A stretch of DNA of 64,000 nucleotides from Podarcis filfolensis (taxonomy: Eukaryota). Location of the stretch: assembly GCA_964270895.1 (NCBI GenBank), contig OZ185435.1. One strand, written 5' to 3'. Positions 1 through 64,000 of the stretch are shown piece after piece. The notes below the pieces were generated by a model. That model did no database searches. It was not told where the DNA came from and saw only the letters and a program-made list of their open reading frames with translations. The translations under genes and the position numbers were made by a program. How positions within the stretch are numbered: position 1 is the stretch's first letter; each line of letters starts with the position of its first letter.

Positions 1-1112
1 GGAGGCTGGATAGCACCCTCTATGAATCCTAGCATGCAGGTGACTAGAAAAACACAGTTCCATCATTACATTTTATAGTTACATTTAATAAAACATAACA
101 TTTTAGTTTGATCTGTTTGCTCACTTTCCTTCCTTTGCTGAAGAGGTTTTTTGGAATGTTCCACTTTCTCTAGTAAAACACTGAATTCCATGAGGTTTCA
201 TACTGGTCTGCTCCATACTACAGAACAAGAATTGTTTATTCACCATAGTATTGAATGCAGGACCTTCATCCAAATAAAATATGGGCACAAATGCTTCTCA
301 TTTGGCCCTCAGCCGTGCTGATGTTTCAAGTAATAAATTACAGGGAAAATTGGGTTAATAAACCCTAGCCCTCCAAAAGTATTTTCCTTTCATATGTTCA
401 TAAATACCAATGGTTACTGTACAAGCATGTGTCATAGTACTTTGGTAAAATTGCAGCTCTGTATCTATACTGAAACTTCATTGGAACTATAAGTCATAGC
501 AGCTGAAGCAACAAAATACTTCATCATGGCTCCTAGGTGCTTGCAAGAGGCCCCACACACCTGTCCCAAGTTTCCCTGCAATGGGTCCTCTCTCTTGAAA
601 GGTGTGCGACCATTTCTCCACTGAAAATCAAACTTACACTTTGAAATGTTTCCTATATCCCTCTATGGTCAGAAACAGCTAGCGGTAGCTATTATGTTCT
701 TGACGAATTTGATTTGAGATGTACATTTTTTGGATTCACCCTATTCTTGTGATTGTAGTTTGTTTTATACTGTTTTTAATGTATTTTAAATTGTGACTCA
801 CTCTACCACCTTCAGGGATGGTAATAAATTATGTTATTGCTGTTGTTGTTAATACTGCTGTATGCACATGGTCTTGTCAGCAGACAATCTGCAATTAACA
901 TATGTTGATGGTGAGAGGTTCCTCTACAAGATCCCATTGTCATTGGTATGCATATTCATTGACCATGCTCAGTCACCTAGTAAAAGGGGGGCACTGGCAG
1001 GTTTCACATCTAATAGCCCCTTTTTTGCAAATTATTACCCACATTCATCCTCAGTGATAGCATTTAACCAACTTCCAATGTAATGCTGACAAAGAAGAAT
1101 GCTATCCCCTGA

Positions 1113-1314
1113 CCTAAACATCAGGAATAACTTTCCAATAGTAAGAGCTGCTTGACAGTGGAACAGAGCGCTGGTGGACTTTCCTTCCTTGGAGGTTTTT
1201 AAGCAGAGGTTGGATGGCCATCTGTCATGGATGCTTTAGTTGAGATTCCTGCATTGCAGGGGGTCAGACTAAATGACCTTTGGGGTCACTTCCAACTCTA
1301 CAATTCTGTGATTC
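1113..1314 (+). mobile_element. CR1 LINE 3' end fragment
   Basis: Typical CR1 3' terminus (ggaggtttttaagcagaggttggatggccatctgtc...ttccaactctacaattctgtgattc) ending in the ATTCTRTG-type tail. Confidence 0.85.
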
Positions 1315-2477
1315 ACCTTGAATTAATGTATGTTAGCTATATACCCAAATGACAACAAACAACCATCATTTTTTCCCAGCTACAACAGGCAGTATCTGCT
1401 CCTGACTAGTAATCTGGTAGGACAAAACTGCCACAATGTTAAAGTCAACATTGGGATTCCTTGGCAAATTATGACAATCTACTCTGCATCTCAGCCTCAT
1501 TGATTTATGCGCATCATGGAGGTTGACCATTTATGAAGTCTGAAAGCAAGAAAGTAAAGACATCATGAAAAGCATTGTCTACCAACGGAGACAAACAGAT
1601 TGATTCAATGTCTATGTCCTATTAAGAGCCGTATAGTTCCTCAGCCTCAAGGAACTCCTTTGCAGACATAATTTCAAGAGCCTCTATTGATCAAACAGCT
1701 TGTCCACTGCCAATCATTCATTTTTAACTTGTTTAGTGATAGAACTGCCAGTCAGTTGTGCACAAATGAGCAATAACAAAAGTCTGACACACCAGTAGAT
1801 GGAAAGGAGAGAGGGAGCCACAGAGACAGAATAATTCATTGCTTTTTTAAAAAAAAAAAAGTAGAAGAATATCAGGAACAGATAACATATCCTACCATAT
1901 TAAATATAACCAATGTTCAAGCTACACAATAGAATAGTAATTTTAGAAATCAATACCCTCCCCCCACTCTGTATGGATAGAACTAATAATTGCTCTTTCC
2001 TGGCATTTTGGGAATTTGCATTGTATTGTTCTGTCACTTCTCCTTTATAAATATTTAATTTAGACAAAGGATTCCTTTGTCTGTTTTCACCAAGGTGTTG
2101 TTAAGGAATTCTTGAAATACACAGAAAAAAATATATTTCCCCACAGATCTTTTATTGTAGTAAAAAGTATTGCTAGAAAGGCCACCCTCCTTTTTTTAAT
2201 GTATACACACAACTTCCTTTTTGATACAGTCAACAAAGTAATTTATATTTTGTTTCACAAATGGGAAACTATATGCAACCCCTATTAATTCAAGATGCCT
2301 GGGGAACAGCCAAAACAACTGGAAAACCTAAAACTCACATAAAAAGAGTGTGATTAATATATCCTTATATACCCAAGCTTCAATTCTCCTACGTCTTGTG
2401 AATAAACAGCAGAATTAAACACATGCAAAAATATAATTTTAAGTGGTCAGCAACTGGTGGAACATGGGGCCACATGC

Positions 2478-2688
2478 TTTTAAGTTTCATGGGGGATAAG
2501 GCTATCAATAGCTACTAATCATTATGCTTATATACTACTTCCAGAATCAAAGGTACCTTACTTCTGAATACCAGTTGTTGTTGTTGTAGAACAACAGTGG
2601 GAAAGGCCTATTGCACTCAAGTCCTGCTTATGGGCTTCCCATGGGCATCTGGTTGGTCACTGAGGGCAATAGGATGCTGAAGTTGACC
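2478..2688 (+). mobile_element. CR1 LINE 3' fragment (second subfamily)
   Basis: gcttcccatgggcatctggttggtcactg...aggatgctg; same family as the minus-strand copies at 4725, 11255 and 15347. Confidence 0.7.
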
Positions 2689-2798
2689 GTCAAGACTGAG
2701 CAGGCAACCAGGTCACAGGCTTCCCCACTATGGCGAGGTGTACTATATTTCTACTGAAAGTATAACTGTTATTTCCAAATTTGTATGTCTAAATTAGA

Positions 2799-2935
2799 CA
2801 TAGGGTTTCCCAAACTTGGGTCTCCAGCTGTTGCTGAACTACAACTTCCATCATCCCTAGTTAGAAGAACCAGTGGTTGGGGTGATGGGAACTGTAGTCC
2901 AAAAACAGCTGGATACCCAACTTTGTGATACCCTG
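2799..2935. mobile_element. Palindromic hAT-like MITE (actacaactcccatcatcc family)
   Basis: Ends agggtttcccaaacttggg / cccaactttgtgataccctg; internal inverted arms cagctg..gaactacaacttccatcatccc / gggtgatgggaactgtagtcc..cagctg. Confidence 0.75.
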
Positions 2936-3264
2936 AATTTAGAGCATGTCAATTTTACAGAAATCTGTGCTGCTTCAGTCCTCTTTTTATTATTCATTTT
3001 CTCTCTTTTTTGCCATACATAAGATATCACCTTACTGCCAGGTAGAGCTGGATAACAGGGATCTTGAGGGCCCTCCTAGTACTGCACAGAGGGAACCCAG
3101 AACAACACTAAACAGCAGCTCTTGCAGGTGAGTTTCTAGCTAAGGCCAACAGGGGAGAATGCAGGGTGAATGTGACTCTCAGACTGGCAAATCAGAAGGC
3201 AGATAAACTACTTATTTATTTTTTAAGAGTGACACAGTCATTATGTAAGCCTAATGGAAAGTTA

Positions 3265-3495
3265 ATGGGTGGTGGCTGTAGCTCATAGAGCAAGTGCCTT
3301 GCATCTACAAGCTCCTTGGCATTTCCATTTTAGACAAAAGGATCGGTATGGAAAAGGCCTCTGCCAGGGACCTTGGAAAGTCGCTAGGAAGGGCCTATCA
3401 GCATTCAGTAGTAGAGCACATGCTTTGCATACAGGTTCAAAGTCCCAGATTGAATCCTTGAATCTCCAGTTAAAAGGGTCAGGTGACAGTGATGG
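3265..3495 (+). mobile_element. Two adjacent degenerate tRNA-derived squamate SINE heads (Squam3-like)
   Basis: A-box-like gctgtagctcatagagc and cagtagtagagcacatgctttgcat, B-box-like cccagattgaatcc; resembles copies at 12247 and 28912. Confidence 0.55.
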
Positions 3496-4724
3496 AACTT
3501 TACAGTTGTTTGAGTCATAAATTAATGTAGCTAGAACACCATCTGGTCAGCTTGTGATGGATACTTCTTAGCTTTTCTAGACTGAGGGACAAATTGCTTG
3601 GAGGCTTGAGAGCTCTCACATGTTCTTTAGATCCTTACACTTCCCTCATAAAGCAGTCAAAGGTGGGCAATCAACTTGATTCTTAGGTGTGGTTAATGTT
3701 TCCTTGAGAGAAAGTAAGGTCCTGCTGTCTTGAAAGAAGTAGTGGTTCTAATTCTCTTAAAAATTTAGGTCCAGCTCATGTGAGCCATTATTTCCCAGTA
3801 TACAATGCACCACTTTTTAAAATAAGGTGCTGGAAAAGATGGAATTATAGGTAATACTCAATACCTGGATCCATTTCAGTCCAGTTTCTGGCCTAGCTAT
3901 GGGATAGAAACTGCCTTGGTCACCCTGGTGGTGGATGACCAGGATCAGAAAAGAGAGAGGGAGGAGATTGCAATCCTGTTGATTCTTCTAGATATATCTG
4001 TGACTTTCAATATCACTGGCCGTGGAGAATGTTACATTTATGTAGAATTTCAGAGTGCTCTATTCGTGACTATGTGTAACAGAGCCACATTACCAAAAAG
4101 GCAGAGCAGGCACCAGCCTATGAGCCCCATGCCTTTTAGGAGCACCACCTCTTGGTTATTAAAATTGTTGGCTGGTAAAATAAAAAACTTATCAGGAGAT
4201 ACGTTTGAAAGGGTGGGGAGAGATTTCAACTGCCATGGGGCCTCCCCAGGGTTTAATCTGGCACTGATGAGTAAGCAGCAGACTATAAATTATGCTGAGA
4301 ATATATCCTGGACCAGAATGGCAACTCTGTACTGAAAGAATCAGTGAGTGGATTAATCTACAACAACAAAATGTACTTCAGATGGGCTCATTGAGGAGAT
4401 ACAAGGAAGCTGTTTGTTGCTACACCTTCTTGGTCTTTTCATCATCCTCTAGGGAATGGCCAGCTAGCAGATGTGACTCCAAAAGTAATTTTATCTGGTC
4501 TCTCCCAAACTTTAATCAAGGGTCTGATAAAATGTTTCACTTGTAAGGGGGGGGGTTTCCTTCTTTCCAGAGTTTCACTCAGAAGGAAAAGAATCGGATT
4601 TTCAAATTGTGCAAATTAAATATATTCCATGCTGCACTGTTATGTCCCTAATTCTGTATTTCACATATGTCAATGTACATACTTGTTTGAGTTTTTACTG
4701 TGCCAGAGTGCACGTGCTCCATAA

Positions 4725-5210
4725 ATTAAGAGCATAAAAAGAAGACTGGTGGATCAGACCAAAGGCCCATCAAGTCCAGCATCATGTTCCCTGTTGCCAA
4801 CCAGATGTCTACAGGAAGTCCACAACAGCACTCCCACTCCCACTTGTACACTGGTATTCTTAGGCACTGCTTCTGATACCAGAGGCTATAGACAGCCATC
4901 ATGACTATTAGCCAATTATAGCTTGATCCTGCATGACTTTGTCTAATCCGACTTTAAAGCTGTCCAAGTTCTTGGCCATTACTACACCTTGTGGTAGCAA
5001 ACTCCACATTGCTATGTGAACCATGTATTGTGTGAAAAAGTTCCTTTGTGCCTGTCCTGAATTTTCCACCATTCAGTTTTACTGGGTGGCTGGGTTCTAT
5101 TATTATGAGAGATGAAGGAAAACTTTCCTCTGTCCACTTTCACCACTGGGAAACCTTCTGTTAGAAGCCTTCTTAAAGTAAGACCAGCAAATCTGTACTT
5201 GCTTTGATCC
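4725..5210 (-). mobile_element. CR1 LINE 3' fragment including ORF2 C-terminus
   Basis: Reverse-complement CR1 tail (aagagcataaaaagaagactggtggatcagaccaaaggcccatc); minus translation FSFISHNNRTQ...KIQDRHKGTFSHN resembles the degenerate CR1 ORF2 C-terminus. Confidence 0.8.
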
Positions 5211-8200
5211 TGCAAGCTGCTGCCACCTCTCACTTTCCTTGCCCCAAAGTCCATAAACTTATCTTCGGAACAGGTAAAAAGTGGCGGAAGATGCAGTGGC
5301 AAGCACTTCGAAGGCCCAATAAAACATCTCCCCCCCCACCCCAGTGACTTGGACTACAAAACCAGGATTCCCAGCAGGAAAAGATGTTCTGATGGGGCTT
5401 GGGACTACCTGCCAGTTCAGCTTTCTCCCAGCTCAAAGTTAAGTTTCTGCAGCTTGGAGCAGAGGAAGGGGGAGGAAGAGGTTGTGGTGGGCACTTCATG
5501 GGCACCCTTGGACCTTTGCAAGCATCTGATATGAGCACTTACAAAAGTGCATTTTGGGGGAGGAGTAGGATGCTTGTGCATCTCCAAGAGCAACATATCC
5601 TTCCATCCCTCAGAGCACTATCTGGAGAACAAGGTGGTCCCTGATCATGAAAGAGTTGGCAAACTATAACAAAGACTTCAGGGAAAGACTTAAAAAACTA
5701 ACTATGGTGCTATAGAGCAATGACCCACAGTCCTTTCTAATTGCACCAGTGGAAATTTTCAGTGCAGAGCTTATTGTTTCTGGATTAAAACACAGCATTT
5801 GGTTGTTTATGAATGCTATCTGTACTAGAGTTACTTCCTTGAATACTATGTTGACTGCTAGCATCTCCTCCCCCTTCCATTTTCTGGTATCTATTAACAC
5901 TGAGAACAGCAACTCTAAGCACTCAGAACACAAGCATACACAAAGCAAAGAGCCAACAGAACAAGAAGTCTCCCTAGATAAATGGATTTCTTTCCAATAA
6001 GAAGAGATTTGATTTTGCCATGCTTGGGCCCACAGCCAAATGCCTAGTTCTGTCTTTCACACTCACTCGCTCTTGTTCATAATTCTTTGTATTAATTTAA
6101 AAGTCTGCCTGTTAACTTATCATTACAAACAAATGACACTTTTTGCATCTATGAATTAATAACAAATTCTTGTGTGAAACTAAATCATAGCATGTACAAA
6201 AGTGCAATGGAAGGAGAAGCTTCTCAAACATCAATGGATATGAATGCCAAGAAACCTTCCAGGAAATCCATGGGGCACCTAAACAGGATTATAATCAAGA
6301 TTATTTTGGTATAGAATTTCTGGCAGAGCAGTCAGAAAAGGAAACATCTGATCAGAACATTATTTTTAGTAGCATTTCTTGCAGTAGAAGTGTCACTGAG
6401 TAGTTACCTAAACACACACTCAGAAATAACTTTTGAATAAAAAGCCAACAGTCTGTAGAAATAAAGGAATGGAGTGGGGGGTGGCTGGGCTGGAGAAAAT
6501 TGTTTTAATAGCGTCCATTAAACCATGCACAGCCCAAAGGCACTTGCACACCAGAGGGCTATGAGAAATCTATAATTGCTTTGCTTGTAGCCTTCTTAAG
6601 GTATCAACAGGCAAATATCCATCAGCACCGTGTGGCTCCTGAGATATACACACAGCCAGACCTTATTATACTTATCCTCTGAGATCAAAGCATATTCACA
6701 TAAATGGGGTGCAGCCTTCCATGGAGGGCAGCCAGGGGGCCTGTCATGGATCTGCAGGAATAAACTTCTTGAAAAGTTTGGGCGATGATGCGATTGTTCT
6801 GCTGTGGCTGGAGGAACACTCCGCGTGACTGATGATCAGGGCTGAACCAAAGCAGGAGAGAGAGGCAGCTGGAAAAGCAAAGCAGCTGTAGTTGCAGGAG
6901 TAAAAAACAGCCTCAGTCTGGAAGGGTCAAGCCTCCATCTAAAGGGAGCATTTAATCCTTTACTATCCTTAATTAAGGCTCTGCCAAGTTGCCTGTAATT
7001 CTCCCCCTCCCCATGGAAGTTCTGCTAGTGGAATTGGAAAACACTGGAGGACTGTGAGGTGGGGGTTTTTTATTATACTTTCATCAGAGCTAAGAACAGA
7101 ATTTAAGACCAAACATATAGGGCTCTCCTGTGTACATGCAAGTTTCACAACCCCCCCTCCCCCATCATGCTCTCTTCTGATGTAGGCGCAGCTGCTTGTA
7201 TTCAAACTTCTGCTGTTATGTTAGTACCCTCCCCTGAAACCAGAGAGCAAACACCAATCCCCAGGACACTGAATTACATCGTGACATGCCCTCTAAAATC
7301 ACCTACTGAAAGTCTTTGCCTGGAAAGTTCACAGCAGAATAGCCTATACCTTGCTGAAAACCAAAAATCCACACCAGCGAGGTCTTCAAGGCACATATGA
7401 ATGAAAACACCCACAGCTACACACACAGGTTGGTTGGCTAACACAGTGCACAAGCGGAGCTAGGAGCCAAGGAGGGGGTTTATGCAAAGATTTCATCAGG
7501 GATAATCAAAGGGAGACACAAAGCACTAAGATGTGCAAACAAAAATAGGGATCTTGGTGCAATTTCAAACATGCCATCTCGACTAAAAGCACAGATTTGT
7601 TACCTGCAGAATAGGGAGGTGGAGAGGGGGGTCAAATAGGTTCCACAATAACTAATTATGGTCCCTGAATACTCTCCTCCCCACCCACGATCCTCACTCT
7701 CCTTATTCATCCAGCGAGGTAACATAGATTGAGGCAGCAGCTCAAAGATGGCTAATATCTAAGCCTCTGGCTCCATCGCCAGACCCAACCTGTACACCAG
7801 CCAAGCTTAAAAGGCGTATTTAAGAAGCCAGCATCTCTCCTAGTCTACACAACAGGCACACACCATCATTCAGCCCCTCGTTCGACTTAAGGCTGTAGGT
7901 TGGGGAAGATTTCGTGATGCTTTAAAGAGCCTGAAGTACAGCGGGCGATCTGGAGGGGTGTGTGCGTGTAGTGGATGGGTTGCAACCAAGCCTGCTCTCA
8001 GGTTTTCCAAAAGTGATCGAAGATCGCCCCGTTCCTGTGCGAAAAGCGAAACGCAGCATTGTGGGTTAAATGCTGTATAATACGGATGAGCCACTAGCCA
8101 TGAAGCCCAGGAAACTCAATATATATAGGTTTCATCCATATGGGATGAAACCAGCAGGACGGAGAGCGAAACATCAGTCTGCTTTGCCTCGTACAACGGA

Positions 8201-8719
8201 CTGACAGCCAACAGTTTGCCCCCTTCCCCCCTTCCAGATCCGTGGAAACAACCCAAAGCCCAGCGCACAAAAAGCATCGTTGTGCCTGGAGACGGCGGCT
8301 TCTCCCTCGAAAGTGTCTGTCTGTCGTGCCAGAGGAGCGGCGGGGGGAGGGCAGAGGGGGTTGGGATATACAGAGGAGACGATAAGTGGGTTTGGTTTGT
8401 GGTGGTGGGTTTTTATTTTTGTCCAATAATTACTGGTGTGGGGGAACAATGTAGGGCGGAAGACGAGGCAATAAATCCGGGGGGGGAATCAATTTGGGAT
8501 CCCTTTCCATAGGGGAGCCCTCCCCCCAAAAAAATACCCTCCCCCTGCTTCCCTCAAAACAAAGGGAATCCAACATCACACGCTCCGCAACGTAAACCAT
8601 CACCCGAGATATAAACACACCACACACATCACCAAATCTCGCCTCCAGGTCTCGCCGGGGCGCTGGCAGCCCAGCCTGTCTCCCCAACCAGCCGCCGCCG
8701 CCGCCCCTCTGCTCTTTAC

Positions 8720-8792
8720 CTGTTCGGAAAAAGGCATCCACCTCGGAATCGGGAACTGCCCCTTCCTCCGCTGCCCCCTCGGCGGGGTTCAT
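8720..8792 (-). CDS. KALRN: Kalirin (RhoGEF kinase) first coding exon, acidic 'exon 1B'-type N-terminus; rest of gene lies beyond position 1
   Basis: ATG at 8792-8790 gives MNPAEGAAEEGAVPDSEVDAFFRT plus one G, then donor G|GTAAAG (73 nt, phase 1). Matches the recalled mammalian Kalirin N-terminus MNPPEGA(A/S)EEGGAADSDVDAFFRT-GSFRNDG. Head-to-head with ROPN1 as in mammals. Confidence 0.93.
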
Positions 8793-8823
8793 GGCTGGGC
8801 TCGGGGAGGAGAAGCAGGGGGCT

Positions 8824-8859
8824 CAGCAGCAGCAGCAGGCACGGCAGCAGCAGCAGCAA
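8824..8859 (-). repeat. Interrupted trinucleotide repeat (CAG)5 GCACGG (CAG)4 CAA; (CTG)n on the KALRN sense strand
   Basis: Read directly, 32-67 nt upstream of the KALRN ATG. Confidence 0.95.
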
Positions 8860-8877
8860 CGATCCCGGCGGCTGGGT

Positions 8878-9026
8878 NNNNNNNNNNNNNNNNNNNNNNN
8901 NNNNNNNNNNNNNNNNNNNNNNNNNNNNNNNNNNNNNNNNNNNNNNNNNNNNNNNNNNNNNNNNNNNNNNNNNNNNNNNNNNNNNNNNNNNNNNNNNNNN
9001 NNNNNNNNNNNNNNNNNNNNNNNNNN
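8878..9026. other. Assembly gap (149 N)
   Basis: Run of n. Confidence 1.
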
Positions 9027-9280
9027 AGAGAAAGCAGGGAGGGGAGGGATGGAGGAGCCTTCAGCAGCAACCAGCCCGGGCGAGCCCCATCCCTGCCAGG
9101 GGGTCTGCTGGGATCTTCGGCTACTCCTGCCTGTCCTCGGGGGGGGGGTCCCCGCCTCCTCCGCCTCTTCTTCTTACCCCAAAGGCGTGTACACACACAC
9201 ATGCACACACACACACCAGTAGCGCCTCACGCTGCGCCCGCCCCCTCTCCTCTCTATTGTTCAGACCTGCTCTCTGATCG

Positions 9281-9285
<5 letters not shown>

Positions 9286-9339
<54 letters not shown>
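9286..9339. repeat. (TC)27 microsatellite
   Basis: Read directly. Confidence 0.97.
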
Positions 9340-9341
<2 letters not shown>

Positions 9342-11254
9342 CCACCCACCACCACCTCCTCCTCCTCCTCAGCTTTTGCCGGCGATCCCCCTCCTCCTAT
9401 TTGTTCCACGCGTGATACTCTCCCCCACCCACCCACCCACCCAGCCAAACAAACAAAAACCCACCCACCCGAGGTAGGGATATACACAGAGATGACAGCT
9501 CAGTTTTCCCCGGGCGCCACCGCTACCACCCACCCGTCCCCCCGCACGACAACACCCCCATCTCTTTTTTTAATCCTCATTGTTGCAAAGCAGCTTTGGC
9601 AGGACTTCCTGAAAGGAGGCAGGAAAAGCTGGGAGGCGACGAGCCGCGTAAAGGGAAAGAGAGGGTCGCGTGCGCTTGAGGGAGAGGGGAAGTGCCCTGG
9701 GCGAAGATCAAAGGGGCTTCCTCTCTCTCTTCCCCTCGCCTCAATCCCCTTAGTTCGCTCGGGCCACCTTCCCTGTCATCGCAGCCTGCCTTCCCTTCTC
9801 TTTCTTTCTTTAGCCCACCTAAGCTCCTCTCCCCCTCCCCACCCTTTCCATCCTCTGATGATTCACCTCCGCTTGCCCTCTCATTATAGAAGCAGCAATT
9901 AAAATCCTTTCCTACTTAACCGGAAGAGTAACAAGCAAACAAGAGGGTGTAGGAGCTGGGCAACGTTCAGGTGTGCAAGGAAATGCACGGTGGGCAGCCA
10001 GGGAGAGCGACGGGAGGGGGTGTCTAGCTAAGAAAAGGGCAGGGAACTGGCTCCTGTTGAATTTCAGAGAGCGAGAGGTGGAGGGAGGCGGCAGGAGAGC
10101 GGCTCCACAGACGTCACTTTGGTAATTGTTGCAGACTGTTGTATCAGTTGGTTTCCAAACAATAATTAGGGGGCTTGACAGTTTCCAGAATAGGACCTGA
10201 AGTTCCATTTCTAAAGATGCCCGCAAAGGTTTGTGTGAGAGAGGAAGTGGAAAGAGAAAGGGAGAGAAAATACCATGTTTCCAACAAGTCACTCCCCCCC
10301 CCAAAGGATACTTCCAAGGTAGCAGCTTTGCAGCTTAGAATTCATAAGAAGAGCTGCCTGTGGCATCAACACTCTGCATCACTTGTTCTGCCCATTTCCA
10401 CTCACTTCCTTCCCTTTCTATATCAAGTGAGTGAATTTCTGCCTCCTAAAGGCTCCCAAGATGATGCGTTTAGACAGTGGAGATCAATATTTTTATGAGG
10501 GTGGGGGAAAGTGCCTCTGTAGCTCAGCCAGGCCAGGATTACATGATGGAAGCACTTGGAAGTATAAGTGCTATGTCCCAAAAGACTCCATATAAGTACT
10601 AGTTGGAAAGATACATACATATTTACGCAGGATGGAGTGACACTGGATAGTGTAACATCATAACAGACTCTGGTTTTCCTGTGTTTTATGCTAATCTTGC
10701 TCCGTTCACGTCAGTAACGTGTGCCATTGTAAAAAATCTACTGTTAGATTTCTATAGCACTTGGATACCTTCAGGGGTTGTCAGGTATTTGTACCCAGGT
10801 GGAGCATCTAACAGTATTTATTACAATGGCTTCAGAAGTATAAGACCCACCCCCACAAAAATATTTAGACATCACAGAAAGGTTTAGAGGTTGTGAGATG
10901 GGATCAAACATTTCCTTCTTGCAGCAGTATCCAAACTGCTTTGTACTATTTAGTAACAGTTGGCCTGGCTGTAGAGTTGGACACACCTTTCATATCTCAA
11001 AAACTGTTGTCTGGAGAAGAGAATCCAACCAGTGGTTGGTAGCATGACTGGCTGTTGTGGAGAACCATTGTAAAGACATGATCAAAAGACAAGACTGGGG
11101 TGATATACCCCCTCTAAACTACCCCCTTCCCTCCTCCCTCTGTTGAAATCGAGAATGTAAGCTGCTGGTGAGCAAGGGACTGGCTAATTTTGCTTATGCT
11201 ACTATGTAAAGTGCTATGTACATAGATGCTGCTGAGCGATAAATTAGAGGTAAT

Positions 11255-11378
11255 TAAGAATGTAGGAATAACCTTGCTGGAACAGACCAAAGGCTCATCT
11301 AGTGCAGCTTTTTGCTGCAACCAGACGCCTATTGGAAGAAAGACCACAAGCAGTACATGTGTGCAACAGCACTCTCCC
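11255..11378 (-). mobile_element. CR1 3' end fragment
   Basis: aagaatgtaggaataaccttgctggaacagaccaaaggctcatctagt...caaccagacgcc, reverse-complement CR1 tail. Confidence 0.7.
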
Positions 11379-11504
11379 TAATAAATAAATAGCCTTCCCC
11401 AATAAATGCTCCCCGCCTCTTAATTAGCATATTCTGAATTCTCATAAAAGCTCCCCCCCCACTACATTTGCCTTATGAGAACAAGATTTACAGTCAGAAG
11501 GTAT

Positions 11505-11570
11505 AAGCTTATGTCATAATAAATTTTAGTCTTTCAGGCACCACAAGACTGTTAGTTTTCCAACTTCCAG
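11505..11570 (+). mobile_element. Penelope-like element terminal fragment
   Basis: aagcttatgtcataataaattttagtctttcaggcaccacaagact, similar to the copies at 21394 and 35184. Confidence 0.55.
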
Positions 11571-11659
11571 TCGTTGCTTCTTTTGCCATGTGTACCTGTG
11601 TCACCTCCAATGTGAACAACATCCTAATTCTAGTCTCTGTCATGTTCCTGGCCTGCTTA

Positions 11660-12060
11660 ACATAGCTAGCTCCATACACTATGCCCAATCTCCCAAGCTC
11701 TCCAGTCAAGCCTGCTCCAGGTACCAGGAGAACTGAGCTTTGGTGGGTGAATGCAAGGGGCAGGGCCTTCCCAATTATGGCAGCAACACTGTGGAATGCC
11801 CTCCCCAGGGAAGTCCACCTCGCTACATCTTTGTGTACTTTTCATCACTTTGTCAAGTTGTGGTTCTTCTAGGGAGCACTTTGGAGGACAATGGCAATTA
11901 TAAGACTTTCCTTCAGCAGCAGTGATAGAAAATAACAAATCAGCCCGACTTTTTATTATTGCTTTTTAAAAATGAGTTTTGTTGCATTTTTGTATTATGA
12001 ACTTGCATTTATTATTTTATTGCAAGTCACTTTGAGTTCTTACAGGAAAAGAAGAAGATT
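11660..12060 (+). mobile_element. L2 LINE 3' fragment
   Basis: Translation GRAFPIMAATLWNALPREVHLATSLCTF matches the L2 ORF2 C-terminal motif (RAFSxxAPxLWNxLP), followed by a T-rich 3' UTR. Confidence 0.75.
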
Positions 12061-12246
12061 GAAATAAATAGATAAGCAAGAATTCCACAATAACAATCAG
12101 CTTTGGTTGATCTTCCTGATTCGGCAGTACAGCCTGAGAGGCTATGCTGCACTGACATTTGCCTGGTTATACTCCAGGAATATCTGAGGCTGCCGGTGGG
12201 CTCCAGTCATTGCAAAATCTGCCCCTGAGCACAAAGGCCTCACTTC

Positions 12247-12447
12247 AGAGCCATGGTTTATTGGTAGAGCACATGCTTTGAATGCAGATGATCCCATATT
12301 CAATTCCTGACATTTCTAATTTAAATAAAAGGATTGGCTAGTAGGTGACAGGAAAGACCTTTACTTGGACCACTGTCAATCAGAGTGGTCCATCCTAGAC
12401 AGACAAACGATAGTCTGATCTGGTATGACAGCATATTTACTGATCCT
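12247..12447 (+). mobile_element. tRNA-derived squamate SINE (Squam3-like), degenerate
   Basis: tggtagagcacatgctttgaatgcagatgatcccatattcaattcctgacat head plus body ending in ctgatcct. Confidence 0.65.
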
Positions 12448-12917
12448 AAACATTTCTATATAAACAGGTGTGCCTTCAGAAGGATCTTCACTCACCACTT
12501 GCAGAGGGAGCAAACACAGCAAAGAAAGACACTGTGAACTGTAAAGGTGCCATCCAGGAAAGGCATAATAGGCAGCATCCTTCACCATATTTCAAGCAAC
12601 ATGCTTTTATTCATTTGAAACACATGCATTTCCTGTTATGATTAAGTATAAATTAAAAATTAAAAACCTTAAACAATTACCTTAAAATTAAGGTGCCTCT
12701 CAATGTTCATGGGTGAACATTTTTTTGCACAGCAGGAGACTTTGGCAAGAACAATAAAAAGATCCCCAAATTTCCTGCCTGACAGACCCCTCCCAAAATT
12801 TTACCTTATTGGCATCAGTTCATCCACATTGTTCACTACCTGTTTCAATTATTATTATTTTTTAAAAAGTGTCTTCCCCCTGACCCCAGCTTTATTATTC
12901 CCCAAAATGCAATCCAG

Positions 12918-13125
12918 CCAATCGCAGAAAATGATGTGAATGTGATGACATCATAAGGCCAAACAGCTACTGAGATTTAGCGCTGTGACGACATCATTGA
13001 CGGCACATGTAACTAGTTCAATGAGGTCAGTGCTTTGTGCCTCACATTACTCTCAATCTGGATTGGCAGGGAGGATAAGAAGCGCAGTTGCTATGACAGC
13101 TGCTACTTCCTCCTCCTAAGTAAGA
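12918..13125 (+). promoter_or_regulatory. Candidate testis/cilia-type promoter and non-coding first exon (CCAAT, CRE-like sites, RFX X-box, splice donor)
   Basis: CCAAT 12918-12922; TGACATCA 12946-12953; TGACG 12986 and 12998; TGAGGTCA 13022-13029; ATTGG 13062-13066; GTTGCTATGACAGC 13087-13100; donor AA|GTAAGA at 13120. Confidence 0.5.
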
Positions 13126-13714
13126 TGGGCACAACTACACAACCCTTTTCACAGCTACTGCTGAATATATTAGACTTGGCCTTTCCCTTTTACCCCTCCT
13201 GCTGAATTCTGTTTTCTCCCTTCTTATGGCACCACCTGGAAGGATAGATAAATGCCGTTTACTGGACCAACATCTCAATAACCTTCACAACACTGTTCTT
13301 CAAATGAAAAAAGGAGTGATTTAAGAGGCAATAAATCTGGTAGCGCTGGGTATATGAGAATGTCACACATGTCCTTGTAAAGGACTGCTGGGTATTGCTG
13401 CAGACCATGATGTGGTGATCTACTTCCCCATGCATGGAGGATACTGAGGAAGTTAGCTCACTGCCCAGTCCAGACCTCTTGAACTGCTGCAGCTGTGAAG
13501 AGGGCAGAGGATGGAGGCAGAGCTGGACCAAGGAGAACCCAGGGAAGGAGAAAAGGCAGCTGGAAGGCATCCCATGAGAGATGAAAGTGGAGCGGCAAAC
13601 CCCAGTGAGTGGTATCAGGAACAAACTATCACAGACTGGGGTGACCAGAGTATCCAAGGAGAAAGGAAATTAGAGCAGAGGTCAAGTGGAGAACACTATT
13701 CCTAGCTATTTCAT

Positions 13715-13960
13715 TACTTCATTATTTATTTATTATTTCATAAAATTTATACACCATTTGACTGTAAAAAAAACCCCAAAGCAGTTTAAAAATTGATTAA
13801 AAAAATAAAATCAAGAAAAATTTGCAAGTATACTTTAAAACATACAAAAATTATGATCTTAAAATAGATTAAAATTACCGTACCTCCACTTACTAAGCAT
13901 CTGGGGAGGCTTGTCTAAACAGGAATGTTTTTAACAGAAAGCTGATGAGGGCTGTCTGAG
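13715..13960 (-). mobile_element. L2 LINE 3' tail fragment
   Basis: ttatttatttatt...tttatacacc...caaagcagttt...aggcttgtctaaacaggaatgtttttaac, reverse of an L2 3' end. Confidence 0.55.
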
Positions 13961-14015
13961 GCAAAGGACAAGATGGTACTCCCCCTCCCCATTCCATGTC
14001 CAGAAGTTGTTCAGC

Positions 14016-14160
14016 TAGGGTTGCCATTTATCTGGCTGAATGTTCGGGGAAATCCGGACTTATGGCAGTTCATGCCGGCACTGCTGCTTTTGGGCAAAAC
14101 TTTAAAAAGCTCAATAACTTTTCTGTCTGGATTTTCACTGTTTCAAATATGGCAACCCTA
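14016..14160. mobile_element. MITE with perfect 12-bp terminal inverted repeats (hAT-like)
   Basis: TAGGGTTGCCAT (14016-14027) / ATGGCAACCCTA (14149-14160); no clear TSD. Confidence 0.75.
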
Positions 14161-14886
14161 GCCGGGCATCAACAGCATCCTCCTGAGAGCAGCAGTCTCT
14201 CTTAGGGGCCACATCACAAACTACATGGCCCTCATGGTTCTGTCCTCCAACAGCTCTCCATCATTTCTACTCTCTGCCCTGAAGCTGTGCAGAAGGTACT
14301 GTAGGGACACAGCACACAATTTGTAATACAGGCAAACATTATATGCTGGACATATTTATATATCTGGAATTGAAGGAACAAATCTGATGCAAAATAAACT
14401 TTTCAAGATTGCTTTTTTCTCTTGCTTTGTATTGAAATATAAAACAAGGTTTGCATTGCACTGTGAAAGACTGCTGGTTCCCAAGTGCAGTAAGAACTAC
14501 CGCTAAATGAATCTGACTATGCTTACTGGAAATCAATGTGAACCTGTCTTTTAAATTTGGATATTCCACAGTACTGATGAGATTCAAAATTATTCATTCA
14601 TTTATTTATTTTTAATCCCTGGGTAGCTTTGGTCTATAGAACTGGCTGTGCTGGAAGGAGTATGCAAGAGTCTCTTGCACATTTTTCAAGCTGGTCATCT
14701 CCCCTCCCTGTATATTGCCATTTAAGAGAATCATAGTGCAGTTGATGGTAACAACCTGTCCCCATTGTTCACTTTATCTGCCTAACCTGGGTTGCCAAGG
14801 GCTCATCCCATCCATCCAACACAAGAGACACAAAGGCCAGTTCAAAGTGAGACTGCCCTGGCACTCAGTTCTTCCATTGCACTGAC

Positions 14887-15223
14887 CTGGATCACATGAC
14901 ATGGTAAGTTAAACTATGGCTTAGTGAGACCATGCAAATGTGCATGCCTCCAGTGAGGAGCTTAGACACTTTGTTCTTCCCTGGTCCTTTTTTACTGTAG
15001 CAAGGCTAGTTCTTGGCTACATACCATGGTTAGTGGGGAGAAAGCTTAGCCCCAAGGCCTAGATGGGATTGCACACTATGCCAAACCTTGACTTAGATCT
15101 ACAAAGCACTTTAGTAAAAATGACTAGGGAGGAGAAAAGTGGCTGAGAGCTCGTCTCCCAGATCCCACATGTTTGAGCAGTCTTACTAAGCCATAGTTTG
15201 CTTTACCATGCTGCGCAAACCAG
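14887..15223. mobile_element. MITE with ~30-40-bp imperfect terminal inverted repeats
   Basis: catggtaagttaaactatggcttagtgag versus cttactaagccatagtttgctttaccatg. Confidence 0.65.
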
Positions 15224-15346
15224 TTCACTGTGACTAGAGCTTTTGGCAAGAAACAGGCACTGAATGCTCAGCATTACCAAAGAACACAACCCGTTAACAT
15301 AATAGCAGCTAGCCTTTCCTTCTGATTATAAGTTAACTTTCATTGA

Positions 15347-15440
15347 AGAACCTTAGAATAGATCAGGTCAATGTTCCATCTAGTCCAGCATCCTATTCTC
15401 CCACTGGCCAACCAGATGCCTATGGGGAACCTGAAAGCAC
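15347..15440 (-). mobile_element. CR1 3' end fragment
   Basis: gatcaggtcaatgttccatctagtccagcatcctattctcccactggccaaccagatgcc. Confidence 0.75.
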
Positions 15441-15986
15441 TGAGCTATAACTAGAACTATAAGCTGTCTCCTGAATAACAAAAACAATGTCCTACTTTCA
15501 GTGTCACAAAGGTTCCAGGTGGAATTCAACATTGTGCTCTTCCGACTGTTCCATCTGCATAAGCACTCTTACTTGGTAGACAGAACAATTCCTCCTTTCT
15601 CCTCCCCCACTGGTTCTAGGGATTCTCCTGACCCCCTCAAAGCCAAATTCAGGGACATAGGGGTTGTGTAGTGGGGAGAGAAGAGGGAAAGCCTTAGTCT
15701 GCAAGTGAAAGTCCTTGAGAAGTCCTTGAGAAGGCAATACCAGAAACATACTTACTGAGCAGGAAGATGGTATATACATGGAGTGTCAAGGGTCTTATTG
15801 TCAGTTTTTCCTCTTATTAGTCATGTGCTCACTCACAGGACAATTAGTGTTCTATTTCCACACATGGAAGTTATTACCCTGAAATTATAGCAGTTACTAC
15901 CACCAGTGAAACTGTATGGCTTCAAACCACGTGAGCGTGCTTGGCAATACAAACCACTTTAAAGTTTAGTGTCACTGCTGCTAATT

Positions 15987-16130
15987 TATTATTATTATTA
16001 TCATCATTATCATCATAATCTTCATCATCATCATCATCATCATCTTGCCCTTCACCCTAAAGTCCCAGGGTGCATGACAACAATTAAAACACAATGTTAA
16101 GAATAGTTTTAAACAACTTATAATCACAAA
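15987..16130 (-). mobile_element. L2 3' tail with (TAT)n/(CAT)n microsatellite
   Basis: Trinucleotide run followed by ttgcccttcaccctaaagtcccagggtgc..acaacaattaaaac. Confidence 0.55.
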
Positions 16131-16223
16131 AGTAAGGTGGGTACAGCTCAAGTGTCAAAAGCTAGGGTCATGTAGTAATAGCGGTCATGTAAACAGTTAT
16201 GATGAATTAATGACACCAGAAGC

Positions 16224-16492
16224 CAGGGCTGGCTCTATCATTAGGCAGAGTGAAGCAACTGCCTCAGATGGCAGATCCTGAGGAGCAGCACGCCTTCTGC
16301 GTCAAATAAGCTAGCCTACTCGGCACCTCCTAAGGTAGTATGCTGCCCTCAGATACAGTGGAATATATTGTCCCATTAGAAGTGTCAGAGTAAGATTCAA
16401 CTGCTAGTCCAGGCAGATTGCGGGTGTGGAATTGGGCAGAAGGACCATTTTGTCCTTCACCTCAGGCAGCAAAATGTATGGTACTGGCCCTG
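16224..16492. mobile_element. hAT-like MITE
   Basis: Ends CAGGGCTGG / CTGGCCCTG; degenerate 8-bp TSD CCAGAAGC / CTAGAAGA. Confidence 0.65.
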
Positions 16493-17324
16493 CTAGAAGA
16501 ATTCTGTCATAACCACTGTCAAAAGACAACTGGGCCATACTATTGCAAACTACCTCAGGACAAACATGGAAACACGTTAACAATTTGGAGAAGGGTTTTC
16601 ATCTCCATTAATACCAGCACAGAAAATGGCTTTATTTCATACTGACAGCAACAACTTGAATGTAGTCACTTGTCACTCTAAAAGCACAAACAGAGTTCAG
16701 TAGGGACAGCAGTTTTGCTGTTGTTCACAAATGAGCACTTAAATAATTGAAAGATTCTTTTGTAGCAATCACTTATTTTTCTGTAATTACTATAATAAAT
16801 GTTTGCATTTATGCTGCAGAGCAAAATACAAAGTCATAAAATTAATAAACAGAGGTATGTATAATCTATCTATCTCCTTCATGGGCTGGTGCTTTTAACT
16901 ATTCTAGGGCAAGGGTTTCAAGTATATTTCACTTTGGGTATATCAGTCAAAAAAGCTAAAATGCAGCACTAAGGATGGCTCTCAGTGACAGCTTTTAACA
17001 TGAAGTATCAATAAAAAAGACCATAAATATATATGAAAAGGTCAAAAAGAATAGGCCTTGTTTTCTTGCAGCATCAGCAATTCTCCACAAGTAAATTCAA
17101 TAAAATCCCCATACTATCTACTTCTGGAGTCGTTCTATTGTCTTCAGTGGAAAACCTCCAAGACATGCAGTTTTTATTCCACAGTTACATTGCCTTTACA
17201 ATTGCCTAACTGGTAGCCACACCATAAAAACCATGACTTTTTTCATAACAGTACATAGTCCTGATGAACTATCAATACCTTTCTATGGAAACAATTGCGA
17301 AGGCCTTGGTTTAAGCGGCACATA

Positions 17325-17488
17325 CCATATTTTTCCGTCTATAAGATGTCCCCATGTATAAGACGCCCCCTATTTTGGGGACTCAGATTTAAGAAAATGG
17401 GGGCAGATGGCCCAGAGTATAAGACACCCCCTAATTTTTGACATTATTTTTTAGGGGGGAACCTAGTCTTATACACAGAAAAATACAG
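17325..17488. mobile_element. Tc1/mariner (pogo/Tigger-type) MITE
   Basis: TA TSDs; TIRs ccatatttttccgtctataagat / gtcttatacacagaaaaatacag; repeated tataagac motifs. Confidence 0.8.
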
Positions 17489-18199
17489 TAATTACTAAGA
17501 ACACCATGCTTGCTAGGTTTTATATATCACATAGTTTATTTAAAAAGCTACATTTGCAAAGTAAGTTAAGACATCAGCACACAAGAAATGAAGAGATCTG
17601 GCAATTCTGAGAGGCACTGGATGGCTATGACCTATCAAACACAGAAGAATTTGGTTCTGAGTAAATAATAACAATAGGATTATGCTGAAAAGCTACAGTC
17701 CTATGCACACTTGGTAGTAAATCCCACTAAATTCAGCACAATTTGTTTCTGTAAATAACCCTTCCACAGTTCTGCCAAGCTAGATTATGAGAAGAACTGA
17801 ATAGAAGAGTACCAGATAGGTCCTTGAGGGTGAGAGGCAACATGTAAGGCCTAACTAGTAAAGCATAACAATAAGTCTTTAAAAGCACTATCAGTGTTGC
17901 AAAGACTTTAAGTAATCATGAGCTGGACTCTGCTAGCTTTGTGAAACAAGGGAAGATGCCTTCCTTCACATCTTGCTTTTCTGAAGTAATCTTGGCAATG
18001 CAGGACACAAGGCCTCCTCACCTAAGGGAGGCATCTTGGCAAGCTTTTGGGCACAGTTTCATGATATCCCTAGCAGAGATGCAGATTGCAGTTTAAGGGC
18101 CAAGGGGGGGAAAGCCATTCTGGATGGTGAGGGATTCCCTTCAAATATGAGAATTGGGAAATGAAGCCTACTTTCTGCAATAACCTACTTTGATGTCAT

Positions 18200-18428
18200 G
18201 CCAGCACTATGCAAAAGCCTTTTTTTAATTTTCTCAGGCATGTTAATTTGTGCGTTTTTACTGTTGATACTTGGGTTTTAGCCTGTTCTCTTACTTGCTG
18301 TTTGACTTTATTGTTGTTGTTTTATAAAGCTTTTATTATTGTTTATTTGTGCTGTGTTTTTTATATTTTACTGGAAGCTGTAAGATTGTTTTTGAAGGAT
18401 GACGTATAAATACTTTAAAATAAATAAA
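18200..18428 (+). mobile_element. L2 3' UTR/tail fragment
   Basis: T-rich tract ending gaagctgtaagattgtttttgaaggatgacgtataaatactttaaaataaataa. Confidence 0.5.
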
Positions 18429-19084
18429 CAGACGAATGCTTTAGATTTATTGGAGAAATAACAAGGTGATTACATAATATCAAATTTCTCTAGGAAGCTA
18501 GTAATAAATATGGTGTAAGTAAGGGCAGATGCCACGTTGGACCAAGAAAGCAAAACACATGAAAGAGATGAGAGACTTCTAGAAACTTGGTCAAAGTACA
18601 GCATTTGTCCATCATGCTTCCATTGCATGTCAGTGAGCATGGAATCAAAGGCAGTCATCTGAGTTAATAGCACCCCTTCCAAGTTTACCCCACTTCTCCT
18701 CAGAACCCTTTGACCTTTTTCTGTAACTGCTCACATCCATTTTCATTCAGTTTTGTCCTGCAGTGGACAGAGCTTTGCTGTTCATGCACAGCTACTGTAC
18801 TGATGCCTATACATATGTGGTTAAACCAGTATCATTTCACGTTCTGCCATTTTAAAATGAATGCATAAATAAATAAAAATCTCTCAGTATCTTTGTGGAT
18901 GCTCTTGTATATATATCGGGACCTGAACACCATTTATTCTTCCTTGTTTTATGGATTACCATATAGAAACTGTATGATTTTTATTGTTTCATTTATACTG
19001 TGTTCTGCCTTAGGTGCACAATGTGATAAAAAACGATTAACAAAATCTATAGATAAGTAACCTGAGTGCCTTCCTGAAATGCCG

Positions 19085-19350
19085 CTTTTGTGCAAACTGG
19101 AGCATTTCAGGAATGCAGTGGCACAGCACAGTGCCACTGCCACTTACCTGGGTGGTACCAGGCAGGGCAGGATAGTAGTGAGGTCAGGACTTTGTAGGCA
19201 CACTGGTGCAGTGCTAGAGGGTGTCACACAGCCCCAAACTCAGCTTGCCCTGCTTCACCCCCACAATAGCCACATAAGTGGCAGTGACACAGCACTGCCC
19301 CACTACCTCAGCAACACCTGGTGCCATGACACACCCCAGTATTTCAAAAG
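19085..19350. mobile_element. Foldback (palindromic) MITE-like element
   Basis: Nested inverted arms: cttttg..aaactgg / ccagtatttcaaaag; gtgccactgccactta / taagtggcagtgacac; gcagggcag / ttgccctgc. Confidence 0.6.
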
Positions 19351-19635
19351 CAGAAAAACCACAGTGTGTTGATGAAACATGTTTACAGACTGATTTACAG
19401 AGGAGCTGTGGGGGAAAAGAAGAACCTCTCAGACCATGCCTAGAAATAATGGGACAAACGGAAGCAATCATGGGACAAAGGGGAGTGTGGGTGAGCCCTT
19501 AGTCAGAAGACTGGGTAGTGTATTTGCTCCAGGTTTTGCACAGTGCCACACACAACTGACTGCCAACCTCACCCACTTTCTCCAAGAGAAGTAGCATACT
19601 ACTGAAAATATGCAATCAAGATAGGGTAGGCTTAA

Positions 19636-19986
19636 AAAGGTAAATGGACCCCTGACCATTAGGTGCAGTCATGACCGACTCTGGGGTTGCGGCGCTCATC
19701 TCACTTTATTGGCTAAGGGACCCGGTGTACAGCTTCCGGGTCATGTGGCCAGCATGACTAAGCTGCTTCTGGCGAACCAGAGCAGCACCTGGAAACACCA
19801 TTTACCCTCCTGCCGGAGCAGTACCTATTTATCTACTTGCACTTTGACATGCTTTCGAACTGCTAGGTTGGCAGGAGCAGGGACCGATCAATGGGAGCTC
19901 ACCCCGTCACGGGGATTTGAACCGCCGACCTTCTGATCGGCAAGTCCTAGGCTCTGTGGTTTAACCCACAGCGCCACCCGCATCCC
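19636..19986 (-). mobile_element. Full-length Sauria SINE (lacertid type)
   Basis: Reverse complement of gggacgcgggtggcgctgtgggttaaacc...ggggtcc(a)tttaccttt; TSD AGGGTAGGCTTA (19623-19634) / AGGGTAGGATTA (19987-19998). Confidence 0.95.
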
Positions 19987-21393
19987 AGGGTAGGATTATC
20001 CCACCCTAAATGCAAAATGGGGCTTTGATAAAGTACAGCTAGATTTTTATTTTACATGTGTTGCTCATTGAGTGACATTTATATGTAGCTTCTGTAAAAT
20101 GCTTTTTCTATTAAGCTGTAAAATGTAAATTTGGACCTCAACTGTACAGAACAGAAAGTCTCAGGAAATGGTATAACAACTTCTTTCATTCTGCTTAGTT
20201 TCGATGAAGGTAGGATTGATTGACAATCTTTATTACTCAACAGCAGTTGTTCAGTGGCCTAAGGGAAATAAGCCTGAGCTCAGTTCCAAGTAGACAACTG
20301 TCCAAATTACAGTATAGCATAATCACAGTTAAACCTTTTTTGACAAGTCCCACCAGTGGGGCCAACAGCCTATAAAGCAGAATAACATGCTATGCTTTGA
20401 ACTGATATTCTTAGGTCAAGTTTATTTACTTTCTTTTCACACTAATATTCCACCATTCTCCAAGGAATTCAAATCCTCATACAACAGCAACTTCACAACA
20501 ACCCTGTGTGGTAGGTTGAACCAAGTTGTCTCTCTTCTGAGCAGGGATTTGAACAAGGGTCCACAGGTTTGCATAAAGTGTAAGCCAATTCATGTTAAAT
20601 GTTCTTGAGAAAGTCTCCCAATACTGGAGCAGAAAGTCCTTGAACTAAATGTATAGGAGTGTAAAGGTAAGATAACTCCCTTTAAGTTCTTCTAAATCAA
20701 TTTCACGCCAAAGAGAACCAATATATCATGAGATTCTTGGAAGCAACAGGCAGAAATTGCACCAACTTTCCTCCATTATCAGAGTTTCATTCTAACTTGG
20801 CTGAAGTATCCAGAGATGAGCCTGGCACAAGGGTTCCACTAAGGACATCTTTGTGTTCAATCAATGTGAACCAACTATGCAGCAAGATGGTAGATAGAAT
20901 GGGCTGGCTGGTTCTTTGCCTTCACACTCTGTCCCGACTATAATATTGCTGATTACTGTTAATATTACTGAAGCATAAAGGGCACGTGTTGAGCAGAATT
21001 TCAAGCACAATTTCAGAAATATGAACGTTCCCTTTCATGCAAGGGTGGGGGACCCCTGCATCTGGAATAGGATAGGCAGAGAGGTGCCACGGCAGAAAAT
21101 TGATACATAAGTCAAGTTATTTGTCACTGTCAGCATGTGTTATTTGTGCCAATTCCCATTCACTGGAAATATCACCACTGATGCTCAACAATGTGTTCAT
21201 GGGAAGATACCATGTATATTTGAAATGTGAATTTCTTCCTTTGAATTGCTGGCTGGCAATGCAAAGGATCTTTCTCTTCAAATAAGCTGCTCCTTCAAAG
21301 GAAAAATGTTCCTCTGCATCATCTGATGTCATTGTGACATCAGGTGATTGACAGTGCGGGCAGCTAGCTACAAACACAATTGAGGATTATACT

Positions 21394-21500
21394 TTATGCA
21401 TCTGATGAAGTGAATTCAAACCCAGAAAATCTTATGCCATAATAAATTTGTAAGTCTTTAAGGTGCCACAAGACCTTTCATGGTTTTTGATCCAGCAAAT
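21394..21500 (+). mobile_element. Penelope-like terminal fragment with degenerate hammerhead ribozyme core
   Basis: ttatgcatCTGATGAagtgaattcaaacccaGAAAatcttatgccataataaatttgtaagtctttaaggtgccacaagac. Confidence 0.65.
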
Positions 21501-21859
21501 GACAGTCTTTGACTAAGTCCTAATTCAATCAGTGGGACTTAGGTTACTCACAATCAACAGAAATCCCATTGATTTCAATGGGACTTAATCAAGATTACAA
21601 ATGCAAGGCTCGTATCAATGCAGTTATGAGCATGTTTTCTTAGAACTAAATCTTACTCTCTTTGCCATGGCTTACACACTAGCAGGGCTGGCCCAATACA
21701 TTTTGTTGCTTGAGGCAGAACATGGAATGACACTTCCATCCACACACACATCAAGGTACAAAGTACTAAAGGCTGGTCAAGTTATTTTGACACCTCAGCC
21801 AATACATCCCCAAAGCATCTCTCCCTGCATGGAAAAATACAATTTCCTGTCCTTTCATG

Positions 21860-22287
21860 ACATCTAACATTGTTCAGCTCCCTGGGGTGACCACATCACT
21901 CTGTCTAATGATAGGGCTGTTCCTGCTCACAGGTAGCAGTATGCAGAATTCCATTACTTTCCTTTCCAAGTTGTTGTGCATGGGATGGCAACACAAGAAC
22001 AAGCTTTTCCTGCAGTGGCTCCCCATTTGTGGAAAGTTTTCCTCAAGGAGGTTCACCTGGCACCTAAAGATATATACTGAAGGCTCCAGGCAAAAACGTT
22101 CCTCTTCAACCAGGCCTTTGGCTGATTAGTATTCTATAGGCTTTTAAATGTGTTTGGGGGGGTGTTGTTTTGTTGTTTTGGTTTTAACTATTTATTTGTG
22201 CTTTTGCCTTGCATTTTTATCTTGTGAACTGCCCTGAGATCTTGGGATGAAGGTCGGTATGCAAATTTAATTATTTATAATAATAAT
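21860..22287 (+). mobile_element. L2 LINE 3' fragment
   Basis: gaccacatcactc...agcttttcctgcagtggctccccatttgtggaa...caaaaacgttcctcttcaaccaggcctttggc followed by an AT-rich tail. Confidence 0.75.
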
Positions 22288-24171
22288 CCAAAACATGCCT
22301 GTGAGAGAGTAAGTCCAACTAAATTCAGTGGTGCTTACTTCTGAGTAAATGTGCATGAGAGCAGACTGCCTGTCACACAGTCTCTGATTGGCTGGATTGT
22401 GTCCTGCATTTATAGACATGTATGGCAAGAATTCAAAAAAATCCTTCTTAACCACTAAACTGAACAGTGAACACTGTTTTATTACCACATGCATTCACTT
22501 GAGTGTGCTTGTAGGACATTAATTTCACACATGGCTGGGCATAAATACAAACCTGGTTTCCAATTCACCCTTACAAAAGATGTGTCAATTAAAAAAAGAA
22601 AGAAAAAGTTTCAGTCTTGAGTAAGAGTGCAAAAAACCTCAGTTTGCAGATATAGTGAACGAACTGCATCAAGTCTACCAATTGTGTAATTAATTGGTTT
22701 TAAAAGATACACAATGATCAGGAAAATAACATGTATCTTAGGGTGGACATGTGAAAGCAACCTAAAGAAATCTTAGAGATTAGTGGCCTAAAAGTGATAG
22801 AGATGCTGCCTTTCTAACAAGGCTATAGATACTTCAAGACTACTGCTATTTTGTGGGTGGAATTCAATTGTGTGCTGGTAAATTCAAGTTAGGTTAATAA
22901 AGTGGATTTGGTGCTCTTGCAAAACATACTTCTCCTGCTTCTTCTTTGAAATGGCTTTTGTGACAAGGGAAATGAGGAAATTCACTGACAAGTGTGGGAT
23001 AGCAACTGTTTGCAGCAATGTCACATAACTTCCCTACAATAAAGCAGGATGAATGCTCAACAAACAAACAACATTGTATAAATTCCCAATAAACTTTGGG
23101 GATTGTAGCCTATTAAATTTTACTTCAGTAGACCCATTGTAATAAATGGACCTAAGTTAGTTGTATTTATTAATTCCAATAGACTTACTCTAAGTATGAC
23201 TAACACTGGATAAAACCCTGTGCAAACAAATCAGGACGAATCCTCAGTAAACAGGCCATCCAGGAGTGACTTATGTGCTGCAGTTAGTTTCAAAAACCCA
23301 GCACATCTTCAGATTTGCTGAAGTATAGATGGTAAGATTTTGCCATTGTTCCCCTCTGAAAATGCTTTGTCTGATGCATTTAAGATAGCTGCATTAAGAA
23401 TGACCTGAAAACGTGTAAAATTCATTGTCAACAATGTGGTTTTATTGAACCAGAACAGTGCAACACTTATTTGTTTTGCTATTTGAAAATCCGCAGCAGA
23501 TACTGTCTGACACCTACAGGCTACCCAGTGTGGGCAAAATAAACTTAGGCAGAGTGGAAATGTTCCCAGAAATCAACATTCTCAGTTAATTGTAATTCTT
23601 ACAGTGGTGACTAGCACACTGATATGTCACTGCTCCAGACACCTGCAAGCTAGACTACAATAATGATTTAAATACTAATTAATGCTGCTCTAAACATATT
23701 ACTAGAGTCAGCACAAGAGAAAGAACGATAACCATACAAATTTGCAATGGTAGATTCAAGTCTCCAAGATAAAGGTACTGCTTCAATTACATCTACCTTT
23801 GTTTTGCTGCCATAGTTGCAGCTAACATCCTTAAGGAAGCTATTTGAAAGTGCCCTCAAAAGAGGATGCCCATTATTAGTTAGATTTCCCTCTTACACAC
23901 ACACAATTTTTCCATTTCCGTCAAATTTCCATAGACCACCTCTTCCAAACAACCACCTGCTTAGCTGCTACATATCTCTGCATCCTTACTCTAAAAAGAA
24001 ACTTGTGCAACAATTAAAATTAGAAAATTTTAAAAAATACAAATCTTTAATATTCTGGACATTACATGCTAGGGATTAGTCTCTTTAACAACATGCCCGC
24101 TACAGAGAGAAAACCAGAGGGGAAAATCTAGAAGGTGATAGGACTTTGCTGAATGACTAGATTATCCTTTG

Positions 24172-24290
24172 GCGGCGCGGCAGCAGCGGGAGGCCCCATT
24201 AGCTAAAGTGGTGCTTCAGGTTAAGACCAGTTTCAGGTTAAGAATGGACCTCCAGAAAGAATTAAGTAATTAACCCGAGGTACCACTGTA
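24172..24290. mobile_element. Tigger-like MITE, one end only
   Basis: ttcaggttaagaac-type repeats ending ttaacccgaggtaccactg|TA. Confidence 0.8.
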
Positions 24291-26421
24291 CTGTATAAGG
24301 AAAATAAATATGGGTCAGGTGTATTATAACAGTTTAAATTACAGGTCAGTGTAGGTGGGACAGATGAAAACGTTCCATGGAGCCTAAATTAAGACTGATT
24401 CTAGATAGGGGCTTAATTTGTTACTAAAATATCACAAATGGATCATTAACACTTATTAAAAATTATTGGATTTCTTCAAAAAGAGTAAGTCCATATTAAA
24501 TGGGGCAAAAAATATAGGCTGGGATTTTGATGCCAATGACATCATGTGGACACTACAAAAATGTTCCCATAAAAAACACCTTCTGGAGCCCCCCCCCCCG
24601 ATGTTTTTTGCTTCCCACTATAAACCATAGTTGTCCCCAAAATAAGACCAGAAAGCAACGCTATACAGTATAGGGCTCAGCTGAAATATATTTTGCAAGC
24701 ATTTTGCAGCTCCCCCCAAACACCCTGTGTCTTCAGTGAAGATGGGGAGGAGGGATTTTAAAGGATGTGGAATCATGGAAGCATTCCTATAACCAACACT
24801 TCCTGCCTTGCCATGCTGCAATGAAACCATCATAGCCGGAAAGACAAGCGTAACTGTGTTGCCAAGACAACTGGGGACAATACTCTGTGTCTTACTGCAC
24901 TGCTATGCTACCCTATGGTGGTTCCACAGTAGCACAGATATGCAGGAAGCGTCACTCCAGTTCCTTAGCAACAAGGATACACCCCTTCACAGCAATCTGA
25001 GCTTGATTGGCCTTAGTAACATCACCATATAACCAAATCTCACTGGTTATGGACTGCTGTTATGTCACTGCATTCTGTAAATGAGTCCTGACTGGTTGAC
25101 AGAACAGCTGGGGAAGAAACAGTAGCAGAGCAGGACGTTTAGAAGGTTTCAGACAATAGAAAGTCCTCTCCTTTGGAGGTGAAATTTCAGCAAAGTCTTG
25201 GTACTACAAAAGTGTAGAACAGTTTAAGGGGGGGGAATTATGAGCAAATAATATTTTAACCATGCATTCAAATAAATGAAAATGAATGCCACATTCTGAT
25301 TCTGACTTTTGGAGCAACGTGTGAAGTAAGTCTTATGTAAACATACAAAGGAGTGGATTGAAAGAGATTTCATTTTAGAACTAATTCAGTAAGAGGAAGG
25401 AAGAGCTACTATTTGAAAATACAGCACTAGCAAATTGGGACAAACTCCCTAAAGTATAGAACAAGCCACCTTGAGCTTTGAAAGGGCAATAGGTGCAGGG
25501 TAGAATCTATTAACATGCTTCTGCAGTAGAAAGGCTAGAAACTGTTAGATGAAGGGGAGGGTGAATATATTTGTCACCACATTGCTTACTCCATTCTAAC
25601 TTTTTATTATCAATTTCCGCAGAAGGTCAGCCTGGTGCCTGGTAGAAAATTGCATAAATTTATTGGCCTAATGCCAATGGAGTTAATGTTGCTAAGCTTA
25701 TAATTTATTTTCAAAATCCAAACTGACAATGCAAAAAAAATGCAAGTTAAACCAGCAGGAATCTTTGCAAATAATCACTGTGCATTAGTTATATATGGAA
25801 TTTTATATGGGGCCACTGCCTGGGGAACTATCAGCAGAAGCTTTAGATCTAGTGATGGCCCATTCTTAAACAAGATGAGAATATCAACAGCTGCAGCTCG
25901 TCTCATCCCTACATTGCAAGCCCCCCTCTTCTAAAAGTCTTTATCCTGCCTTTCTCTCCCAACAATGGTGCCTCTCCTCAAGGCAGCGATATAATAGTAC
26001 AGAAGCCCTATCTACCTTTATATAAGCCTATGTTCCTCACCGGAAGGCCCTTGTGGTGGTGGCAAGCTACACATTGTGAGCTCAAATTATTAGTGAAATG
26101 GATGAGGGAAAAATGCTGCTGCCCCCCCCCCCAAAATAGTGTCTCTAGTCAGACCACTTGCCCTCACATTTTCCTTTTGGAGGAAGCCCAGCAAACAACC
26201 TAATGAAATGGGCAAGAACAGATAGAATTTATATAGCAAGGAAGGGAAGAAAAGGAAAAAAGAGAACTATATCCAACACAAATAGAAGGGGGTGGACTTC
26301 AGTAAGTGATGCACAGATTAGTAAGCAATTGGAGTCTCTCAGCACGGCCTCTTGCTACTCAAGCCCTGTGGTGGGATGCAGCTCAATCTATGCTACTCGA
26401 AGTCTGTGGCCCTGTTTCAAT

Positions 26422-26555
26422 CACATGTAGCCAATGCAGTGTCCTTCATGTTGGACTACAACTCCCATTAGCCTCCAGTCAATAAAGCCAATTGGCCGGG
26501 GATGATAGGAGTTGTAGTTTACAATACCTTGAGGGCATCACATTGGCTGCCTTTG
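26422..26555. mobile_element. Palindromic hAT-like MITE (actacaactccc family)
   Basis: gtagccaat...ggactacaactccc / ggagttgtagttt...attggctgcc. Confidence 0.7.
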
Positions 26556-27973
26556 GTTTTGAGAATACTGAGTTAGACAGCCCGTCTCATTTTAAGATCA
26601 CTTCCTATGTTCTCACACTAGGCCTTTATGCAGATGTATAGAGTGAATTGTAAAATTCATGGCAGATCCCACAATCTACTCTGGAGTTTTGGTACAACAT
26701 AAATCCAGATTCTATAACGCTCTCCAGTGACTTGATGGAAACTTTTCAGGGAGTGAGATGAATTAATGAGTGCTATTCATTCCCATTATCAATCCTTATG
26801 CCTCCTTTTAAACATAATTTTATTTTTATAAAAAGCTTTATTCAGTAACATAAGGGTGCTTTTTTTGTTTACTTGTACAACAGCAAATAACCACTTCTAA
26901 AATCAGCAGTCTGTAGTTACTGCGCCTTTTCTAAAGGCTAGGATATATAAAGGAGGTGATTATATAAATAGGACCAATATAGGTTGCTGAAGAAGGGTGC
27001 AAGCTTTGCTGATTTTACAGAGCTTTCAGTTTCAAAACACAGCATAATGTCATAAACTTTGTTTTCATTCCACTCTGTCCAAGCAAGCAGGTTTTGTAAA
27101 ACACCAAAGTTTGTAGTCATGAATGTGGGATTCATTTAGTTCAGCCAAAACGTCTTGAACAAATAACTCCTACTCTGGAAATTATTTTTTAACGTGAGTA
27201 GCCTATTAAGATTCTACATCCATGCAAGGGAATGCCAGTACTTTACCACATATGCATTTCTAGATAAGTAATGATGCCTGGTTAAACACTAATAGGAGTA
27301 CATGGAACTGCTGTTAAGTTTATACACACCTTTCTGTTTTAACTCAAACATTAAACTTGCTATCCACTCTCCTAAGAATTACCTTCTGACCTTCTGACAG
27401 CCTAATCTGGTCCCTCCTCTCAGATCTAGCTATTTGGTTTGGAACTTCTCATTTAGATTATTGCAATGCATTCTCTTAAAAATGAATTGGAAGCATGCTG
27501 TAGATGGTTAATAGGTACAAGCTTTCTCTATCATTGCATCTCCATGCTGGGGGAAAGCAAGATCAGTTGAATTTCTGCCTGTATGATTAATTTGTTAAAT
27601 CATTCAAGACAAAAGCAGCCTTCATGATGTAATCAGTTTTGGTCAGGGACTGCTACTTCAGTAATTAGAGCCAATTAATTCATTGCTGTGCAAATGAAGA
27701 ACACCTTCCAACAGAATCTAAACAGCACGAGATCTTCACAGGATATACCTAATAACTTGGAATGTGGCTTTTGACTCCAATGACAACAAATCTGAAAGAA
27801 AAGCAGAAATCTGGCTGAACATGACCAGGAACACATGTTCATTGGATAAGAGCTATTCAGCATGAGGACATTATAACTTGATTGCCAAATTAGTAAATGT
27901 GAAGCTTCAAGCAAGTTACTAGGTCCAAAACACCTTTTTGAGCAAAAGAATTTACCTTACTAAATACTCTCTA

Positions 27974-27976
<3 letters not shown>

Positions 27977-28056
<80 letters not shown>
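27977..28056. repeat. Compound microsatellite (GT)16(AT)24
   Basis: Read directly. Confidence 0.97.
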
Positions 28057-28063
<7 letters not shown>

Positions 28064-28911
28064 ATTTGAATTTGCCATATTCTCTAAAAATATTCTTTCA
28101 GTTAGGTTGAGCTGCCAGGCTACAACAAAGTGAAACCTCATTTACCTCAATGAGATTTACCTTAAAATCTCTTGGTACATTGGGAGACAAGGCAGCTGTG
28201 GCTTCTCCCACCCCAGTCCTTCATCAGTACTATCATCTCAATCCCTTCACCCAATCTGACTCCAGGTGTGCTTCAAAGGAGGTAGGGGGAGGGGGGAAAT
28301 GATCTAGGATGGGAACAGGCAGCAGAAGTCATGGCTGCCTTGGGAGATTTAAAGTTATAAGAACGTTATTCAGGTTTGAACGCAGCAATCTTACAATCAG
28401 ATGAACAGCCTGTTCAGCACTCGGAAAAAGGGCAACGCCATGAGGCAGAGAACTACAGCTAGTTTATACATCTTTTTATGTAACTTGATTAAATTAGTAA
28501 GGCCCAGGTGGATTCTAGGACTAAAACTGCCTGATATGAAACATTACCCATGCAACTTCCAATTAAACACCTGCCTAGGCAATTCTTACCATTATTTGTA
28601 GAGGCTCATCAGCTTGCTGAGTGTTAATGTACACTAGTAAAAATGATTACTTTGTAAAAGCCAATGCTACTTTTTAAAAAATAAAAAAGATTGTTTTGAG
28701 TGTGTGTTAATTATCCACTAAAATTATATGAATGGCTGGACAAATTAACAGGTTTGACCACATAACTGAGGGTTATTTCCTTCTTATTTTGACTTACATG
28801 AGAGAAAATCCCACGAAGTGCAATGGAGCTTACTTTCGAGTAGACCTGCACAGGACTGCACTGTTAAGAGTCTGGTCACTTTATCACTTATCAACACACT
28901 GCCCAGTGGAC

Positions 28912-29111
28912 AAAGGGGCTGTAGCTCAATAAGAGACTATCTGCTTTGCTAGCAGAAGGTCCTGCATTCAATCCCTGGCAATTCCTCCAATTAAAAAAAC
29001 AACTAGGTGGCAGGTGATGTGACAGACTTCCGCCACCCACAGTAGACAAAACTGGGCTAGTGATGAACAAATAATCAGATCTGGTAGCATATAAAACAGC
29101 TTATGTTTCTA
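28912..29111 (+). mobile_element. tRNA-derived squamate SINE (Squam3-like)
   Basis: aaggggctgtagctca...cagaaggtcctgcattcaatccctggca head (A/B boxes), body, and tail cagcttatgtttcta. Confidence 0.75.
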
Positions 29112-29555
29112 ATGTAACAGGCCCTCAGAAACTATCCCTCAGGCTCATATTTTTTTAAAGCTAGGATATTCTGTTTAGATTAGGATATTCTGAAAGATGG
29201 TCCTTTACAACACATTAAAGCATTTTCTAACACTTATCATAGCTGAAGTTTTAAAGATTCCAAAATGTGCGAGAGAAACAGACTTTAAGAGTCTGTGGCC
29301 GTTGGACACTGAGCTGCTATGAAGATAAGATGCCAAGGTAGAAAAAGAGGTTCCTATATTTTAATCATCAGGCAAAAGGGGAGTATCAGCAGCTGTGGCT
29401 CTTCTCACCTCTGCAAGATAAGTGGCACCCGTCAAGAATCCAGCTTCTATATAACTATGAAATATATGGCAGTCAAATCCCCTTTGGTATATGGTCACTC
29501 TGTATGAGGAAACTTTCAAAATGCAGCACAGAGGTTAAACAGGAGAAACTATCTC

Positions 29556-29648
29556 ACAGTGCAATCCTCTCACCATGTCCACTCAGAAGTAAGTCTGATT
29601 GAATTCAGCGGGTCTTACTCTCAGGTAAGTGGGGTTACGATTGCAGCC
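29556..29648. mobile_element. Short palindromic MITE (gcaatcc...ggattgcagcc family; related degenerate copies near 17695, 22290, 28785, 51635)
   Basis: tgcaatcct..ctcagaagtaagt..gaattca..cttactctcaggtaag..gattgcagcc. Confidence 0.6.
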
Positions 29649-31590
29649 TTAAGGAAGAGACTACCTACAAGAACTTGGCATGTGGGGCAAAGTCTCCCTC
29701 CATTCCCAAATAAAGATCAAGTTGACTTACCCATCCTCTGATATTTTCATCAGCTTCAGTCTTTAAAAATCTCTGCCATTAAAGGTTGGTTCCCTGAACC
29801 ACATCCACTTTGCAATCATTCCGGGGGTGGGGGGCACAAAACAACCCAAAATGCCCTTGTAGAAATTCTTTACAGAGGTGGGGAGGGGGAGAGAGAATCT
29901 TCTGAGCAGCCAATCAAGCAGCGTTTGCCAAGACTGTACTCCGTACAAAGCACATTCAGCTTTGTATTCAACAATATGCTCTACTAATAGTTAACATAAA
30001 TCATTAGGGTAACTTTACAACATAAAAGACCAAACCATTTAATCTGGATTGTTCTTTTATATATCCCCCACTTCGCAAGGTTGCCATGCAACTGACTTGT
30101 AGCTAAGCAGCAATAAGTAAGTGACGATGCTATTGCTCCCTCTAGTGTAAATATGCATTATTATTTATTAAATTCATAAAGTCTAGAAGCAATAATTTAC
30201 CATCCCAGCCAGCAGAAGGAAACCACCATGCATTCCCCAAAGACCAGAAGAATTACTTATAAATAATTGCTGCACATTAACAGGTTTGCCTGCTGTGTTT
30301 TTCCTGGTGTTTGGGGTGGCCCCCTCTTTGAGAATGTTTCTCTGTGTGAGTTCACTGGCACTTAAACAAGTAGGGCTGACATCCATAGAATGGGCCGAGT
30401 GCTTTGTAAAAAGGGATCAGATTGTGAGGTAGCACAGATCTGCTGAATTCTGTAACTGGGACATCTTTCACCTTTTCAGTAATTTCCTCCTTTGGCACAC
30501 AGTGAGTACATGGACTTCTTCACCTTTTATAGGAGGAGGTAGTGGGTGGCAGTTTTATTACACAGTGTGCAAGATAGTTCTTGCTGCACATGTGCGCAAT
30601 TTAACAACCAGTCCTGTGAACCATCTGCTTCTCTGGCCATGCTATGTGATGCTCTTCCTTCAATGTGCTTCTGAAAGGCATATCTCTGTAACTAGCAAGC
30701 AGACAAAAAGTTAGAGCCTAGTGCACTTCCTCTAGAGAAGGGTCTTTTACCGTTCGTGTTAAAGCTATGAATTAGGGACTTGCCAGTTTCACCTTAGCAA
30801 TGAATGAACTGGCTGCGTGTTGTGCACAGATCTATATTTTATATCAGCCTGACATATTTATATGTTACAGTAAGAGTTGTACTGCTACAGATATAACCTT
30901 AGGTGGCATAACCTACATGCATCTATGGGTCAATGAAACTAGCTTGATAGGAATCAAATCAAACAGATACTTGGACTGTCATTGGATCTGTAAATAAATG
31001 TTGTAAAATTTGCCTCTGGTGAACAAATATTACACCTTTTGTTACCTATGGGTGAAACAGTTGTGTGTGCTGTTTTGTGATAGCTTAGGGTATATATCAT
31101 TCTTCAAGATTAGTCTTCCGAATTGAAGCCATGTGTGTTTCTGATTTAAACTGAAATCACTACCTACCTGGTTGGTTTATTCTATGGAGGTTGGAAACTC
31201 TGGCATTTGTGGGTCTTGTACTTTGAGGAACCTCTTTAGAGACAACAGCCACAGATATATACTTCTCTTTATGCAAATCAGCTATAGAGACTCTCCTTAG
31301 AGTTGGCCACGCTGGGGAAATTGATTTAAAGCAAGCTATGATAAAATCTTACATTGGAGTTTGTTGAATTAATTGATAGCTGGGTTACTCACTATAGTTC
31401 TTTTGGGAGCCATGGGGCCAGGTGGCTACATGGTAAGGAATGGGACTGGAAAAGAAGAAATAACTGTTTGCTTAAGAAGAAAATATAGAAGGGCAAGTCT
31501 TTTGCAGCTTATCATGTTGGCACTGAAAACCATGATGCAGGAAAAAGAACTGGATAGTAGCCTGTAAAACACAGTGAATGAAGCAGTGTA

Positions 31591-31736
31591 CAGTGGCGTA
31601 GCGTGGGGGGTGCAGGGGGGCTGGCCGCACCAGGCACAACATCTGGGGGTTAGGGTTAGGGGGCACAAATCCACGGGTTAGGGGGCGCAAATTACTTGCC
31701 TTGCCCCGGGTGCTGACAACCCACGCTACGCCACTG
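31591..31736. mobile_element. Young hAT MITE with perfect TIR and TSD, carrying TTAGGG units
   Basis: Perfect 17-bp TIR CAGTGGCGTAGCGTGGG / CCCACGCTACGCCACTG; perfect 8-bp TSD GCAGTGTA (31583-31590, 31737-31744). Confidence 0.92.
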
Positions 31737-34700
31737 GCAGTGTATCCTGAAAAGTAATTTATGCAAAGCAGGACATTAGCACAGAGAAGGAGTCAGACCA
31801 CCATAGAATTAAGAAGTAAGTTTGCTTTCATGCTAAGCACAGGAATGAGATGTTGGAGAACAGTTTTTTTCTCCAGGATCAGTTGGCAGAGAAATCTTGT
31901 ATTGTGCTAGATGGCAGGAGTTGTGGAAATGCTAGTGTAAGGGTGGCCTCAAAACCCACAGTATTCATCCCAAACTCTACATGGGACCAAGGTTTGATCA
32001 ACATGAACTGCAGCTTATTATCAAGCACAAGGTGGTTCCCAGAGTGTTGCCTCCCCCTCCACTTGTCTGTCCAGAGCTGTTCCCTCACATTTTTCCTTGA
32101 GCCTGCTTCTTGAACTCAGGGTAAGGACCAGTACTGCTCCCATGCTGGATGACTTACCCTTATACAAAAATCAGACCCAAAAGGGAATTCCTTGTAGACA
32201 TAGCCTATGAGATTTGCCAGGAATCTCAGAATCCTGCTGTTCCTAGAAGCTCTAACTTCATTACACCACCTTCTCTAGGGTGATGTCTTCTCTATATCAG
32301 GTGGGGTTGACCAGGAGAGTGGTACTGGTCTCTGCACTATGATAAGGTAGCTAATGCAATACTTCCTCTGCTCTTCACAGGCATCTGATTCAGCCTCTAT
32401 CCCCAGGACCCTCTCCTCCACACACAGGGCTTGGTCCATGTTTCTTGGCCCTTTCTCCTTTTAGCCATTTGTTCAGAACCCAAGAGCATCTCCCTCCAGC
32501 TACCGATTATAGGTCATATTTCATAGTTCTTTCACCACTGGAAACTTTTTAGTGAGCAATTAGCGTGACACAGAGAAAGAAATGGACATCTATCATATAT
32601 AGAAGTGCAGGAGTAAATGCTGATGTACAGGAGCGAATTGTTATAGTCCCCCTAGCCACGCTTCCAACCAGAGTCTAAAACACGAAAGCAACTGCAAGGA
32701 GCTTATAAGCAACTAAACCTCACAGCTGATCCCTACTCCCATTCCCAAGTCAGAGGTGTTAGGAATCTTGAGAGAGAGCCACTTTCCAGAGTTTGCTCTC
32801 TTCCTGCCCTTTGAGGGCCTGGCTTTCTGGAGAGCCGAGGTGGGACAGTGGATATGCTGTTTGTTGAAGTGTTAAGCATGCCTCCACCTATGCTCAATCT
32901 GTATATTTGTAAATAAATTCAAACATTACAAAACGTCATACAGTGGTGCTGTCAGGGTAGGACTTTAGGGCCTCCTCATCAGAATGAGCAGGAGGAGCAC
33001 TTAACGTAGCAGGGCTGGTTTATCACATTTTGAAGTGTGGTATTACCATTTTAAGGAAGGTGGCTGGCTCCCCATAAGACCTTTAGTCCAAAAGGCTAAA
33101 ATTATCTGGCTACATCATTATGCCATAAACCTCCAGAGATATCCTTCCAAAGCAAACAAAATCCAGATAGTTGTTGTACCCCGGAACTTCTCACTGCTCG
33201 GGAAAGTGTGGTGGCATAACAAGGTGGAAGTCACACTAGGCCTTTTCAGACCTTCCCCTCCATACATAACATGCAGGAAAGAATGGAATTGTGTTCCACA
33301 CAGATCCCAACATCGCCATATGCCACCGGCCCCACTTCGAGATCTCTGCAAGGACAGTTAAGGCCTCAGAAGGGGCCCTTTTGCGCATACAGGTGAACAT
33401 ACATGGGAGCTGTTTTCAGTTTTTCGTGTGGAACAGGTCTGGGAATGGGGGCAGTGGGCATGGTCTTGTCCTCTTATACATATTAGCTGTACAGGTAGAA
33501 GGGACTGGTGAAAGGGGCTTATGTCTGCAATAAATTCTTGCAAGTTTGCCTCATTTATTATACATTTTTGTTACAGCCGGACCAAATGGTTTTATAACTT
33601 GGGGAAAGCATACATGTGATTTTTATTATATTATATGTCATTATTAAATCAGCAATATTTGCTTGTCTCATAAAATTAAAAAAGTATCTACTTTAACTTC
33701 CAAAATCAAGGCCTCTAACATGACCTGCTTATGTGTTGTTGCAGCAGGAAAAAATGATAAGGACCAAAGCATCTATGTTTTGGTGACCCCCTGTTGTCTC
33801 AGTCCTACATCTGCCATGGACTACCTCACAGGACTGTTGCAAGCACTGAGTTAATATATGCAAAGTGCTTGAAATTAATACCTCTTTCTCCTCTCCACTA
33901 GGAGAGGATTTAGACATGTTTAGAATAAAACTGCCCACCATGACATTTCCCCCACTTTCTGTAGTCTTTGGAGGTCGCAAATGAATATGGGATATTAGAT
34001 GAAATAATTTTTCACTCATTCTGCAGAGGGATGCCCAAATTCTCCTCAAGTGTACATACAGTTGACAAAGAACCATGGCAGTTGGCGGCCCCCTAATGAC
34101 CGTTGCAGGTATAGTGCTCCAGTCTGCATGTTTAAGTATACATGGCCTTAGAATTGAGGTGTTTTTCTTTAAAGATGCTCAGTACATGATATCTCCATGC
34201 CCTTATCATATATGGAGTTCAGTAAGTTTATCCTCCCTGCATATTGGAAAATCCACTCCCCTGGGGTATTGCAGCCTGTTCTTCAATACAGAGGCACTTT
34301 CCCTGTGTTTCACACCACCTTCTCCATTCCATACTGTGCTGCACACAACAGCATCTGGCCCATTGTGCTGAGTTCTATTAATATGCATTAGTTTAAAATA
34401 TTTGAATATAAATGGTGCACCGTGAGCTTTTTGATAAAGCCAAAGGACATGCAAGTTCAGGACCTTTCTCTGCCTTTCTGAATTGAACATTAACCCTGAC
34501 TGAAAATTTCAAAACACCAGGAATACATATTCAAAACGTATCATTGTCTGAAATTTTGGCAGCCTTCTTATCACTGTACAACGAGCTCTTTGGAGAATTA
34601 CAGTGCAGTTTGGGTTTTCCCCCACCGCCAAATATTCATGGACAAAAAGGTTGTGAAGATTAGGTTCCCAAAACAACAGAACCATCACTAGAATCTAATT

Positions 34701-35183
34701 AAAGCTATTTGTCAGAAGCATCTTTTAAAATTCAACAAGGCTCTGTAGAAACCAGCCTTGAACTGAAACTAAAATTATCTTGCCCTGGGTGTAATTAGTC
34801 TAAGAGGGATTAATGAGCACATACAATTACACATTTGCTTTCCTACTCAGGCTTTGCATTTTTAGTGAAGAAAGAAAAATAAGTCACTAGGGTGGAGGAA
34901 ATGCAATAAGCAGAAGAGATAAGTACATCTTGCTACAGAGCTGCATAGCTTGGTGAACACAAATTACTGCTACCTTGGATGGCAGCTCTGGCAATACTCG
35001 CTTTTGCTTAATCAGATGTTCTTAGAAGCAGGTCTTTAAATTTATTCTTGGCTGTTGACTTTAGGAAAGAACCACAACTGCAGTTTGCAAATTATTTTTC
35101 CATTTTTTATTACGTTTACATGAATCTAGGTTTAAGGTGACCAGCCAGCTCTCGATTCCAAAGGCAATTAATTGTTGATGATG

Positions 35184-35597
35184 ATGCACACGAAAGCTCA
35201 TACCAAGAACTAACTTAGTTGGTCTTTAAGGTGTGCTCCCCGCGGCGGGGTGTGCTCCCGTTGCTCGGTCCCAGCGCCTGCCAACCTAGCAGTTCGAAAG
35301 CACCCCCGGGTGCAAGTAGATAAATAGGGACCGCTTACTAGCGGGAAGGTAAACGGCGTTCTGTGTGCTGCGCTGGCTCGCCAGATGCAGCTTGTCACGC
35401 TGGCCACGTGACCTGGAAGTGTCTGCGGACAGCGCTGGCTCCCGGCCTCTAGAGTGAGATGAGCGCACAACCCTAGAGTCTGTCAAGACTGGCCCGTACG
35501 GGCAGGGGTACCTTTACCTTTACCTTTAAGGTGCTACCGGAAGAATTTTTTTTTTTGTTGTTTTGACTATGGCAGACCAACACGGCTACCTATCTGT
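35184..35597 (+). mobile_element. Penelope-like terminal fragment split by a SINE insertion
   Basis: atgcacacgaaagctcataccaagaactaacttagttggtctttaaggtg [SINE] ctaccggaagaatttt...ctatggcagaccaacacggctacctatctg. Confidence 0.7.
35234..35527 (+). mobile_element. 5'-truncated Sauria SINE (variant subfamily)
   Basis: SINE body with (ACCTTT)n tail; flanked by duplicated TTTAAGGTG. Confidence 0.9.
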
Positions 35598-38500
35598 ATC
35601 TTAAAATGGTTTTCCTTGGTGTTGTCAAAGAGCCACATTCACAAATTACCAAAGGAAAATAATAATAATGTACTATCATGTGGGCTGTAAATTTTACTGA
35701 ATTCTCAAATTCTGATACTGGTTGCTTGCCAGAGCAATTTTGCTAAGTAGGCAATTGATAGCTGCCAACATCCATACCTAAACTAGGCATTTTAGCATAT
35801 CTGTGTGCTTCATTGTGTCCAATTGCTTGTATAGATAATTACTGTGTTTCTAAAAACAAGTTCTAACACAGCAGAATTGTGCCCTTATGTATAGAGCCTT
35901 GTTTAGTACTCTAAAATGTGTTCAGGATTTTTTGTGGTTCATCTTTGCTTTCCTTCCTACTGCAGCCAATCCAGGGAAGGTGATGTCATTTTGTCACCTG
36001 ATCTTCCCAAGGAAAATGAACACGCAAGAATTGGTCCTGGTGAAAGAGGAACAGATGTCAACTACTTGTAGTGGGGAGAGATGAAATGGTAAGTAAACTA
36101 GGGAACATCCTAAGAGAGAATACAAAGCCATGATAGAATTAAAAAGTCCTTACTTCTAAGAGAGGATGGGCCAAAGCATAGTCCCCCCCTCCCAGTTACG
36201 CTTCTTCAGTTCTGTGTGTTTCCTTACAAAGCCATAATAGCAGTTGTGTCTTCATAAGAGAAGGGTCAAAACTAGATGTGCTTATACAAATGATCAGTAT
36301 GCAAAACTGTATAATTTTTGCGTGTAAGATATATCTGACTGCCTTGCTCATGTTACATGTCTTGTATGGCTACTGGTGTTGAAAAAGTTGCCCATCCCCT
36401 AAAAACAAACTTGCAAGTGTATTTAAGTCTGGAGCTTAATCCAACAAGCTGTTGTGTTTGGCAGTCTCCCCTTTTTTTCCACCCCCAGAAAATCCTCCTT
36501 GTCCTTGTTAGAGCTTTGCAGATTTATTCAATCACTGAAATTAGATAGAGGAAAGAACCTTGTATGTCCTTTTAATGCCCTTGGCTTGGTTTGAATCTAG
36601 TACTAGAAACCTCAATTTCTTCACTGAAATTTGGGATTCACTGTTAAGTCCCTGGATTTCCCTTGAAATCAGCATAGATGGTAAACGCTTACACCCAAAG
36701 CTAGAACAAGCATACAGCAAAAGAAGAAGAAAATATAATAACTGCAATTCAGCATGTCAGTCGTGTTCAATACTTTCTGCTCCCCCATGAACAATGGGAG
36801 TGGTTTGTATTCAGTTTTCTTGTGGGAGTAAGTGGTGGATGCGACCATCTTTTTCCCGATAGCCCATCCACAGAAATATGCTTTTGGCATATTGGGTTTT
36901 GGATAACTACTTCTAGTTCTTTATGCCACCATCTGGAAGAGCAGATGGAGTAACTTGCCTAGTTTGAATGACCGCTGGGAGGAGCACAGAAAGAAGAAAT
37001 GACACAGTGAACTTGTAGCAGCAAAATCAGATGCCTTCATCTGCCCCACATGCAATTAAACATGTCTCTCCTCTATCGTTCTCTACAACCACAGCAGGTG
37101 CTTTAACTCTCCAGCAATAGCTACAGTTGTTTAGCCATTATTTCTAAACTGGTAAAATAATGGCATGTTCATTTATAAAATATAAACAATGGCTGGGTGA
37201 TAATAAGGAAACCCCCTACCCTCAATATGATTGTCACCATAACAAATATTTCCTGAGTATATGGATACGCACGGCAACACCACAAATGTCTAATTATAGT
37301 CTTACGTCCTTATTTTGGTATTTTCACAGCAGGTAAATGTAAGGGGACACCTGTTCATAAGCTTGCTTTACTTGCTTTAAGAGTGGTATTTGCATCAGAT
37401 GCTATGGTTTTGTTCAAGAATTGCCCAAAAAGTGGTGGGAGGTCACCTTGTAGTAAAAAAATAATGCTAATATTAAGCATTTAATTGGTGTATATTTGGT
37501 TATATACTGTAAATGTTCCATATAATGTTGAAGAATCGTGCATTAGAGGTTTTGCCATGAGGAGTGGTTGGGTTTGCACCGCAGTCATTATGGACACTTT
37601 AATAACTTCATTGCACAGGAATTTGCAGTTCTTCCAACATCAACTTAGGCTTGAAAGTTTGTAATTATGGCACCTACATTTGGATGAGCCTTGTTGGTAT
37701 TACACTGGGTTTTTTTAAGAACCCTTCAATCCATGTAATTGGGAAGAAAGGCTGGTATTTGACTGTAGGCTCTCAAAAGCTAACAAGAACAGCTAAATAC
37801 CTTTCTTTTTTCCCATTTCCCCCAACCTTCTAGTCCGAATGACAGAGTGCTGTCTTCCACGTTGTTACTTGATTTCACTGTTTTCTACCCACCATCTATA
37901 ACCCCAACCTTGTGCACACAATTTTGTCAAACGCTTATTGGGGTCCTTTCAATCTGCCTTGCCAACAGTGCAACCTATTACTTCTCTTTTTCCAGTCTTC
38001 ACTCCAGCTGCTGAAAATGATTGCCCCCTCACTTGCCCTCCTCCCAGTACTTGGCTTCTAGTCCTTTGATCTTTTTCTTTGCCATTCCTAGTAAGCAACC
38101 TGACCCTTTCACACCTTCTCTCTCACTCATTTTTTCCTCATCCTTCAGTCTTGCTTTCATCTTTTCCCTTCTTTGTTCACAAGCTCCCCAGTTCTTCCTT
38201 TCACTGAAGATTGCGTCCTTCCGCCTCCCCCCCCCCCAGCTAAGAAAAACACAGGAGCCAGAAAATGTCACCTTTAAAATTATTGTCCATTTCCAGCAGG
38301 TACTACATTGAAATCATTTTTCTCCAAGACACACTGACACAGCAGTATTTTTAGCTCCAGAAATAAGAATTTAAAGCATTAAATAGAAAAAAGCAGCTAT
38401 AGTAAGACAGCCTGTGATATAACCATTTCACATACTTTTATATAATATTGGCTAAACGTGTGAACATGAATTTGTCATTGTATACAAATTAATTCTATAT

Positions 38501-39227
38501 TACACACAGCTCCATTATCAATTTGGTTGCTTACTTTCATTTCAAGATGTGGATGTGGAAGCACAGTACTTTGTGCAACTCCACATTTCTATAAATATGT
38601 GATGAACAGACATTGTGCTACCTTCTGTGATATGGCTTAGCACAGAAGAGAAAATAATGATGAATGATTGCGTCTAAAGGACTCTGTGCCCTTAAAACAG
38701 CTTGCCTAACAATTTTCTCTCCTCCGCCTATCTTTCAGTATGTAGGTACAGAGAACATTCAAAACAGTACATTCTCACTAGCGCTTTCATGATCTCGCCA
38801 CAGCAGGGATCATTCACATTCTCAAAGGGGGGGACGGGATATTAGATTGCTTGCCATACAACAAAAGGGTATCCCTGGAGGTTTTAGCAAAGCCTGTGAC
38901 AATGCGTTCTCCACTATTGCTTTCTGGGGACTACAGTACCCATGGTATTTGGATGAGTAGGCGGCTCAGTAGCATAGATCACACTATGATGCCATCAGAC
39001 ACTATTGGCCAAGAACTGAGAGGCCTGTGGTTCAGAAGTGGAAACAACTATGCAGAGCCTTGTGGAAAAACTGCTGCACAAGAGGCAGGGAGGCAAGCAG
39101 AATCTGAATCAAAACTAGAATTCTATGGGGACTGTGTGGATAGGAGATGGAGCAAGGGGTAAGATTCTTCTCTGGCTTAGATACAAATATGGGCCAGAGA
39201 AGAATTTGAGGTCTGTAATGTAATGTA

Positions 39228-39584
39228 GGGACGCGGCTGGCATAGGGACGCAGGTGGCGTTGTGGGTTAAACCACAGAGCCTAGGACATGCCAATCAGAA
39301 GGTTGGTGGTTTGAATCCCCACGACGGGGTGAGCTCCCATTGCCCGGTCCCTGCTCCTGCCAGCCTCAAAGTGCAAGTAGATAAATAGGTACCGCTCCGG
39401 CGGGAAGGTAAACAGCGTTTCCGTGCGCTGCTCTGGTTCGCCAGAAGCGGCTTAGTCATGCTGGCCACATGACCAGGAAGCTGTACGACAGCTCCCTCAG
39501 CCAATAAAGTGAGATGAGCGCCGCAACCCCAGAGTCGGTCACGACTGGACCTAATGGTCAGGGGTCCCTTTACCCTTTACCTTT
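39228..39584 (+). mobile_element. Full-length Sauria SINE with duplicated 5' start
   Basis: gggacgcggctggcata + gggacgcaggtggcgttgtgggttaaacc...ggggtccctttaccctttaccttt; short TSD TAATGT. Confidence 0.95.
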
Positions 39585-40183
39585 AATGTTACCCTTGTAT
39601 TTAAGGGCATTATGAGTCCTAATGTGGAACTTAACTTACCTTGTTCCTCCATTTATATAGTCTGTTCCTATCTTCTTTTTCCAGAAATATTATTTCAGGC
39701 TTAGTGGAAGCCATTTTTAGGGAGCGGTAGAAATGGTCCAGAGCTCTTGGATATATTCTAAATTAAGTTTTTGTTATAATAACGTTTGTTGTAATTACTT
39801 CTGCATAACTCTTAACCTAGTTTCCACATTTGACAAAGGAAAAAATTGCCCTGCTTTGTTCTACAGAAATCAGCAGGTAAAGTTTTCAAACAACTGAAAA
39901 ATAAGCATAATTGCCTAGCCATGCCTGCATATCAAATTGCTGTTAAAGGCATGGGGGGAAGATGTGACAAAAACAAATTAGCAGCCTTACAATAATAAGA
40001 AAGAGGAGCAGTGGCAGCTGGTCCAATGAACAAGAAAGACAGATGCACCTCCCTTGCTTGTTTCCCTCTGCTTAATTACATTGCTTTGACATGTAGCTTA
40101 ACCAGGGCTGACTTAATTGTGGCAGCTAGAGTGGTGGCTGGGAGCAGCTGCCAGGACCATATAACACTGGTCCTAAAGGATCT

Positions 40184-40575
40184 TCACTGACTCCCGGTAC
40201 GTTTCCAAGCACAATTCAAAGTGTTGGTGCTGACCTTAAAAGCCTTAAACAGCCTTGGCCCAGTATACTTGGAGGAGCGTCTCCACCCCCATCGCTCAGC
40301 CCAGACACTGAAGTTCTCCTCCGAGGGTTTTCTGGCAGTTCCCACACTGCTAGGAGTGAGGTTACAGGGAACCAGGCAGAGAGCCTTCTTGGTAGTGGTG
40401 CCCTCCCTGTGGAGCGCCGTCCCATCAGATGTCAAGGAAATGAACAACTATCTGATTTTTAGAAGATATCTGAAGGCATATTTGATGCTAATATTTGATG
40501 TTTTAATATGTTTTATATGTACTGTAAGCCTGCCAGAGTGACTGGACAAACCCAAGCAGGTGGGTGGGGTATAAA

Positions 40576-40609
<34 letters not shown>
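40184..40609 (+). mobile_element. L2 LINE 3' fragment with (TAT)n tail
   Basis: Translation H.LPVRFQAQFKVLVLTLKALNSLGPVYLEERL...TRQRAFLVVVPSLWSAVPSDVK is the L2 ORF2 C-terminus. Confidence 0.9.
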
Positions 40610-42295
40610 TGCAGAAACATGATACTAACAACAATACAGTAGCTCCTGAAAAGCTCACTATATGATGGTTCTCATTACATGAATAGGAGATCACTTGTAG
40701 CTCCCAGCCACTTAGTAACTCCAGAATTTCCAAGCCCCATCTCCCCAAATTCCAAGTACGGTAGCTACTAACAAGTAGGAACTTTAGGCTCACTGCTATG
40801 TCGAAGAGACAAAATATACCGTTTTTCTGGTTCATTCTTACAGCTACTCAGATCTTAATCTGTAGATGCTTACTTTTGGTGTGCTACAGCATGGATTGTA
40901 TGTAAAAACATGACAAAACAGATACTAGTTATTACCTGCCTCTTATATCCTGCCTCTTTAATAACCCTGGTCTGTTAATACAGGTCCTGTGCCTTTAATC
41001 AGCTTCATAGAAGGTAAAAACAAAACAAAAGGCACAAGCTTCCCTGGCATGGAGAAGCAGGAAAAAGACTGACTACAATTAATTTCTCTCCACTAGAATA
41101 TTGTAAAAAATCTCAGGAAAAAAAGTAGCTAACAACCCTAAGGTGGTATTTTAAATTACTTCCATCTTACCAACTATATTTCATGCACTTTAACCCTCTG
41201 CTCCTGAAGTATACCCTGTCGGAGCTTAAACCAGAAGTATCTGGAAAATGAAGATTTTTAAAAAAAAATATTTTCAATGAAAGAATCGTTCCTATTTAGT
41301 ATGGGGTGTTAAAGGCACAATAGTTAAGAAGCTTTTGCAGCTTTCATTGCAGTCATTCTTGGGGTGGATTCGACTACATGAAAAGAAATGTCCTTTTTCT
41401 TTTCGTTTATCATACATTTCCCCAGTGAAAGAGTGAATCAAGAGATAACTTTCAGTTGTCATCTCAACAGCGGGTAAATAATGTTTACTTCACCTGTTTA
41501 GCATAATGCACAATTTCTATATGCTTCACCAAACATTTCTCTCCGTATAACAATGCAGTATAATCTGTTGACATTTTTGTTCATGCTCTTTTGTCAAACT
41601 GAGTTTTAGGTTTAGGTCTTATGTTATTTGCTATGATATTCATGCTATTTCATATTCACTCTTCGTCCTTTTTTAAAAGAAAACCATTCACTTGAAGGTT
41701 ATTACTTTGAAGCATCTATCACTTCTTCTTGAAAGGAGAGCCAGGGAAACATGATATTGACATTAGGTTTGTGATAAATTTAAAACTAGGAAGAAAAATC
41801 ATCATGCTGGCATTTCCTGAATGTGTCCCTCAATTTACCCCACTTGTCACCCCCTGATCCCACTTTACCTTTTCTAGTAGGGAGTGTAGTAATGCCACTC
41901 AAGTGCTTAAGGCTGAAATTATAACCCCACAGAGTTCTGTGCATGCAGAGTTCAAGGAGCCCTGGTTCAAATCTTTCTTTGGCTACAAATTACCTGTGAA
42001 CCCCATCCCACCCACGTACACACAATAGGAGGATTAATAATACAGCCTATAGCATGCAGATGATAATACAGACCTGTACAACCTTACTTGGAACTTGGAA
42101 GCAAGCCTCAATGAGCTTGGTGGGCTTATTTTCTGAGTTAACCAATCTAGAACCACGCTATAGCATTGTGTTGGCATTATGCATGCAATTTATTGCCAGG
42201 CACACACCTAACTCCTGTTGCTATTTATTATTATCTATCAGATTTTTTACCCACCCTTCGTTATGAAATCCGAAGGCAACTTACAACAACGGATG

Positions 42296-43240
42296 CTTAC
42301 CCCTTCCTGGGTGGGCATCTGTTGCGGCCTCTCGCGCTCGGCCGCCATCCCTGGTCCGTCAGAGCAGAGCGCACATGTCCGGGCAGCCATTAGGGAAATC
42401 CCCCTGGCTGCCTAGACATCTGGCAAGTTCCTGCCTGCTGCAGCATCTTAAATGGGCCAGTCAGTGGCCTCCCTTGTGGGTGTGCCTCGCAGTCTGGGAG
42501 GGCACTGGCTGCATAAAAGTCTGCAGCGCTGTCCAGCCTCAGCACAGTCAGCGGAGAAGCAAACAAAGCCCACCCACCATCTTCTTTATTTTCCAGGTCA
42601 ATTTCATTTTGTTCTAAAATGTTTTCTGCCTTTCAGGTTGCTGCTTTAACAATGCTCCATTCCTTCACTCACAGTTTAACCTTATTTTGTTTCCCGTGTA
42701 TCTCCTGACCTTGCTATGGTCGCACACGTTTGCCATATTTGGGGCCAGGAAGGAATTTTCCCTGTAGACAAATTGGCTGGTTTAGAGGTTTTGCCTTCCT
42801 CGCAGCAAGTTGTCTCAACTTTGGTGGTTAAAGCATTGGGTGGAATCCTAGTCTTCAAGTGTGGGGTGAAGTGGTGCATCACCCAATATGATCCAGCGGT
42901 GTTTTCAGGGTACCTCGTTAAAGGGGTCTTGGTGGGTGTCCCAGTCCTGCGGCCAAGCGTGCGGCAGATGGGCCTATAAGGCTTCCAGCGGCAGCCTTAG
43001 GATGGCCAACTCAGTAGACTGACATCTTGGAGAGGCCACAATCCTGGCACACACCTGCAGCAGTTCCAGTCCTCCAGCAGGAGGCTGGAATGGATACACC
43101 CAATTCCTGAGCCAAAATCCCACATACATTCTGTAATCAATAAAGTTGTGGCCAATATTAATCCAGATTGTTGTCCGCCTGAGTTATTAATCATTTATAG
43201 ACACTAATGAGGGGTGGGCAGCACTGCGACTGGGCCCGTA
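42296..43240 (+). mobile_element. Unclassified ~0.95-kb CpG-containing retroelement remnant (DIRS/Ngaro-like or LTR-like terminal repeat)
   Basis: CpG-rich block adjoining a minus-strand L2 tail; TATA-like CATAAAA 42512; AATAAAGTTGTGGCC at 43139; hairpins at 42382-42412 and 42747-42800; no TSD identified; boundaries approximate. Confidence 0.45.
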
Positions 43241-44623
43241 ATGTAAAAATACATTATTAAGATCAGTTTAAAAACATAACAGCTTCCTTAATGTGTAGGT
43301 AACAATCATATTGAACATATATTGCTTTCTTTGGTTCTTTTCGGCTAAAGACACAGGATGGAACTACAGAAATATTAACATACTAGAAGTTTCTTTGGGA
43401 ATCCAAAATGGTTTGGAAGTGGTTTATGCCAATGAAACACCATCTAATACTAAGGGTAGCCATGTGACCTACTTTCCCAAGGGTAGTCCTCTGTTTAAAG
43501 CATTGTCAGAGGACAGCCCTCCATTTGAAGGCATCCTCTATTAGAAGGAATGTCCAATCCAAGTCTGGTTTGAAGATTAGAAAACCATAAGAAGGCAGAG
43601 CAGCGACCTTGAACTTGTCCATCAACAGTTAGCACCTGGACATCAGACAGAGCAAGCACACAAGCCACCTGACTATAGGCTTCCCTGCTATGGTGACATG
43701 CATTATATTTCTATTTAAATTATAGTAATTATTTCCACATTTCCATCTCTACATATATATTTAGCACACTAATATTCTATGCAAAGCTCTGTTGCCTTTT
43801 GTCCTCTGCTTTGGTGCGGCATTCTCTTGTCTATGTGCAAATGGTCACCCTACCAATGGGTTAGAGAAGACAGGCAGCAGTAAGCATTCTCGGCAGCGTT
43901 TTGCAGCCCTCATCATAGGCAGCTTTTTCCCCCATAAAAGCAACACTTCTTGCTCCCCACAACTGTGATTAGAATTTTTCTTCCTGGTCATCTTTGTTTT
44001 ATCACTGCCACACCTTACTAACTCAAATTTCCTCTGCCCCACAAAAGAGTGAAAATGGCAGGTGTTATTGGAAAGAAACCTAGACGGTGTACAATAGATT
44101 TACATGACAGGGTAGAAACAACAGGACAAATCCATGCAGCCATGCCCATAGCATCAAGCAAACCTTAGACTCACTCATTTTATGGATATCTAGGAGATAG
44201 TGAAAGCCCTAAAATTTATCTAAAATACCTGTCCTACCCATGGAGTTTGAGGCTCCCCAACCCCACCCTGATGAAGTTCTCTTAACTCCTCACTAAGAAC
44301 CCCATGACCTTTTCAAGTGTCTCACTGTTTACTGCCAGCAAAGGCAGCTGACAGAATCAGTGCCTTTGTGAGGTAGAGCACCAGTTGCTAGGATACCTAG
44401 AGCTGCGAGGAAACAAAGGGCGCAGTCCTGAGTTAATGCAAGGGCCCATCTTGGGTGGAAGCAGCGTGAAGACCCCGATAAAGCCTGGTGTGACTGTCCC
44501 AAAACAGCAGCTGGGCGATCTTCACGAAGAGGCTGAGTCGTCTCAGCCTCCGGTAATACAGGACAGAACCACCCTGGGGGACAGAATTCTTAACCCACTT
44601 TGCTAATCTCCGACATCAATGAG

Positions 44624-44830
44624 GGGCAGATCCACACCACGAAAGCACATCCAACACACATTTAAAGCCCGGTTACTTCCCCCAAACAGTACCGGGAGCT
44701 GTAGTTTCCTGGCCCAAAGCTACCGTTCCGAGCACCTTTAACAAACTACAGTTCCCAAGATTTTTTGGCGGAAGTCGTGTGCTTCAAATGTGTGCTGGAT
44801 GTGTTTTAAATGTATGGTGTGGATCTGTCC
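44624..44830. mobile_element. MITE with long TIRs (Harbinger-like)
   Basis: gggcagatccacacca..aaagcacatccaacacacattt versus aaatgtgtgctggatgtgtttt..tggtgtggatctgtcc. Confidence 0.7.
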
Positions 44831-45209
44831 AAGGTCTGTTAGATGCAAGCCCAATGCCAAAGACTGGGGACAAATTTGTAGGGGAGACCAACATGAGATA
44901 GTGACAGTGCATGGATGGAAAGAATAGAGATAGGGTAGCTGGAATGGGGTGGCAGAGTTACAAAAATATATTTGCAAGTGCTTGTTGCTTGCTAAGTGGT
45001 CTGTGAAACTGCTTCTGTAAGACGTTTGCTCTATACAAATCCCCCAAGCCTTGCCTCATCAAGGCCTCTTCACTTCCTTGAGCTCCCTTTTATTTCTTTT
45101 GTATTTTGGTGAGGGTATGGCTGGGTGATCATTATATGCATTTATCCAAAGTTTCTACAACTGGAACCAATTATTCCTATCACCAGCAAAGGGAATATTT
45201 CATATCGCA

Positions 45210-45327
45210 AAGGGGTGGGTAATCTGTGGCCCTCCAAAAGCTGCTGGACTGCAACTCCCACCACTGGCTAGGGCTGATGGGAGTTGGAGCCAAGCACATC
45301 TGGAAGTCCATAGGTTTCGCATCACTG
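45210..45327. mobile_element. Palindromic hAT-like MITE
   Basis: aggggtgggtaatctgtggccctcc...gcaactccc / gggagttgg...catcactg. Confidence 0.65.
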
Positions 45328-46369
45328 ATATAGGACATACAATGTTATCCTATATGTGAGTGCCCATATATAGGGTGCCCAATTAGATTCAGTTGCAACC
45401 ATAGGATTGCAGCCACTGCAACAGCAGTAGCACTGCAGCTGTGGACACATGAATCATAGTCTATGACTGCCAAGTGAGAAAGAAATACTTTTGACATTCC
45501 CAGAGGAACAAGGCTTTCTCACAAGAGACACATTAGTCCTGCACTCATAGAGGAACATTCATTGTCCTATTGTCCTTAGCAATGGACCATGCTTTCTGCG
45601 GGAGGCTGACCTGTCATGTTGAAAACTATCATTGTATAGGATCTACTGTATTCAGAAATTCCTAAATTTTCCAATTCTGGAGAAACTGGGGTGTCCATAA
45701 GGGCTCAACAGTAGCTCTGTGTGTACTGATGGTCAGGGAATGCTAGCAGGGAAGAGAATCTAAATTACACCTGCTGGTCTCAACCTCTTCACTGAAAGTC
45801 TGAATTTGTACGTGGTGTACAGACACAGACTGTACAGACAGTCAGAGATCCTGCCTGCCTTTTGCAGATTTTTTGATTGTGCAAAAGATAGCTTGTCAGC
45901 CTTCACCTAGAAAGCACAACTACAATGGCGTATTGGACATGGTCAAGGGTGCATTCTTTTCATGAGTGATGATAATGGATGGGCCCAACAGGTGTGGACA
46001 GCACCTTAGATGCACTGATAATTCACTCTAGAAATCTGCACAATGTTCAGGGACTTCATAACAGGCACATAGAAGTTCATTACCAGACAAATTCAGCAGG
46101 GGGAGGATTCCCCAACAGTAGAAATGTAAAATCCACAATCATATAGCTACTGTTACACAAGGTTATAAAATACAAAGTGATTTAGTGAAATGAGTAAGAA
46201 CTCAAATGTAATAATTTTCAGTAAAAGGTTATGTGCTTTTCTTGCGTGGTACTGCCTGACTTCTGTTTTTCAACATTTTTATAGCACCACACAAGTTTAT
46301 AGGTTAAAGAAGAACTTTGACCGAAGGGTTGTTTCAATGGGTAATTGCAATGTGTTTTCCCACACTTAA

Positions 46370-46525
<156 letters not shown>

Positions 46526-47446
46526 TAAGTTTAATATTTTACTGTAAAAAACTGTATCCTTAAAACTGATACTATACTTAATAGTTTATAGGTTTACTTG
46601 TGGAATTCTATGTTTGTGGCATTTCCCTGGTACTTTTTGAGAACACACATTTTTCAGGCAAAGATGGGTAGCAATTATTTGGTATCAGGAATTAATGCAG
46701 CTTTCATTAAAGAATCACCAGTACCATTTTATGAAGAACTGCCCTATGCTTGCCACAAGGAACCCTGGGTGGAATAAGTTCAGGGAGCAAAATATCCCTC
46801 AAGAAACCCTAGGCTACAGTAAATAACAAATCCAGAGAAAATATATCCCCTGAAACCTACAGGAATATAGACCAACAGTCACACATGACTTTCATTTTCC
46901 CATGTGCAACATTTTCAAGTGGTTTTTGCAAAACGAAAACCAAAAACACCAAGATCAATGTGGGTGGGAGTATTGCAAAACTGTAGTATGTCAACAAAAA
47001 CTGCTATCACTGTCATAGCCAAATAATGAAAACTCTACTACCCAGCATACATAAGTACTACCCGCCTCAGTGAACAAGACAACCACATTTCAAATTAAGC
47101 AGAAATAATAGCTAGGCTGCAATCCTAACTCCTGGCCAGCAGTGGTAGAGTTTGATGGAGAAGCACAGCCAGTGGCACATCACCAGCCTCAGTGATCATA
47201 CAAGCTAAGGCAGAAGGCAGTGAGGGAGAGGAAATGCCCTTTTACTGCAAAGAGGCTACAATCAGGCCTGTTGCTCTCATGCGATTCCCACTCCTATCAG
47301 CTACCACCATGACAAGTGGGGAGAACCTTTGACCCTCCAGATGTTGTCAAACTCCAGCCAGTCCCAGCCACCATAGTCAATGCTCAGAGATAATGAGAGT
47401 TCCAGACCAACAATATTCAGAAGATCACAGGCTTCCTACCCTTATA

Positions 47447-47564
47447 CAGTGGTACCTTGGTAGTCTCCTGCAGCTAATCGGAAGCCGAGCCTTGGTTTTC
47501 AAACGGATTTGAGAGTCGAACAGACTCCCAGAACGGATTAAGTTTAAGAACCAAGGTACTACTG
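47447..47564. mobile_element. Internally deleted Tigger-like MITE
   Basis: TA|CAGTGGTACCTTGG ... CCAAGGTACTACTG|TA. Confidence 0.85.
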
Positions 47565-47786
47565 TATTACAATATCCCACCTTTCCTCATTGTAGGAAGG
47601 CAGCTTACATAGTTTCCAGGCTGTCCCCTATCCATCACTAACCAGAACTGAGCTGCTAAATTTCAATAAGGATGCTGTGTCAGGTGCCTTCAGGCTATGT
47701 CCTTTTGATATGCGTACTTTATGAGTTTTCACTGTTGAGCTTTAATATGTCATTTATAAACTTGAAAATAAATAGCCAAATTCTAG

Positions 47787-48125
<339 letters not shown>

Positions 48126-48344
48126 TAACTATTACAAGATGTCAAGTTTACAAGACTTCTGCCAAAGTACGGAGACTATTTAAAGATTATTGCTCTTCAT
48201 AATTCCTTTACTTTTATTACATTCAAGCCTAGTTCCACAACCTTCCTGATACACATAGGTAAGCAATACTTTGTGCACGCTCAAATTTTAAACACTGACT
48301 TCATTTGCACCTCATGGTAAACAACAATTCATGTATTACTCTGA

Positions 48345-48603
48345 ATGTGCCAATCTGAGCTGCTTTGCTCCTCCCCTGGGGAGAAATAAACCATGGCTTA
48401 ACATTACATGCAAACCAGAGATCATGGTTTGTTTTGCTCCAAGCAAGCCACAGTCTGCAACCAAAGTTTGTACTTAGCATATTGATTGTGGTTTGTTTGG
48501 AGCACTACAAACCACAACCCTGGTTTGGACATAATGCTAAGCCAAGAATTGTGGTTTGTTTCCCTTCCGTGCCAGGGAGAAGCAAAGCAACCCAGATGGT
48601 CAT
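48345..48603. mobile_element. Foldback MITE in ROPN1 intron
   Basis: atctgagctgctttgctcctcccctgg versus ccagggagaagcaaagcaacccagat; internal aaacca/tggttt arrays. Confidence 0.7.
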
Positions 48604-49052
48604 GTTTATAGTAAGTCATCAGTTATAGTTCACCACCCTGTGAGAACTCAAACAATGAATAAAGATGACAACTTACAAAGTAGTAACTTGCTTGTCATTC
48701 TCTGCATGCAACCACATAAGAAGCAAGCCATTTATACTAGGACTTGGGGATTTCTATCTGGCCCTCAGGTTTCTCCACAGGCCACTCCACCCACTTTTGC
48801 TTTGGTCCTGCCCACTGCTAGCATGTTGCCCTCAGAAGATTGCCTAAAAGGGAATTGAAAAGGGTTCCCTACCCATTATTTATACCATCCTCTCAAATGT
48901 TCTCATCCCCTTGTTACACAGAAGAAAAGGGAGAATCAACATGATAAAGTTCTCTTCAGCAGCATGACCAGCTTCTTTCTGTAACTGTAAGCACAATGCA
49001 ATGCAATCAATTACTCCAATGTTTAGTTCATCAATACCCAGTTATAGCCCGG

Positions 49053-49481
49053 CACAGAAGCCAACTCCAGGGGACCTTGGGTGCTTGGGCACCCACAATA
49101 ATATAATTGTGGGGGCCGAGCACCCACAAAGTCAATGAGCAGAGCTGGAGAGAGGCAGCCAGCTAGCCTCTGTGGTGCTGCCTCAGAGAGAGAAGCAGTT
49201 CAGCTCCACCCTGCACAGTCAGCAAGCGAGGCACCCTTTTCCAGTGCGGGGGCTCGGACATGGAGGCAGTCTCTCTGCTTCTGAGTCCATGCCCCTCCGT
49301 GCAGAAAAGGAGGAAGAGGAGCAGCCGATGCTGCAACATGGATGTGCAACATCACGTATACATACTTGCAGATGGTGCATGTGATGTCACACACACAACG
49401 TGCAATGTTGTGTTCATTTTTGGAGGAGCCCACATTACAGCAATGGGCATCCACAATCCTGAGGGTAAGATGCCGCCCCTG
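49053..49481. mobile_element. hAT-like MITE
   Basis: gggcacccacaa subterminal motifs, end gccgcccctg; possible TSD TAGCCCGG / TAGCCCAA. Confidence 0.5.
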
Positions 49482-50546
49482 TAGCCCAAGTATTATTTTT
49501 ACAAATTAGCTGAAAAAATGCATAACTGGGCTTTATGATTAGAACATGGACATCTTTTCATATGTGCTCTGAATCAATATCTGTAGCTTTTCATGCAAAA
49601 TTTTAATACCACCAGCAGCATGGCAAGCTTTGAATTTCTTCACAAAAAAACTAACCAACCATAACTGCTCAGTTATTGTACCAATATGGGTTAAATGGAT
49701 CCCATTTTTGTGTTTTTAAGCCTTTCATTTTGAGCAGAGAACAGGTGGAAGAGGATGTATTATTTAGGAAGACAGCGGGTATACACCACCACAGGATTTA
49801 GGATCCAGTTAGTGATGCACAGTGCTTCTGTGCTACTACTGTTTCTCCATTTTCTCTCACAATATATTTACACAAGATAAGTTCCTTACTCCAGAAACAA
49901 CTCCATGAATTTTAGAATGTTAGTATCTTCACATCAGCACAGCACTGACACCTGCACATTTGATGCTGGCTCCTATTCACTGGAATTTGATTTCAGTCCT
50001 AATAAACTATGGGCCATTTTCAGCTAGGTTGTTGAACTAGCAAGGTGCACCACAATGAGTCCCACTAGCACAATGGGACTTCCTCCCCCTCTTCCCCCTG
50101 CACCCTCCTCGAATCCCTAGAACAGTGTGCAGGGTAGGGGAGGAGATGGGAGATGATTTTGTTTGGCCAGCAGAAATGCTTGTGATGATGGAAAGATCAT
50201 TTTAGCACTACCTATAATATTTTATAGCCCTGGAGTACACTTTAGAGTGGCTGAGAAATATACAGCAGTTTATTTATTCAAGCGGCAGATTCGAAGTCAT
50301 GAAGATTCTACAGGTGTCTGTGATTGACAACCTGCAGCTCAAATAATCCCTAGAAACTTTAGTACTTGTGTGCCTGTGAGAAATCAGGCTCCAGAAACAG
50401 ACATGCATCCCAAATGCAGGTGCTCGCTCAAATGTATAACCAAATGTGCACTCCTCTGAAAACTATGGTGTGCAGAGATATTGCTTCTCCATTCAAGCAC
50501 ACACCTATCTTACCCCCAGTTACCAATCTAGGAAGCACCCTGCTTA

Positions 50547-50794
50547 CCTTTGCTTTGTGCTTCCTAGGTACAAGTCTGTGTCCAAGTGGTTACTTATTTA
50601 TTATTTTTGGTCCTGGTGCTTTCCCCAGAAAAACCCATATTTTACCACTGAATTGGAACAAACGGCAAGCAGGTTTTCTGCAGATTGCTGTTTGTTCTGA
50701 TTCAGTGGTAAAACAGGGGTTTTCCTGAGGAAAGCCCTGGGACAAAACCCACTCAGATATGAACCTGAAAAGCCCAGAAAGCACAAAGCAATGG
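50547..50794. repeat. Long inverted repeat (foldback element) in ROPN1 intron
   Basis: Inner ~60-bp arms 50605-50747 (ttttaccactgaattggaacaaacggcaa / ttgctgtttgttctgattcagtggtaaaa); outer arms cctttgctttgtgcttcctagg / ccagaaagcacaaagcaatgg. Confidence 0.8.
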
Positions 50795-51074
50795 GAAGTA
50801 TGGATAAACCATGAAAGGACAAATGCCAACTGACAGTTCAAAGGATCTAGAGAAGGGGAAGTGACCTGGGAGATTTGTACACATTTAAACACATTTCAGG
50901 CCTCCAGTTGAAAGACAACTGCTTGCTTCCCTTCAGCTAACTCTAGAGAGCTGAGAGCTATCACTAGTGTCCTGCTTTCTGCTTCAACATGAATAGACAG
51001 CATGTGGATAGCACACATGTGTATCCCTGTGTTCTTTCTTGTTCTGGGGTACAAAGGTCTTTTTCAAAATATAT

Positions 51075-51197
51075 TGTTGTTTAGTTGTTTAGCCATGTCC
51101 AACTCTTCATGACCCCATGGACCAGAGCACGCCAGGTACTCCTGTCTTCCACTGCCTCCCGCAGTTTGGTCAAACTCATGTTGGTAGCTTCGAGAAC
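51075..51197 (-). mobile_element. RTE-BovB LINE 3' end, 5'-truncated
   Basis: tgttgtttagttgtttagccatgtccaactcttcatgaccccatggaccagagcacgccagg...; perfect 9-bp TSD AAAATATAT (51066-51074, 51198-51206). Confidence 0.85.
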
Positions 51198-52844
51198 AAA
51201 ATATATACTCCTGCATATCTAGGGCATTCTCCCCTGTGTGTAAGAATTCATTCCTATATTCTTCTTGTGCCCGCAATGGCACTCAAAAGCAGACACAGCA
51301 TACCAACTTCATTAACTGGGTGGGTGATAATATCCCCAAAATAGACATCCCAAGTGTTAGTGGCATCATTTATTCCCAAGTGGACAGTGTCAACATATTG
51401 TTCCAAAGCCACTGCCTGCTTTTCTACATTGAATTCAGGCCCATTCAAGATCCACATGACCCTCATCTGCCTGATCCTCTTCTTTGGAACACTTAATACA
51501 TAAGGAAAACCTAGCATTGTTTGTACAGATTGCACAGCCTGCACAAGAAACAGAGAGCTATAGATGCAAAAGCTCAACATCATAATTAAACCTTTTCCAG
51601 AAATACTGCTTCCCAAGGTTATGGTTGTATACTAAGGCTGTAATCCTAAATATGCTTACTCAGAAGTAGAGATTAAGTTTGAGTAAACATGTTCAGGACA
51701 GTGCTGCACAACTCGCAGTGAAGGGTTTAAAACAACACACTGAAAGGCAGTAGACCTGCTGTGGACACCTCTTAAAACTGTGCCATGTCATTAACTTTTC
51801 AACAGCTGCATATTGAATATTAAAACAGCAAAATGCTGGAATAATCTCAAAGCACATGGTCAAGCACTGCAGTCTCACAAACTTATTTCTTAAATATTTG
51901 CTACTATGAGTTCAAGCACCATCTACTAAATTTGGAATGAACACAGAGAGTGAGACCCCTTGCAGCTTTTGAGAGAAAGGCTGGGATATACATCTAATCA
52001 ATCAATAAATAAATAAGATATGGAAGCATTAGCATATTATCCAGCAGTGGGGTCCTAAGATATAAGATACAGTTTTCCCCTGCCAAAAAAAGTGGACTGG
52101 GTAAGTCCATTTTCTCCTTCTTGCACAGTAGGAATCTGCAGTAAAAGCAGCAGTCCTGTACTTGTTTTTGCACGTTTAGAATCAAACTATCCTGGTGTAG
52201 CTATATACTAGACTAGAAGCAGAAGGTGAATTAGTTCTTGGTGCAGCTGCACCACCCCAGTACCTGCACCCTCAGTGTTTTCCAGCCTAGTAGATGTCAA
52301 GTCAGTATAACAGCAGTTTGAATGTCACCTGGTCCATTTTCAAAAGATCTACATTAGGTTTGTGTATGTCACCTCATAATTAAGGCTCAGTCTCGGTACG
52401 AGACAGTTATGTATTAATATATTGATAAACTGGCATATACAAATAAGCAAGGATACCCTGCCCCATCACAGAACTGAGAAGATGCAGACATGATTACATC
52501 CTACTTACTTTTTGGGAGGAGTACAACAAGATATCATGGTGCAAAGCAGAACCACAGTTAATAAAAACTCAGCACAACATTTTCTAAAACAGTTAGTACA
52601 TACCTGTGGCATTTCTGTCTCATTCTTTGCCTAGACACTTACAGTAAAAAATATCAAAGCAGCAACATACTCCGTCTTACAAAGAACAGAGCAAGGATTC
52701 AACCAACATCCCAATCTGCTTAGCTGTATCTTAGTTCTGTGTACATTTTTATTTATTTTTACTGATTCTACAAAGCAAACAGAATGCTTACCATCTCTGA
52801 AATTTGTACGATTAGGAAGGAATTCCTGGCACTAAAGCAGGTGA

Positions 52845-53132
<288 letters not shown>

Positions 53133-53219
53133 TAGTATTTACTTTTAGTGGGTCTATGTCATGTGGATTATTATTAAGAGCTCGAAGTTTCACTCAGGAA
53201 GCAGTGAATGGCAGAACCA

Positions 53220-53237
53220 GCTGCCACCTAATGGGCC
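53220..53237 (-). promoter_or_regulatory. Candidate CTCF site
   Basis: Minus strand GGCCCATTAGGTGGCAGC, one mismatch to the core CCASYAGRKGGCRS. Confidence 0.4.
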
Positions 53238-53695
53238 TTACTGCAGCAGCCTCCCTTCCTGTATTTTTGTAGTCCCAGAACAGAAGGAAAGCGAGAACAA
53301 CAACCACAACTTATTGGACTGTTGTATGAAGGTATTACCTGGGTTAATGGAGAAAGAATACCTTGGTTGCCCATTTGTTCCTAATATGGCCTCACCCAGG
53401 TCTGCTTGTACACACAGAGCAGAAAGAGCTGGGAAAGAGGCTATAGATTTCAGAAGTGGTAGTAGATGGGTACCATTTCAGGTGTAGGGGGAATCACTTT
53501 TAAAAAAATATTCTGCTGTGAGTTTTAAAAAATACAAGTTGAAAAGTAGCACAGCAAGGAGCAGGCCACTAAAGTACCGTACTTTGGTCCTCAGAGTCCT
53601 AATTTTCTTCTTACTGTGAATGCCAATTCTAAACATCAATTCGAATTGGTACAATCCACTCCACAATCCCCACAAGCTTGGATTCTACCACTGTA

Positions 53696-55781
53696 GAGGA
53701 CTTCCGGGTTGGTGCCACTGTTTAATGGCGGATTCCCTCCGAGCTCCGGAGGGAATCGGCTCCGTAGTGTCTGGGTCTGGCCGCTGCGGCGAAGCGGGGA
53801 CCCTTAAAATCACAGGCGCGGATGCCTGTGAACACAGAGACTCGGCGGGCACCATTTGCGCCCCCCCAATCCGCGACGGAGCCTCTTTAAAGGCTTCGGA
53901 ACGGAGGCAGGGTAAGGCGTGGTGCTGAGAGTACTCCCTCGCCTACGGAGTGAAGCCGCAAGCCATTGACAGAGAGCGCCAACTTCTTTTAAGAGTGATT
54001 GGATCCTAAAACATCAACCCGTGAGTAATACGGAGATTGGAACTTTAAAAAATTTCTTATCCTGGATTTGGAACGAGCGGGAAGGGGCTAAAAAGGAAGT
54101 CCACCCCCCCCTCTTTGTAAACAACTTAAAGCAAAGGACTGGGCAGCTAAGGTCGAGAGAATCTGTTTTTTGCTTTTCTTAACAAAGATCCTGACCTCAC
54201 GGTTTGGACATTATAAGAAGATATTCTGGAGGATAAAAAGAATTTTGGGAGCTGAAACTACACCCCCCCCTAGACCCGGGAACGTCCGATGAGAAAGCCT
54301 GTTGCATGGAAGATTTTGACAGCTGTCAAGTGAGCTGCTAGTCAGCTAGTTGTCAGCTGGAAAAAGAGAACATTGTTTCTGCTGTTTTTGCTGGTTTATT
54401 CGGGATAACTTGTTGAAAATAAGGTTGATACAAAATAACTGGACTTTTGGTTTTTGAGCTGAAAGGAAGATTAAGGAATTAAATCCCCCTAGAGGGGTAA
54501 CAAGGATACTACATTACAAAAATGGCTGGAGTGTCTAAATTCCAAGCAGAATTGGACAGAGCACTGGTTCTCTTGGGAAACTTACAAGATGAGTACGATG
54601 CTTTGTCTACAGAGGTATCGCTATTACACTGGACAGTAAACAACAGCTTGGAGTCTGATAAGGATTTGAAACAGGAAGCCTATTCAACTGAACAAATAAA
54701 TGAAACCGAAAGCGTAGACACGATGGAGCAATATGTTCTTTTTGAAGAAAACGAAGGAGGAGATGGAGGTTTGCAGGAGTCAAAGGAGAGCTACAATATG
54801 AGGCCTGACATGATGATAAAAAAGGACAATAAAAACTGGATGCGGAAAGCCTGGTTTGATTGGGAATTTGGAAAATGGAGAGATCCTCTTTTGAGGAGAT
54901 CTGAAGACCTGAGGATTATAAATTTGTTGAAGGTGGAAGCTGGAGCTGTGGGGACATTTGGATTTGAAAGAAATTTGAAACAAGAGTTGGAATACCCCAT
55001 AGGCTTTGCTTTTGCTTTTAAGTATGGAGGACTGGCTAGAAGTAACACCGATTCTGTTGGGCCTGAGCCCCTCCGAGACCTGGGGCTTAACATCAAGGTC
55101 TATCAAAGAGACCGGCAGAAAGGAACTGAGAGAGACATAAGGGCCTCGGACCTGAGATCTCCAGGCTAAATAAATAATATAAAGACTGATGGATATTGGT
55201 TGGGGACTGGAACCGGGAGAAGGGTGGGTGGAGGTTGGGAATCCAAAGGGTACATAAGGATAATTTGCATTGCTTTATTTGTTTTATATTTTGTTAGTGG
55301 TAAGGAAATTGGGTAAACCGTGGAAGGGAAATTTTGGTCGACCTTAGGAAAAAGGTTTAAGAATAAATTAATGAGGTATAAGTATTGATGAGTAATTTCA
55401 ATAAGGTGAAACTGGTTTTTTTTCCTTTTTTTTTAAATTAAGTGAAAATAAGGCTGTTAAAAATAAATGGAGGAAATGGAAAAAAGAAATAAAGTAAAAT
55501 AACAGTATGTTAGAATAAATGTTTAAGTTAAGGTGAAGAAATAAGTTAAGGACTTGCTGAATTGACAATTTAAATTGGAATACAAGAAGGGGAGGTGTGA
55601 GGAGGTCTGAGAAACAAGGTTGAGGAAAATAAGTATCAGAAACTGTATGTGTTTTTTCTATTTTTCTGGTTAGTTTTGAATATGCTTTTTTGTGTTGTTT
55701 TTATTTTGTTTATTTTTTTTGTTTTTGTTTGTTGTGTGTTTTTTGAAAATACCAATAAATATTTAATAAAAAAAAAAAAAA
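53696..55781 (+). mobile_element. Full-length non-autonomous L1-type retroposon with a single ORF (HAL1-like)
   Basis: Perfect 16-bp TSD GGATTCTACCACTGTA (53680-53695, 55782-55797); CpG-rich 5' UTR starting GAGGACTTCCGG..AATGGCG; one ORF; T-rich 3' end, AATAAA and poly(A); no endonuclease/RT ORF. Confidence 0.85.
54522..55169 (+). CDS. Retroposon-encoded 215-aa protein, putative diverged L1 ORF1p
   Basis: Intact ORF with good Kozak (AAAATGG); N-terminal heptad coiled-coil (FQAELDRALVLLGNLQDEYDALSTEV); LRRSEDLRIINL resembles the ORF1p RRxNLRIxGL motif. Homology inferred, not searched. Confidence 0.6.
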   Translation: MAGVSKFQAELDRALVLLGNLQDEYDALSTEVSLLHWTVNNSLESDKDLKQEAYSTEQINETESVDTMEQYVLFEENEGGDGGLQESKESYNMRPDMMIKKDNKNWMRKAWFDWEFGKWRDPLLRRSEDLRIINLLKVEAGAVGTFGFERNLKQELEYPIGFAFAFKYGGLARSNTDSVGPEPLRDLGLNIKVYQRDRQKGTERDIRASDLRSPG

Positions 55782-57719
55782 GGATTCTACCACTGTATTC
55801 TGCTGTGTGTGGCGAATTAAAAGGGCAGAGGACATTTTCCCATTGCAGTAAATCTGGTGCTGTTGGGAGGGTCGCCATTAGTGGCCGAGTTGTCCTATTC
55901 CCTACACTGTACCTACTTTCCGTACTCTTCCTACCATGAGGAACCGCACATCATATAAGCTTTGTAAAAGCCCTTCTACCTTAAGATAGTTCACCAGCTA
56001 ACAGCTACAGTCTCCACCCTTTCTCCCCCTCTTTTTCATGGCAACTGCATAAGATCCCAGATGAGTTTCAATACTGGATTTTGTTACACCATATTTGTCT
56101 GGTGGGCTCTTTTTTGGATGAATCACAAGTAATACCAATCTCCCTTTATAGCCTAGATTTAAAAAACAACAACTCAATCTTTACTTTTGCAATTTGAATT
56201 ATTAAATTGCACCAACGTAAGATAATATTGTATGGATATTCAGGCCTCTCCCTCATTCATGAACACAAACATATTCCACAGAAATTATTGCTTTAACATG
56301 TAACAAAGGGAGGTTGCAAATTTACAAGGAGTAAAGCTGGATTGGTATAACATCCAACTAATCATGGGTTGCCACATTCTCACATGGTAGAAGCCCTAAG
56401 AATCCCACTGTTGCAGCTGTCCTGATGGCAGCTATTATCTGCGGAAGTGCATCTAATGCTATAAAGACACTTAACAGTGCGGGTTAACATTACTCTTCAT
56501 ATGACCACTGATTGTATTAATATAGGCTGATTAATGTATCTCTCGGAATGAACTGTTGTAATCTTGCATCCAAAACTTTATCATAATCCATTGTATTTCT
56601 GTTTCTCTCTCCTGCCCTTTAGCCTGTTTTACTAGGGGCACCATTTATGAATCTGGCTTTTTGTGTCTGTGAATTTGTCTGTTCCTGCAGTCTTCTTCCT
56701 CACCTGAAGTCATAATCTTATATTTATAACATTACAGTTAGCAGCTGTGGAGATAATTCTGATTTCAGAGAAGATTTTGACTTCAGGTGAGCAAAAGATA
56801 AAAAGCAGACAGAGCTAATATATATTGTTGTTGTTGTTTTCATCTATGTTTGTTAGTGTGTCACTTAGCTTTCCACTTCCTTGGTTCCTACAGATTTGGT
56901 GGCGCAACAAAATTCTTTATGCTTTTTATTTTGTTCTCTTTTCCCCAAGCTCAACCATGTTATCAGGGAGGAAGGGAATTCTTTCAGACAGAATAAATTA
57001 TTCACTTTACTTATATATCTAATTCTTATCACAATGTTGGTATTTTCAGATCTTTAGGAGATTTTAAAAACATACCCTGTTGCTGACAGTCAAAACTCAC
57101 TTATCACAGTCCTGTGTGGTGCACAGCATAACTGTAGCCTCTTAGGAAACAAGCTTCCAGGCTCATCTCAGCCCACCCATGCTCACCATTGGCTTCTTCC
57201 AGGCAGGAAGGAGTATACAAGGCACAGGCCAATAACAAATAAATTAAGAGTACTCTATCTACTGAGTAAAGGGGAATTTTCAGGAAATAGTCATTTACCA
57301 AAACAGAGCAACTCAAACATCAACTTTCCTAGAGAATATCTCCTTATATACAATGTTGTGCATTAATGTATTACTGTTATTGTTACTATAAAGTGCCAAT
57401 ATATATATATTTTTAAGAGAGTATATAAAGCCCAGTGTATATAGTAATTGGCCGCAGTCTAACAGATATTAAAGTGTGCTTAATCCCACTGAAATCATTA
57501 GTATCACAGTAACTCTGCCCTGTGGCCCCTGTTCTTTGATACATCTTAGCACATAAAAATTGAACTGCATTCTTGGTATGGCTTTCCATCATAATAAGAG
57601 ATGTTTATCAAGAAACACCTACCTTAAAAATTTAAGCTTCACATGACTTGTACAAGGCCCTCCACTCCCTTATCCTCCTCCTCACAATAACCCTGTGAGG
57701 TAAGACTAGGCCGGGAACT

Positions 57720-57790
57720 CACCTCAGAGCTTCATAATTGTGTGGAGATTTGAACCTGGCATTCCCCTATTCTAATCACTACACCATAAT
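57720..57790 (-). mobile_element. MIR/CORE-like tRNA SINE fragment
   Basis: aaccctgtgaggtaag...gagcttcata..gagatttgaacctgg. Confidence 0.6.
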
Positions 57791-57923
57791 CCACCACAGC
57801 AGAGCGGTTTTATCCAGAACTATACTTACCACCTAACTATAATTCTCAGGAATTCTGGCAAAGAAGCTGTGACTGTTTAGTTGAGTCACATAAATAAACA
57901 GTTGCTCACTCTTCTGTTTATGG

Positions 57924-58056
57924 CAGGGGTAGCCAATGTGGGGGGCCCCAGACATTTTGGCCAGCAACTCTCACCATCCCTGACCATTTCCCAACTGGGC
58001 AGCGCTGAAGGGAGTTGGGCCACAACATCTGGAGGACACCACAATAGCTATCACTG
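57924..58056. mobile_element. hAT (Charlie-type) MITE
   Basis: CAGGGGTAGCCAAT / ATAGCTATCACTG; TSD GTTTATGG / CTTTATGG with central TA. Confidence 0.75.
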
Positions 58057-58180
58057 CTTTATGGCTTTATAGCCAGACACCGAGCTATTTCTTTTTTAGT
58101 ATTTCTAGAAATGAATAATAACTAGTTGCTTTATTATGAAAGGCAAACTTAGATACCAATTCTTCTTATCTTTTTAATAG

Positions 58181-58357
<177 letters not shown>

Positions 58358-58624
58358 TAAGTAACCCCAGTATATCTAATACATACAGCTAACGTAAATG
58401 TCAAGGCGTGTGGCTATTTGCATCATAGGTTTTACCCTCTTGTATGGTATTGAAGTGCAGTAGTTTTTACAGCTATAGGGACAGATATTGCTAAGTTCTA
58501 GGGCCAGTTTGTTCACAGGACAGGACATCCTCGCATTAAACAGAATAATCAGGACTGGAAAAAATCCCAGTTTGATATACCATGTCTCTAAAAACTTGGG
58601 ATTGTGTCCAGTTGGAAGCCCCAT

Positions 58625-58790
58625 CAAGCAATTCAAGCTGCTATACATGTTTCTCCCCCTTCCCATTTTATCATCACAACTCTGAGAGGCAATGACTGAC
58701 CCAAGGTCACCCACTGAGCTTCATGACTTGAGTGGGGATTTGAATCGTGGTCCACCATGCCCCAGTCCACCACTCTAACCACTATACCTG
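58625..58790 (-). mobile_element. MIR/CORE-like tRNA SINE
   Basis: cccaaggtcacccactgagcttcatgacttgagtggggatttgaatc...ctctaaccactatacc (reverse tRNA head). Confidence 0.7.
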
Positions 58791-59032
58791 TTGACTCTGA
58801 TACTTAAAATTTAAAATATTTTTCCATGCCCACTGTGGTTGCGAGGTCTCTTTAGAAATCTTTTGATCATAATCCCTGATTTATTATAGTTAACGCTACT
58901 GTCGTGGCCACTGATAGCAAGAATTGCTTATTTACGCATACATTTTAAATCCCAATTTTCCTATCCACTTTGGCTCTGTCTTGGGAAAAGAGTTTTGCGT
59001 CAAAGCATCCTGTATTTCAAACTATATATGGT

Positions 59033-59050
59033 TGCTGCCCCCTTGTGGCA
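59033..59050 (-). promoter_or_regulatory. Strong candidate CTCF site
   Basis: Minus strand TGCCACAAGGGGGCAGCA, close to the CTCF core consensus. Confidence 0.55.
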
Positions 59051-59268
59051 TTCCTCGACTCACAGACTAATTTGGACTACGCTGCCTGCACTCAGTGCAG
59101 TTCTTTTAAATGTACTTCACTGAGGTAGAAGACTGGCATCTAGAAAGACAGAAGATGGTGCTACAATTATGTTTGTGATATAAAAGTTTAGAATGTTTCA
59201 TAAAGATCAAGTATTGCTGGTTGAGCAAACCTCTAATTTTATTTTTTATTTTTATGTTCCCTACACAG

Positions 59269-59335
59269 CATTGGGCCAGACGGCTTGATCAAGGTGAATG
59301 ATTTTACCCAGAATCCGCGGGTCAGGTTGGAGTAG
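59269..59335 (+). CDS. ROPN1: Ropporin-1 terminal coding exon
   Basis: ctacacag|C IGPDGLIKVNDFTQNPRVRLE TAG; 67 nt. Total CDS 116+118+162+176+67=639 nt = 212 aa plus stop, matching the recalled mammalian ROPN1 length and C-terminus rather than ROPN1L. Confidence 0.96.
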
Positions 59336-59447
59336 TTCTCAGTACATCATACACTGCTATGTTGATAGGAAGAAGACGAAACAGAGGACAGAATAAGAAT
59401 TACAAATAGGCCAACCTCTCAGTCTCTTTTTTCCCTTTGTGTCCGTT

Positions 59448-59453
59448 AATAAA
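59448..59453 (+). terminator. ROPN1: Probable ROPN1 polyadenylation signal
   Basis: First AATAAA, 113 nt after the stop codon. Confidence 0.6.
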
Positions 59454-60377
59454 CAGTTTCGCAAAGCAACAAATAAGAAAGATGGAAACATAGATTGAGA
59501 AGGTGCCACTGGAGTAGAGTACAGTCTACTGTTAAACTTTCTGGTGCTATGATATACACACGTCCACCCAAATAAATATCATAGACTACCAAATAGTATA
59601 AACCTATTATATTAAATATATATTGAGGTCCACCCTTCTCCCCTCTTTTTGCATTTCAAAATATCCGGCACTGCCATGTGAAACTGGTGGGAATTTCAGA
59701 TACCTTCATCTGCAGGGGAAAACTTCAGAACTGTTTCCATTATTTCCCTGGGAACAAAAAGGAGGCCTTCAAGTTTGCTTTCCATTAGTGATTGTTCAGT
59801 TGTGCATTTATTCAGGTATAGTGCAACCCTTCATATTTCAAATGAACTAGTCTGGGGTTCACTTTCTGTGGTATGATTGATATATTATAATTGATAAATG
59901 ATACAAGCAGACAAAAGTGTGAGTGTCGCACACGTGAAATAAGGTACCCCAGTGTCAATACAGCTAATAGAGTGGCTCTAGAAACACATTGTATTATTTG
60001 ACTCTCTGGCTCTATAAGCAGATTTATAAAAGATGTTTAACACTGGTGTTTGTGAATGTTCGGAGTGATAAATAACAACTTTTTGGAACGGTGAAGACCT
60101 GGAAATTTAGAGCTGCTTCCTTGAATACAAAACAAATATGCACCATGTGGGAGAGTTTAAAAGTGCATGTACATTCATTCATTCATTCATTTATTCATTT
60201 AGCATCTGTTACTTTAAAACATATATCATACAAAAAAGAGACACGATCCATTGTTTGCTACACCCTCTAGTAATTGCAATGGAAATCTGTTTGCCTTTCT
60301 AATTACTGCTGGTGTGGGATATGGAAAATCCAAGCACTTTATTTTCTTCAATTTCTTTTTTAAAAAAAACCAGAAAA

Positions 60378-60510
60378 TGGGGAACTTGTGGTCCTCCAGA
60401 TGTTGTTGGGTTCCAGTTTTATCATCCCCAGCAACCAGTGCAGCTGAAGGTCAGAGACTGTGGATGTTGCAGTCCAGCAACATATGGAGGACCAGAGGAT
60501 TCCTATCTAT
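60378..60510. mobile_element. Palindromic hAT-like MITE, degenerate
   Basis: gggaacttgtggtcctccagatgttg ... caacatatggagggaccagaggattcc. Confidence 0.65.
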
Positions 60511-63334
60511 GTAAAATGTAGACAATAAATGCTTCCTTAAGCATTTTTATACATATGTACACCTTTTAAACACTTTTATAATGAGAGTATCATACCTGAA
60601 CTTTACATGATTTGGGGGGGGGGGGCTGATGAACTCCAACTCCCAGGCCTTCAACCCACTGTTACTGTGAGTTCAACAAGCTACATCTCTGTAGCCCATA
60701 AAATCAGTAGGTGGTCAACACTAAATGAAAGCCTCTTTCAAACTAGAAATTTCCCTAGAAAGTACTCATAGCTTGCACAATAAGGATACCAAATTTTAAA
60801 GAATGCTTAAAAGACTCTTACAAAAAAGCACATGGCAGAAGTTCATTCCACCCAGGACAGAGGTGGACTTTGGTCTTTCAAATTTCAGTGGTGCAAAGCC
60901 AAAATTTGGCACCCCTCTACCTCTTGCCTTCCATTTTGCATGGTCACTAGATCATACAGTAGTTGTGACACCCTGTGGCACCCCCTGGGCTTGGCATCCA
61001 GTGCTGCAGAAGTGCCCTAAATCCATATTTGCCCAGGAACCTGAGCACACAGATTGATAAGGCACCTAACTGGTAGCTGCAAGAAGGGCTTAGGTTGAAT
61101 GTCTGGTAGCAAGATTGCTCTTTTAAAGTCCACTAAATGTAAACAACTGGAAGCAGTTTCACTTTTAAGGAAACAAAAGACAACAACACCTGCTGCAAAA
61201 TAAGTTGTGGGAGATGGAAGGGAGCTGCCAAGGATGGTTTTAGACAAGGGGTCGAAGATGCTTCATATCAGAGCAGGTACTAGACCAGATGATCGCAACC
61301 GTGAACAGTCTCTCAATATGGTCAATGTGTAGTAGGGTTTTAGCCCTGATTGAATTTGGGTGCCAGAAAGACAGGAATCCCATTGCTGTGAAGTAGGGGT
61401 GGCAACTCTGTGCGCTGCATCGGGCCCACAAAGCTGCTCCCTGTGACTGACCAGCCAGCCCTCTGCCAAAGGGTGCTGTTTATTTTCCTCTTGACCTCCA
61501 CTAATCCTACAAAGGCACTTCTTCTCCCTCTTGGGCACTGCTGCTCCTAGGTGTTAACTCTAAGGGAATAGTCCTTCTTCTTTGCTAAGCACTAATGCCA
61601 CCTTAGATGAAGAAGAGACAACTTTGCAAGGTAATTGGAAAGCTTTCTTCCCCATTGCAGTGATGGGCTGGGGTGGGGGGAGGTTCCGATAACTGAAGAG
61701 GAAGGACTATTCTTCCTCCCCATTGCCATGCTGACCTAGGAGGAATGGAACGTCTCCCAGCCCAATGTAGTGATGAGAAATCGACAGAAGAGTGAATGTG
61801 TATTGGGGAAACTGTATGAACATGTGCATGTGTGTACATCTGCCTGCCTAACTACTTATCTGAATGTGTGTTGGTGTTGTATGTGTGTTGAATGTTTGTG
61901 TGAATGTCTGTTGGTCATACCTACTTTGGCCATGCCCACTACTGCATCAGCCACTGGAGGGTTAACCAACTTTTTTTTTTACGTCTCTTGGGCCAAAAAC
62001 TCCTACTCAGAAGCATTCAGCACAGGGGACAGGACACTTCCATTTACACTTCAGTGAAGTGTGGATCCACGGTATGGGCCTTCAAGAATCACTATACTTA
62101 TCTGTTAGCCCTGGCTCACTTGACAACTACAAAATGGCAAAATGGATATACATAGGAGCTGTAAGAGACTCTCGGCACTCAAGACCTGAGCACTAGCTAC
62201 CCTTTGGTGTAGAAGGTGCCAAATGACTAGGGTAAAACCAGCCCTGCACAGCAGATGCTGCCACCACTCCTGTTAGTCCACTCAACCTGAGCCAGGAGAA
62301 TCCTGGGCTGTACACTGAACAGTGTGCAAGAGCTAGATAGGAAAGCAAGAGATAAACAACCAGAACCCTGCCTCTTGAGCAACAAGCCCACATTACTCAG
62401 TAGCAGTTTGACCAAGTAGGATTCAGAGCTAAAGTTTAACCCCAAGAAAACACACAAGGTTCATAGAAGTCGAGTAATTAATAACTATAAAAATAGCAGC
62501 ATACAAATATGAACCCATTACCGGTTAAAATAAGAAAGGAAACTAATGTGTGAGAATACATTTGGAAATCAGAGTACAAGACAAAAAGCAATAAAAGCTA
62601 ATTTGCCTGTCTCTAATACTTAACTGCTAGAGTGCCAACCCCACTGAAATCCAGCAAGCAGCATCTCAATTCTGGAACTCTCTTTGGGCAGATATCGCTG
62701 CCTGCCTGCCTCCCTACCTTTAGTCAACAACTGAAAATGCATCATTTTCACCCAGGCATTTCAGGGGAAATTGTAGGCATGATATGGCTTTGCTTTGTGT
62801 TGGAACCAGGTGTTTGAATGTGGTAACAGAAATTGGAGACCAAGCACCACAAAGGTTTCAGATGGGTAGTGGTAAGAATCTACCTCTGAATTGTGTGTTG
62901 TGGGTGGAGAGTATGAGTGGGTAGGAAGCATGAGAATGAGGTTTATGATTTTTTTGGGGGGTGCCTGAAAGTTGGGGTGCAGAGCAGAGGCTCCCCTGCG
63001 AAGGTGGAGGATGCTGAGGAGCTGAACACAGAGTGTGTTTCTCACCCTGAGACGAGCAATAACATCAGTATCTCTCTGTACCTCTTTGAGGCTCGGTAGG
63101 GCGCTAGGGAGTGGGTTGCCAGTTTGCTCCCACTGACACCAAGCAACAGCCACTTATTGAAGTGTCTTCCCAGACCTGGGCTGATCCTAAACTGGACTTG
63201 GGTGCCTAGAAGCTTGTTTGTTGTTGCCTCTTTCCCCTCTGCTCTGAGGAGTGCAAGGTGGCACACCAAAGGGATAAATAATACCTTAATAATTTGTCTG
63301 ACACCTTTATGTTTACTTAATTTGTAGTAATAAT

Positions 63335-63480
63335 TTGTAGTAATAATTTGTATACCACCTTTCATCCAAAGATCACAGGGGAGTTCACAACAAAATGATA
63401 AGACAAAATACATAAAACAAGAACAAGAACAAATCAATAACTCCCGCAAAAGTAGGTTGATGTTAAGTGGATTTTTTAAA
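63335..63480 (-). mobile_element. L2 3' tail fragment
   Basis: taatttgtataccacctttcatccaaagatcacagggagttcacaac, reverse of an L2 3' end. Confidence 0.6.
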
Positions 63481-63667
63481 TTAACAATATGTATATGTAT
63501 ATGCTGCCCAATTACAAAGTTGACTGCGTTGAATTGTTGGAAAAATGAGCAGTAACTGTAGGATGTCACAAGAAGCAGCATTGTATGTTGAAACAAATGC
63601 TGTGGCGCCACAGAAAGTGATTTATTTTATAAAAGAACCACAAGGCTGATTGGGTATCTTCTTAGGC

Positions 63668-64000
63668 CAGTGGTTTTTAACCAGTGTGTCGTGGCACCCT
63701 GGGGTGCCTTGAATGATGGTGGGGGTGCCACGGGCAACACTGGCCTCTGCCCCTTTTTCTTTCCCTCCCTTCTCTGATGCCTTCTTGCATCTCCGCCTCC
63801 CCAAGGCTTGCACAGCTGTTTGTTGCAGCAGCCTGGGCTACCAGTTCCCCAGGCAAAGGGTGCCTCTGGGGCTTGCCAGGCCCCTGTGGGCAGGGGACGC
63901 AGCTAGGGGACCAGGGATGGCGGCGGCGGCAGCAACAGCTGCCCAGAGGACTCCCAAGAAGAGAGGAGGCTCTCCACCCACAAGGGAGGGTGTTCGAAAA
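63668..64000. mobile_element. hAT-like element 5' part, runs off the window
   Basis: Starts CAGTGGTTTTTAACCAGTGTGTCGTGGCACCCTGGGGTGCC; other end not visible. Confidence 0.55.

Follow-up and report, generated by a model that had tools for sequence, protein, structure and literature searches.

A probable HAL1-like family of L1-derived, ORF2-deleted retroposons encoding a small acidic protein in lacertid lizards

The 64-kb stretch of DNA analysed here (the window) contains three open reading frames (ORFs) of at least 150 aa, one of which, running uninterrupted from ATG to TAA at positions 54522-55169 of the plus strand and encoding a 215-aa protein, lies inside a retroposon of 2,086 bp (53696-55781, +). 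The limits of this element are marked by target-site duplications and an A-tail. The duplications, to which no strand is assigned, consist of the 16-mer GGATTCTACCACTGTA, present on the left at 53680-53695 and again on the right at 55782-55797 with 16/16 identity. Upstream of the ORF lies a 5′ UTR of 826 nt, and downstream of it a 3′ region of 612 nt with a GC content of 0.29, in which a T/G-rich tract (55644-55745, +) that is also found in L007, L009 and L012 precedes an AATAAA poly(A) signal (55754-55759, +) embedded in the conserved CCAATAAA, and a poly(A) tail of 14 A (55768-55781, +) is followed directly on its 3′ side by the right duplication. An ending of this kind, 14 A and then a perfect 16-bp duplication, is that of an L1-type retroposon. 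The 215-aa ORF is the only one of at least 110 aa within the 2,086 bp, and tblastn searches of the element with two lizard L1 ORF2 proteins as queries yielded no significant match to reverse transcriptase (RT) or endonuclease (EN). All figures given in an earlier note on this DNA, which had described a perfect 16-bp duplication, an 826-bp 5′ UTR with a CpG-rich 5′ end, a single uninterrupted 215-aa ORF, a 3′ region of ~610 bp and the absence of endonuclease and RT, held on rechecking.

The element belongs to a family of ~1.8-2.1 kb elements comprising several deeply diverged subfamilies (at least six), with loci in two assemblies and in Logan runs. Copies at 98.5-99.5% identity to the window element are present in four Logan contigs (L002-L005), which stem from different runs, and copies at other loci occur in Podarcis lilfordi and a second lizard assembly as well as in Logan contigs, where deeply diverged ones were also found. 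Diverged copies in L008, L009, L010 and L012 are collinear with the window element over the parts that they have kept, and the copy in L007 continues into a different flank. The L009 copy (~2.1 kb) and the L012b copy carry duplications of their own, of 14-19 bp (AAAAGTATGACTCA[C/A]GCGA and TAACT[G/A]TTTCTATC, respectively); L008 holds a nested pair, one copy sitting in the 3′ UTR of the other; and L008a and L010, the latter in the second lizard assembly, are decayed. Among the only three insertion sites available, that of L009 (TATT/AAAAGT) matches the TT/AAAA-like site of the L1 endonuclease and that of the window element (GCTT/GGATTC) matches it in part, its CTT/GGAT differing from the classical TT/AAAA, the third being ATTT/TAACT in L012b. 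Word searching, together with a complete HMMER scan of 1.84 billion representatives, recovered diverged family proteins (P0002, P0006-P0013 and P0015-P0021).

A duplication, an A-tail and an AATAAA signal are equally expected of any L1-made retrocopy, and the insertion might accordingly be a processed retrocopy of a cellular gene or, otherwise, a lone accidental internal deletion of an L1 with no replicating family behind it. Independent copies and diverged subfamilies that share the same termini and layout at different loci in at least two assemblies speak against both, as do the L1 sequence that makes up the 3′ region (see below) and the location of the only three named database relatives of the protein, all from P. 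lilfordi, inside such elements. This reading, which we consider extremely improbable, was rejected on the family evidence. The element is thus neither single-copy, nor a one-off deletion, nor a cellular retrocopy, the three outcomes that the earlier note had named as fatal to its proposal; its description of the element as a protein-coding, non-autonomous retroposon that is young and complete, bears the hallmarks of L1 and belongs to a replicating lacertid family is supported by the copies at several loci, some with their own duplications, nested or decayed.

The descent of the family from L1, also proposed previously, was traced through L012a (P. lilfordi OX395132.1), an RT-less L1 derivative in which an ORF1 N-terminus and an ORF2 C-terminus are fused in frame. 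The final 118 aa of L1 ORF2 are still encoded by L012a and share 66-76% identity with an intact ORF2 of 1,246 aa; the N-terminal part of L012a is assigned to ORF1 from its position and an NLRI-type motif rather than from a bona fide ORF1p match. Positions 1652-2083 of the window element align to L012a 1068-1485 (64% over 443 bp, E 1.4e-31) and, in a sister subfamily, positions 1529-2024 of the L009 element align to L012a 990-1442 (E 1.4e-40), the latter match beginning inside ORF2 coding sequence. L012a in turn (746-1187) is 73% identical to the autonomous L1 in L010 (E 3e-79), such that the 3′ end of the family is homologous to those of autonomous lacertid L1s by way of L012a; a block profile of the 3′ UTR also matches the 3′ UTR of the L010 L1 directly, at E 0.055. 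In a multiple alignment that included the end of ORF2 from both L012a and the L010 L1, the stretch following the ORF (approximately 55200-55346, +) holds a decayed remnant of the last ~30 ORF2 codons, and alignment to L012a delimits an L1-type 3′ UTR at 55347-55778 (+). Further upstream, proximal pieces of the 5′ UTR match L012a at E 3e-9, and an nhmmer match (E 1.4e-9) links L012a 525-747 to the ORF in its 5′ half, in the frame also found at the protein level; over nucleotides ~120-330, the ORF is homologous to, and in frame with, the ORF1-position reading frame of L012a. L1 descent is thus documented by homology for the 3′ region, for the ORF in its 5′ half and for the proximal 5′ UTR. The final 300 nt of the ORF showed no L1 counterpart, and no autonomous L1 carrying the 5′ domain or the ORF1 of the family was found in ~132 kb of lizard DNA, in which the 5′ end of L012a falls off the edge of its locus. 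At L010 13961-17701 lies an L1 ORF2 that is intact, EN and RT domains included, and that has many intact relatives in Podarcis muralis.

The best-conserved part of the family is a CpG-rich, structured 5′ domain formed by the first 345 nt of the element (53696-54040, +). Its CpG observed/expected ratio is 0.93, with a GC content of 0.58, compared to a ratio of ~0.4 in the remainder of the window element and of 0.24-0.28 in the flanks, and identity between subfamilies is 65-84% in this domain versus 40-56% for most of the ORF. In the consensus fold of the domain, 92% of cells are paired, with 14 pairs showing compensatory changes, as opposed to 7±2 in shuffled and 0-4 in slid controls, and a folding z-score of -5.3. 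In all full-length copies (window, L009, L008 twice, L010 and L012), the 5′ end coincides with (G)ACTTCCGGG or lies no more than a few bases from it. At the 5′ terminus, ACTTCCGG (53700-53707, +) is what we take, from its consensus, to be a putative ETS-type site; it is followed by AATGGCGG (53724-53731, +), unchanged in 5/5 aligned 5′ ends and presumably, again by consensus, a YY1-type site. Near the other end of the domain, the invariant ACCCGTGAGTA (54017-54027, +) is predicted to close the structure by pairing with the 5′ terminus, helix 1 of the fold (columns 7-14 with 337-344) being 100% paired; the same ACCCGTGAGTA also looks like a splice donor. Outside of the domain, a palindrome, CCCCCTAGAGGGG (54485-54497, +), is conserved ~25 nt upstream of the ATG and occupies the matching position in L006, L007, L008 and L010 as well as in L012a.

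The ORF of the window element encodes a predicted helical N-terminus, an acidic and variable middle and a basic, conserved C-terminal tail ending in ...RASDLRSPG. Across the family, the frame has been kept in ~17 distinct proteins that are 171-215 aa long and show 27-44% identity, with indels of whole codons, a common start context, conservation of both the N- and C-termini and a shared end, ...ASD(V/L)R.PG-stop. A comparison of dN/dS across copies, as proposed in the earlier note, gave ~0.3-0.7 for the family and 0.66-0.74 between close copies; constraint on the ORF is thus weak, its protein evolves fast, and divergence is nearly equal at its three codon positions. Such values, together with the decayed copies L008a and L010 and the disorder predicted for most of the protein, would fit an ORF without function, whose open frames merely reflect the sampling of young copies and the content of protein databases, which hold open frames only. 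Frames nevertheless stay open in lineages with dS of ~1 or more: a frame of 171-215 codons has been retained in each of at least six subfamilies, between which dS runs from ~0.8 to over 2 and which have the start context, C-terminal end and whole-codon indels in common, and neutral sequence so diverged would be expected to hold many stops. Given this long-term retention of the reading frame, we judge a non-functional ORF to be very unlikely.

What the protein is was addressed by structure prediction and profile searches. AlphaFold2 places a helix over residues 2-72, confidently (pLDDT 82-92) only for about residues 1-40, and in the best heptad register of the N-terminal helix 13 of the 17 a/d positions are hydrophobic; the bulk of the 215-aa protein is predicted to be disordered, with no strands and neither an RRM nor a CTD. 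The comparison with L1 ORF1p for which the earlier note had called returned no ORF1p match in Pfam, in PDB or by hhalign, the last of which found no similarity between the family profile and genuine lizard L1 ORF1p (probability 0.05%). Pfam also misses genuine lizard ORF1p, and absent Pfam matches therefore weigh little. The 350-aa ORF1p of L011, by comparison, aligns weakly but correctly to the RRM and CTD of human ORF1p (E 0.18). EYPIGFAFAFK resembles EFPEGISFFYK, a CTD strand of L011, but this resemblance is not conserved in the family. L1 ORF1p is a basic, nucleic-acid-binding protein; the family protein, in contrast, is not basic overall, with a pI of 4.8 in the window element and of 4.5-6.4 in 12 of 14 family members, and only its last 45 residues are basic (pI 9.7 in the window element, ~9-10 in the family). 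It is thus not recognisable as an ORF1p but is an acidic protein with a basic tail. The earlier designation of 'ORF1p-like' stands as to the position of the ORF and the in-frame homology of its 5′ half to L012a, and fails as to domains, profile matches, charge and the last 300 nt; the motifs LRRSEDLRIINL and EYPIGFAFAFKYGG on which it drew are both present in the 215-aa ORF and are not conserved across the family.

These same features raise the alternative of an L1-derived, L1-mobilised element whose protein is in effect new, at least the conserved C-terminal half and perhaps the conserved N-terminal 40 residues having arisen de novo or been captured from a host transcript, with a role unlike the RNA chaperoning of ORF1p. 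The unmatched last 300 nt, the missing RRM and CTD and the acidity of the protein are in line with such an origin, as are a low ESM Atlas recognition score without a named neighbour and the sole PDB profile match, aligned from Met1, to the first 43 residues of neuroguidin (E 0.22). That match is not significant and spans a single helix, however, and the ORF occupies precisely the place of ORF1, with nucleotides ~120-330 in frame with the L1 derivative and with the Pfam failure being shared by genuine lizard ORF1p. On balance, we find a new protein rather doubtful.

With good confidence, we interpret the window insertion as a young and full-length representative of a HAL1-like family of lacertid retroposons, derived from L1 by deletion of ORF2. 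The element probably spreads by borrowing the L1 machinery. Transcription would start from a promoter within its own conserved CpG-rich 5′ domain, the putative ETS-type and YY1-type sites lying just downstream of the fixed 5′ end, and the polyadenylated RNA would be translated into a small protein of ~200 aa whose N-terminal half would descend from the N-terminal, coiled-coil part of L1 ORF1. The RNA would then be copied to new sites by the ORF2p (endonuclease/reverse transcriptase) of autonomous lizard L1s, leaving the poly(A) tail and the 14-19-bp duplications. Most likely, the protein would act in cis to aid its own RNA in competing for ORF2p, possibly self-associating through its helix and making contacts through its basic tail. 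A more specific proposal, which we regard as unlikely, is that the protein is an ORF1 remnant stripped of both RNA-binding domains, a coiled-coil adaptor with a new, conserved basic tail that could co-assemble with the ORF1p of a partner L1 or dock on the translating ribosome, while access to ORF2p would be provided not by the protein but by the self-closing 345-nt 5′ RNA domain. If true, this hijacking strategy would be unlike those of HAL1, with its full ORF1p, and of Alu and SVA, with no protein, and would represent a minimal form of protein-coding L1 parasite.

HAL1 elements are L1 derivatives that have lost ORF2, keep an ORF at the ORF1 position encoding a recognisable, full ORF1p, and amplify as families of their own; in mammals they were reportedly described by Smit in 1999 and by Bao and Jurka in 2010. 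The present family resembles them in lacking ORF2, in the position of its ORF, in its A-tail and duplications and in its presumed use of ORF2p in trans, and differs in its lizard host and in an acidic protein that lacks RRM and CTD and has an L1 counterpart in its N-terminal part only, the conserved C-terminal tail being unmatched. With autonomous lacertid L1s (L010, L011 and relatives in P. muralis), it shares the 3′ UTR and ORF2-tail remnant, via L012a, the A-tail and poly(A) signal context and, in L009, the single case with clean boundaries, the TT/AAAA target; unlike them, it lacks EN and RT, measures 2.1 kb rather than about 6 kb and encodes no protein alignable to the human RRM and CTD. 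L012a, homologous to the family in its proximal 5′ UTR, ORF1-position frame and 3′ region, retains 118 ORF2 codons and has neither the C-terminal half nor the conserved tail of the family protein. HeT-A of Drosophila telomeres, a gag-only non-LTR element, likewise exemplifies a non-LTR lineage that has lasted long-term on its first ORF only, with RT supplied in trans, but belongs to the unrelated Jockey clade, targets telomeres and encodes a full Gag with zinc knuckles. Alu, SVA and processed pseudogenes share with the family the A-tail, the duplications and mobilisation by ORF2p in trans, presumed in the case of the family, but have no conserved ORF of their own, whereas the family ORF survives deep subfamily splits. 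HAL1 ('half-L1') elements of mammals are mentioned in PMC4161310 and PMC5753468, and context on HeT-A is given in bioRxiv 10.1101/2025.06.09.658640.

ORF1-only L1 derivatives have been described in mammals, and the papers searched yielded no description of such HAL1-like elements in squamates, a group with numerous concurrently active L1 lineages. In P. lilfordi, elements of the family have been entered as 'hypothetical predicted protein' genes, and in another assembly one of them, P0014, has become part of a retroviral env gene model by splicing; lizard genome annotations would be cleaner if the family were recognised. Its conserved, structured, CpG-rich 5′ domain, paired with a protein, lends itself to tests of promoter activity and of a role as an RNA element. 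A very small, acidic, largely disordered protein devoid of RRM and CTD has been kept across the deep splits between subfamilies, which makes the family a natural experiment for finding the ORF1p functions that an L1-dependent RNA requires in cis.

Reading of the sequence and a repeat finder placed the element between two identical copies (16/16) of a 16-bp duplication, GGATTCTACCACTGTA, at window positions 53680-53695 and 55782-55797, the right copy immediately following 14 consecutive A. The insert itself (53696-55781; 2,086 bp) consists of an 826-nt 5′ UTR, an ORF of 215 aa (54522-55169) and an AT-rich 3′ region of 612 nt that includes a T/G-rich tract and, at 55754-55759, an AATAAA. The same two lines of evidence bear out the earlier note, which had described an insertion flanked by a target-site duplication with a 215-aa ORF, AATAAA and A-tail, and the anatomy of the insertion is demonstrated. 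CpG o/e reaches 0.93 in the first 345 nt of the element (53696-54040; GC 0.58, hereafter the 5′ domain) and is 0.24-0.40 elsewhere. No second copy of the element was found within the 64-kb window, and the element yielded no match in Rfam. Near its ends, a 15-nt direct repeat (TATTCTGCTGTG.GT, 14/15) has one copy at window 53509-53523, 170 nt before the insertion, and another at 55796-55810, whose first two bases are the final two of the right duplication; chance or a local low-copy repeat is the probable source. Far from the insertion, a gap of 149 N (8878-9026) lies amid several overlapping ORFs, found on both strands (8791-9902) and 120-233 aa long, such as one of 233 aa at 9201-9902. Pfam returned nothing for five other ORFs of the window, and the ORFs scanned near the gap were likewise without match.

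The element belongs to a family. A word-based protein search revealed Logan contigs encoding the same protein as well as a 212-aa relative with 43% identity. Over its positions 19-1911, the element shares 98.5-99.5% identity with each of L002-L005, four contigs that stem from separate runs and whose combinations of variants are not the same. Scanning 1.84 billion representatives in full with HMMER, and repeating the word search with the alignment, enlarged the family to some 17 distinct proteins (171-215 aa; 27-44% identity to the window protein), three of them bearing the name 'hypothetical predicted protein' from Podarcis lilfordi. Genomic loci of these relatives carry copies whose layout is like that of the window element, and every full-length copy starts at, or a few bases from, (G)ACTTCCGGG. 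The copy at locus L009 (~2.1 kb) is flanked by the duplication AAAAGTATGACTCA[C/A]GCGA at a TATT/AAAA target, and that in P. lilfordi OX395132.1 (L012b) by TAACT[G/A]TTTCTATC; the copy at locus L007 ends at CCAATAAA and a short A run followed by unrelated flank, and a decayed copy lies in a second assembly, GCA_964188315.1 (locus L010). The replicating family claimed at the outset is thus real: relatives of the same layout occupy other loci, with duplications of their own at L009 and L012b.

At locus L008 (3500-6520), two members of different subfamilies stand head to tail. The second begins (GACTTCCGGG) ~60 nt past the stop codon of the first, and was therefore inserted into the 3′ UTR of the latter; the end of its own ORF is replaced by unrelated sequence from ~6510. 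One candidate relative, the 503-aa protein P0014, which combines a retroviral env domain with a family match (E 1e-5), was rejected as a spliced gene model. When the two exons of this database model (assembly GCA_964188315.1) were placed separately by tblastn, residues 1-441 fell on an env exon at L010:6001-7323 (Pfam TLV_coat) and residues 442-503 on L010:22449-22634, within the decayed element copy 15 kb downstream. P0014 probably reflects either a chimeric annotation or a chimeric transcript.

Locus L010 also holds a 5′-truncated L1 (13517-18070) with an intact ORF2 of 1,246 aa (EN and RT), the last 142 codons of ORF1 and a 12-A tail. This L1 sits inside another LINE, with an EN domain at 11996-13513 and an RT at 18018-19298, and a Ty1/copia-type gag-pol ORF lies upstream of the pair (L010:8331-10001). 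When ~132 kb of lizard DNA was searched with a profile built on the 3′ block conserved in the family, the best match outside the family was the 3′ UTR of the L010 L1 (E 0.055). The decisive evidence came from L012a (L012:1-1485), another RT-less L1 derivative from P. lilfordi whose 5′ end is cut by the edge of the locus. Its ORF of 258 aa joins an N-terminal part in the position of ORF1, in frame, to the C-terminus of an L1 ORF2 (residues 152-258 of the 258), and is followed by an L1 3′ UTR, AATAAA and an A-tail. Compared with the L010 ORF2, this C-terminal piece is 66% identical in tblastn (118 aa) and 76% identical in blastp (95 aa); at the DNA level, L012a aligns to the autonomous L1 of L010 with 73% over 445 bp (E 3e-79). 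On the side of the family, L012a 1068-1485 aligns with positions 1652-2083 of the window element (64%, E 1.4e-31) and L012a 990-1442 with positions 1529-2024 of the L009 element (E 1.4e-40). Pieces of the 5′ UTR match it as well, from L009 (L012a 14-89, E 3e-9), L008a (14-243, E 2e-8) and the window element (22-77, E 0.001). These alignments make L012a the link that joins the family to autonomous L1. The L009 alignment begins within ORF2 coding sequence, so that the stretch following the stop codon represents the decayed last ~30 codons of ORF2; beyond it, the multiple alignment places an L1 3′ UTR. At the level of sequence, descent from L1 is demonstrated for the proximal 5′ UTR, the 5′ half of the ORF and the 3′ region.

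For the ORF, a DNA profile covering nucleotides 1-420 of the family ORFs matched L012a 525-747 (E 1.4e-9), the part of its ORF upstream of the ORF2 piece, in the same frame as a weak protein-level match. The match ends at ...KEKQTNLRIRV of L012a, opposite window residues 91-110 (YNMRPDMMIKKDNKNWMRKA). From the alignment of human ORF1p with that of L011, another lizard L1, we infer that the NLRI-type motif at this point marks the start of the RRM in L1 ORF1p. L012a is most simply explained by an in-frame deletion running from mid-ORF1 to the end of ORF2. The match to L012a, its frame and the position of the NLRI-type motif together indicate that, most likely, the N-terminal, coiled-coil part of an L1 ORF1 is what the family ORF carries in its first half. 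For the final 300 nt of the family ORF, a stretch that takes in its best-conserved tail, no counterpart was found in any L1 sequence compared. ORF2 relatives of the L010-lineage L1 are recorded only in UniRef, without contigs.

Searches with the protein itself returned little. Pfam gave nothing meaningful for the ORF and 16 relatives, a PDB sequence search with the ORF retrieved no relative, and the ESM Atlas contained no neighbour above 0.79. The sole PDB match of the family profile, neuroguidin residues 1-43 (7mq8_NC, E 0.22), is probably a chance pairing of helix with helix. AlphaFold2, run on 14 sequences, modelled a long N-terminal helix with confidence over only its first ~40 residues, whereas everything else stayed below a pLDDT of 55, and predicted no strands; two models had mean pLDDT values of 44 and 50 and were poor outside the first helix. 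This helix has a good heptad register; prediction of a homotrimer from three copies of residues 1-75 scored 0.22 (mark, 0.32), a result that speaks neither for self-association nor against it. Overall the protein is acidic (pI ~4.8), with a basic stretch in its last 45 residues (pI ~9.7).

As a control we used L011, a bona fide lizard L1 of the same run series, with a 350-aa ORF1 (L011:537-1586) and a 1,238-aa ORF2. Its ORF1p had no Transposase_22 match in Pfam even at E 10, so that the Pfam blank of the family says little; in lizards, Pfam therefore cannot rule ORF1p in or out. In the PDB, the L011 ORF1p aligned weakly but correctly to the RRM and CTD of human ORF1p (E 0.18-0.19), and no such alignment was obtained with the family protein. 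An hhalign comparison of the family profile with the L011 ORF1p gave nothing, and direct comparison of the element with the 5′ UTR, ORF1 and ORF2 of the L011 L1 gave nothing significant; this L1 is of a different lineage, its ORF2 being 51% identical to that of the L010 L1. The earlier designation of the protein as ORF1p-like would accordingly hold, through L012a, for the derivation of its N-terminal half but not for structural likeness, neither an RRM nor a CTD having been found. Two motifs that the same note had read as ORF1p remnants are variable or lost in sister subfamilies, and that reading was abandoned.

Between the window protein and that of L001, amino-acid identity is 44%, with pS 0.55, pN 0.32 and dN/dS 0.41. 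Over all pairs, dN/dS ranges from 0.3 to 0.74, the top values occurring between close genomic copies, which also bear post-insertion decay. A frame of 171-215 codons is kept in each subfamily despite a dS of ~1 or more between them; the start context ACAATGGC is common to the subfamilies and indels come in whole codons. Both termini of the protein are conserved (N-terminal MA..GK.QAE..R.F.L.G.LQ, C-terminal ...RGTERDLRASDVR.PG-stop), and between them lies a variable middle that is partly deleted in some subfamilies. Sequence comparison thus demonstrates retention of the frame, and taken together these features point to purifying selection, weak but real, in the lineages that replicate.

Conservation along the element is highest in its first ~450 nt, with 65-84% identity across subfamilies versus 40-56% in most of the ORF, and conservation of the 5′ domain is demonstrated by these alignments. 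The domain contains the invariant motifs ACTTCCGG, AATGGCGG and ACCCGTGAGTA, the first two of which we take, by consensus, to be an ETS-type and a YY1-type site, respectively. In human L1, the transcription start is fixed by a YY1 site, and a retroposon can stay active after each jump only if its promoter lies downstream of the start site. RNAalifold predicted a closed structure of 104 pairs for the 345-nt domain, with 92.3% of cells paired. Fourteen pairs showed changes on both sides, as against 7.0 ± 2.0 in shuffles (14 being reached in 1/500) and 0-4 with slid partners. The single-sequence fold has a z of -5.3. Several G-U pairs contribute to the sense-strand fold, and the antisense strand comes close in folding (z = -5.1), although its centroid is far weaker. 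These figures, obtained from five sequences of about three lineages, are suggestive of a conserved RNA fold.

Altogether, an internal promoter may drive transcription of the element, whose ORF would be translated into a protein acting in cis. The RNA would be moved in trans by L1 ORF2p, a step proposed because of the A-tail, the 14-19-bp duplications, one clean TT/AAAA site and the intact ORF2 genes present in lizards. Our literature search found no HAL1-like element in squamates, and the closest known kind is HAL1, the mammalian 'half-L1'. Compared to HAL1, the lizard family comes from another host clade, the squamates; its protein is devoid of RRM and CTD, and is acidic with a new conserved tail; and it possesses a putatively structured 5′ domain that is better conserved than the protein. 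The window copy is an ordinary member of this interesting family.
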